NCBI GenBank assembly: GCA_021432655.1
Contig: MU271615.1
Location: 1-38,967 of the forward strand
DNA: 38,967 bases
Reading direction: 5' to 3'
Origin: Atractiella rhizophila
Lineage: Eukaryota
Shown here: in pieces, positions 1 to 38,967 of the stretch
Numbering within the stretch: position 1 is the stretch's first letter
Layout: each line of letters begins with the position of its first letter
The notes under the pieces: generated by a model
What the model was told of the DNA's origin: nothing
The model's database searches: none
The model's input: the letters and a program-made list of their open reading frames with translations, nothing else
Position numbers and translations under genes: made by a program

Positions 1-1195
1 CGGCAGTAGGAGCAGAAGATGTGGGAGCGAAGGGCCGTTGGAAGAAGTACTCGAATCCTTCCTCTGCAGATAGCGCGCATGTCCAGATCGCTTTCGTTGG
101 AATTGGTGGTGGGACGGTTATACACTGGCCTCTTGTGGGAACGACAGAGTGTGGATGGTTCGAAGCGAGGTGAGGGAGAAGATGTGAGATGTAAGCGTTG
201 GTGGCGTGGACGATGGTCGGTGCACGGATGGATCCTCTGGGAGTGGAACAGGTGTAGATACCGCTTGAAGAGGGCGAGGAGATGGAGGTGCAGGGAGTGT
301 GTGTGTAGAGAGAGAAGTGGAGGAAGGGGAGGGAGGAGGTGAGAAAGAGGATGAAGTCGAAGAGGTGCGATACCAGTTTGCGTGGGAACAGGTTGTTGCC
401 GTCAGGCAGACAGAGTGCGGAATGTATCACTTCCTTCGACGCGCCGAGCTTCTATTCATATCCATCAGCATATCGTATCATCAAGGATCCTGGGCTTGTT
501 GGAGAGAAAACGAAAGCACACATCTTCTACCTGCCTTTCATCCAACCACACTAATCCCTCGACCTCCTTCCTCCCTGCCTCCGTCGCAGCCTCCAACTCC
601 ACTCTCACCTCCTCCGCCTCCTCTCGATTCTTAAAGATCTGCACTCTCCCTCCATTCGCCCAATCCACCTCCTTCTTCAAATTGTTCGTTTCCAAAAAAT
701 CGAGCACCTTGGAAAGCGAATACCTCTCCAAATCCACCGCTTGATGTGCAGCCTCTACACCGTGCTTAGAGGTGCAAGTAGCGAAGCCAAAGCACCCAGT
801 GGGGGCGAGATGGCCACCGTTCCTTCCTGAACGTTCAATCAATCCATCAGCACCTCGAATTTCAAGGAAAAGGGAGAAAACCCACCAGTAGCGCCTGAGC
901 AAAATTCCCTAGCCTCTAACATCGCGATCCTCAGCTTGTCGCCTCGAACTTTGAGCCCCTCGATCCCCCCTCGTCTTTGGAGGAGTTTCGCGAGCTCGTG
1001 CGCAAAGGATACGCCGGTGATTCCGCTCCCGAGGACGAGGATGTCGACTTCGTCGGGAAGGGGACTGTGCTCGCCATGGTTCGCGTGTGGACTAGGGAAT
1101 TCGAGCCAGTAGGATGGTGGAGCTGATGGGTTTGGGAGGGATGACGGTGGGAAGGAGACTGGGAGGGACGAGGCCACGGTTACATAGGATGCCAT
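1..1195 (-). CDS. FAD-dependent oxidoreductase, DAO family (3' end runs off the window)
   Basis: ATG at 1195. Rossmann motif DILVLGSGITG, then MLEAREFCSGATG, intron 827-885, then RNGGH. Later exon reads HATNAYISHLLP...VVPTRGQ...GFEYFFQRP, all typical of fungal DAO-family oxidoreductases. Confidence 0.9.
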
Positions 1196-1332
1196 GTTGG
1201 ATTGTTCTGGAGTCGACAAATTCAAATTGTTGCTCACTATCCGGTAGTTTATGACTAAAGGCATTCAGTCTGTTCTGGAGAATGAAGAACATAATTCTTA
1301 GCTGAGCACTCAAGTTCCCAGCAGCAGCCAAT

Positions 1333-2661
1333 ATGCTGTGCACACGATGCGCTTTCCCATTTACTCTCCACCGTCTCACCCTTCGGCAGTACTCCGTTCT
1401 CCCAGAAGGATCTACCAAGTACGAGTTCCATATTCCTTCGTCCTCAGTCATTCTCACGGCACAATACCGAATAAGTAGGACCCAAAAGAGAAAACGAGAG
1501 GAAGAGAAGGACACCTCAACTATCTCTGTCTGGGAGCCAGAAGAAAAGGAAGAGCTCCCATCCGACGACACAGCTTCCACACGAGGAAGAACCGATAACC
1601 ATCTCGAGCTCCTTTCACCTCGTCCGAACTCGCGGCGCTCAAGCACAAACATAGAATGGTATCGAGCTCCACGGCGGCACCGAACGTCAAGAACCACCGC
1701 GTCATCATCGTCCGGCTCACGCTCAGAGGGAGGAGGTGAACGCAAGTCGGACGTATTTCGACACGCCTTCGAACGCTTCGTCAGTCTCGATGTTGACCCA
1801 GAGCCTAGTCCCACCGCCAATCCACCGCAAGAACATCCCGACCCTGAAAACCACGACAAGTCTCGCCAATGGCTCAAGCTCAAGCCGTGGATTGGTCGAG
1901 AGATGATTCCTACGCTTCAAACGTTGAAGCTTCTTCGGGACCCTGAGCACCAGAAGGCCTTACGGCGAATTCGGGATAAGGAGCGGGAGGCGAAAAGGAA
2001 GTGGCGGAAACGAGTGGATATGAATAATCTTTTCTTGCGCGCTTCAAGGACTTTGCCTGGTTTTCGAGAACCTTTCAATCCTGCACCTCCTTTGAGAGAA
2101 ACCTTTGCAATCGGCATTCAGCTACCTAGATTGCTGACATCACCCCCTGCTTTGAACCTCGCTATGTGGGATCCGAACGATCGTTGGTCCCACAGGATAG
2201 CTCGGATTGATAGGGTTGATCGTGCGCTTCAATATTCCACAAACACAGACACGAAACCAAAGTTCAAAAAGGTGATCGCCTATTTCATCAAGAAGGAAGA
2301 TGCGGAAGATGCGGTCAAGAATGGGTTTCTATTCGAAGGGAAGAGATACGACGCTTGGTGGCCCGACAAACAGTCGGTCAAACAATGCATGCGGTGTCAA
2401 CAACTAAATCATCTCCTCGAAGATTGTAAAAGCCAACATCCGGTCTGCCCGTTCTGCTCAAAACCTCATTCTGCATCCGAATGTAACTTGACGAGGAAAA
2501 TAAAGACGGGATTCACTTGCGCTCTCTGTGGCGGAGATCATCCTTCTTTTCGCAGCTCAAAATGTCCAGTTTGGTGGCAGCATAGGGTGGCTTCGAAGGC
2601 TGCTTTGAGTTCCGAGTTAGCTGTTGATACCCAATCGCATGAATATCATGAGGAATCTTGA
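1333..2661 (+). CDS. Non-LTR retrotransposon ORF1 (Gag-like) related protein with three CCHC zinc knuckles; probably domesticated; putative mitochondrial presequence
   Basis: Open 442-aa frame. C-terminal CMRCQQLNHLLEDC / CPFCSKPHSASEC / CALCGGDHPSFRSSKC (2386-2565), preceded by VIAYFIKKEDAEDAVKNGFLFEG, matches the layout of fungal Tad1-type ORF1. Possible in-frame intron 1419-1478 (GTACGA...CTCAC...GTAG). No endonuclease/RT ORF follows. Confidence 0.7.
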   Translation: MLCTRCAFPFTLHRLTLRQYSVLPEGSTKYEFHIPSSSVILTAQYRISRTQKRKREEEKDTSTISVWEPEEKEELPSDDTASTRGRTDNHLELLSPRPNSRRSSTNIEWYRAPRRHRTSRTTASSSSGSRSEGGGERKSDVFRHAFERFVSLDVDPEPSPTANPPQEHPDPENHDKSRQWLKLKPWIGREMIPTLQTLKLLRDPEHQKALRRIRDKEREAKRKWRKRVDMNNLFLRASRTLPGFREPFNPAPPLRETFAIGIQLPRLLTSPPALNLAMWDPNDRWSHRIARIDRVDRALQYSTNTDTKPKFKKVIAYFIKKEDAEDAVKNGFLFEGKRYDAWWPDKQSVKQCMRCQQLNHLLEDCKSQHPVCPFCSKPHSASECNLTRKIKTGFTCALCGGDHPSFRSSKCPVWWQHRVASKAALSSELAVDTQSHEYHEES

Positions 2662-2790
2662 CTTCTAATTTTTGCACACCCTCATCGTTTGCGCTCCCTG
2701 AAAACAAACATGATGCTATTGCGAAGTGTGTACATGGAAATGGCGAATTGTCCACTGATGTCATCAAAAAAAACAGCGATAACCAGATCT

Positions 2791-5280
2791 CTATGCCCGC
2801 AGGTGAAGCAAAATCTCGTCGGATTTGCCCTGAATCACAGTTAGTTACTGAACAAATATTCTGAAAAAAAGAGAAAACAACCTTGTATCCCAGTTTCTTT
2901 TTCAAGCGTGCAACCTCTAAGTCCTCAAAATATTCATGGAGAGCTCGCGATTGCTGAGATAATCATATCAGCACATAATGTTCAGAACGCTGTAGCGGAA
3001 GAAGAACCTGGTACTTCTTCCTGCTGTTCGCCCACTCCACTTCTTCCTCCTGAATCTGCCTCTTCAACTTCTTGTTCTCCGCCTTCAGCTCCACGAGGGT
3101 CTTCTCCAAACTCGCCTTGGTGGCCTTGCCACCAGTACTGGCGAAGGAAGTAGTGATGGCTGGGAGAATATGAGATTTGAAACATTCTTGAAGACTAGTC
3201 TTGATAGGTTTGCTCAGTGAGGCGGCGTGAGACTGGAAAGCCTTTGTCAGAGCGGCAGCAATAATGGACGACGGGGAGCCTTCTTCCTCAATTCCCATTT
3301 CTGTCTCCAGTTCATTATCAGAAACCAAGCCCGACTTTGACCTTTTCGATTTGGGATTTGACTTTGGAAGGTCTTCAACCTCTTTGCGTTTCTTGCCCTG
3401 GGTCATGGCTAGCTGCGACTCGACCTCGACCACTTTTGACTCTGATCCCTTCCCATTCTTCTTCTCCTTTTTCGCTACTCTCTGAACGGGAGGGACCTGT
3501 TGAGCTTTCGGAACGTTGTTCTGGCGTTGTAACCGTTTCTCTTCTTCATCGACGTCCGATACCTCCTCGGATGGAAGAGAACAATCTACTTTGGACCTTT
3601 TAGCTTTCTTTGGAGGGGACTGGTCGGCTCTCTCCTCTTCATCGTTAGGCGCGTCTCGCGTTTTCCTCTTCAGGTTCCGATTTTTCTGAACAGGAAAGGG
3701 AGGGGATGAATGAAGAGGTTCGAGTTCGAGTTCGACGCCGACACCTGCAATCTTCCTCTTTCGTTTATTTGCGGCGTCTTTCGAACTCGCAGGCCCAGGT
3801 GCTGATTTTGTGACGATGACTTTTTCCTTGTGGCCCACATTTTCTTCCTCTATTCCGTCAGATTGGAGCTTCGAGCTCTTCACTCTCTTCGTAGGCCCGC
3901 CCTCCTCCTCGCCAGCGGCACCCTTCGTCCTTTTCCGCTTTGAACCCGTCTCTTTGTCGTCAGATGCAGCCGACACCTTCTTTGCCTTCTTCCTTAATTC
4001 TCGATCCACCTGTTCATTTTCTTCTTCCTCTTCGAGGGCCTTCTTTTCCTTTCCTGACTTCTTAACAGATATCTCGACCGGCATTTCTGGTTCCTTCTCT
4101 CTAACCTTGCCCTTCCGTTTAGTTTTCTCGACTGAATGTAGATCCCCCTTCACGTCCACGTCTTCATCCTGTTTCCGAAGTTGTTTCTTGCGCGTACCTT
4201 TTCTCGGTTGCTCCTCCACGTCTCCCTCGTCCTCTTCTTCCTCTACCACCTTTCGTTTGCTCCTCGCTCTCTTACTTGGCATCTCCTTCGCGAGAGTAGT
4301 GTCCTCTTTGCTCGTACGGTTCTTTCCCTTTGCCTTCCTTCTCTTCTCTGTCGACTCCCCATTTCCATCACTACCTCCAGCTTCTACAACCTCTACTGGA
4401 GTCAGGCCTCTCTTCCTCTTCGACTTCCCTTCCTTCTCCCCCTTCTTCTTCGATGGCGAGGAAATAGGAGGTCGCACAGTCTCCATCTCTCCAGCCGCCG
4501 TCTTGTTCCTATTCCGGCCCTTACTTGTGGGAGGAGGCGGGCGAACTGTCCCTTCCGAGCTATCGGTCTTCGTGCGCGTTCTGGTCCTCCCGTTTCGCGT
4601 TGTTGGAATTGTGGGCACCTCATCGACCTCGACCTGAGGAGGAGAGTGCGGATTTGTATTTGGATTGCGAGAGGTCGCCGCGTTCGCTGCTGCTCGTGAG
4701 GTGGACGCTGGATGGGGAGGTTCGTCTACCATTAGAGGTGCAGTGGAGAAATCGAAAGAAGCTTCTGTGCCATCTGAATCTGAATCGAACGTTGTATACT
4801 GAGTTCCGGCGGTGTTCTTTCCCACGCGCGCGTTCGTATTCTTTGTAGTGGAGACTGAGGTCTGCTTCTCGCGCTCAATTAGCTTTCTCTTCATGCAAAG
4901 TGATATAGCAAAACGAAAGATGAATAAATAAACGGAGACATGGATATATTGGATCACAGCGTACTTTTGGTGAGTTTGCACGGTTATCAACATTGTGCCC
5001 CTTCAAAGCGCTTGCCGCGTTCGATTTTTGGACGTTTGGCACACCTGGAAGGTGTGTAGGTACTACGTAGTTCTCCCATACCCTATCACCACATCAGAAC
5101 CATAAGTATTAGCGTAAGTAGCTTATGCGAGCAAGGCCGTTTGAGTTGGAACACGGAGAAGACGCACTTGAGATCCCCTTTGATCCGTTTCCTCAGCTTC
5201 TCCTCGTGCGTTAGGATGCGATTTGGGTCTGGAGCAGGCGATTTTCGACGTAAGATGACATTGGGCGAGTCCCAGGGCAT
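2791..5280 (-). CDS. Hypothetical low-complexity Lys/Glu/Arg-rich protein with C-terminal coiled coil, likely nuclear
   Basis: Long ORF 2963-4993 plus spliced small exons: MPWDSPNV...IKGDLK|VWENYVV...NSPK|TSVSTTK... and ...RKKYQ|QSRALHEYFEDLEVARLKKKLGYK|GKSDEILLHLRA*. Many basic NLS-like clusters. Start codon uncertain. Confidence 0.7.
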
Positions 5281-5668
5281 TCCTTACGTCCAACCATGGA
5301 CCGTTAGCTGTGAGCAATGAGCTTCGGAGGGCATACGGATTGGAGACATGTGGACATCCATCTTGCCAATTTCTCACTAATTAACCGAGTTATCTGCACT
5401 GTCCAGCTCCGAATGCCCTGAGCCTAGCCCCCAAACACGTCCTTGTGAACTTGGAGGTCTCGATCGCGAGTAACTGTCAGAGGAGTAACAATGCGACGAC
5501 GCGCGCTCACCCGCGCCCTCTGCGCTTCGGCCACGTAAACGGATTGAGAAATTCAGTGACTTCATTCTTCGACCACTTTACTTTTCTTCGCCACTCTCCA
5601 ACAGCTACCCACTGTAGCCTACCACTTCTTAGGAGACCCTTACTAACTCAGAGATATTGGTTGCAAAA

Positions 5669-6712
5669 ATGTCGTTCCTGGGTCTTGATTTCAGTTGGTT
5701 GTGGAATATTCTTGCCTCTTTGGGTACGTCGCTCCTTTGCCACAGTCACAGTAATGGTGGCTCTGTGGGGTTTGCGTTTAGGCATCCTTTGGAGAGAGAA
5801 CTGACATTTCTCTGGTAGGGCTCATGAATAAGAATGCAAAGATTCTCTTCTTGGGGCTCGATAACGCGTTTGTCCCGCCTTCTCCTCTTCCAAACTTTTC
5901 TTACTTGTACCGGTGCTTCTAGCGGAAAGACTGTGCGCTTTTTTTCTGGTATTCGCTGTTTGGGGGTATCGAGAGAGTGAATGGGTGATTGACAGACCTT
6001 ACTCCACATGTTGAAGAACGACCGACTGGCTACCCTGCAACCGACCCTCCACCCAAGTGCGCTTTACTCTTAGACTCTTCAAAGGTGTAACTGAGCCGCT
6101 CTCTACTGGGTTATAGCGTCAGAGGAACTGGCTATTGGGAACATTAAGTTCACCACATATGACCTTGGAGGACACGAGATTGGTATGTCTTTATCTTTCC
6201 TTCTTCCTCTCTAGATTGTGTCGATCAATTGCTCATAACGTGTGCTGTGTTTCAGCTCGCCGACTATGGAAAGACTACTTTCCCGAAGTCGACGGTATCG
6301 TCTTCCTCGTCGATAGTGCAGACAACGAACGGTTCCGAGAGTCCAAGCAGGAATTAGATAACCTGCTGAGCATCGAACAGCTTAGCAATGTGCCCTTCCT
6401 CATTCTCGGAAACAAGATAGACGCGATGGGAGCCGTGAGCGAGGATGAACTGAGACACCACTTGGGAATGTATCAGACCACTGGAAAGGTGCGTCTTCTG
6501 GTTTATTCTGCAAGTAAATGGAAACCTGAATTAATTTGTTTGTGGTGATAGGGAAAAGTACCTCTCAATGATATTAGACCTATTGAGATCTTCATGTGCT
6601 CTGTAGTGATGAGGCAGGGGTATGGTGAAGGTATGTCCTCCGTCTCCGCTTCTTTTACTTTACTCATGGAGTCGCCGAATCAGGCTTCCGCTGGCTGGCA
6701 CAATACATCTAA
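5669..6712 (+). CDS. SAR1: Small COPII GTPase Sar1
   Basis: Spliced: [94 protein letters not shown]...LGNKID...[20 protein letters not shown]. Confidence 0.97.
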
Positions 6713-7003
6713 ACCCGAACTCCTCTCCGAATCCACTGGCTTGAGATTTCCTTACTGTCCATTTAAACCTCATACATTTCCATTTTCTCTTCATTCTTGT
6801 CATCGTTGTCGTCGGTCGGGTTCAGACTCGTTGCATGGTTCGCCAACTTATTCTTTCTTTCTCTTCTCGTTGAAGTTCGAGGTGACGTTCATGATATCTT
6901 TATGATTTACATGAACCAGAATCGATAAACGCTCTAACTCCACATCCCTCCTGGGAACCTTTTATCTTTGAGTCGCCGACATATTCCAATGTAAGGTTTG
7001 CGT

Positions 7004-8191
7004 TCAAGTTCTAGAAGTCCTCAGATCGGTCAATCCCACCGTCTTAAAATCTTCAATATCCAACGCAAGTCTAACGATTTCCTCCCACCTCAACTGTCCT
7101 TTACTATGTCTCCTGAATCCATACAACCTCACAAATTCTGTCTCTTCCTCCTCTACCTCATTCCCCAATCCCTGAAAAATGATCGACTCGTCTTCCTCAC
7201 AGTGCAGCGCGATCAGACAAGTTGTGATGAGTATGTCAGCGGTGAGACCTGTGATTGCCGTGTGCTGGGATGGGGACGGAGACGCGAATCGGTGGAGCCG
7301 ATAGGGACGTGAGGAGAGCCAGGTCAGGTCTTGGTATGAGTATTCCAGGGCGGCGGTGCTACGACGGTTGCGGTGGCGACAGAACTGATAGAGTGATGGA
7401 GGATGCTGTGCGGTGAGAAGGAGAGGAGGGAGAGGAGGGGGAGGTGGAAGATGGCGTCTACTTCGTCTGGGTTCGCTTGGAGGGAAGAGAGGATGGTAGT
7501 GCTCGGAGATGTGGATGTGGATGCGAGGAGGTACACTACAGGGATGACGACGAGGAGGGTGCGGGAGGTTGTTGCGGGTAGGGTAGTCAAGTAGAGGAGT
7601 GGAGAGGAGGGAGGAAGAGGGAGACCAATCTCTTCATGCGCTTCTCGTAGCTGTCATGCGGGTGGAGTGTTAAGCGTTGCATTGGGGTGACTGAGGAAGA
7701 ACTCACCGCAGTCTCCCTCACGGTAGCATCTGTTTCATCTACCTTTCCTCCAGGAAGCGCAGCTGCATTCCATTGTCCGTCAGCATATTCTATTTCACGT
7801 CAGAAAATGGGAATGTAAACACACTCTCTCCGGGATGCGACCGTAACTTCTTCGACCTTGTAGTAAGCGTCACTTGCAGATCACCATTCTCATTGATGGA
7901 GAGGAGAACGAGAACAGCCGCCAGTCTCTTTCGCGGGAAGCTATCTACACCAGCGCGTTCTCAGTCATTTGTCATTGCTGGAAGCACCGAGAAGCGGCAC
8001 GGAGGGACAGACTCTTGTTTTGCTGGTGGTGCTACGTATGAACTCAGATTCTCGATATACTGTTTCGCTAGAGCGTTTGGTGCGGGATTCAAAGACGAAT
8101 AATCTATGGTTGTCCGAATCGGTTGGGCATCGAACTGAGCAGGAGCCGGAATTGTAGCTGCAACTGCTGCTGTAAGCTGGATCTGGGCCAT
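7004..8191 (-). CDS. Nudix hydrolase, CoA pyrophosphatase (Pcd1/NUDT7-like); apparent 1-nt frameshift near 7345-7440
   Basis: AAVLVLL...LTTRSKKLRSHPGE|ALPGGKVDETD...LREAHEEIGL (Nudix box with the CoA-type LTxR motif), then NPDEVDAIFHLPL. The conserved-looking tail YRLHRF...ITGLTADILI lies in a different frame. Confidence 0.85.
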
Positions 8192-8432
8192 TTTTTGAAG
8201 CTTTTTCTTCGATCAAGCAACCAGCTGGATAACGCTGAAAACAGGACTCAATCAGCACCTGGATAAATAATCTGGTAAAGGTTGCTTACCTATTCTGGTC
8301 TGAAGGTTGTCGAAGTGCTAAAACGATCGGCCCCTTGGCTTGCCTGAACCCCCAATCTCAGTCTCACGAGAGGATCTCCTTTAAATTCAGCATCTGTTCA
8401 CTACTTTGCCCTTTTCTAGCAATAGGTCTACC

Positions 8433-11110
<2,678 letters not shown>

Positions 11111-11438
11111 AAAACAACAGGGTCTTCGACGAAACCTGATGATGACGACGGAAGTTCCTAATGATGCTCAATTGATTGATAGAATAATGATGAACTGGTA
11201 TTTTGAATGGGTTTGGTCCTCTTTCTCTTTCTCAGATTGTTATTTCCCTTCTCATCGAATTCTGCCTGGTCACGTGGATTCTCTTTGTCATCAAAGTTTG
11301 GTTTGCTATCTTGTAATCTCAGTCTGCAACATTGTTCACAACCACTGCACTCCCGCTCCTTCTTTCGTCACCCCCTTCCTAAGCACCTGCTCGTAAATCC
11401 CAAGTTGAGGCTGGAAGCACTCCAGAACGCACGAGATC

Positions 11439-13971
11439 ATGAATGTGGTGACGAAGAAGGAGCAGACTGATAGGGGGATCCAAGAGATCGCGAAACGCGC
11501 GCTCAATCCCAAGCCGCGTCCGGACCAAGATTTCACTATCGTCGTTGATGAAGCTGGTAACGAAGTCTCTACCCAAGAACGCATCGTGAAGGATGTCCTT
11601 CCTCCGCTTTCACATCGTCCCACGGACGAAGAGTTCTTCGACAAGAACGACCCAACCAAACCGAATGTCCAGTTGTTAAAGGAGCACTTCTTTAGGGAGG
11701 GAAGGATTAAGGAGGATCATGCTCTGTGGATTGTCGAGAAAGCAAGCGATATCATGCGGAATGAGCCTAATTTGATCGAAGTTGATGCTCCCATTACGCG
11801 TGAGCTCCCATCTACCTCTTGTTTCTGGGTAGTGGGTTGAGATGAATTTATTTGCCGGAAATAGTCTGTGGAGACATCCATGGACAGTATGTGCGTCTTT
11901 TAGGCTTGTCGGGTTGAGCTCAAGTTGCTCAAGGTATGATTCTGTAGTTTGATCTTATGAAGCTCTTCGAGATTGGAGGAAATCCAGCAGAGACCCGATA
12001 TCTTTTTCTTGGGGACTACGTCGATCGTGGATATTTTTCCGTCGAGGTGGGCTTTCTCTCCTCAAAAGCATCGCTGCAAGTCGCTCCTGATCCCGCTTAC
12101 GTACTGTCAATAGTGTGTCCTCTACCTGTGGGCGCTCAAAATCTGGTACCCAGAGACCATGTACCTCCTGCGAGGCAATCACGAGTGTCGGCATTTAACG
12201 GACTACTTCACTTTCAAACTTGAATGTGAGTTTCGCCCAATCCACCCAATCGCGAATCGAGCCATTCTTGATCTTCCCCGCGGAGGATCGCTCATACTCA
12301 GTTGGTGAATAGGCAAGCACAAGTATTCAGAGCGGCTATACGAAGCCTGTATCGAGTCTTTCTGCACCCTCCCGCTCGCCGCTGTCATGAATAAGCAGTT
12401 CCTTTGCATCCATGGCGGTCTCAGCCCGGAGCTCAACACCCTCGACGACATCCGCACCGTTCGTATCCTTTACCTCACTTTTTAACCGATACGCCCAACG
12501 GAATTTTGCTAGATCGATAGATTTCGTGAACCTCCGACTCATGGATTGATGTGCGACATCCTTTGGAGCGATCCCATCGAAGATTATGGGAGCGAGCGTA
12601 CGACAGACCACTTTGTTCACAACCATGTTCGTGGTTGCTCGTTTTTCTTCAGGTATACTGTTCCCTTTCCGGTCTTTGATTGTGGCTGAGCAAGAGGCAG
12701 CTATGGAGCTGTGTGTTCATTCTTGGAAAGGAACGGCTTGCTTTCCATCATTCGTGCACACGAGGCTCAAGATGCCGGGTTGGTTCTTACCCTCTACCAT
12801 CGATATCGACTAAGATATGGGCTTGTGCAGCTATCGAGTATACCGTCGCACACGGACAAATTCCTTTCCATCCCTAATGACTTATTTTTCGTGCGCTTTT
12901 CCTCTTCGCTGTACAGAGAGGAAAGCAGGACTGATGGTCTTTTACGTTTGTAGTGCACCGAACTATTTGGACGTGTATAACAACAAGGCTGCTGTGTTGA
13001 AGTATGAAAATAACGTCGTTAATATCCGCCAATTCAACTCTTCGAACCATCCTTATTGGCTTCCAAATTTCATGGACGTTTTCACTTGGAGCTTACCATT
13101 TGTAGGCGAGAAAAGTGTGATTCCCAGTTTCAGTACCTTCGATCAAACTGATGTGGAGTGTAGTCACGGATATGCTGATCGCTATGCTGGGTATATGCAG
13201 CAAGGAGGAGCTGGATGAGGATGACGAGGAGATGGCGTCCATCAGTGAGACGTCGGAAGAGGCGAAGGATATTTCAGGTTCGTCATCCTGTCGTAGTTAT
13301 ATCTTCATCATTCCGCCTGATCCATCGATTCATCCATTTTCTGACGCATGTCATTTAGCGGAAGAGTCGGCGGCCCGGAGGCAGGCAATCAAGAAGAAGA
13401 TTCTCGCCGTCGGTAAGATGTCACGAGTGTTCGCCGTGCTTCGAGAGGAAGCGGAGGCTGTTTCGGAGCTGAAGAGTATGAGCGGGAACGAGAAGCTGCC
13501 CTACGGTCTGCTAGCTAATGGAGCCGAAGCACTCAAGAAATCAATAACCTCTTTCGAGGAGGCACGCAAGTCCGATATCCTCAATGAATCACTGCCACCA
13601 CCTCTTGTGGATGCAGATCCCGAAGAATATGGCTCCCCTGTGGCCTCTGGAACGGCGACACCCACCATGCCGCCGGAGGCATCGTCAAGCCCTCTCTCGC
13701 CTTCTTCTAGCTCGCCGATTGCGAGCACAAGCAACCACAGCCGCTCGAATTCGCTGTCTACCGTCTATCCTTCTGCGGGAGAAATGAATCGGATTGGAAG
13801 GGGTCATTCCAGAAAGCCGAGCCTGGGGACGACGATGTCAAGCCCGAGCACAAGGCGCAGATCTCTGGAACAGACTCTCAACCTCCTCAGGTTCGTTCTT
13901 CGTCCCTTCGATTCATCAACGTCTTCATTGATGTATGAAACTAAACTGACAGGTCTGCGATGAAGATGTGA
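11439..13971 (+). CDS. Calcineurin catalytic subunit A (PP2B), copy 2 (diverged tandem paralogue)
   Basis: [83 protein letters not shown] and [16 protein letters not shown]. 11 introns, no stops seen after splicing. Confidence 0.94.
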
Positions 13972-14575
13972 TTTTATACATGCTGAAACAAGAAAGGACT
14001 GGTAATCCTGCCTGCATCATAAAATATGTAAAAGTGTCCCTGTGCTTGTGATACCTGGATGAGTGAAATTTAGCTGTATTACCTGTACCTCCTGATCTCT
14101 GCTGTCACCTTGTCAACTGGTCAGCCACTCAGTCAATCTACAATCTGCAGCGCGAAAGCTGGGGAAGAATGATGTCCAATTCCGTCAAACTCCGGTCCCT
14201 TCGGCTGACTAATTACACAAACAGTGTAAGGTTTGTGCGGGTGAACCTTCGGCTCGACCCGGCTGCTGGCGGAACTCCACAACAGCGAGCGAGCTTTCAG
14301 AGTGACAAAACGACCAACGCCTCAGCCGGCAATGCTCTTTCAGCACGACCATTGCTCGCTCCAGAGACGACTCTTCAAGGGATAAAGCGTGATATTCCTG
14401 CCGCATCCATTATCCTCGATCAGCGCATTCGTCATTCTTGCTCAGTTGGGGTTTCGTCGTGCCGAAAAGTTACAAAGGCTTCTGTTTCGAGAAAAATTAC
14501 GCCAACCAGTGCGATTTCGCATTGACAGTCGAGATATTGAAAAGGATTCGCCACAGCTTTTGAACAGTGGGAGTG

Positions 14576-17560
14576 ATGGGAGACCATAAGTTGGGAGATC
14601 AAGCGTCGCTGGAGACGATCAGCGAAGAGCAGTGCGTTCCTCTCCTCTTGGGCACAGACCTCTTGTTCAAATTTGGGTTTTCTCTTTCCTCCGCAACCTT
14701 GAATGTGGATAGTCCTCGAGAGAAGGAGAAGAAGAAGGAATCGTCTCCTCCCGCCAAACCACAAAACGCCAAGGGACACTCGCCGCCACCCAGCAATCTC
14801 CTCTCCGAAGATCCTACCTCTCCGTTCTGCAAACCTCTCATCGTCCGCAGTAACCCGTGTACCATCATCTGTCCCGCGTTGAGGAAGCACAAGACCGCTC
14901 CAGCGAAAGAGCATCGTCATTCCGGTTCGTCATTTCAGCCCCCAATGAGGAGCGAGCTGACCGCGTGACGTGACGCAGAGACCGTCAATCAGGCTCTCAA
15001 CCTCTTGAAAGTCTTTGCCGCGAGAACGGACAAGTGTGATGCTCAAGGAATGCCGGAGAGTGGACTGGATTGTCTGGAGAAGCAGCAGGTGGGTCATCGG
15101 TTGCGGATTCATCAGAATGGCGCTGACGCGATTTGCCGGGCCAGTGGGATTACCATGGGATGACGGTACGGTCTCCTCTCCCCTTACCATCATCCGCAAG
15201 AAATGTGGTGCTGACTGATTGAATGTGATTGCAGAAAGGTATTCGAGTATATAGCAAGTCTGGAGATGCCGTGTTCGAAGAGAGTGTCGTTAACTTCCAA
15301 TATTCAAAACACGAGGAAGATTACGAGATCGACGAATCTTTACCTTACATTCGAGGAGAAGGATGGATCGAAGGCGACTGGGAGGTCGAGGACGTCTTGG
15401 CCACCATCCGAAATTTTGGAGCGAGGGCAGTTTGGGATATGAGGCTGGAAGCTGCCGATTGTCGCGTCGTGCAGGTTCTGAACGAGAATGACCTTTTGTG
15501 TCAGCTCAGGACAAAGTCCATCTTTCCTGTTGGCGCCAGAGATGTCGTTGCTGCTGTTTCCTACGCGTATGCTTATCCCTTTGTTCGAACGCCTCACACT
15601 AATCCTGTTTGCAGCACGAACTGCGATGCCACTGTAGGCTATTGGGCTGCGCGATCAGTAATCGACGCCGCTGTGCCTCCTGATCCTACGATTCATCGAG
15701 CCCACATGCACATGATGGGTTGGATTCTTCGAAAACTCCCTTATCCTCCAGAATACGACTACAATCAATGTATCCTTCCGATGAAAGTTCCGAAACGTCC
15801 ACCTTCAGAAGACTCTCCTCCATCCGCCCCTGGTTCCGCTACCTCCGATTCCTACTTCCCCTTTGCCAATCGTTCAAGCACCTCCATCGAAACGCGACAT
15901 CGAAGCTCGTCGAATTCTTCGACCAGCCAACGCGCCAGTTTGTATGGACCCTCACTCTCTTCCGCTGTCGCGCGAGAACCGGTGCGCCCGACGACGTCTG
16001 GACGCTCTCAAAATCCAACCCGCCGCTCAGCCCTGCGAGAGATGGGAATCTCAATACCGCGAGCACCACCTTCCTCTTTCCCCAGCCCCAGAGCGTACTC
16101 GATGCCTTCGTCCTCTCGAAGCTCGCTGACAGGCATTGCCAGATCGGCGACCATCGCCACCACTCCGATCACTCCGGTTATGGAGAAACCAGAGAACGGC
16201 AGATCGTCCTCTTTCTCCTCCGTCAACTCGGGACACCGTCGACGCTCGAGTTCGGCCTGCTCTGAAAATTCGAGCGAATCTGACCTCCCTCCGAGAAAGC
16301 CCGGAATTCATGTGTCCATCATCTCCCGTGTTTCGCCTGGCGGTCCCATTCCTACCTCCTTCCGAAATGCCATCACCCTGAAGGTCCCGCTGAGCATCGC
16401 GGATCTCGGGGCTTACTTGGCAAAGTATGGCTTTGCACCATATTTGCAGAGGAAGGATAGGACGTCGGGATTGGACGTGGTTGAGGAGGACTTCAAGCCG
16501 TTGGAGGGATCGTACAAGGTCATCTATCGATGTCATCCTGAAGTTGCAGGCGGAACGACGCGAATACGATTCTATGGCGGCGCGTTCAGTCATGGCAAAT
16601 TCAGCATTGAGATTTTGAGGGCGACTGAGTGGCATGTGGAGTATGACAACCCGCCTGATATCGGCCAACACGTACCTACCGAACCAACGATCAGTCCAGG
16701 GGACGGAGCATTGGGATCAAAGACGTCGTCCATGGTATTCTTGGATGCCCCGCCGCCCAAAACCGCCCGTCCCATGCTCACCCCTCTTGAACATCCCAGG
16801 TCGTTGCAAGCCGAGACGGTTGAAGGTCCAAGAATGCCAGGTCCTCAGGGTCCATGTACCCTCGTCATCAAGAACACAGTGATTGGCATTCCCATTCAGG
16901 TCGTGATCACGAAGATGCCCGAGAAGCTTAAAGTGACGATGCCGAGGAAGCTGTCACAAGCAATAGGTCACGCTTCAAGGGTGGGTTCTCCGCTCTCTCT
17001 TACACCTTTTCACCCGTCGTTGACCTTTCAAGTAGATCCATGCCGAACACATCCGCAGCGCCAGCATCGAGGATTTGGTGAAACGAGCCACGCCGGGAAC
17101 GCGTCAACATTCTTTGGGAGTCGAGAGCGCGAAAGAAGTCTTTCGCCGTTTGAGTGCTGCCTCCACTTCGTCCTCTGGAAGCAGTACACCAAGTCGCGCG
17201 AGTCGTGACAACCTTCGCGATCCTGTGCCGCTGTACCAAACGCGCGATACGGGAGTCAGTAGCGGTAGCACAGAGTCGAACTCTACAGCAGATTCGAGCC
17301 TTTTTACCCTCTCGCTGAACCTTGGACATTCTAGCGATTTCACGAATACGCCCAGTAGTTCGATACCTACCACTCCAAATGATTTGGCGACGAGAAGGTC
17401 GACGGGTCAAAGTTCGACGAATTCAAACGAGAAGAAGGATAGGGATGATACCACTCCTTTCTCTCCCTCCAATCTCAGGAATCCTCCCCCACCGCGTTCG
17501 AGGCACCGAGGGAGTGGGAGTGGGAGCGGCGGGAGCGGACATGGAAGCGTGCTGTTATAA
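14576..17560 (+). CDS. START/SRPBCC lipid-binding domain protein with long Ser/Arg/Pro-rich disordered segments
   Basis: QWDYHGMT|KGIRVYSK...LPYIRGEGWI...RAVWD...FPVGARDVVAA...SVIDAAVP...MGWILR...IHVSIISRVSPGGPIP follows the START fold motif order. 21-nt microexon at 15145-15165. Start codon tentative. Confidence 0.7.
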
Positions 17561-18317
17561 CTTTATCGAATCGGATCTGATTCCCCTTTTTCTGCTGCGT
17601 TTTGACCTCTTCCATTCCTTGTATACATGATTGATTGATTCGATTGATTTGAGTCTGTTCCTCCCTCATTCGGTTCAACATTGGTGGATGATGTTGTACG
17701 ACTCTCCGTTTCTCCTCTCAACAGGGACCCAGTTAGTTATTCAACATCTCTTGTCGTACACTGCCTGCCCTATCTAAGTTTTCTCACACATAACTTCGTC
17801 AGGACGGAACGTCCTTGTGTATCTCTTCCTTTCCACCTTCCCATTCTCCTTTGCTGTTCCGGATCCGTGTCCCTTTCGCTGTTTCCAGAACTTGTCTTCA
17901 TTCCAATTTCTATCCGTCAAAGTCATCCATCCCCATCCATTCCATCCCATCCATCCTGTCATCAGCGTTGTCATCCATCTTCATCTTTCATAAGTACGAG
18001 TATGAGTATCCGAGGGATTTGTAGTATTAGCACATGATATCAACAGGAACAAACCCTCTTTCTCCCATACACCATTGGCGACAAGCAAACCAAGAAAGCT
18101 CAGAGCAAGTTTGAAACATGAAAAGGATCTCTGCGTGAGAGAATAAGCGAATATTTAGTGAACAGTATAAATCCAGAAAGAGGAAGGTTAAGCCCAAGAT
18201 ATGGAGTCGGCGGCCTAAGAGCGGAATGGAAGATAGTGAAATGGCGACAATACGGCAGTTAATGCCAAGATTAAGACATTATAAAGCGTCAGTAGCGTAA
18301 ATGACAGGCGGAGAAGC

Positions 18318-20105
18318 TCAAGCAGAGAGGACGCCCAATCCCAATTTCGTGTACAAATAGGGAATGCAGAAACTGGATATGTATCCAATTCCAGAGTAGA
18401 CAAAGAATCGGGTGAGGACTGTTCCAAACCCACATCAGCGTCCAGATCAACTGGTATTGCAAAGAGCAGAGGAGTGGACGAACCATCCACGTCGTAATGC
18501 TTAATCTTCTTGGCGGGAATGATACCCTCAGGTTCCTCCTCCTCCTCCTCCACACTCGGCATCCTCCTCTCCTCCCTCTCGACCTTTTCCTCGACCTTCT
18601 CTCCCTTCTCATTCTTCTTCCCACCTCGCCTCTGCACCAAGGCGCTTTGTTGATCATGTAGCTGATGATCTCCGAGTGCGGTCAAATCCAACACTGAGGG
18701 GATGGGATGTAAACCGGCGTCGGCGGACTCGTATTTCTTATACCGTGTCGCTTGTGTATAGTGTCGGCGGGGGAGGACGAGGTATGGGGCGACGGTGCGG
18801 AAGATTGGAGGGAGGACGGCGTGCAAGGTTTCTTTGGCTACCAACCTACATTCCACATCGTTAGTGCTCTTGAGGACTGAAGATGGGGGAGGAAGGGACG
18901 AACCGCCATAGAAAGACTAAACCTACACCCATGACTACCTTTGCGATGGAGGTGCCCAGGAAGATCAACAGATCCGGGTTGTCAGTGAGTGGACTGCCCC
19001 TCGTGTACCCCGCCAACGCCACTCCGAAGGTGACGATCTGCCAATGAGCGATGTAGATGCCCAAGCTGACCGAGACGATAGCGATAGCGTCTTCGAAGCA
19101 CGGACAATCGTCTACCGGTTCAGGATGTACAGACACCAACAAGAGGGTGAGGGGACGGCGAGTGCGGGAGCCACCCATCCAGCCGTCGCTGTCCAGTCTG
19201 CGATCGGGGTTTCCCACTCGAGCGCGAGATAAAGACTGCCACGCCTAACATGATGCCGACCACGCAGTCGATGATGGAGTGCATGCCGCAGTACAGACGA
19301 GAGAGGACGACGGAGGTCATGTAGATGCAGAGGAGCGTGATCGAGAGGATGGAGACCCATGAGCTGGGGCCGAAGGAGGAGACGACGTCGGCTATCAGGA
19401 AGAGACCCATGGAGACTGCATTCGTGCTGTGTGTGGAGGGAAAGCCGTATTCCAATGCGTGGGAGGTGCCGGAGGTGAGACGATGAAGCGGTGGGCAATA
19501 AGGGCGAGGGACGCAGAACAGATCTAGACAAATCAATTATTCACATCATAGGGGTAGGAGCATAGGGGTAGGAGAGAGAAGACAAACCTTTGAGATAAGA
19601 TGTTATGTATATCCCGATGGAAAGGGTGTGGACTACGCTCGCTCCGAGATGGGGGAAGCCGAACCAATAAAAGAGGGGAAGGAAGAGGAAAAAGAAGGTA
19701 TGTGTGCTATTACATGCAACCACAACGCATCAGATCATGCACATCTTTCATCTCCACATGTTCTTTCTTGTAAAAGGAGAAAACGCACCCAGCTAGCGAC
19801 GCTTGGGCGAACCACCAATCCCAGAACTCGGATCTCAGTCTGCTCTGCCACTCCACCAACAGCGCATTCTCGTTATTCTCCAGATGCCACACCAGCCATT
19901 CCCTAGTTTTTGCGCGCCACCTAGGCAATAATCTGGTGTACACCGACGGATGACAGCAGCCTGCAGGTGTAGGTGCCGCGTCCGGTGAGACTGAACCGGG
20001 AGTGAAAGCACTGGTTGGCGTTGGGGAGGGAGATGGAGATGGAGATGGAGAGGGTGAGAAAGGGGAGGGAGCGTATATCTCGCTAGGGATTCCCTTTGCC
20101 TTCAT
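18318..20105 (-). CDS. LCB3: Sphingoid long-chain-base-1-phosphate phosphatase (PAP2 family, Lcb3/Ysr2-like)
   Basis: KDLFCVPRP, EYGFPSTHSTNAVS and SRLYCGMHSIIDC (three PAP2 motifs), HPEPVDDCPCFED, and C-terminal HYDVDVLTRFFVYSGIG. Confidence 0.9.
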
Positions 20106-20808
20106 TTTGGGATTTTGAGACACTGGCAAGGGACTCTGGAGGAGAGGACTTGTCGTTTTTTTAGTAGCGTGTAGCGTGACCGGATGTGGGGATCAGAAAT
20201 AAAGTTCGCCTGACTCTCCTCCCGTGGTTCTCAGTTCCTCGACTACGGCCAAGTTCCAAAGGAATGCTGCAGCTCACCCTGTAAAGTCAACAGAAGAGGA
20301 CGTGTTTACGTTGATTCTTTATATAAATTATCACAGGCCTCACCTACTTAACTTGAAACACTGGTTTTGTAGGTCGTGTGTACTCAGTGGCCCATACATC
20401 CGTCACTTTTTTAATTTGTTATTGCAATCAAGGTTTTATAACTAAATTATCAGAGTATCCTCTATTCATCTGCTAAATACTCTTACGGCTCGTTATGCTC
20501 AGCTTAATGTGGCTATCTATTGTCTATTGATGACTGACCGTTAATTTGTGTTAGAATAGCATGTAAAATTTTCATCCTGGTACTTCCCATCGTAATCTAT
20601 TGCTCAGGTACTCTAAAGATCGTCAGTGATGTGGCTGTAAGTTGAAGGCCTCGTTAAAGATTTTTGACAAGAACCAAGACGAAATTTGGCCCATAAAAAG
20701 TGGATAATGATAAGACAGAAGCCGTGCGATTGGGAACCTCACCTTTTGAGTCTAACTTCTTATATCTGGATATTTCAATGTCAAATCTGCACATCTCTTC
20801 TCCTAAAG

Positions 20809-20863
20809 TGATAATATTACGACTCGATCTTCTGATAAATATTACGACTCGATCTTCTGATAA
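20809..20863. repeat. Near-perfect tandem duplication of a 24-25 bp unit giving three TGATAA motifs
   Basis: TGATAATATTACGACTCGATCTTC + TGATAAATATTACGACTCGATCTTC + TGATAA. Confidence 0.85.
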
Positions 20864-22144
20864 CAGTCATGATGTGCAAAGATGCTGAATTGGCTGATGA
20901 TGAGACCAGCGAAACATGTTCTGCACCAGATATCTTGCGGCTATCTTAAAATTGGAGCAACATAGGACGCTGGTGAGAAGCTGCTGGAACGAAGACTGTA
21001 TACGCTCCAAAGAACCGCATGCTGTGGCAAAATAATGAAAGACTCTGAAGGAAGGCGGTGGTCATGACCGCGCCTGAGCACTCTCGCTCTTTGCAAGTGT
21101 GAGGGACGTCGCATTCCGAATATTTCCCTGGCGTCGAGAAACAATATTCCAAAAACCCTTCTCCATCACCTTCCAAGGAGAACGCGCACCTTCAGTTTGG
21201 TTGGAATACTTCACATCGAGAAAAGAGGCTTTCGCCTTATAAGCGTTAATCATGCCAACCACCTCGTCTGCCTACAATGGTTTCCAAACAGGGCATTTGG
21301 AGTCTACAGCTCGTTAGGGTTCCTGCCATGTCCCAAGTCGAATTGTAAAAGAGGTCTCTCCTCAAGTCCTCTATTTCGATACGGGAATCTGTTCTCGCCC
21401 AGAAAGGTGTTAAATACAATGTTCAGCATTCCTTCAACGTCCCTATATGCACTGGCCCACTAAAACGAAAGTCAACGAAGGTCAGCATGTTCTGAATAGC
21501 TGAAGGTCCCCAATTTGTGGACGAGGATCATTCGATTCCCGGGCAACCTAGATCGGCTGCTTTTCGGACACTTGGAAGCTAGTGTCTAGAATACCTCAAA
21601 CAACGACTGACCTCTACGCTCTCTTATTGCTTATGCCAAACTGGGGGGACATCAAAGAGACTCTTAGGGATACCATTTCTGTGAGTATTTTGCATTTTTA
21701 TCACCTCATAACCTGCGCCTGCACGGCCGCCAGGCCGTCGTCAAGCAGCGGAAGTTGACCGCGCGGGACACGCTCCTTGATTGAACTCTCTTAACCACCA
21801 ACAGTTCCACTTCTCACTTCTCTTCCTCCAATTTTTTTCCGTCAGAAACGTCTGGGTAACGTCGAGAGAGCCTTAGACGGTCATATCAGTTCGTTTTTCT
21901 CTTTTTTTTCGGGGGCGTGAAAAGAGTAATTGCGGTGTTTCATCGACGTCTTCAATTTTGTGACGTCTGCGTCAGAACTCCTATCTAAAACACATCATCT
22001 CCCTTCCGATTCTTCTCAAAAATCCGTCGACAAGGGGAGAATTTGATCTGACACTGGCTGCAGGGACCAAAGGATAGCTCTCGAAACGCCTCCCTATCCC
22101 CGCCAAGCCAACCGCAACCACCTCTCCCGACCCCACTATTCGCC

Positions 22145-25100
22145 ATGTATTCGACCTCACAACATCAAAACGACGACGACTCTCGCTCTCCCACCTCGAC
22201 CAACTACGCCCGACCCTTCGGGCGAGAGAACGCAGCACCAGCAGGCGGCCTCGCTTACCCCCAGGGCGGGGGTTACGAGAACAGCAGCAACCCCTCCCGC
22301 CGGGATTCGTACATTGAATCCGACCCCCTCCGCCCCTCAGACCACCCTGAGTCGCCGAGAGCGGACGACGCCAGTTCGAGCAATGAGTCTTCGAATTCTG
22401 GTACAAAGGTCGGAGATTCCAGGAGTGGATATAGAGTGAAGGGGGCTAATGGGTACGCCGGTGGAAACCCTCCGTCGAATGGAAGACATGACACTGCAAG
22501 TAGTGAGAGCTCGTGGAATGGACAACCCGGATTGAGAGATTCGATGCATGGTGCCGTCCAGGTATGTACTTTTCCGCATTCTTAAAGTGTATTGGTAGAG
22601 TTTGCTGTATTTGCTCGGTGCTACATTCGAGTCGACACCAATTCCCTCTCATTCTTTGTTTATTCTGGGATTGCGGCAATGGTTTTTGGAGTGCATAATT
22701 GGCTGCACCCTTATCTGGAACAGCTTTTCACTCCAAAGACCGCAAAACTGGAAGCTCTTGTATGCGGAACACATATCAATTCTATCCTATCCTTGACGCG
22801 AGAGGTGCAAGACAGCTTGACTTTTTTTTAATGCTTCTCATGGCTCAACGGATCTTGATGGCTTGTGTTGGCAGTCCGAATCCTCACACATCTACTCTGA
22901 CCAGCATGGCTATTCTGCGGGTAAGTGTCCATTCTGACAATGCTTCTCAGGACCCATCGCTAACGGACGGTTTGACAGCTCCATACGGTCGCTATCGGAC
23001 AGGATCCTACGGCGATGGTTTGAACTCTGCCCGCGCATCAACGATTGGGACGGACCACATCGTTGGAGGGATCGGCGGACAAGGTCTCTCCCATAATTCG
23101 TCTCGCGTGGCGTTGAATAACGAATGGCGAGGTAAGTTGATATGTCTCATCCATACCATCGGCCACCATTCTCTTGGTGCTGCGGTATCTAATCGGCGCG
23201 TGTTGGAACAGGGTACGAACCTGATGAGAAGGGTCTTGCTTCTGGCCATCCAGACTCGAAAAACTCTTATCAGACCATCCCTCCTGCTTCTCCCGCGCTC
23301 AAGGGCATGGATGAGAAGCTCGATGCGAAGGAAGCTCCCCCCGTCGATGGTGCGAAGGCGCCTCCCCCAGTTATCATCAGCCGAGCGAATCGAATGGACT
23401 GGATCGATGGGCTGAGAGGAATAGCATCCCTCATCATTTTCACTCACCATTACTCAGACTTAACCTGGTCCCTCAGCCATCCCAATGTATTGGCTTACGG
23501 TAGTGTTTACGGTTTCTTGGCGTAAGTCCTCCGTCAGTTTTCTCGTCCTACCAGCTTACTGAGAGATGGTTGTGTGTAGAAATGGTCAACTTGCGCTTTG
23601 CATGTACTTCCTTCTCGGAGGGCGAGTACTTTGCCATGGATTCTATCGCTCCGCCTTCACCAAGCCCAAACCGCTAATGGATCATGGAGAGATTGTTCCC
23701 AACCAGCCCCCTCTAAAACCGCCAACTCCACGATGGATGTCGCTCTCTTCCTCCCTTTTTAGACGGTCTATCCGACTGGCTTTCCCAGCTCTCGTCGTTG
23801 GATTCATACAATGGCTCATCTGCCGCGCTGATTGGATTGGGAACACCCCGGAACAGGCGAATGAGATTCTGAGGCCCACTAACCTTTGGAACCCCACTTG
23901 GTGCTCGATTGGTAACTTCTGGGGACTCTTGCAGTTCTTCCTTGATCTCTTCACCAACCGTAACCATCAGTACATGCTTTACGCCGGTTCCGCCCTGTGG
24001 ACGACTTACGATCAGTTCTGGGGATCCGTTCTTGTCTACATCCTCGCTGCCACCCTCGCCCCCATCGCTGTTCGTGGTCGCTTCCTTATTTATGGCATCG
24101 TCCTTGTCTCCCTTTGGTGGATCAACTCGCCTAACTTCCTCTACATTATTGGTCTCGCAGTCGCTGATCTCTCAGCGTCTGGTTACATTCGGAAAGTACA
24201 AGATCATTGGAAGCCCACAATCGCTATCGAGGTGGCCGTAATGGCTCTCGCTCTCGCTTTCATTGCTGGAGGAACCGATGTTGCTTCTCCAGCTGACCAA
24301 GTCATGGGTGACATCACTGTTTACGACGGAAAATTCGGTTGGAACCATTCTCGAATCTGGCCTCAGTACATGCTCATCTCGAATTGGTATCCCCCAACCG
24401 CAATTCTCATCTGGGTCGAGTTGTCGCACGCCATGCAGTGGTTCGCCTCCTGGGGTATCTTCACGTGGATTGGCAAAGTTTCATACGGTTTTTACTTGAT
24501 GCAGTTCATCACACTCTACACCATCATGCCTCACCTCATCATAGCCTTCCACAACGACGGAAATAGCTACTGGGACACTGTGACACCCACGTATATCATT
24601 TGCCTGCTCATCAACATTTTCTTTGCCTGGTGAGTTCATGTCTTCTCTTTCCTAGCATCTGGGTCTGACTATCATTGAAAGGGTCGCTTATCACCTCCTC
24701 GATCGTGTCGGTCTCAAGCTCGGCAAATGGATCTGGGATGGATTCTTCGTCTCGAAGCCGAACAACTTTGCCGCTCTCCCTCTCAAGGCCATCAAGGCGT
24801 TTTTCCACTTCCTCATCCACGCGCCAGGAGAATTTTTCACCAAGTCGACCACAAGAACATCAAACAAGTTCAACGGCTTCGTCAAAGGTGTTCACACCCT
24901 CTTCAACTGGAGATCTCCTACTACTCGACCCCCTGTGCCTGACCCTACCGATCCCGATATCATCGCTCAGCTGCATTCTACAAGGTGGACCAGCGATCTC
25001 TCCCACGACCAAGAAGCTGTTCGGACTGCGAAACTCTTGCGCTTCCAGCAATGGACTTGGGTCGGTCCGTGTTTCAGTACTCCTATTCTGACAAAGACTG

Positions 25101-26811
25101 AGAGATATCTATAGGTCATTTGTTCTGGATTCCTGGAATCAGTGCCCTTTGGCTTTACTTCCACCCGACGTAATTATTCCCTTCTTTATGTCTAAGAGCT
25201 GATTCTGACCTGTTCAACAGCGGTAAATGGACATATGATGTCTTGACCTTCAGCAGTTTGTGGCGTTTCATTTGGGTTTTGTCCTGTAAGTCCATGCTGT
25301 TTTCCCTGCATAACGAGAATCCCACTAACTATCCTTAGTGCCCAACTGTCTCTTCGCCTACTTTGGATTCATCACTCCCGACTGGGCGCCTTCAAAGACT
25401 GAAATGGACAAGAAGCCAGTCTATCGTGAATATATTCGAAACTTCTTCGTCCTCCTCGTCACCAAAGGATCGAACGAATCGGCTGTACGAAGAGGTTATA
25501 ACAAGCTCATCAAGTTGGAGAAGTATCACCCTGCCGTCAAGGTCGTCGTCCTTACCGATGAGCCTTACGCTTATCCCGACCTCCAAAATATCGTCTGTCC
25601 CAAATCATACGTTTCCCCTCTCGGAAAGGCAAAGTACAAGGCTCGAGCGCTGGATTATTTCCGGTATCACGTTTCCTTGGGTGTATATGACTGGATCTTG
25701 CACAGTAAGTTTCGCCAGTGCCTCCCCTTTCGAGCAACGCTCACCATGAATGACCGTTCTCAGTGGACGAAGAGTCTGTTACGGATGCTGAATCACTCCG
25801 ACGGTGTATCGAATTTGTGCGATATACTCCCCATCACTTTGGTCAGGGAATTATTCTCTACAACGGAGAAGGGTTCTGGAGCAATTGGTACTTCACTGTG
25901 GCCGACGGTATTCGTGTAGGCGACGATCTGGCTCGTTTCCACTTCCAAAACTCTGTCATCAAACGTCGTGCGTATAATCTATCGTTTGCAACGTGTAGCT
26001 GGCTCATCATAATGCTTTTGATAGCTGTTTTCGGAGTGCACGGTTCATTCTTGATGACAAATGGAGAGATGGAGAACGAGTGTACCTGGGATTTCGGTTC
26101 GCTTGCTGAGGACTTCGAGTTCTCTCAAGATGGTCAGTCATCCATCTTACATCCTTCCGTTCTTTACTCACTCCTGCAATAGCTTGGAGACGTGGCTTTA
26201 CTTGTGGTCGCATTCATGGAATCGTCAGAGAGCAGAGTCCCACCACACTACGAGATTTCCTCAAGCAGCGTCGTAGATGGTTTATGGGTATCCGGGACAT
26301 TGTATGTGCTATCCACTGAAGGTGAATACTAAACCAACAAATCTTACAGAAAGGGATGTACGGCCTTCCGAACTTGGCTATCAATCTCTGGATTGTTGGC
26401 GTCTTCACTCTCGCCGTTACCGTCGTCAACTTCTTCTTGGTCTTTGTCGACGAGTCGTTGACCCCGGTATGGATTGCCGCTTGTGCTGATTTCTGCTTCA
26501 TCACCTTCTACGTACGTATACCACATCGTGGCCAACCATGTTCTGATGCATTCTTTTATAGACGCTGTATCTTTGGGGACTCCTCTTCCAAGAGCTCGAT
26601 TACGGACAAAAATGGTGGATGATACCGGTCCATCTGATTTGCTCCGTTGTCATCCAACCCTTCGCTTCTGTTGCTGAAGGTCTCTCTGCCATCTGGGCCA
26701 TGTCGTCAGAGGACTTTGGAAAGTTCGAAGTTATTGGTGAGCCGACTTCTTTCATACTGTCTGCTCTGCCAACATGGATACTAATTCTTGATCTCAACAG
26801 TCAAAAAGTAG
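22145..26811 (+). CDS. Fusion protein: disordered N-terminus + acyltransferase-3 (membrane O-acyl/acetyltransferase) + egghead/BRE-3-like GT2 glycosyltransferase
   Basis: AT3 signature RMDWIDGLRGIASLIIFTHH and WIGKVSYGFYLMQ with many hydrophobic helices. GT2 part KARALDYFR...DWILHMDEES...GQGIILY...ADGIRVGDD...HGSFLM...GSLAED...EQSPTTLRDFLKQRRRW. The spliced frame is continuous between the two domains. Confidence 0.88.
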
Positions 26812-27587
26812 ATTCGGTTTTCGGTTTCTGCCAGTTTCAGAAGGTGTCGCCGTCTCACTCATCCCTAATGACTATAGAATACAGTACTTCGGGCTCTGTT
26901 TCGCTTGTTTTGATGTGGACAATATCGTCAAGGACTTTTCTGCACTATTCTAACCTCACGGTCGCTCCATTCTTCTCTCTTTTAACACAACAAACAGAAT
27001 CTCGCTGGTACTACTTACTTGATTGATCGGATTGAAGCAGCTGCATCTTTCAATTCTTCATTGGCTTGATAGCATAAATCCCCTTTACATCCACTAAATC
27101 TTGTCTGTTCCTACTTTTCTTCAGCTTTCGACTCTATAAATTTATCAGCCTTTTCCATTTCTCCCTTCCTCCTTTCCTTTCTATTGTATGTAGGCCATTG
27201 GCAAGTTATAGGCAATCAGTCCGATGATCTGTGTATACCCGACCTACTCTGCTCATGCTCCCTCTCATAACTGGTAATCCATGATTACCTGATAAGGGCA
27301 CGTGACGTCGCCATCCACCACACATCCAAAATCCAACACCTTTGGTAGCAGAATATTCTGCTCCTTGCCGCCATCTAGGTCTGCGCTGATTCGAGCGTAT
27401 TCTCGTCAAAACAACAAGCATGCTTGCATTCGGCTGACCGGGTGCAACATCCGGATATAACATCCGTGAATAGACTTCTCTCTCCACCTCACACGGCCTC
27501 GTGCTTTGCTCTTTAACAACGAATTCCCAATTTGTTTTGGTCCAGTCTGCTTTCTGAAGATCTTAGACAGGCTCATTCGCGCTCGAA

Positions 27588-30130
27588 ATGGCATCTTCAA
27601 CCCTTTATATGTCACCAATAGCTCTCCCAGATCAAGTACTCAATAATATCCCGGATGTGTCACTCTTCCACGTCTTGAAGGGAGATGTGAATGGTGAGTG
27701 TCTCCCGTGCCCTATGCTATGAACTTGTATTCATGTGCTGAGGGTCGTAGATGAACGATGGAAACCTGTGGGTGGCGTTCACAAGCCACTGTTCATCGAC
27801 GGCCTTAGTGTGCGTCCTACCTCCTCTCTTTCCTTTAAACTTCCTCGAGATAGTATGGCTGAATTTTGCACGAGTGTAGGGCGTCTCTCGCACGCATCCT
27901 GAGCAATTCGAGCGATCCGAGCACCTCAGTCGCGGTCTCCTCAGCCTCCCGTTTATCCAGACTGGAGGAGAGGAGCTAGGAACGATGGGGATCCTCACAC
28001 CAAACCATATGGACTTTGTGCGTTATGCCCTTCACTTATCCCAAGGAAGATTCAGACTGAAATTTCACAATGTTTGTCGCTGTAGCCTACCGCCGTCCTG
28101 TCATCAATCCAAATCGGTTTCCCCTTCGCCGCTATGTCCTCTACATCGACATCGAACGAAATTGCGCACTACATTCGAGTTGCGTCCGTCAAAGCTTTGA
28201 TCGTGCACACGTCTCTTCTATCCTCCGTGCTCACCGCCTGCAAGTCCACATCTTTTCCTACATCGAATATCATCCTGCTTGGGCCGTCCCCTCCCAAAGG
28301 ATACCTCACAGTCGACGACCTCATCAAGAAAGGGGCGGGCTTAGCTCCTGCTCCAGTCGCGACTATTCCGAAGCATGGAATCGTTTGGTGCGTCTTCTCA
28401 AGCGGCACCACGAGTTTGCCCAAGGCGGTTGGAATCACGCATAAAAACGTGATTGCGTTCCTCCTCGGGATGAAACACATTGGGGAATCAATGACCAGTG
28501 CATACGAGAAGAGTGGGCAGAAGCCACCCATAGACCCGAGCGTGGAGAGGCCGATTGCGCTGGCACATTTGCCCATGTATCATGTAAGCTTCCATAGCTC
28601 GTTTCATCGGATTCGCTTTCTAATGTTTCGCCCTCTTGGTGCGGATAGGTCTATGGACTTGTTCAGCTCGTTGTCCGGTCTTTTATTGCTCCGGCAACCT
28701 GTAAGCTTCGTCGTATTTTCTCCACGGTGTCGAAACTGATAACCAACAGTGATCGTGATGCCGAAGTTCGATCTCGACCTCTTCCTCACGCTGGTACCAA
28801 AGTATGTGCTGCTTTGCGCCTGTCATAAGTAGATGTCTAAGTCGTGTAAAGGTACAAAGTGAACCACCTGCTCCTCGTCCCAACCATCGTTCACATGCTG
28901 GTCGCCAATCCCAAGACACAGCAGACCGATTTCTCCAGCGTGAAGGTACGCGGGCATGCAATCATCCACCTTTAACTTAGTAGGGATAATAGGCAGCGGC
29001 TTCCGGTGCGGCGTACCTAGGCCCAGACATGCAAATGAAGTTCACCAACCTCCTTCGTTCGCGCGGCGCACAACTATCAGAGCCCTCGCCCAAAACCGGA
29101 GGGGGGATCACGAGCGGGTTCGGCATGAGTGAGGTTGTGGTTTCAGGAACGTTTGCGCCAGTTGCAGGTGCGATAGTCCAATTTGTGCATCTGATGAATA
29201 AGTGGCTGACGTTCTGTTGGATAAGGTATGCCATGTGGACCTGTGAAGCTGGGCTCCGTTGGAGTGCTCTACCCGTCTCTCAAGGCGAGACTTGTGGATC
29301 CGGAAACGGGGAAAGATGCTAAAAGAGGTGGACCTGGAGAGCTTTGGTTGAAGGGCCCGAGTGTGATGAGGGGATATCTGAACAACGAAAAAGGTGCGCC
29401 CTGCTTCATTTTGTGTCGGGAAAAGTTTTAATTGACTCACTGTGATTCGTATTTCATAGCCAATAAGGAGACCTTTTCGGATGATGGGTGGCTAAAGACG
29501 GGAGATGAATTTAGGATCGATGATGAAGGTCATCTTTTCTATGTAGGGTTTCCTTTTGTTTCTTTGGAAAGAAGATTAAGAGTTCTTGGGGGTTTCAGGT
29601 CGATCGTTTAAAGGACATCTTCAAATGTCGAGGCAAGTATTCTTTTGGATTTACTTTGACAAGCTAAACATGGACACCCTGCACTCAGGTCTTCAAGTCA
29701 CCCCTGGAGAGATCAACAGTGTGATACGCACAAATGTGCCGTACATCGTCGACTCGTGCGTCGGAGGTGTTCCCTCTCCTGCAGGGGCCAAAATAGGAGA
29801 GGTCCTGCTCCTTCATCATCTCTTGCATCTTGTTACTCACGAGATCTGATGCAGGAGCCATGGGCATGGATCGTACTGAAGGAGGAAGGGAAGCGGATGG
29901 ACCCTAAGAAAGTAAAGGAAGAGGTTGCAGAGGTGGTGAAGAAACATTTGGCGAGGCACAAGTGGTTGAGGGAGGTGGTAAGTTTTCCTATTCGCACTGC
30001 AAGCGACGATGATGTCAACTGGTCACCTTAGGTCATTCTCGACGCTCTGCCAGTCTTAGCTAGTGGTAAGAAGGTCGTGAGACAGCTCAGAGATGAGGCA
30101 ATCAAAAGCCAGAAGGAGTCGAAGCTGTAG
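27588..30130 (+). CDS. Peroxisomal AMP-dependent acyl-CoA ligase (4-coumarate-CoA ligase/luciferase-like)
   Basis: [65 protein letters not shown] and SGKK. Ends QKESKL* (PTS1). Confidence 0.92.
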
Positions 30131-30575
30131 TAAGACTGGATGACAAGATGTGAGAGGCTTTTGCTTGGGCATGTTCATGCTCTAGAGTCTGCAGCATATC
30201 GTTATAGCCTGCTATAGATTAGATTTTGGTGGCAATTTCAATGGCTGTGGTATTGTGGAGGCTAGACCACATTTTGGAATGCACGCAATGAAGGATACTT
30301 TGGAGAGCCGTAACAATCTGCAACATTCTGGCTAGTCTTCGTTCTTATCTGCTCACGTCATCTACTTCGTTTCCCGTCTACGTATGACACAAGGCGAAGG
30401 CGAGAAACACTTACCTCTCCTTCGCTGCTAGTACAACGAGATTGAAGCCATGTACGCGATGATCTTCACACGACGACTCCGCGGAACCAAACAGTAGAAG
30501 GTGCAAGTGAACCTCAAAACGACGAACGCTCCCTTTCCTCCTTCGCGCTCACAGCGTCTCTCCTTAATCCACACC

Positions 30576-33058
30576 ATGGCATCCGCCAATGGGCCCTCAG
30601 TCCCACCACCGCGCAACGCTGCCGCTCCACAGCAGCAAGGACTTTCCGCGGAAGAGCGGAAGAAGCTCCAAAGGAGCAGGTCCAACTCCTCACACCATAT
30701 CTTTGTGCACGCGAATGATGCACTTTTTGAGTACGATTCTCTTATAAGCTTATTACGGGTATTGAGGTGGTGTTACGATTGTCAGTCATTATCAGGACTC
30801 AGACGTCGACGACAAACAGTTCTCGAGGAATATCTTCAAGAACCCTGCCTGGTTGAAGCTCATCGCGAGAGGGACTGTCCTGCGCGTCATTTGGCCCGAA
30901 TGGATTGGTATGCACCCTTTCTTTGATTTCCTGGGTGGCATTGATTCCAAGCGTTCGTGCTATTTAGGGCACACACTCTGGGCCGTATTTGTGGTCGTCT
31001 TGAGCAAGAATACACCTATTAACCTTGGTATCTCAAACGTGTGAGCACATCCTACTCAAATGAAAGGGAACAATGGTGACCTTTAGTGCAGACTTCTGAC
31101 TGTTTTGGGAGTGTAAACCTCTTGCTTTCCATGACCATCCACGTTCTAATGCGTCGCCTCTCGCAGGCTTATCGGTTTTGTCGTTCCCTATCGGGTCAGC
31201 GCGAGTTATGCTTCCTATTGGGCTGGAAGGTCAGCATGGGGAGATTGCATGCGACATTCCAGAACACTAGCTCGACTGAGTGAATATTTACGTCTTGTTC
31301 CCAGCAACGAATACTGATAAGGTCTACCTACAATGTAGTGTGGTTCAACGTACCAACTTGCACGAAAAAGTATGCAGAAGACGAAACCGTCCCAAAGGAG
31401 GAGCTCGAGTCTGTCCTGGAGGAGAAGAAGGCGTTCTTGGATCTTATTCTTGCGTACGTCTACCTTACAATTGCTAAGGCACTTTGCTGAGTATCGTAAC
31501 GTAGTTTCGCGTCGGTTTTCTTATTCTTCACCTCTACCACGGCTAATCTTCAATTACTGCAAAAGCGTTTCCCTCAAGCACAGACTCAGATCCGAACACG
31601 GCATTTACTACGATGACTTATATCCTCTTGTCTGCGACATGCCCCAAGTGCGCCGTCTTCTTCCTCCGTGTACCTATATTGACGAAAGGTATAGTTCAAC
31701 CGTCCAGACGTCTCTCACGACCAAAAGAAGGCCGACGACGACATCGTAACCTCTCCCACATCCGCCTCCTCTCCGTTCCCATCGGTACTCAACGCTCTCT
31801 CCGCGCCGCCTCCCAACATGACTGTTAACGGCCCAACCGGGACTGGGCCAAAACACTCGGAGACTGCACCGTTGACCGCGCAAGGAAACGAATATGGCAC
31901 CTTCTCTCCTTCCTCAGGAGACTCAGCGCGCGATTCCCTCCTGCGATCTGTGCATGCGGCTACCGAACCCGTACCCGTACCTGCTCCAGCGGCAGCTTCC
32001 AGCGCTGTCCTGCAGCCCTCTCATACGTGGGCGGCTTGGACGAGCAGTACGATGGGGAGTGTTTCGAAGCCGAAGAAGCGAAAGACGCATCGGGTGGAGT
32101 ACAAGCAGGACACAGGGAACGATGCGACTGACAGTCAGACCGTCGTACTTATTCATAGGAAGTTGAAGGAATTTAAGGCTCGGATTGATGTTTCTGGGAA
32201 GCATGTACCTCAGATGGAGGACTTGCTCAAGAAGAAAGCGTCAAAAGGAGATCAGAATGATCGGTGCTTGAATATCCCTCTCGAGATTGTTTGGGCTCTT
32301 TCTGCTTATCTCTATGTCCTCGAAAAGAGAAATAACGTTGGTGGAAACCCGCTTGGTCAGCTTTATGCCAATGTCCTTGCTCTGGAGGATGACTTGACAA
32401 CTATGGAAAAAGTGGGTCCACATTCTTCCTTATTTTTCTACAGAGCAATTGCTGACTCCAGCATAGATCTTGACTTGTCCACTCCCCGTAATCTATGCTC
32501 TTCACCTTCGCCACGCCGTGAGCTCCCAACTCCCGTAGAATTATCCTTCGCTTATCAAATGTCTTAGGTCTGGATCTATCTGCTCTTCATGCCACTCCAG
32601 GTACGCAAACTGAGCTTATTGGAAGTTGCCTGTTGAGCGTTAACCTTTAGTTACTCCCAACGTATGGACCGTGGTTAACTGTGCTTGGAACAACCCTGGC
32701 AGCCTTCTTTTTCCTCGGCTTCATCGCTGCTGGTGAAGAAGTACGTCAATCCCATACCCGTCTGCTTTGCTCAGTAAGGATACTGATATATCGTCACGCA
32801 GATTGAACAACCGTTCGGATACGACGACAATGACCTGGATTTGGTTCGTGCTTTGCTTATGATTAAAAGCAGTTGCTAACGGGACGAATGCAGGACCTCT
32901 TCGTGGAGGAGATCATTGCGAAAGAGTTACAAGAGATCAAGGAACACCTGCCTCCTGATGTGGCCGAAGGCTTCAAGGAGATCAATAAGCAAGAAGATAG
33001 TGCTGCAAAGTGGATGAGGAAGAGGAGAAAGTGGAGAGCAATCGTCGACGCCTTCTAG
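30576..33058 (+). CDS. Bestrophin-like anion channel (UPF0187 family)
   Basis: IGFVVPYRVSASYASYWAGRSAW, LEIVWALSAYL and FFFLGFIAAGEE|IEQPFGYDDNDLDL|DLFVEEII. Confidence 0.88.
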
Positions 33059-33324
33059 GGTTGTCGCCTGCTATGTACTGTCAGCTATCCTCTAGTAGGA
33101 GTTCAAAACTTGTCGAGAAACGGAACAGATATCTTATACGTCAATATCCTCTCGCTTCGCATTGTATCTATTTCTCCTAGCTGTGCTCTAGGCTCATATC
33201 GATAATATATCACACCCATTTGTAACCATACCTTGGGAGGTAGAGACCGCAATCGCAATCGCTATTCCTGATTTCAAATACAAGTTGTCTTGCTCGGAAT
33301 GATCGATGGGCCAAATCCATCGCG

Positions 33325-34429
33325 ATGCCTGCCACAGTAAGCATTCATTCCCATCAAAACCACCTCAAATGGGATAACTCCCTCCCTCCCATCGCACGAG
33401 TCTCCTCAGGAGATACTGTCTCATTCTCCTGCCTAGACGCAAGCAATGGACAAATCACTGCTTCTTCCACCACTTCCTCTCTTCAATCGCTCGACTTTTC
33501 TCGTTTGGACCAAATAAACGGCCCTATCTACGTTGAAAGCGCGAAACCGGGAGATGTACTAGAAGTTGAATTCTTGAGCGTGAAACATGCAAGTTGGGGA
33601 TGGACAGCTGTTATCAAGGACTTTGGATTATTGGCCAATGAGTATGAAGAGAGTCTTAAGATTTGGAAATTAGATGAAGAGGAAGGATATGCATGGTTCA
33701 ATAACCAGATTCGAGTACCCCTGGACCCATTCATGGGAGAAATTGGCGTCGCCAGAGGAGAGCCAGGAGCTTGGAGCACTATCCCACCGTATAAGACAGG
33801 TGGAAATATCGATACAAAATATGTGACGGAAGGATCAAGGTTGTTTCTCCCTATCGAATGCGAAGGTCCACTTTCATTTTAGTAGATGTGCAGTAAACTA
33901 ATACGTGCTGTCAAAAGGTGCTCTTTTCTCCATTGGCGATGGACACGCTTGTCAAGGCGACGGCGAAGTGTGCGGAACAGCAATCGAGACTCCGATGGAA
34001 GTGGTTGTTCGACTGACAGTGCATTCCTCCACGACTTCAAGCTCTACAAGTCTTAACAAACCCCAGCTGGTGAAGACGCCACACATCCTTTCCCTTCCTC
34101 AAAACAACAGTAAATCGATCAGCATCCGCGCCGAACGAGAATCCAAGGGCTTTTATGCGACAACGGGTGTTGGAGATAACTTGCTTGAAGCATCGAAAGA
34201 GGCTATCAGAGCAATGATTGCATGGCTGAGTGCTGAGAAAGGCCTAGAGGGGAAAGATGCGTATATGCTTTGCAGCGTCGCTGTTGGTGAATGACCTCGA
34301 TTTAACTCTGGTTATCCCGTACTGATTTTTGGGTACGCAGATTTGAGGATCACGGAGATCGTCGACATGCCTAATTTCGTAGTTGGAGCGTTTTGCCCAC
34401 TCTCCATTTTCGTAGATCGATGGATCTAG
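33325..34429 (+). CDS. Acetamidase/formamidase family protein
   Basis: WDNSLPP, GPIYVESAKPGDVLEV, IPPYKTGGNID, FSIGDGHACQGDGEVCGTAIE and AYMLCSVAV|DLRITEIVDMPN. Two introns. Confidence 0.93.
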
Positions 34430-34989
34430 CTTTAATGGGCTGGTCACAAGCTTGAACAGGGAGTCCGCTCAACATTTCAGATTGGAAGGAACTTCCTTGT
34501 CAACATCCATATAACGTGTTGAGGTTCAGTGTAACGATCCAAGCTCGGAAATTTGAAAGGGAGATGCCAATCCAGGCAGGTTACACGCTTGAATTGAAGT
34601 GAGAGAACATTCAGCTTGAGGAAATCAATGGTATTTTGTGAAATTAGAGATCTCTCAATTCAATATGTTTATCGGCGCTGGTTCAGACATGGATAGACCT
34701 GATAACAGATGCGTTTCTTTAAGCACTTGATTTTATCGTAGCCTTTATCCGCTAAGAACGAACGCGGGAAATTTGATCGTTTTTCTTTTATAACTGAAAC
34801 GTTGTAACGAAGGTCCTCGCAATGTGATGTCATGAAATAACTTGTAACTCGATCTTAGCTATATCCAGCTATTATTTCTTCACAGCTATATGCTCGACTG
34901 TCGTGAATGACGCGGTTCCTCGCCGTCAGATTTACAAAGATATTTTTCACATTTTCTTCCTCCACAGGGACAGAATAACAAACGCACTC

Positions 34990-35712
34990 TCAATCCTTCT
35001 TTTGATCCCTCCTTCTCTTCACATCCCAATTGAACACCCTCGCCACATTCACCTCCGTCACCGTGATCTGCTCCCTCAACCACTGCGCGTCCTCCTTGGC
35101 ATCTGATAAACTTTTGCGGACCGTGGAGAGTTTGGAAGTGAGGAGTTCGAGAGCTTGTGGAAGGGGGTAGGAGAGGAGCGTGTTCGCGCCGAGCCAGACG
35201 TACACCTCGGAGAGATCTTTAGCCTCGACGCGTGCGCGAGAGTACAGAGTGTCTGCTAGCTCGAAGGTCGTCTCGAGGTCTTCTTCCTTTTCCTAACGTG
35301 TTGAGAACACAGAGAAAACAGAACCAAAACAGAATCAGTGTCGAATTCCCTGTCCCAAATAAAGGAGAAAGAAGTAGAGAGAAGACGACGCACCTTGCGC
35401 TCCATCAGTAGCTGAACGACCTCTATGCTCCGCTCCAACTCAGGGATCTTCTCCTCATAACCCGATAGCCGATTCAACGTGGTGCCCTCCATAAACCTAT
35501 ACTTTGCCAACATTTCCTGCAAGTTCCTAAGTGGTCCTTCGACTGATGCATCTTTCGATCCGAGGAACGCAGGGATGTCTTGCTGTTGACTTGTTTCTTC
35601 TCAGCAAGCACCTTTGCAGTAGTGAGAAGCTCACAATAAAAGGAGCTTGAGGGATTCCTCGCGGATTGGTTGTCAGCTTTGTTGGAGGCTCTGAGCTCGA
35701 GGCTGCAGACAT
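34990..35712 (-). CDS. PAC10: Prefoldin subunit 3 (VBP1/Pac10/Gim2)
   Basis: NPRGIPQAPFI, FQEMLAKYRFME, TFELADTLYSRA, VWLGANTLLSYP and LREQITVTEVNVARVFNWDVKRRR. Confidence 0.93.
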
Positions 35713-35897
35713 GTTGAGATGCTCAAAAATGGATTTCCTGAGCCCTTTTCCGGCCGTCGAACAAAGAAAATATCTGGTTCCGCGTTTCGATCAGTTCAAA
35801 AAGGACCACGACAAGGAAACATTCTTCGTCGACAGGTTGAATATTGAGTTAGTTATAGTGAGCAAGATATATTTCTAGAGGTTGCGTAGAGAAGGGT

Positions 35898-37514
35898 ATG
35901 GTCCTTAGTGCGTGTCCCTTAATAAATCATGAGGCAGACGAAGAATTGACTGCAAACGCGAGATCAGTCAACAACCTCAAATTCTCCTGCCAATCCTGTA
36001 TTTCAGGTCACCGGTCCTCCAACTGTCAACACCTCGAGCGCACTCTCTACGAAATCCGGAAAAAAGGACGTCCGATTTCCCAATGCGTTGATTGCAGGCA
36101 GGCAAGGAAGGGAAAGGGGATCCACGCGAAATGCGTCTGCGAGAATGCAGTGAGAGAGGTGGAGAGGGATCTTATCGTTCTCAAGAATGGAATTAGCGAC
36201 GCGAGTGTAGAAGGTGAGGACAATCCGTTTGAGAAACTGGGACTTTTTCCTCCCACCACCGCGACAAGCCTCTCCGCGGCAAATCAATCATCACCACCGA
36301 CATCTGGCACCGCCAACACTGCCATTCCACAAAGGGCAACGACAAAGGTGTCCATCACCTCCTTGCTCAATCCATGTTCCTGCGCAACCAGCGGATTATG
36401 CGACTGTGGAACACGCTCTGCCATACTTGGGAAGATGACACCAGCTCAGAAGAGGAAGCTCATTGCCGCGAAGCGAGCGATGAAGCGCGCAGAGAAGGAC
36501 AAGATCAGATCCTCATCCATCTCTGCTTCAGTGACTCCCGCTCCTCCTGCCACGAACGCACCTGCGGTTTCCGCAGGCTGCTGTTGCAAGAAATCCGCCG
36601 AGCCATCCCCTACTCCTGCTCCTACCTCTCCTGCTCCCGCACCGTTAAAACTGCCGGAGCTCGACTCACCCACGTCGACTGTGTCCTTCTCTCTCTCCAA
36701 TGATTCTCTCCCTCCTACCCCCGCGCCAGGATCAACGCTGTGCTGGTGTGGCGATGCATGCGCTTGTGTAGGATGCAAGGTTCACGACCCTCTGGGAATG
36801 AAGAAAGATAGGAATGGGAAGGGACGACTTGGCTGTGGAGGACAGGGTATTGAGCCCATTCCTGAGATGGCGGAGGGGATGGTCCTCCCAGACTTGGTGG
36901 GAGCGGATGCTGATGGGCTGCGGCGTTTCTTCTGGACCGAAGGAGAGGAGCTGGCGCCTCTTGGTGCTGTTGCGTCTGCAGTTGAAGTCGAGCTCGAAAA
37001 TGGCGCGAGAGATTCAGGAGGAGGGAATGAGAGGATCACACGTGCGAGGAGGAGCTCGTCCATTCGCCTTCCCAGTCTTAGCACACTGAATCTAGGAGAT
37101 CTTGCCAGTGGCAACTTTGAGAATATCCCAACCGAAGAGTGGAAGGCTTTGGGACGTCTCGTCGAAGTAGATCACGGTATTGCGTCTCAGTTCCCTCGGC
37201 TCTTGCCTCCTCTTACGAACAATTCCGAGAACACAGTACTCCAACCTCTCCCTCCGATCTTGGGACAACCATTGAAACCGCTAGACGGTGCTGGGGGTTG
37301 TTGTGGCTCTAGAGACACTGAAGTTAAGACGGGAGCGGACACCAGGCCACCTGGTGTTGGTTGTTGCAGCCTCGATGTTGGGATGGATATCGATATCGAT
37401 GATAATCTGCCTGATGATGGGTTGTGCGATGAAGACGCGGAAGGGGAGGATGATCCGGACTTTCTCATGGCTTGCAATTGTGGTGCTGGTTGCCCTTGTG
37501 GAACGAACAAATAA
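35898..37514 (+). CDS. Copper-fist transcription factor (Ace1/Mac1/Cuf1 family)
   Basis: After removing intron 35908-35967: MVLINNLKFSCQSCISGHRSSNCQHLERTLYEIRKKGRPISQCVDCR...HAKCVC. Internal CWCGDACACVGCKVH (CxCx3CxCx2Cx2H) motif. Confidence 0.92.
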   Translation: MVLSACPLINHEADEELTANARSVNNLKFSCQSCISGHRSSNCQHLERTLYEIRKKGRPISQCVDCRQARKGKGIHAKCVCENAVREVERDLIVLKNGISDASVEGEDNPFEKLGLFPPTTATSLSAANQSSPPTSGTANTAIPQRATTKVSITSLLNPCSCATSGLCDCGTRSAILGKMTPAQKRKLIAAKRAMKRAEKDKIRSSSISASVTPAPPATNAPAVSAGCCCKKSAEPSPTPAPTSPAPAPLKLPELDSPTSTVSFSLSNDSLPPTPAPGSTLCWCGDACACVGCKVHDPLGMKKDRNGKGRLGCGGQGIEPIPEMAEGMVLPDLVGADADGLRRFFWTEGEELAPLGAVASAVEVELENGARDSGGGNERITRARRSSSIRLPSLSTLNLGDLASGNFENIPTEEWKALGRLVEVDHGIASQFPRLLPPLTNNSENTVLQPLPPILGQPLKPLDGAGGCCGSRDTEVKTGADTRPPGVGCCSLDVGMDIDIDDNLPDDGLCDEDAEGEDDPDFLMACNCGAGCPCGTNK

Positions 37515-37709
37515 GACTTCACATCAAAATGGAATGCACAGTTTCTCTGCTCTTGTCATTGACCGTGTGCGTCAGGTTGAAGGACAAGAATGACATTGGC
37601 GCTTGTACGCCGGATTTCTATTTCACATGAAGACTTTTCACATCACTGGTTGGACAGTTTGAGTTTTTAACGTTTTGACCCTTGGAGATTCGGGAGCCAA
37701 TCAACCTCT

Positions 37710-38967
37710 TTAATCTCCCATAGGATACGCATGCAACACTTGTCCTATTGCGTACCTATCAGAATTTGATTCTCAGCGCTTAATGTGAAGACTGACCGGT
37801 ATAGAGTGCTCCTTCCGCACTAGCTAAGAGGACGAAGCTTGGCGCAATCTCGCTAGGTTGACCCGCTGTTCGTTCGACCAACGGCCTTTAAATATGTGCG
37901 CATAGAAACGGGGGGCAGACTCACGTCTTCCCAAACCACTTTCCTTACCAAACTGTTCCATCTCCTCCGCCGGCCTACTCGCTGGCTGTAAAGGAGTGTG
38001 CACTGGACCTGGCGCTACGGCGTTCACGCGAATGCCTTTGGGCATGAGTTGAGCGGCGAGGGCTTTGGTCATTGAATAGATCGCTCCCTAAACAGCGATA
38101 AGTACCACATTGAGGTGACAAATTGTGCTGGAGCTGAGAAGAGAGGACAAACCTTTGTTGCCGTGTAGTCGACCATGTTCCCAGAACCACGGAAAGCAAC
38201 AGTGGAGGTGGTATTGATACTGTTTGAGTCCTTTTAAAAAGCTGAAGAAGAGAAGAGAAGCGGGGCTCACATGCTGGACCCTTTCTTGAGATGTGGAAGC
38301 GCGTATTTTGTCATTGCGAACATCTGGATGACATTGCTCCTAAACGTGGATTCTACTATGCCTGTGCATTCATTCCCATCAGTGATAGTTACACGGGCAA
38401 AAATGACAGGGGCAACTAACTAAGGTCGATATTTTCAAAATTCTCCTCCATTGTCTGTTTGGACGCGTTGTTGATCAGAATATCCAGAGCACCAAACTTC
38501 TGAATGTGTTGATCAACTGCCTTCTTGCAATTGTCATAGTTCTAGCCGCCATGGAAGTCAAGGCCTGAAATTGGCGTGCAAATGGATGACGAACTTCCAA
38601 ATCGTAAGCGAGGGTGAGACAAGAGCGGCCCTCATCCTCAACCATTTTCTTCGTTTGCTGGGCATCCTTCTCTTCTTGAGGTAGATACACAATCGTCACG
38701 TCTGCTCCTTCACGAGCGAAGAGTTTCGCCACCGCACGTCCTATTCCAGAATCTCCGCCTGCCACCCCGAACAGAAATCGGTTCAGTCCCATCCAGAAAA
38801 GACGCAGGGAACAACTAACCAGTAATGATAACCTTCTTGTTCTTCAGCTTTCCCACTCCTTGGTATTCCACAAATCCACCCTCTCCTTCCAGCTTTGAGC
38901 TTTCTGAAGTGGGGTTCATATCTTTCTCCGACCTATAACGGGTCTGCGTCAGCACTGTTGCGAAAAA
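37710..38967 (-). CDS. Short-chain dehydrogenase/reductase, glucose/ribitol dehydrogenase type (5' end outside window)
   Basis: [66 protein letters not shown]; ends [11 protein letters not shown]. Confidence 0.92.

Follow-up and report, generated by a model that had tools for sequence, protein, structure and literature searches.

Does a gene that resembles the first open reading frame (ORF1) of a LINE, and that stands alone among ordinary genes, serve the fungus in which it now sits, or is it what a decayed element left behind? The question is raised by an ORF at 1333–2661 (+) of positions 1–38,967 (forward strand) of contig MU271615.1, Atractiella rhizophila assembly GCA_021432655.1, the stretch of DNA analysed here in full and referred to as the window. 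An initial annotation had interpreted this ORF as a domesticated LINE ORF1-like gene with a 60-nt intron. Its ORF1 ancestry, stand-alone state, transcription and distinctness from Air1/Gis2 were upheld by our analysis, whereas exaptation is plausible as a proposal and the exact intron coordinates needed correction.

Direct reading confirmed an intact ORF of 442 codons plus stop that ends in three zinc knuckles and is the sole long ORF at the locus (Table 1). It corresponds to BT69DRAFT_1287335, an annotated A. rhizophila “hypothetical protein” of 423 aa, that is, the ORF minus a 57-nt intron. Within window positions 1–8000, contigs of run X5, whose kind is not on record, lack the canonical introns of all genes (15 joints listed) and also lack 1419–1475 of the ORF, from which we infer that X5 is cDNA. 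With X5 so understood, the ORF is transcribed and spliced: X5 depth is present in all bins from 1336 to 2670, one contig (record 20) spans 1838–2648, and the expression and splicing that had been proposed for checking are both seen in contigs that cover 1336–2670 and remove 1419–1475. The predicted intron therefore exists, although its proposed coordinates (1419–1478, 60 nt) were 3 nt off those seen (1419–1475, 57 nt). The AAG/TAG at its 3′-end would make the 60-nt form possible as a tandem acceptor; this form appears in neither the X5 contigs nor the deposited annotation. As the intron keeps the frame and contains no stop, the ORF stays open on retention.

Table 1 Features of the A. rhizophila locus, in window coordinates, with residues numbered on the unspliced ORF
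Feature	Position	Strand	Description
Upstream spacer	1196–1332	.	137 nt; shared with divergent DAO-family gene
Exon 1	1333–1418	+	ATG at 1333; 28 codons + 2 nt; without relatives; X5 contig record 19 stops the exon at 1418
Intron	1419–1475	+	Spliceosomal; 57 nt; GT..AG; X5 contig joint 1418 to 1476; 19 codons missing from the 423-aa protein
Exon 2	1476–2661	+	Includes stop codon 2659–2661
N-terminal part, residues 1–172	1333–1848	+	S/T/P/R/K-rich; predicted disordered; pLDDT <50 over most
Two long predicted helices, residues 173–202 and 204–240	1849–2052	+	Strongly basic; structure model
RRM-like domain, residues ~254–346	2092–2370	+	DSSP, pLDDT, Foldseek, VIA-align
CCHC knuckle 1	2386–2427	+	CMRCQQLNHLLEDC; C352-x2-C-x4-H-x4-C365; pLDDT >90
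CCHC knuckle 2	2446–2484	+	CPFCSKPHSASEC; C372-x2-C-x3-H-x4-C384
CCHC knuckle 3	2518–2565	+	CALCGGDHPSFRSSKC; C396-x2-C-x3-H-x7-C411; relatives mostly x6
C-terminal tail	2566–2658	+	Predicted helix 412–431; 31 residues after knuckle 3
Downstream spacer	2662–2790	.	129 nt; A8 run only; without ORF2 similarity

The ORF lies between two genes at the short distances first reported, measured here as 137 nt to the ATG of a divergent DAO-family gene (minus strand, 1193–1195) and 129 nt to the stop codon of a convergent K,E-rich gene (2791–5280, minus strand; stop codon at 2791–2793 once introns are removed according to X5 contigs). Another minus-strand ATG in the same frame, at 1264, could instead be the start of the DAO-family gene. 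The claim that the ORF stands alone was borne out on the 39-kb scaffold, where the 86 other ORFs of at least 110 aa are free of RT and endonuclease domains (RVT, Exo_endo_phos) and tblastn with 30 ORF2 queries got no lower than E 0.23. A search for target-site duplications turned up only chance-level 9–14-nt repeats, none of them flanking the ORF; a poly(A) tail is likewise absent, an A8 run ~105 nt after the stop being all that is present. With no ORF2 on the scaffold and the next gene’s stop only 129 nt away, the ORF is better described as ORF1-derived than as the ORF1 of a current element. One X5 contig (record 19; 674–825, 885–1418 and 40 nt after 1476) crosses the upstream spacer and links spliced segments from the two genes; the transcription units of the ORF and its divergent neighbour thus abut or overlap.

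Descent from a LINE ORF1 was examined through the knuckles and the sequence before them. The three-knuckle array Cx2Cx4Hx4C / Cx2Cx3Hx4C / Cx2Cx3Hx6C is the classical ORF1 pattern; in an alignment of the ORF protein with its relatives (41 sequences), none of the 12 zinc ligands varies. HMMER, run in full against 1.84 billion representatives, returned 427 matches at E ≤ 1e-3, and at least three knuckles by a relaxed pattern (Cx2C, 3–4, H, 4–7, C) occur in 65 of the 78 non-self matches listed, most with the same three spacings. PRE_C2HC was above cut-off in 9 of 77 scanned matches and RVT_1 in one of the 77, and neighbours in the Atlas bear names such as “Gag-like protein” (Basidiomycota) and “transposon X-element” protein. 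Word-seeded protein searches at near lengths returned only the ORF protein itself, residues 255–442 went unmatched among longer proteins, and a search with profile A1 gave seven matches, all unnamed or “hypothetical”.

Linkage to an RT was assessed with an alignment of a subfamily of the HMMER matches (A3), which led to 80 metagenome loci, 45 of them with at least 1.4 kb downstream. An APE/RT/RNase H ORF lies directly 3′ of ORF1 in 37 of these 45, and a decayed ORF2 in five more (42/45); two loci, L005 and L022, hold no ORF2 trace, the ORF1 of L005 being cut at the contig end and the match in L022 being divided between two frames. A profile built from 29 RT-linked ORF1s matches ORF residues 306–416 (50.5 bits, E 1e-14), with no score in any of 1000 shuffles or 86 other window ORFs, and hhalign of the ORF protein against the RT-linked ORF1 alignment gave a probability of 98%, with no homology beyond spliced residues 292–395 when the whole protein was aligned. 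All 30 RT-linked ORF1s match window positions 2221–2622 by tblastn, and 29 of the 30 contain three knuckles by the relaxed pattern, mostly with the classical ORF1 spacings; for comparison, the ORF1 of the RT-linked locus L055 is 442 aa long with its knuckle array at 367–419. The earlier assignment of a LINE ORF1-type C-terminal module thus gains direct support from the profile, hhalign and tblastn matches, and the module, over residues ~290–416 only, is on these alignments a well-supported homologue of the ORF1 of APE-RT-RNase H LINEs. Descent of the gene from a LINE ORF1 is very probable, and no result here argues against this.

The remaining regions were characterized largely from the structure model. 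Residues ~254–346 are modelled as an RRM directly before the knuckles, with a beta-alpha-beta domain that ends five residues before knuckle 1. The best Foldseek rows against the PDB are nearly all RRMs (E 0.015–0.2, none at E ≤ 1e-3), and VIA-align gave the middling scores Z 6.4 for TDP-43 RRM1 and Z 6.3 for the L1 ORF1p RRM (2w7a_B); a PDB sequence search gave a single chance row at E 0.56. Within this RRM-like domain, a 9-nt tandem duplication (2295–2314) encodes EDAEDA. The helical region before it is highly basic (pI 11.2 for spliced residues 151–225, about 170–244 unspliced), and no homologue of N-terminal residues 1–172 was detected, all non-self HMMER matches listed aligning to ORF residues 268–440. 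Like the ORF, RT-linked ORF1s finish shortly beyond the knuckle array.

Our preferred reading, to which we assign a probability of about 0.45, is that the gene has been taken over by the host. On this view a Tad1/I-type non-LTR retrotransposon left behind its first ORF, now immobile and lacking ORF2, at one locus amid ordinary host genes, with a transcription unit that abuts or overlaps that of its divergent neighbour. The basic helices, the RRM and the three zinc knuckles would let the product bind single-stranded RNA and work as an RNA-binding or chaperone protein; the host would keep the gene for this RNA role, with retention presumably by selection. Targets could be cellular RNAs or resident LINE RNAs, the latter as for L1TD1 in mammals. 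Host-like traits are the splicing seen in X5 and the lack, the ORF protein itself aside, of any annotated protein above ~33% identity, with none at 50–90%. Between X5 and the window, positions 1838–2648 show four differences (K389K, I390M, G393G and G400G; three synonymous and one conservative), which are clustered in 34 nt and are too few sites for an inference of selection. In the neighbour gene, 7 of the 17 differences listed are synonymous, a contrast with the 3/4 in the ORF that is not significant. A minor X5 contig carries an in-frame 3-nt deletion at 1700, and short contigs from runs X1–X3 are 97–100% identical to the window and come from close strains only.

A substantial possibility, though one short of an even chance, is that the ORF is a relic yet to decay: a LINE landed between host genes, its ORF2 and tail were deleted, its ORF1 happened to escape mutation, and transcription driven by the neighbour continues at no benefit to the host. 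Such a history fits the ORF1 ancestry supported by the linked loci, the profile and tblastn, and it has precedents in L005 and L022, the two of 45 loci whose ORF1 is accompanied by no remnant of ORF2; that of L022 is, however, frame-shifted, as a relic would be. It also fits the abutting transcription units, since expression of the ORF may be a by-product of the neighbour’s promoter (record 19), and it fits a signal of constraint that is not significant among the differences above. In favour of a relic, too, searches of annotated proteins and metagenome contigs yielded neither an orthologue nor a close paralogue, and metagenome loci sought with the ORF protein alone gave 34 pattern matches and no confirmed relative. 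Against this, the identity of the nearest known relative (~33% over 110 residues) is easier to square with an old insertion than with a recent one, if the parent family has not simply escaped sampling, and ORF2, target-site duplication and poly(A) are all gone, yet a 1.3-kb ORF, its 12 ligands and a native-like stop are intact. An intron has, moreover, arisen and is in use, although, being in frame and stop-free, it may have come about by chance splicing of such a relic.

It is improbable that the ORF is a mobile or recently mobile ORF1-only element that uses RT in trans, or that it was retrocopied from an ORF1 transcript with premature polyadenylation. Drosophila HeT-A is the model for a non-autonomous LINE that depends on RT supplied in trans, and the complete ORF1, the native-like stop and the A8 run past it would suit such an element. 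The ORF nevertheless lacks flanking target-site duplications and has just 137 nt upstream and 129 nt downstream as space for UTRs; copying through RNA would have removed a spliced intron; and neither a second copy in the 39-kb window nor a match at 50% identity or more among annotated proteins was found. It is highly unlikely that the ORF encodes a CCHC RNA-binding protein of ordinary cellular type (Gis2/CNBP, Air1/2 or lineage-specific) that merely resembles ORF1: CCHC knuckles are common and the N-terminal 290 residues have no transposable-element relatives, but the ORF protein matches no Pfam family at E ≤ 10, zf-CCHC (PF00098) and PRE_C2HC (PF07530) included, which speaks against the Air1/Gis2 alternative named in the initial annotation, only knuckle 1 has x4 spacing while knuckles 2 and 3 have x3 as in the ORF1 array, and the homology, shared with RT-linked ORF1s, takes in strands of the RRM ahead of the knuckles.

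Among characterized proteins, type I ORF1p offers the closest comparison. In PMC4120745, this class is defined by at least one RRM immediately upstream of one or more CCHC knuckles, and its clades, following the classes of Khazina and Weichenrieder, are given as I, Jockey, R1, Tad1, plant L1 and L2. The A. rhizophila protein shares with it the RRM directly before the knuckles, a three-knuckle array near the C-terminus, a length (442 aa) within the 300–600 aa of RT-linked ORF1s, and significant profile similarity. Unlike a type I ORF1p, the gene has no ORF2 or element ends, contains a spliced intron and is apparently a single locus among host genes; in addition, only a single RRM was recognized, the first 290 residues are unalignable, and knuckle 3 has x7 spacing in place of x6. 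Assignment to type II ORF1p (Transposase_22, PF02994) was considered and rejected, as there is no Pfam match, knuckles replace the CTD, and the RRM resembles 2w7a at the level of fold only. The PRE_C2HC (PF07530) or “transposon X-element” nucleic-acid-binding proteins of arthropods count among the significant relatives (Atlas neighbour score 0.90), from which the ORF differs in having no PF07530 score at E ≤ 10.

To our knowledge, LINE ORF1-derived host genes are few. L1TD1 (PMC4161310, PMC11925450 and PMC11014241) is a mammalian RNA-binding host gene derived from L1 ORF1. It likewise takes its coding sequence from a LINE ORF1, and RNA binding is predicted for the A. rhizophila product; unlike that product, L1TD1 stems from a type II ORF1p (coiled coil, RRM, CTD) with no knuckles, has orthologues across mammals and has had its selection measured. 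The EKA family (AVRk1/AVRa10) of Blumeria graminis also derives from LINE ORF1 with proposed host recruitment (PMC4641428); EKA genes are truncated ORF1s that lack the C-terminal nucleic-acid-binding half and form a large multi-copy family, whereas in the A. rhizophila gene this half is conserved and one copy is seen. Among the matches listed, literature on A. rhizophila concerned ecology and taxonomy, with none on transposons, and literature on domestication of fungal non-LTR ORF1s with zinc knuckles gave no description of this gene.

We tentatively propose that the gene may be a fungal counterpart of L1TD1 that arose from a type I ORF1p: a single-copy Atractiellomycetes gene that would have acquired an intron as well as a new N-terminal half, would share a bidirectional promoter region with a host gene, and would serve as an RNA chaperone or a regulator of LINE RNA. 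Were the gene instead a relic, it would be an ordinary by-product of LINE decay, and the value of the finding would lie in changing an annotation from “hypothetical protein” to “LINE ORF1-derived RRM/CCHC protein”. If host recruitment is correct, ORF1 exaptation would have a second route, represented in an early-diverging basidiomycete lineage by a type I ORF1p that has no ORF2 but is intact, expressed and intron-bearing; the gene would also help to show how three-knuckle ORF1 proteins function alone.

The ORF is open for 442 codons without interruption, and all three cysteine–histidine patterns were read in its sequence, which bears out the intact frame with three C-terminal knuckles described in the initial annotation (Table; residues are numbered on the unspliced frame unless marked as spliced). 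The array ends 31 residues ahead of the stop. The deposited counterpart, ‘hypothetical protein BT69DRAFT_1287335 [Atractiella rhizophila]’ (423 aa), differs solely in the 19 codons that the gene model takes out as an intron. An AlphaFold2 model computed with an alignment of the ORF's relatives (mean pLDDT 63.8) predicts a beta-alpha-beta domain ahead of the knuckles. In a Foldseek search of the PDB the top rows were nearly all RRMs, including L1 ORF1p (2ldy, 2w7a; E 0.015–0.2), and VIA-align over 48,161 chains placed residues 254–349 on RRMs at middling Z values of 6.4 (TDP-43 RRM1) and 6.3 (2w7a_B). Passages of PMC4120745 define type I ORF1p by an RRM immediately ahead of CCHC knuckles and report it from the I, Jockey, R1, Tad1, plant L1 and L2 clades. 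Within the RRM helix of the ORF, a perfect 9-nt tandem duplication, GGAAGATGC (2.2 copies, window 2295–2314), encodes EDAEDA, at which place relatives have one ‘PEDAN’-type motif only.

Table. Positions of the ORF, its protein regions and nearby features (window nucleotides unless marked as residues)
Feature	Position	Strand	Description
ORF	1333-2661	+	triple zinc-knuckle gene
Zinc knuckle 1	2386-2427	+	CMRCQQLNHLLEDC, Cx2Cx4Hx4C
Zinc knuckle 2	2446-2484	+	CPFCSKPHSASEC, Cx2Cx3Hx4C
Zinc knuckle 3	2518-2565	+	CALCGGDHPSFRSSKC, Cx2Cx3Hx7C
Predicted disorder	most of residues 1-170		AlphaFold2
Two long predicted helices	residues 173-202, 204-240		AlphaFold2
Beta-alpha-beta domain	residues 254-346		AlphaFold2
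Knuckles (model)			AlphaFold2, pLDDT above 90
Terminal helix	residues 412-431		AlphaFold2
Divergent gene	ATG 1193-1195	-	GxGxxG motif in exon 1; DAO match in later exon
Antisense frame	1095-1916	-	274 codons, stop to stop; no Pfam family
Convergent gene	2791-5280	-	732-aa K/E/S-rich low-complexity protein; four introns in X5 contigs; no Pfam family
Arf-family GTPase gene	5380-7100	+	six short GT..AG introns
Copper-fist protein	35862-37511	+	copper-fist DNA-binding domain

Pfam assigned no family to the ORF protein at E ≤ 10, and a PDB sequence search with it returned nothing useful. Against 1.84 billion representatives, HMMER gave 427 matches at E ≤ 1e-3, none of which, apart from the protein itself, reached E ≤ 1e-10; residues 268–440 were the sole aligned part in every listed non-self match. 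At least three knuckles, defined by a relaxed pattern (Cx2C, 3–4, H, 4–7, C), were present in 65 of 78 non-self matches inspected, mostly with the identical three spacings, and none of the 12 zinc ligands varies across an alignment of 41 sequences. Among 77 matches scanned with Pfam, nine had PRE_C2HC above cut-off and one other a PHD finger. One of the nine, P0007 (824 aa), contains two complete triple-knuckle arrays (225–281 and 625–680) with an RVT_1 segment and PRE_C2HC between them, and appears to consist of LINE copies, nested or in tandem, that gene calling joined into one model. Atlas neighbours of residues 255–442 (scores 0.92 and 0.90), which serve as leads only, include a ‘Gag-like protein (Fragment)’ and a ‘CCHC-type domain-containing protein’ from Basidiomycota and a ‘Nucleic-acid-binding protein from transposon X-element’ from Arthropoda.

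A subfamily alignment of nine well-aligned HMMER matches was used to scan metagenome contigs, confirming 190 relatives; 80 loci were kept. Of these, 35 were too short and were set aside, and we examined the 45 in which about 1.4 kb or more of sequence follows the match. In 37 of these 45, the longest downstream plus-strand ORF carried Exo_endo_phos_2 or Exo_endo_phos, RVT_1 and/or RNase_H, typically as a single ORF2 of 1250–1350 aa beginning at or overlapping the ORF1 stop. The remaining eight comprised five with decayed ORF2 remnants adjoining ORF1, one with an RT 3.5 kb off and two with neither: L022 (8001–9331; no ORF2 trace across the 8 kb downstream), where the ORF1 match is split over two frames and followed by a CorA-like gene, and L005 (6–1070; none across 4.2 kb), where the contig ends within ORF1; both ORF1s are of Tad1/I type. 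For 30 of the 37 loci with a linked ORF2 the ORF1 was extracted (seven were omitted), and a profile of 29, excluding one with a broken array (L009), matched the ORF protein at 50.5 bits (E 1e-14, residues 306–416), with 0/1000 of its shuffles and 0/86 other window ORFs matching. Alignment to the RT-linked ORF1s by hhalign gave a probability of 98% over spliced residues 292–395 and nothing elsewhere, and by tblastn 30/30 linked ORF1s matched window 2221–2622 (E 8e-14 to 3e-4). The linked ORF1s also carry the array close ahead of their stop (for example L055, a 442-aa ORF1 with its array at 367–419). The profile, hhalign and tblastn results substantiate the LINE ORF1 descent first proposed for the knuckle region, and we conclude with a probability of about 0.9 that the C-terminal 110–150 residues come from a LINE of Tad1/I-like type (APE-RT-RNase H) and represent its type I ORF1p module.

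No RT or endonuclease domain was found in the 86 other scaffold ORFs of at least 110 aa, where Pfam identified ordinary host families (DAO, Arf, Metallophos, PAP2, Acyl_transf_3, Glyco_trans_2_3, AMP-binding, FmdA_AmdA, Copper-fist, adh_short), and the best match of 30 ORF2 proteins used as tblastn queries against the window had E 0.23 and lay well away from the ORF. The stand-alone status noted at the outset thus holds for the 39-kb scaffold, the whole of which the window covers. Apart from the array, the window has a single CCHC-like string, CQSCISGHRSSNC at 35988; it begins at residue 43 of the copper-fist ORF, inside the part that scores as that domain (residues 36–71), and has no relation to the ORF's knuckles. 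The frame antisense to the ORF's N-terminal half is probably a by-product of regional composition.

None of the runs containing the stretch is recorded as RNA. Run X5 (type unrecorded; 0.75 of sampled words present) behaves as cDNA, since its contigs omit short canonical introns in strand-consistent orientation (GT..AG in plus-strand genes, CT..AC in minus-strand genes; 15 listed joints) in all genes of window 1–8000. Its deepest contig stretch by far is the Arf-family gene, for which spliced contigs also occur in runs X1–X3 at 96–99% identity. On the ORF, X5 covers every depth bin from 1336 to 2670, with a single contig over 1838–2648, and joins 1418 to 1476, omitting the same 57 nt (GT..AG) as the gene model; the intron originally placed at 1419–1478 is therefore spliced, with its end at 1475, 3 nt earlier. 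It is in frame and stop-free. The short distances first reported to both neighbours were right: 137 nt separate the ORF's ATG from that of the divergent gene (which may instead start at a second in-frame ATG, at 1264), and 129 nt separate its stop from the convergent gene's stop codon, at 2791–2793 once X5-shown introns are removed. An X5 contig over 674–1516 holds minus-strand DAO-family exons (intron 826–884, CT..AC) together with the ORF's spliced 5′ end and crosses the 137-nt spacer, so the divergent transcription units abut or overlap, although one contig over two genes does not demonstrate one transcript. This arrangement suggests a common bidirectional promoter region, and the ORF may owe its expression to the neighbour's promoter.

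Whether the module now serves the host is a separate matter, and exaptation as an RNA-binding host gene is put forward tentatively, at a little under even odds. The open 1.3-kb frame, intact ligands and native-like stop position fit a kept gene without proving it, as do the lack of a close relative and the fact that nothing is left of ORF2, the tail or the target-site duplication; the intron in use also fits, since an RNA-copied element would not keep it. The parent LINE family may, however, simply be unsampled. That the ORF is instead an undecayed relic is only somewhat less probable. ORF1s without an ORF2 trace have a rough base rate of 2/45 among the relatives. Over 1838–2648, four sites distinguish the X5 contig from the window, all of them third codon positions (K389K, I390M, G393G, G400G), and a minor X5 contig lacks 3 nt in frame at 1700, whereas the K/E-rich neighbour shows 7 synonymous and 10 non-synonymous among 17 listed differences, with in-frame 3-nt deletions too; this contrast runs in the right direction but is much too slight to carry weight (4 versus 17 listed differences). 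Gapless short contigs (0 differences/151 nt in X1; 4/125 and 6/186 in X2; 5/257 in X3) indicate that close strains also carry the ORF, and neither protein searches nor metagenome contigs yielded an orthologue. An ORF1-only mobile or retrocopied unit is improbable: the window holds no second copy and no direct repeats flanking the ORF (only an A8 run lies 3′), and a word-seeded search of 5.8 billion clusters found no protein at 50–90% identity. Least credible of all, given the match to RT-linked ORF1s, is an ordinary cellular CCHC protein.

In the proposed mechanism, the basic helices, RRM and knuckles would bind single-stranded RNA, and the protein would serve as a chaperone for RNAs of the host or of resident LINEs. 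Published work describes L1TD1 as derived from a type II L1 ORF1 (PMC4161310, PMC11925450, PMC11014241), whereas the A. rhizophila module is type I, and the Blumeria EKA effector family as arising from truncated LINE ORF1s without the nucleic-acid-binding half (PMC4641428), whereas the A. rhizophila ORF carries an RRM-like domain and knuckles. A search for domesticated fungal non-LTR ORF1s with zinc knuckles returned only the EKA paper and a Drosophila telomere paper, and one for Atractiella rhizophila gave nothing on its transposons among the matches listed. ORF1-derived host genes thus already have precedents in L1TD1 and EKA, and the present ORF would, pending copy number and orthology, add a further case to them.

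Follow-up and report, generated by a model that had tools for sequence, protein, structure and literature searches.

Can a protein descended from a retrotransposon be directed to mitochondria by its own first residues? This question is raised by a gene of Atractiella rhizophila, a little-studied root-associated fungus of the Pucciniomycotina, on a source contig that was analysed over its entire length of 38,967 nt (hereafter, the window). An initial annotation of this DNA had described a transposon-derived nucleic-acid chaperone with an N-terminus resembling a mitochondrial presequence. What our analysis establishes firmly is unremarkable, namely a correct model of an orphan gene that is expressed and derives from ORF1, and we consider it likely that this gene is a stand-alone, intron-bearing, transcribed LINE ORF1 descendant whose N-terminus holds no dedicated sorting signal.

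Gene structure and transcription

The gene is spliced and transcribed (features in Table 1). A public gene model from the same contig (P0002, a hypothetical protein of A. rhizophila with 423 aa) shares its ATG at 1333, and the reading frame is open over 442 codons before splicing. Contigs of run X2 contain GT..AG joints on plus-strand genes and CT..AC joints on minus-strand genes; X2 was taken as RNA from these spliced joints alone, its record having no RNA annotation. One X2 contig of 725 nt is unbroken across 885–1418, including the ATG, and run X1 contains an identical 151-nt piece at 2314–2464.

Table 1 Coordinates of the ORF1-like gene, its predicted protein features and its upstream surroundings in the window
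Feature	Position	Strand	Basis
Divergent FAD-dependent oxidoreductase (DAO) gene, probable start codon 1195	2..1195	-	Pfam DAO, CT..AC joints
Two short uORFs, 1251–1301 (16 codons) and 1282–1305 (7 codons)	1251..1305	+	sequence
ORF of the ORF1-like gene	1333..2661	+	translation
Exon 1, 28 codons + 2 nt	1333..1418	+	gene model and RNA contigs; ATG 1333, A at -3
Presequence-like N-terminus, codons 1–21, MLCTRCAFPFTLHRLTLRQYS	1333..1395	+	translation
Intron, 57 nt, GT..AG spliceosomal, in frame	1419..1475	+	joint 1418->1476 in RNA contigs of run X2; 19 codons absent from P0002
Exon 2, ends with stop codon	1476..2661	+	spliced product of 423 aa
Basic cluster RTQKRKR, residues 30–36, putatively NLS-like	1477..1497	+	sequence pattern
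Long confident helix, P0002 176–221, candidate oligomerisation helix	1915..2052	+	AlphaFold2, pLDDT ~81–91
Second basic cluster AKRKWRKRV, residues 201–209, NLS-like, inside the long helix	1990–2016	+	sequence pattern
RRM-like beta-alpha-beta region, P0002 270–323	2197..2358	+	AlphaFold2, VIA-align, Foldseek
Three CCHC knuckles (CX2CX4HX4C, CX2CX3HX4C, CX2CX3HX7C)	2386..2565	+	alignment, profile

A true start codon further downstream, which the initial annotation had named as a finding that would speak against its reading, found no support. The ATG at 1333 is the first start downstream of an in-frame TGA (1303–1305) and stands in the context GCCAATATGC, with A at -3, and in frame with it the next Met follows at residue 172 in the spliced product (191 unspliced). 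Over 1333–2184 (283 codons), the gene frame is open and the other two frames contain 8 and 10 stops. A start at Met172 was rejected because the upstream frame is open and an upstream indel is in-frame, and so was an extra upstream exon, since the RNA contig is continuous over 885–1418 and has no other joint there. Should transcription begin upstream of both, the two uORFs would be part of the 5' UTR.

Homology to ORF1 of non-LTR retrotransposons

The protein shares ancestry with the ORF1 of genuine non-LTR retrotransposons, in agreement with its earlier description as ORF1-like and transposon-derived. Two metagenomic elements (L001 and L002), reached from a single relative (P0152), encode an ORF1 that is followed directly by an APE/RT-type ORF2 with Exo_endo_phos and RVT_1 domains. 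Residues 295–394 of P0002 aligned with residues 347–445 of the L001 ORF1 (30% identity over ~100 residues, E 2e-15), and the L002 ORF1 was matched at E 2e-7. An exhaustive phmmer search of 1.84 billion representatives gave 427 matches at E<=1e-3, of which the best 150 were all confined to query residues ~268–442; the first ~290 residues had no relatives among these representatives. Scanning 46 longer matches revealed many with zf-CCHC, three with PRE_C2HC above the cut-off and one with RVT_1. Longer or fused forms of P0002 270–423 were not found at E<=1e-3, and a longer-form search with the family alignment returned one 746-aa protein without Pfam domains, each of these being weak evidence.

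Type I ORF1 proteins (ORF1p) carry an RRM immediately upstream of CCHC knuckles and occur in the I, Jockey, R1, Tad1, plant L1 and L2 clades (PMC4120745). The predicted protein resembles them in its three C-terminal CCHC knuckles with all ligands kept, which a putative RRM-like fold (with modest scores) precedes, and in a disordered, poorly conserved N-terminal part. In the AlphaFold2 model, residues 1–173 are disordered and are followed by the long helix (176–221), the RRM-like region (270–323; pLDDT up to ~91), the knuckles (333–392) and a second helix (393–415), with a strand at 130–134 modelled into the sheet of the RRM-like region. All of the chains listed by VIA-align (50/50) were titled RRM or RNA-binding domain, at modest Z scores of 5.3–6.0. 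Foldseek found nothing in the PDB at E<=0.001 and returned weak RRM matches (best E 0.076), Pfam gave no family for the protein itself at E<=1, RRM included, and a sequence search of the PDB yielded a single chance-level row (E 0.57). The 12 zinc ligands (C333, C336, H341, C346, C353, C356, H360, C365, C377, C380, H384 and C392) are all invariant or at least 90% conserved among 51 aligned sequences. The family profile also matched the paired CCHC knuckles of the HIV-1 nucleocapsid (NCp7) at E 9.4e-8; this likeness covers only ~45 residues, and unlike NCp7, the fungal protein has no Gag capsid part and possesses an RRM-like fold and a third knuckle.

Given this layout, the protein is most likely a single-stranded nucleic-acid binder or chaperone. 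The RRM-like domain and the three zinc knuckles would grip RNA, the long helix may serve oligomerisation, and the long, disordered, Arg/Ser-rich and fast-changing N-terminal half could make unspecific charge contacts. A basic, disordered and fast-evolving N-terminus is also described for human L1ORF1p (PMC5940361). The two KR-rich clusters would suggest a nuclear or cytoplasmic RNP location as the default, although pattern-based NLS calls are frequently false positives (PMC7723863).

A solo gene among host genes

Reverse transcriptase, endonuclease and other transposon families were absent from all 115 stop-to-stop ORFs of at least 100 aa in the window (0/115), and tblastn of the L001 and L002 ORF2s against the window gave a best E of 0.79. 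The gene is therefore ORF1-derived and located outside any element on the contig. It differs from type I ORF1p genes, which belong directly upstream of ORF2, in having neither an ORF2 nor a remnant of one on the contig, in its spliceosomal intron and in its close packing between host genes: the divergent DAO gene starts only 138 nt from ATG 1333 and a convergent gene lies ~300 nt away. It also has no detectable paralogue or orthologue in the protein collections; protein sets often omit transposon copies, and the lack of paralogues is hence weak evidence. Ordinary genes make up the neighbourhood (DAO, Arf, Metallophos, PAP2, Acyl_transf_3, AMP-binding, FmdA, prefoldin and copper-fist). The gene thus looks stand-alone and host-style, being spliced, expressed and without ORF2 on the contig, and we regard it as a solo, type I ORF1p-derived, putatively RNA-binding gene that is probably domesticated. 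On the side away from the DAO gene, it is flanked by a Lys/Glu-rich neighbour.

Eight allelic differences between X2 and the window were listed within the ORF, with 38 further differences across the 7 kb. The knuckle region has four of the eight, three synonymous and one a replacement (I390M), whereas all four listed in the N-terminal half are non-synonymous. The N-terminal half also has a 3-nt deletion that keeps the frame, and codon-position GC of the N-terminal stretch shows no clear coding bias. On the eight listed differences, this is a hint of constraint in the knuckle region only. A 1-nt indel between X2 and the window was also seen at 1199, just outside the coding part of the DAO gene.

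These data bear on whether the gene serves the host at all. It may instead be a decaying, transcribed LINE remnant whose ORF2 was deleted, or an ORF1 fragment joined by chance to a young, non-conserved coding stretch at its 5' end, having no host function and an N-terminus that is meaningless basic sequence. The relative-free first ~290 residues, the disorder predicted up to residue 173, the protein-altering differences and indel of the N-terminal half with its unbiased codon-position GC, and the orphan status of the protein at the gene level are all consistent with such an origin. Decay is harder to reconcile with a frame open for 442 codons, when the first 283 codons bring 8 and 10 stops in the other two frames, with an indel that stays in frame, with 12/12 intact zinc ligands and with three of four silent differences in the knuckle region; nor is a GT..AG intron expected from a retro-copied ORF1. 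Because LINE copies are usually 5'-truncated, an ORF1-only copy without a trace of ORF2 would moreover be an unusual remnant. We hold a remnant or chance fusion to be unlikely, and infer that the ORF1-derived gene probably serves the host.

The N-terminal sequence pattern

Translation of 1333–1395 returned the N-terminus that the initial annotation had reported, MLCTRCAFPFTLHRLTLRQYS, with three Arg, no acidic residue and the ending R-x-Y-S (R18-Q19-Y20|S21). Its Arg residues are at positions 5, 14 and 18 and it has one His (basic residues at 5, 13, 14 and 18); the stretch is rich in Leu and Thr, its net charge is +3, and residues 1–24 contain no Asp or Glu, the first acidic residue of the protein being E25. 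The protein matches R-x-[FYL]-[SA] just once, at R18-Q19-Y20-S21, and this is a pattern match only. Matrix presequences are described as 20–60 residues long (PMC7723863), and under the R-3 rule MPP cuts two residues past an Arg and Icp55 then trims one Tyr, Leu or Phe, exposing Ser, Ala or Thr (PMC7723863, PMC8847149), which is the rule that had been invoked for this N-terminus. Residues 1–20 could accordingly be a cleavable matrix presequence, putatively cut by MPP after Q19 and trimmed of Y20 by Icp55 to a mature start at S21, so that an ORF1-derived RNA chaperone would have been retargeted to mitochondria, with a nuclear or cytosolic pool possible. In composition the fit is good, comprising an Arg-rich, acid-free stretch whose putative length of 20 lies at the lower limit, an ending that follows the R-2/R-3 pattern (R-x|Y/L/F|S/A/T) with Tyr removed and Ser exposed, and a well-supported, transcribed ATG. 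We nevertheless consider a presequence quite improbable, for the reasons that follow.

The rarity of this pattern was assessed with two definitions, both chosen after the sequence was seen: a strict one (no Asp or Glu in 24 residues, at least three Arg, and R-x-[FYL]-[SA] within residues 6–40) and a loose one (no Asp or Glu in 20 residues, at least three Arg or Lys). In random N-termini the strict pattern is rare, which favours a presequence, at 0.12% with a generic composition and 0.23% with the protein's own composition; the loose pattern appears in 3.8–5.2%. Yet when all six frames of the window were surveyed, which contain 121 ATG-started ORFs of at least 60 aa, this one included, the strict pattern was found in two and the loose pattern in ten, leaving 1/120 and 9/120 for the other ORFs, which are most probably non-coding for the most part. 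None of the 135 Met-started relatives has the strict pattern (0/135), so that a functional presequence would be a lineage-specific gain, and no orthologue was found in which its conservation could be followed. Since the protein is Arg-rich (10.6%) and has two more acid-free runs of 23–25 residues, one of them with six basic residues, its N-terminus does not stand out by being basic and free of acidic residues. The N-terminal pattern is thus only moderately beyond chance, with thresholds that are post hoc.

A positively charged amphiphilic helix is a well-characterised feature of presequences (PMC7723863), and neither of two approaches pointed to one. The maximum helical hydrophobic moment was 0.45 for an 11-residue window, 0.40 for 14 residues and 0.26 for 18, and 54–68% of 5000 same-residue shuffles reached the observed moment, so that no amphiphilicity beyond that of the composition was found in this crude test with a single hydrophobicity scale. 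AlphaFold2 modelled no helix at the N-terminus (pLDDT 38–44). The receptor motif of presequences has the strict form hydrophobic-x-x-hydrophobic-hydrophobic, and this form is absent from the N-terminus. A search of the ESM Atlas with residues 1–60 gave no usable match, and the Atlas holds no model of the protein. By the design rules for synthetic targeting signals in TargetMITO (basic residues every 3–5 positions, net charge of at least 8, ending in R-x or R-x-Y; PMC13684279), which are meant for signals of 40–120 residues and are not a classifier, the ending fits and the charge and regular spacing do not. A signal peptide was dismissed by eye, from the missing hydrophobic core.

The likeness to substrates of MPP and Icp55 (PMC7723863, PMC8847149) is therefore one of residue content and ending, set against a low net charge, amphiphilicity at chance level and no conservation, and the mitochondrial reading of the N-terminus is one of composition alone, with import putative. 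The two NLS-like clusters downstream also count against it. Most simply, the basic, acid-free first 24 residues would be the start of the disordered basic region. This ordinary explanation has its own cost, because it leaves the presequence composition together with R-x-Y|S to chance at ~0.1–1%. A still fuller proposal holds that a basidiomycete domesticated a type I ORF1p (RRM plus three CCHC knuckles) as an intron-bearing gene with a short R-3 presequence, the product acting as a mitochondrial RNA chaperone (in RNA processing, intron splicing or nucleoid/RNA packaging) and perhaps also in the nucleus; we judge this to be quite improbable. Mitochondrial targeting of a retrotransposon ORF1p or a domesticated derivative was not found in the literature searched on the topic, and import of the A. 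rhizophila protein would take a product of transposon origin to a place not previously seen as its destination.

Relation to other genes derived from LINE ORF1

For the favoured reading as a stand-alone LINE ORF1 descendant, two families provide precedents. L1TD1 is a mammalian gene domesticated from LINE-1 ORF1p (PMC4161310, PMC11014241, PMC11925450), and like it, the fungal gene was made from a LINE ORF1 and has kept its predicted RNA-binding domains, with a host role that is putative here. The two differ in type and distribution: L1TD1 is of type II (coiled coil-RRM-CTD) with orthologues across mammals, whereas the A. rhizophila gene is of type I, fungal and so far an orphan. If it serves its host, the gene would be the fungal equivalent of L1TD1 and an uncommon case of LINE ORF1 domestication, with the RRM-plus-knuckle layout in place of the mammalian L1 one, and it would then offer a way to study how the RNA chaperones of transposons are put to new use, for instance in RNP biology or the control of transposons. 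In fungi, a precedent for coding genes born of LINE ORF1 is the EKA family (AVRk1/AVRa10) of Blumeria graminis, effectors that arose from part of a LINE ORF1 and have more than 1350 homologues tied to LINE copies (PMC4641428). Unlike EKA, the A. rhizophila gene stands as a single gene on a transposon-free contig and has kept its nucleic-acid-binding knuckles.

Homology of the ORF1-like protein

A Pfam search of the ORF1-like protein returned no family. Exhaustive phmmer searching of 1.84 billion representatives gave 427 matches at E<=1e-3; apart from P0002, the public protein model of this gene, none lay at or below 1e-10, and the best 150 of the 427 were all confined to query residues about 268–442. 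On these searches, the first ~290 residues appear to be an orphan. Among 46 longer matches that were scanned, many carried zf-CCHC, three had PRE_C2HC above the cut-off, and one had RVT_1.

The DNA around relatives was retrieved using P0152, a member of the best match's cluster, and two metagenomic loci (L001 and L002) were obtained. In both, an ORF1 (588 and 511 aa) directly precedes an ORF2 in which Exo_endo_phos, Exo_endo_phos_2, and RVT_1 were identified; both are bona fide non-LTR retrotransposons. Their ORF1-ORF2 junctions are compact, typical of bicistronic LINEs: the ORFs overlap in L001 (1900–1921; the ORF1 stop lies 22 nt past the ORF2 start), and in L002 (1874–1904) ORF2 begins 30 nt past the ORF1 stop. 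P0002 residues 295–394 aligned to the L001 ORF1 with 30% identity (E 2e-15), spanning all three knuckles, and P0002 matched the L002 ORF1 at E 2e-7. In a 51-sequence alignment, the knuckles (CX2CX4HX4C, CX2CX3HX4C, and CX2CX3HX7C) have 12/12 zinc ligands invariant or at least 90% conserved, and the family profile matched HIV-1 nucleocapsid (E 9.4e-8).

The AlphaFold2 model of P0002 has a mean pLDDT of 62. Foldseek gave weak matches, nearly all of them RRMs (best E 0.076), and all 50 matches listed by VIA-align are titled RRM or RNA-binding domain (Z 5.3–6.0), which supports, but does not prove, a predicted RRM. Type I ORF1p, which occurs in clades that include I, Jockey, R1, and Tad1, is described as being defined by an RRM followed immediately by CCHC knuckles (PMC4120745). 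Because the RRM-like region precedes the knuckles in this same layout, the name 'ORF1-like' proposed in the initial annotation is supported, together with the alignments to both relatives and the conserved knuckles.

Features of the ORF1-like gene, its predicted protein, and neighboring genes
Feature	Position	Strand	Description
Disordered part	P0002 1-173		AlphaFold2 model
Confident helix	P0002 176-221		AlphaFold2 model
Beta-alpha-beta elements	P0002 270-323		AlphaFold2 model
CCHC knuckles	P0002 333-392		AlphaFold2 model
C-terminal-side helix	P0002 393-415		AlphaFold2 model
uORF, first	1251-1301	+	16 codons, before ATG 1333
uORF, second	1282-1305	+	7 codons, before ATG 1333, in frame with main ORF
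Intron of ORF1-like gene	1419-1475	+	57 nt, GT..AG; the 19 codons absent from P0002
DAO oxidoreductase gene	probable ATG 1195	-	divergent to ORF1-like gene, 138 nt from ATG 1333
Convergent neighbor	2963-4993	-	676 aa, Lys/Glu/Ser-rich, low-complexity, without Pfam family
Arf-family small GTPase gene	5700-6900	+	at least six short introns
Copper-fist protein	35898-37514	+	538 aa, copper-fist DNA-binding domain (E 9e-18)

Gene model and start codon

The window is a complete contig (38,967 nt) from Atractiella rhizophila, a fungus of the Pucciniomycotina. The sole close protein match of the ORF (1333..2661, plus strand, 442 codons) is P0002, 'hypothetical protein BT69DRAFT_1287335 [Atractiella rhizophila]', which is the same protein with 19 codons fewer (423 aa). 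Over the 7 kb compared, contigs of sequencing run X2 have GT..AG joints in plus-strand genes and CT..AC joints in minus-strand genes; X2 has the character of RNA data, and it contains the 1418->1476 splice joint of the ORF1-like gene.

ATG 1333 (A at -3) was accepted as the start because no other start separates it from the upstream in-frame TGA (1303–1305), it lies inside a single 725-nt X2 contig that spans 885–1418 unbroken (contigs of this kind do not locate the transcription start), the first 283 codons of the frame are open, with 8 and 10 stops in the two other frames, and a 3-nt deletion polymorphism at 1700 preserves the frame. A true start farther downstream, which the initial annotation had named as a possible objection, would fall at the next in-frame Met, which is residue 172 after splicing and 191 in the unspliced ORF; the open upstream frame and the in-frame deletion speak against it, and it was set aside. 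The second uORF ends 27 nt before ATG 1333. Both uORFs may lie in the leader, in which case they could damp or regulate translation.

A solo gene rather than an element

None of the 115 stop-to-stop ORFs of at least 100 aa in the window matches a reverse transcriptase, endonuclease, integrase, or other transposon family. When the window was searched by tblastn, the best match of the two ORF2 proteins had an E of 0.79, and 2272–2571 was the sole region matching the ORF1 proteins. The window genes are ordinary (DAO, Arf, Metallophos, PAP2, Acyl_transf_3, Glyco_trans_2_3, AMP-binding, formamidase, prefoldin, copper-fist, and adh_short), and the gene is flanked by the divergent gene upstream and by a convergent gene about 300 nt downstream. 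No paralog emerged when 5.8 billion clusters were searched by k-mers, and no ortholog was present in the protein collections searched. A second sequencing run, X1, carries 151 nt of the knuckle region without a difference. Eight X2 differences are listed within the ORF, a small sample beyond which 38 more occur across 7 kb. The four in the N-terminal half all change the protein (S119T, H144Q, A162P, and N163S), and three of the four in the knuckle region are silent, the fourth being I390M.

Taken together, the missing ORF2 and transposon matches, the spliced intron, the neighbors, the RNA runs, and the allelic differences point to a solo, expressed, ORF1-derived gene that has kept its C-terminal nucleic-acid-binding part. 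The pattern also points to drift in the N-terminal half. Since the gene is not upstream of an ORF2 on this contig, it is an ORF1-derived gene and not part of an element, and domestication is likely. It is predicted to descend from, and work like, type I ORF1p, but differs in having no ORF2 downstream on the contig. L1TD1 is likewise described as a domesticated ORF1p, although from the type II L1 of mammals (PMC4161310, PMC11014241), whereas the A. rhizophila gene is predicted to be type I; the Blumeria EKA effectors are reported as a LINE ORF1-derived fungal precedent (PMC4641428). The locus is an expressed, spliced, solo LINE-ORF1-derived putative RNA-binding gene.

The N-terminus and proposed mitochondrial import

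The initial annotation proposed that the protein may be imported into mitochondria via a presequence-like N-terminus. Its reading of residues 1–21 (MLCTRCAFPFTLHRLTLRQYS) was exact, with three Arg (5, 14, and 18), no acidic residue before E25, and an R-x-Y-S end; R18-Q-Y-S21 is the sole R-x-[FYL]-[SA] in the protein. The R-3 rule was also cited correctly: MPP is described as cleaving two residues after Arg, and Icp55 as trimming one destabilizing Y/L/F to expose S/A/T (PMC7723863, PMC8847149). The same sources describe presequences as 20–60 residues long, Arg-rich, and acid-poor, with positively charged amphiphilicity as a well-characterized feature.

Composition and cut-site pattern agree with this description and, by naive likelihood, would alone give sizeable odds of import. 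Amphiphilicity, however, is missing: the maximal helical hydrophobic moments (0.45, 0.40, and 0.26 in windows of 11, 14, and 18 residues) were reached or exceeded in 54–68% of cases when these 24 residues were shuffled 5000 times, and the AlphaFold2 model has no helix at the N-terminus (pLDDT 38–44). The putative presequence is also short and its charge low (net +3; His at 13 in addition to the three Arg). A strict pattern (no D/E in 24 residues, at least three Arg, R-x-[FYL]-[SA] in residues 6–40) occurred in 0.12–0.23% of random N-termini and a loose one (no D/E in 20, at least three R/K) in 3.8–5.2%, but both were defined post hoc, after sequence inspection, and these rarities flatter the pattern. 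Among 121 ATG-started ORFs of at least 60 aa in six frames of the window, two (one being the ORF1-like ORF) had the strict pattern and 10 the loose one. The protein is 10.6% Arg, with further acid-free basic runs of 23–25 residues elsewhere. The N-terminal pattern is not a family trait (strict 0 and loose 9 of 135 Met-started relatives).

Two KR-rich clusters, RTQKRKR (30–36) and AKRKWRKRV (201–209), look like nuclear localization signals and count against import, although such patterns are described as unreliable (PMC7723863). The transposon ancestry of the protein weighs the same way; for human L1 ORF1p, a positively charged, fast-evolving N-terminus is reported as normal (PMC5940361). Our limited literature search, which does not prove absence, found no report of mitochondrial targeting of ORF1p or domesticated retrotransposon proteins. 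Given the missing amphiphilicity, low charge, short length, NLS-like clusters, transposon ancestry, and post hoc pattern, we regard import as improbable, and the mitochondrial interpretation is weakly disfavored.

Neighboring genes and allelic variation

The 725-nt X2 contig adjoins both the DAO joint 825->885 (CT..AC) and the ORF1-like joint (GT..AG). Its continuity across a DAO exon and ORF1-like exon 1 hints at a possible head-to-head overlap of the two transcripts, although a contig spanning two genes is no proof of a single transcript. Compared to window positions 1–7000, 68 X2 contigs were at least 99% alike, 28 were 95–99% alike, and 10 were 90–95% alike, with in-frame 3-nt indels at 1700, 3464, 3540, and 4283. 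Such differences point to a second haplotype or strain and could serve to test alleles for selection along the contig.

The convergent neighbor is transcribed and spliced (CT..AC joints 2828->2881, 2953->3008, and 4864->4965), and these joints place its true 3' end beyond the plain ORF, near the ORF1-like 3' end. The Arf gene has by far the deepest X2 coverage (contig word depth in thousands), and its contigs are also spliced in X1, which therefore holds RNA of A. rhizophila or a very close fungus. The copper-fist protein is a candidate copper-responsive transcription factor.

Follow-up and report, generated by a model that had tools for sequence, protein, structure and literature searches.

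An AT3 acyltransferase-egghead-like glycosyltransferase fusion gene in Atractiella rhizophila, a candidate synthase of acylated beta-mannan

The only characterised members of the egghead family of GT2 glycosyltransferases, egghead and BRE-3, add one mannose onto a glycolipid (PMC10337751). The AT3 membrane acyltransferases carry R-X10-H (R/K-X10-H) and RXXR motifs and are commonly found either as stand-alone proteins or fused to an SGNH domain; their eukaryotic targets are described as unknown (PMC9558356). In BcsA, the FxVTxK motif forms the gating loop (PMC10592267). We analysed here a window of 38,967 nucleotides from Atractiella rhizophila (GCA_021432655.1, contig MU271615.1, positions 1 to 38,967), in which an earlier note, made from the sequence alone, had proposed a single polypeptide joining an AT3 domain to an egghead/BRE-3-like GT2 domain. 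The gene is organised as follows.

21889..22063, + strand: 5' UTR intron (in RNA runs X1 and X19 a GT..AG joint skips 175 bases)
22145..26811, + strand: complete coding region from ATG to TAG, with 15 exons and 14 introns, for a protein of 1207 aa (coordinate splicing, RNA contigs)
22145..23306, + strand: N-terminal 237 aa, Ser/Gly/Pro-rich, absent from the database model P0001 (three RNA-supported introns)
24682..25064, + strand: linker exon, comprising the end of the last AT3 helix, a long helix, a Pro-rich stretch and the residues leading up to the first GT2 membrane helix (spliced on both sides)

Coordinate splicing of 14 GT-AG introns generated a stop-free frame of 1207 codons, from the ATG at 22145 to the TAG at 26809-26811, confirming that one frame runs from the AT3 domain through the linker to GT2. 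Spliced contigs from 4/4 RNA runs were present at the gene, which is real and expressed, and all 14 introns can be seen in them: 13 as direct joints, and the remaining one (25170-25220) as RNA joints with letters between and one loose end. Alternative donor/acceptor pairs in introns 6, 7 and 12 gave shorter frames (805-1201 aa) and were rejected, the sites chosen by the RNA being 25065 and 26349. As anticipated, the linker exon is spliced on both sides, although its limits are 24682-25064 and not 24681-25065. The AT3-to-linker joint was present in 3 of the 4 runs and the linker-to-GT2 joint in all 4; X19 record 9 extends from 24025 through the linker, and X2 record 15 starts at 24724 and reaches the GT2 exons. 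From these overlapping spliced contigs, and from the homologues carrying both domains (32/39 long relatives of the AT3 exon have both Pfam domains), we infer a single transcript encoding AT3 and GT2; the contigs do not reveal transcript ends, and none of those listed covers the entire gene. The possibility of two separate genes, or of an annotation artefact, was rejected in view of the RNA joints on both sides of the linker and the conserved fused homologues.

The database model P0001 (970 aa, Atractiella rhizophila), whose numbering is used for the motifs below, corresponds to the last 970 residues of the 1207-aa frame. The additional N-terminal 237 aa, encoded by exons 22145-22561, 22875-22920, 22979-23131 and the start of 23212-23521, match the N-terminal regions of most homologues from Pucciniomycotina at 29-45% identity. 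The linker, helical in the predicted structure, shows 47-67% identity in Pucciniomycotina-type homologues and 35-40% in two chytrids.

23379..24629, + strand: AT3 (PF01757) membrane acyltransferase domain (Pfam 56.1 bits; fold match to HGSNAT)
23415..23450, + strand: R-X10-H motif in AT3 helix 1 (R37, H48; conservation in 48 fused homologues)
23764..23775, + strand: RXXR motif of AT3 (R134, R137; 48/48 and 46/48 fused homologues)

Pfam recognised AT3 and GT2 families only in the protein, the very pair that had been predicted: PF01757 with 56.1 bits (cut-off 31, residues 31-423) and PF13632 with 104.6 bits. The AT3 domain is encoded by exons 23212-23521 and 23580-24629, with its final helix running on into the next exon, and includes the expected DGLRG (23406) and IFFAW (24616) motifs. 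R37 was found in 48/48 and H48 in 43/48 of the fused homologues, H48 being absent from 3/3 Dacrymycetes and 2/7 chytrid/blastoclad fusions. The VxxFFx(I/V/L)SG motif reads YFLLGG here; the Ser of FFxxSG is replaced by Gly in 24/24 Pucciniomycotina and retained in 21/24 of the other fused homologues. Among Pucciniomycotina-type homologues, the AT3 domain is 59-70% identical. The structure predicted for the protein (pLDDT 91, pTM 0.85) matches HGSNAT (AT3) and cellulose-synthase-like (GT2) folds, and its residues 27-433 align to HGSNAT with a Z of 17.1 (rmsd 4.7, 291 residues); the confident helical AT3 model fits the transmembrane-acyltransferase fold of about ten helices. Modelling the AT3 and GT2 parts as two chains without an alignment gave a score of 0.00, which is no evidence either way. 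We also observed a second, His-less AT3 subfamily linked to the AT3-GT2 system.

25115..26811, + strand: egghead-family GT2 domain (PF13632 104.6 bits; egh-like match; fold)
25766..25774, + strand: DEE, DxD-like donor/metal motif (D713-E715; 48/48 fused homologues)
26096..26113, + strand: GSLAED, TED-equivalent, with D809 as the presumed catalytic base (E808 and D809 in 48/48)
26266..26280, + strand: QRRRW (QxxRW; 48/48 fused homologues)
26724..26805, + strand: C-terminal F-x-V-x-x-K (F964-K969), split by the last intron and equivalent to the BcsA FxVTxK gating loop (92/97 rows)

The GT2 domain is encoded by nine exons (25115-25169, 25221-25285, 25339-25704, 25764-25967, 26025-26132, 26183-26301, 26350-26511, 26562-26736 and 26801-26811), and DEE, GSLAED and QRRRW lie at 25766, 26096 and 26266. 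Its match to an abalone egh-like protein covers 406 aa at 28% identity (E 8e-43), the range with egh-like proteins being 28-35%. The F-x-V-x-x-K motif is without the Thr of the BcsA sequence, and the protein ends one residue after it; in 82/93 rows the chain end is at most 5 residues away. We considered whether the C-terminal KK could be an ER-retrieval signal and rejected this, as the same ending is present in bacterial relatives and maps to the gating loop. The GT2 part of the model adopts the BcsA/CesA/HAS/PcManGT fold (Z 19-20), with BcsA (Z 20.4) and PcManGT (Z 19.7) close together, and its end aligns to BcsA residue 509-510 of 728-747. A profile built from 16 unfused egghead-like proteins, most of them bacterial, found BcsA as its sole solved-structure match (E 2.5e-7), and the aligned egghead-like family profile matches the TED region of BcsA at GSLAED. 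A single-sequence search of solved structures gave no useful match, NCBIfam held no family for the AT3-GT2 fusion, and the ESM Atlas matches, all below 0.9, are leads only. Judged by their motifs, the catalytic residues are kept in both domains, which fits the bifunctional enzyme suggested previously.

Is the fusion peculiar to this genome? In a quick GT2 tree, with SH-aLRT support only, the fused proteins of Pucciniomycotina, smuts, Dacrymycetes, chytrids and one blastoclad formed one clade, and they were placed on a different well-supported branch from the two named animal egh rows. The GT2 domain belongs to the egghead family, as had been claimed, but to a clade separate from animal egghead. 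The fusion is old, of single origin and widespread, and not peculiar to Atractiella. Of the case that the earlier note gave as refuting its claim, an architecture both widespread and functionally characterised, only the first half applies, since our literature search found no study, functional or other, of the AT3-egghead-like fusion. Its orthologues carry the database label 'egghead-like'. In intact models, the GT2 part is 77-88% conserved among rusts, anther smuts and red yeasts; the fused form was not seen in mushrooms or ascomycetes, and chytrids often have unfused GT2 paralogues. Within the 3,440 rows covered of an R. toruloides fitness screen, one PF13632 gene, RTO4_10384, not matched to the orthologue, had no clear defect (PMC5922974).

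We tentatively propose, at somewhat less than an even chance, that the gene encodes one multi-pass membrane enzyme which polymerises GDP-mannose to beta-mannan and O-acylates it, the acyl group probably being acetyl; donor, acceptor, product and acyl group are all inferred. The cytosolic GT2 site would take GDP-mannose, as egghead does, and make beta-mannosidic bonds by means of DEE, AED, QRRRW and the gating motif at the C-terminus; repeated addition would yield an oligo- or polymannan, either free or built on a lipid primer. AT3 would bind cytosolic acyl-CoA at R37/RXXR, and through H48 the acyl group would reach the glycan on the other side of the membrane. The fusion would couple both steps, for which bacterial exopolysaccharide operons have separate synthase and O-acetylation genes.

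This beta-mannan proposal draws on the catalytic motifs conserved in both domains of the 48 fused homologues, the predicted structure with its synthase-like GT2 fold, the BcsA match and, as indirect support, the gating-type motif, the neighbours of the bacterial relatives and the beta-mannan of Rhodotorula. An alternating beta-1,3/1,4 mannan has reportedly been published for Rhodotorula, to go by a paper title. In Microbotryum and rusts, GH26 genes number 3-4, while the mean for basidiomycetes is 0.5 (PMC4469406). The S. meliloti glucan, with cellobiosyl units and single 1,3 bonds and linked to one GT2 operon, is a precedent for alternating linkages. As for the bacterial relatives, a gene of the mannanase families GH26 or GH113 lay at most 6 kb from the egghead-like gene in 11/80 loci (GH26 at 8, GH113 at 4, one GH113 being fused to GT2), when about 0.2 GH26 genes would be expected in the same amount of DNA (density 7 in 29.3 Mb, 5 comparison genomes). 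Five genomes were checked for GH26, and in 2 of them the neighbour was the only match. HlyD-type genes followed GT2 in 9 scanned Acidimicrobiia loci, and two of the bacterial egghead-like proteins carried GGDEF domains. That a hydrolase next door hints at the polymer made by an operon is accepted (PMC7710045).

Several observations argue against the beta-mannan proposal. The characterised egghead and BRE-3 add a single mannose, and in fold PcManGT is level with BcsA. Those bacterial proteins that are linked to mannanases are distant (about 30% identity, in a clade other than that of the fungal fusion), 69/80 loci have no GH26/GH113 neighbour, and in 0/80 did the fungal profile find an AT3 gene beside the egghead-like gene. 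GH26 also contains xylanases and lichenases. It was not found in the Atractiella genome, in a search weakened by introns, and is absent from some Rhodotorula strains. The GH26 genes of Microbotryum and rusts are interpreted in PMC4469406 as plant-degrading, and our literature search found no report of acylation of the Rhodotorula mannan. The Ser-to-Gly change in FFxxSG and the lack of H48 in Dacrymycetes also count against it. Moreover, the chain goes no further than the gating motif and lacks the helices that come next in BcsA/CesA, which casts doubt on a closed export channel.

The main rival, which we consider rather unlikely, is an acylated mannosyl-lipid: a non-processive, egghead-like enzyme would add one to a few beta-mannoses to glucosylceramide, steryl glucoside or polyprenol, with AT3 acylating the head group. 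Glycosphingolipids are the substrates of egghead/BRE-3 (PMC10337751), the membrane part is short, as noted, and the fold tie with PcManGT applies here too. A GT21 glucosylceramide-synthase-like gene in the genome (90.4 bits) suggests that the egghead acceptor may exist, but the call is loose, PF13506 matching also 10/14 control bacteria/archaea; likewise, the divergent neighbour of the fusion gene belongs to the PAP2 lipid-phosphatase family, a linkage that may be chance. The separation of the fungal clade from animal egghead and the mannanase-family and HlyD genes adjoining bacterial relatives speak against it. Less likely still, the protein could couple synthesis and acylation of another glycan (e.g. 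beta-glucan or a mixed polymer), the assignment of mannose being a mistaken transfer from the animal enzyme. The low identity to egh-like proteins, GT2 motifs that do not fix the donor, cellulose synthase as nearest solved sequence relative and a GH16 neighbour at one bacterial locus would suit such a glycan, but both lines that name a sugar, animal egghead activity and the bacterial GH26/GH113 neighbours, point to mannose. Finally, it is improbable that AT3 does not act on the GT2 product, serving as a scaffold or the missing export-channel wall, or acylating an unrelated substrate: the losses of H48, the Ser-to-Gly change, the frequent unfused chytrid paralogues and the His-less AT3 subfamily are outweighed by the near-invariant R37, H48 and R134, the conservation of AT3 and the maintenance of the fusion in one clade across phyla.

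If the beta-mannan proposal is true, a gene could be named for a beta-mannan of the fungal surface whose synthase our literature search did not find, a eukaryotic AT3 domain would have a defined substrate, and polymer building and acylation would be joined in a single chain. The strong conservation in rusts, anther smuts and red yeasts, with no fused form seen in mushrooms or ascomycetes, would then explain a lineage-specific wall trait and suggest a selective antifungal target. The mannanase-linked bacterial members suggest a further, more doubtful idea: that the egghead family were at root beta-mannan polymerases, with the animal glycolipid enzyme derived, and that rusts and anther smuts use their expanded GH26 sets partly to remodel their own mannan.

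Compared with known systems, the fungal protein is homologous to egghead/BRE-3 across the whole GT2 part, sharing KARAL, HxDEE, GQG, AED, QRxRW and the C-terminal motifs; it differs in its separate clade and its fusion to AT3, the animal enzymes being stand-alone proteins of about 460 aa acting on glucosylceramide. PcManGT (PDB 6yv7), an archaeal GT2 and, per its PDB title, a mannosyltransferase, likewise has a compact fold of the cellulose-synthase-like kind (Z 19.7, 307 residues), but shows 8% identity, has no AT3 and is missing the first membrane helix, which does align in BcsA. The acceptor of PcManGT is a lipid. With AT3 proteins (OacA-type; OafA/OafB/OatA) the fungal protein shares PF01757 above the cut-off, R-X10-H and RXXR, and the AT3 part matches the fold of the structurally related HGSNAT. 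The OafA/OatA type previously assigned does not hold for the architecture, because Pfam found no C-terminal SGNH domain as in OafA/OafB/OatA; here the C-terminal half has the GT2 fold. Like BcsA/CesA, hyaluronan synthase and BgsA, it has a GT-A core, QxxRW and TED-like and gating-loop-like motifs, but, in contrast to BcsA/CesA, the chain ends at the gating motif, before any further membrane helices. In acetylated cellulose operons, acetylation depends on separate MBOAT/partner proteins, whereas here the AT3 lies within the same chain as the glycosyltransferase.

Splicing of the fusion gene by coordinates (22145-26811, plus strand) joined 15 exons across 14 GT-AG introns into 1207 codons, from the ATG at 22145 to the TAG at 26809-26811. 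The introns measure 48-80 nt, except the first (313 nt), and alternative donor/acceptor pairs at three of them lead to shorter products of 805-1201 aa. RNA evidence came from four of the 24 listed runs, all of which gave spliced contigs across the gene: joints marked 13 of the 14 introns, the remaining one showed joints with intervening letters plus a loose end, and the 5' UTR carried an extra intron. The joint between the AT3 and linker exons was found in three runs and that between the linker and the GT2 exons in all four; record 9 of run X19 starts at 24025 and continues through the linker, and record 15 of run X2 starts at 24724 and reaches the GT2 exons. No full-length contig was among the RNA pieces listed for the four runs, and contigs cannot reveal transcript ends. 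The stop-free frame and the joints on both sides of the linker confirmed the claim of the earlier note that an AT3 domain and an egghead/BRE-3-like GT2 form one polypeptide, and the motifs it reported lie where it placed them in the spliced frame. P0001, the 970-aa database model of Atractiella rhizophila (Pucciniomycotina) whose residue numbers are used below, agrees exactly with the rest of the frame but begins at an internal Met; the 237 N-terminal residues it lacks (window 22145-23306) are backed by three RNA-spliced introns and homologous N-termini. The Atractiella assembly holds one copy of the gene.

Pfam matched both expected domains, Acyl_transf_3 at 56.1 bits (cut-off 31) and Glyco_trans_2_3 at 104.6 bits, and the AlphaFold2 model, built from a 102-sequence input, reached a mean pLDDT of 91.2 and a pTM of 0.85. 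Model residues 27-433 superpose on human HGSNAT (Z 17.1, rmsd 4.7, 291 residues), and residues 546-961 gave tied matches to BcsA (Z 20.4), CesA (20.0), PcManGT (19.7) and hyaluronan synthase (19.6). Over 406 residues the GT2 part shares 28% identity with an egh-like protein of abalone (E 8e-43). Motifs were scored in 48 fused homologues picked from four groups, the AT3 ones as named in part of PMC9558356. The GT2 residues D713, E715, E808, D809, Q844, R847 and W848 were invariant, and in the AT3 FFxxSG motif Ser is replaced by Gly in 24/24 Pucciniomycotina. The C-terminal F-x-V-x-x-K of the GT2 is present in 92 of 97 rows. The structural alignment with BcsA stops at BcsA residue 509-510, where the FxVTxK gating motif ends; BcsA needs this motif for catalysis (PMC10592267, in part). 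In 82 of 93 rows the chain ends within five residues of the motif, so the fusion protein lacks the membrane helices found beyond it in BcsA and CesA.

Of the long proteins related to the AT3 exon, 32 of 39 had both Pfam domains, and both profiles matched 99 of the 415 stored proteins, redundant and partial entries counted. Named fused records came from Pucciniomycotina (rusts, Microbotryum, Rhodotorula, Mixia, Cystobasidium and others), smut relatives (Ustilago, Sporisorium, Meira and others), Calocera, Dacryopinax, several chytrids and Paraphysoderma, the last with several paralogues, AT3-AT3-GT2 forms among them; lineages were verified for five species. None came from Agaricomycetes, Tremellomycetes, Ascomycota or Mucoromycota among the matches listed, many of them unnamed. 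Because the searches were word-limited, with the best 120 of 156, 120 of 463 and 150 of 1050 matches listed, these groups count as not seen rather than absent. Chytrids, two ascomycetes, bacteria and animals have unfused relatives. A quick tree of 89 selected GT2 domains (SH-aLRT support only, midpoint root) placed the 30 fused rows on a single branch with support 100, which also holds three short unlabelled rows, maybe fragments; unfused chytrid GT2s adjoin it, and animal egh is placed elsewhere, among bacterial proteins. The locus is one spliced gene with two intact domains, in one old fused clade.

A rotifer (Brachionus) protein, P0057, fell near the fungal unfused GT2s, apart from animal egh, perhaps by transfer or contamination. 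Two R. toruloides models, P0400 and P0406, merge the fusion orthologue with a neighbouring Ap4A phosphorylase, probably by annotation read-through, because other strains keep both genes separate.

The architecture is widespread across fungal lineages and already in databases, for instance as 'related to beta 1,4-mannosyltransferase (egghead protein)', but a functional characterisation, of which the earlier note knew none, was not found: full-text searches, with most subscription journals outside their coverage, returned no study of either the AT3-GT2 fusion or a beta-mannan synthase from fungi. The fusion is an old, conserved two-enzyme chain that has apparently gone unstudied.

GT2 enzymes are inverting and take cytosolic nucleotide sugars as donors. 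AT3 domains are proposed to carry acyl groups from a cytosolic donor across the membrane to a glycan (PMC9558356, in part), and egghead is a beta-1,4-mannosyltransferase of a glycosphingolipid path (PMC10337751, in part). Of the build-and-acylate enzyme in the earlier note, the two intact domains in one chain stood; the mannan product and its acylation we infer. It is quite possible, if short of probable, that the GT2 would take GDP-mannose and lengthen a beta-mannan, which the AT3 would then acylate. An acylated mannosyl-lipid as product appears unlikely, though it has in its favour a GT21-like gene in the Atractiella genome and, as divergent neighbour of the fusion gene, the PAP2 gene among these features of the window:

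1306-2661, plus strand: 451-codon frame, Cys/His knuckle-like repeats close to its end
6120-6902: Arf-family GTPase gene
about 8580-10670 and 11520-13630, plus strand: two tandem paralogues with Metallophos matches
19123-20192, minus strand: PAP2-family gene (PF01569), facing away from the fusion gene
about 27700-30030, plus strand: AMP-binding gene, acyl-CoA ligase type, immediately downstream of the fusion gene
33247-33879: acetamidase/formamidase gene
35865-37511: copper-fist transcription factor gene

The PAP2 gene presumably resembles sphingoid-base phosphate phosphatases, and the AMP-binding gene could supply acyl-CoA. The Metallophos paralogues, 46-93% identical exon by exon, have C-terminal frames that we take to resemble calcineurin A regulatory tails, and are possibly a calcineurin A tandem duplication. 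The 451-codon frame, without a Pfam match, presumably resembles a retroelement Gag/ORF1. The Atractiella assembly has two GT21-like matches of equal score and frame length on two contigs (L009 and L010, G000:C32 and C351), which may reflect a segment duplicated in the assembly. A paper on sphingolipid enzymes of fungi (PMC13161914) makes no mention of egghead. Action on another sugar seems rather improbable. A non-catalytic or uncoupled AT3 is very improbable, R37 and R134 being present in 48/48 fused homologues, R137 in 46 and H48 in 43 (H48 is missing in 3/3 Dacrymycetes and 2/7 chytrid/blastoclad rows).

Returning to an acylated beta-mannan, an alternating beta-1,3/1,4 mannan is reported for Rhodotorula glutinis and R. 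mucilaginosa (a title cited in PMC12029197), and an S. meliloti glucan of cellobiosyl units with single 1,3 bonds between them has been linked to one GT2 operon (PMC10374906, in part). In Microbotryum and rusts GH26 genes number 3-4, where the mean is 0.5; the authors interpret them as plant-degrading (PMC4469406, in part). Counted against this reading are the lack of a GH26 match in the Atractiella genome, some Rhodotorula strains without GH26 (PMC10662464, in part), no report found that the Rhodotorula mannan is acylated, and a doubtful export channel in the fusion protein. On this reading, the fusion is a concrete candidate enzyme for an orphan fungal polysaccharide.

The fusion system is also linked to a further AT3 subfamily, which lacks the His of helix 1. 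In Geranomyces the locus tag of the subfamily member is consecutive with that of the fusion, and in Paraphysoderma the subfamily is joined ahead of the fusion, as first AT3 of the double-AT3 forms. One Atractiella gene is closest to these Geranomyces and Paraphysoderma proteins:

L091, G000:C78:56500-63500, minus strand: stand-alone AT3 gene lacking the His of helix 1

The 3' part of this gene lies inside a 2-kb tandem duplication of 97.9% identity.

We also scanned the near neighbours of bacterial egghead-like GT2 loci, the best 80 of 203 being fetched. GH26 lay within 6 kb at eight loci and GH113 at four, once fused to the GT2, making 11 of 80 overall, from several classes and in varied arrangements:

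L011:756-3398, L013, L014, L019, L036, L038, L063, L069, L071, L078, L088: egghead-like GT2 beside or fused to GH26/GH113
L043, L049, L050, L054, L060, L065, L068, L071, L075: Acidimicrobiia cluster of GT2-LPG-synthase-TM, GT4, epimerase, egghead-like GT2, HlyD-type and TPR-like genes

The first set comprises candidate undescribed bacterial beta-mannan synthase loci. Five comparison genomes held 7 GH26 matches in 29.3 Mb, a density at which about 0.2 would be expected in the 0.86 Mb covered; in two of five genomes with a GT2-GH26 pairing, the neighbour was the sole GH26 match. A HlyD-type gene followed the GT2 in nine Acidimicrobiia loci, related and not independent, and two egghead-like proteins carried GGDEF domains. 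The bacterial loci share the layout of synthase-dependent exopolysaccharide loci, in which a neighbouring hydrolase indicates the polymer (PMC7710045, in part). This analogy is weakened because 69 of the 80 loci scanned had no GH26/GH113 neighbour and none an AT3 gene beside the GT2, the GH26 matches cover the profile only partially, the GH26 family is not mannan-specific, and the bacterial GT2s share about 30% identity with the fungal protein.

The fusion protein is a member of the AT3 family and of the broad egghead sequence family, but it is not an AT3-SGNH enzyme, its GT2 is no orthologue of animal egghead in the quick tree, and it lacks one structural hallmark of processive synthases, the helices after the gating motif. 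By analogy, it may work like a synthase carrying an attached modifier.
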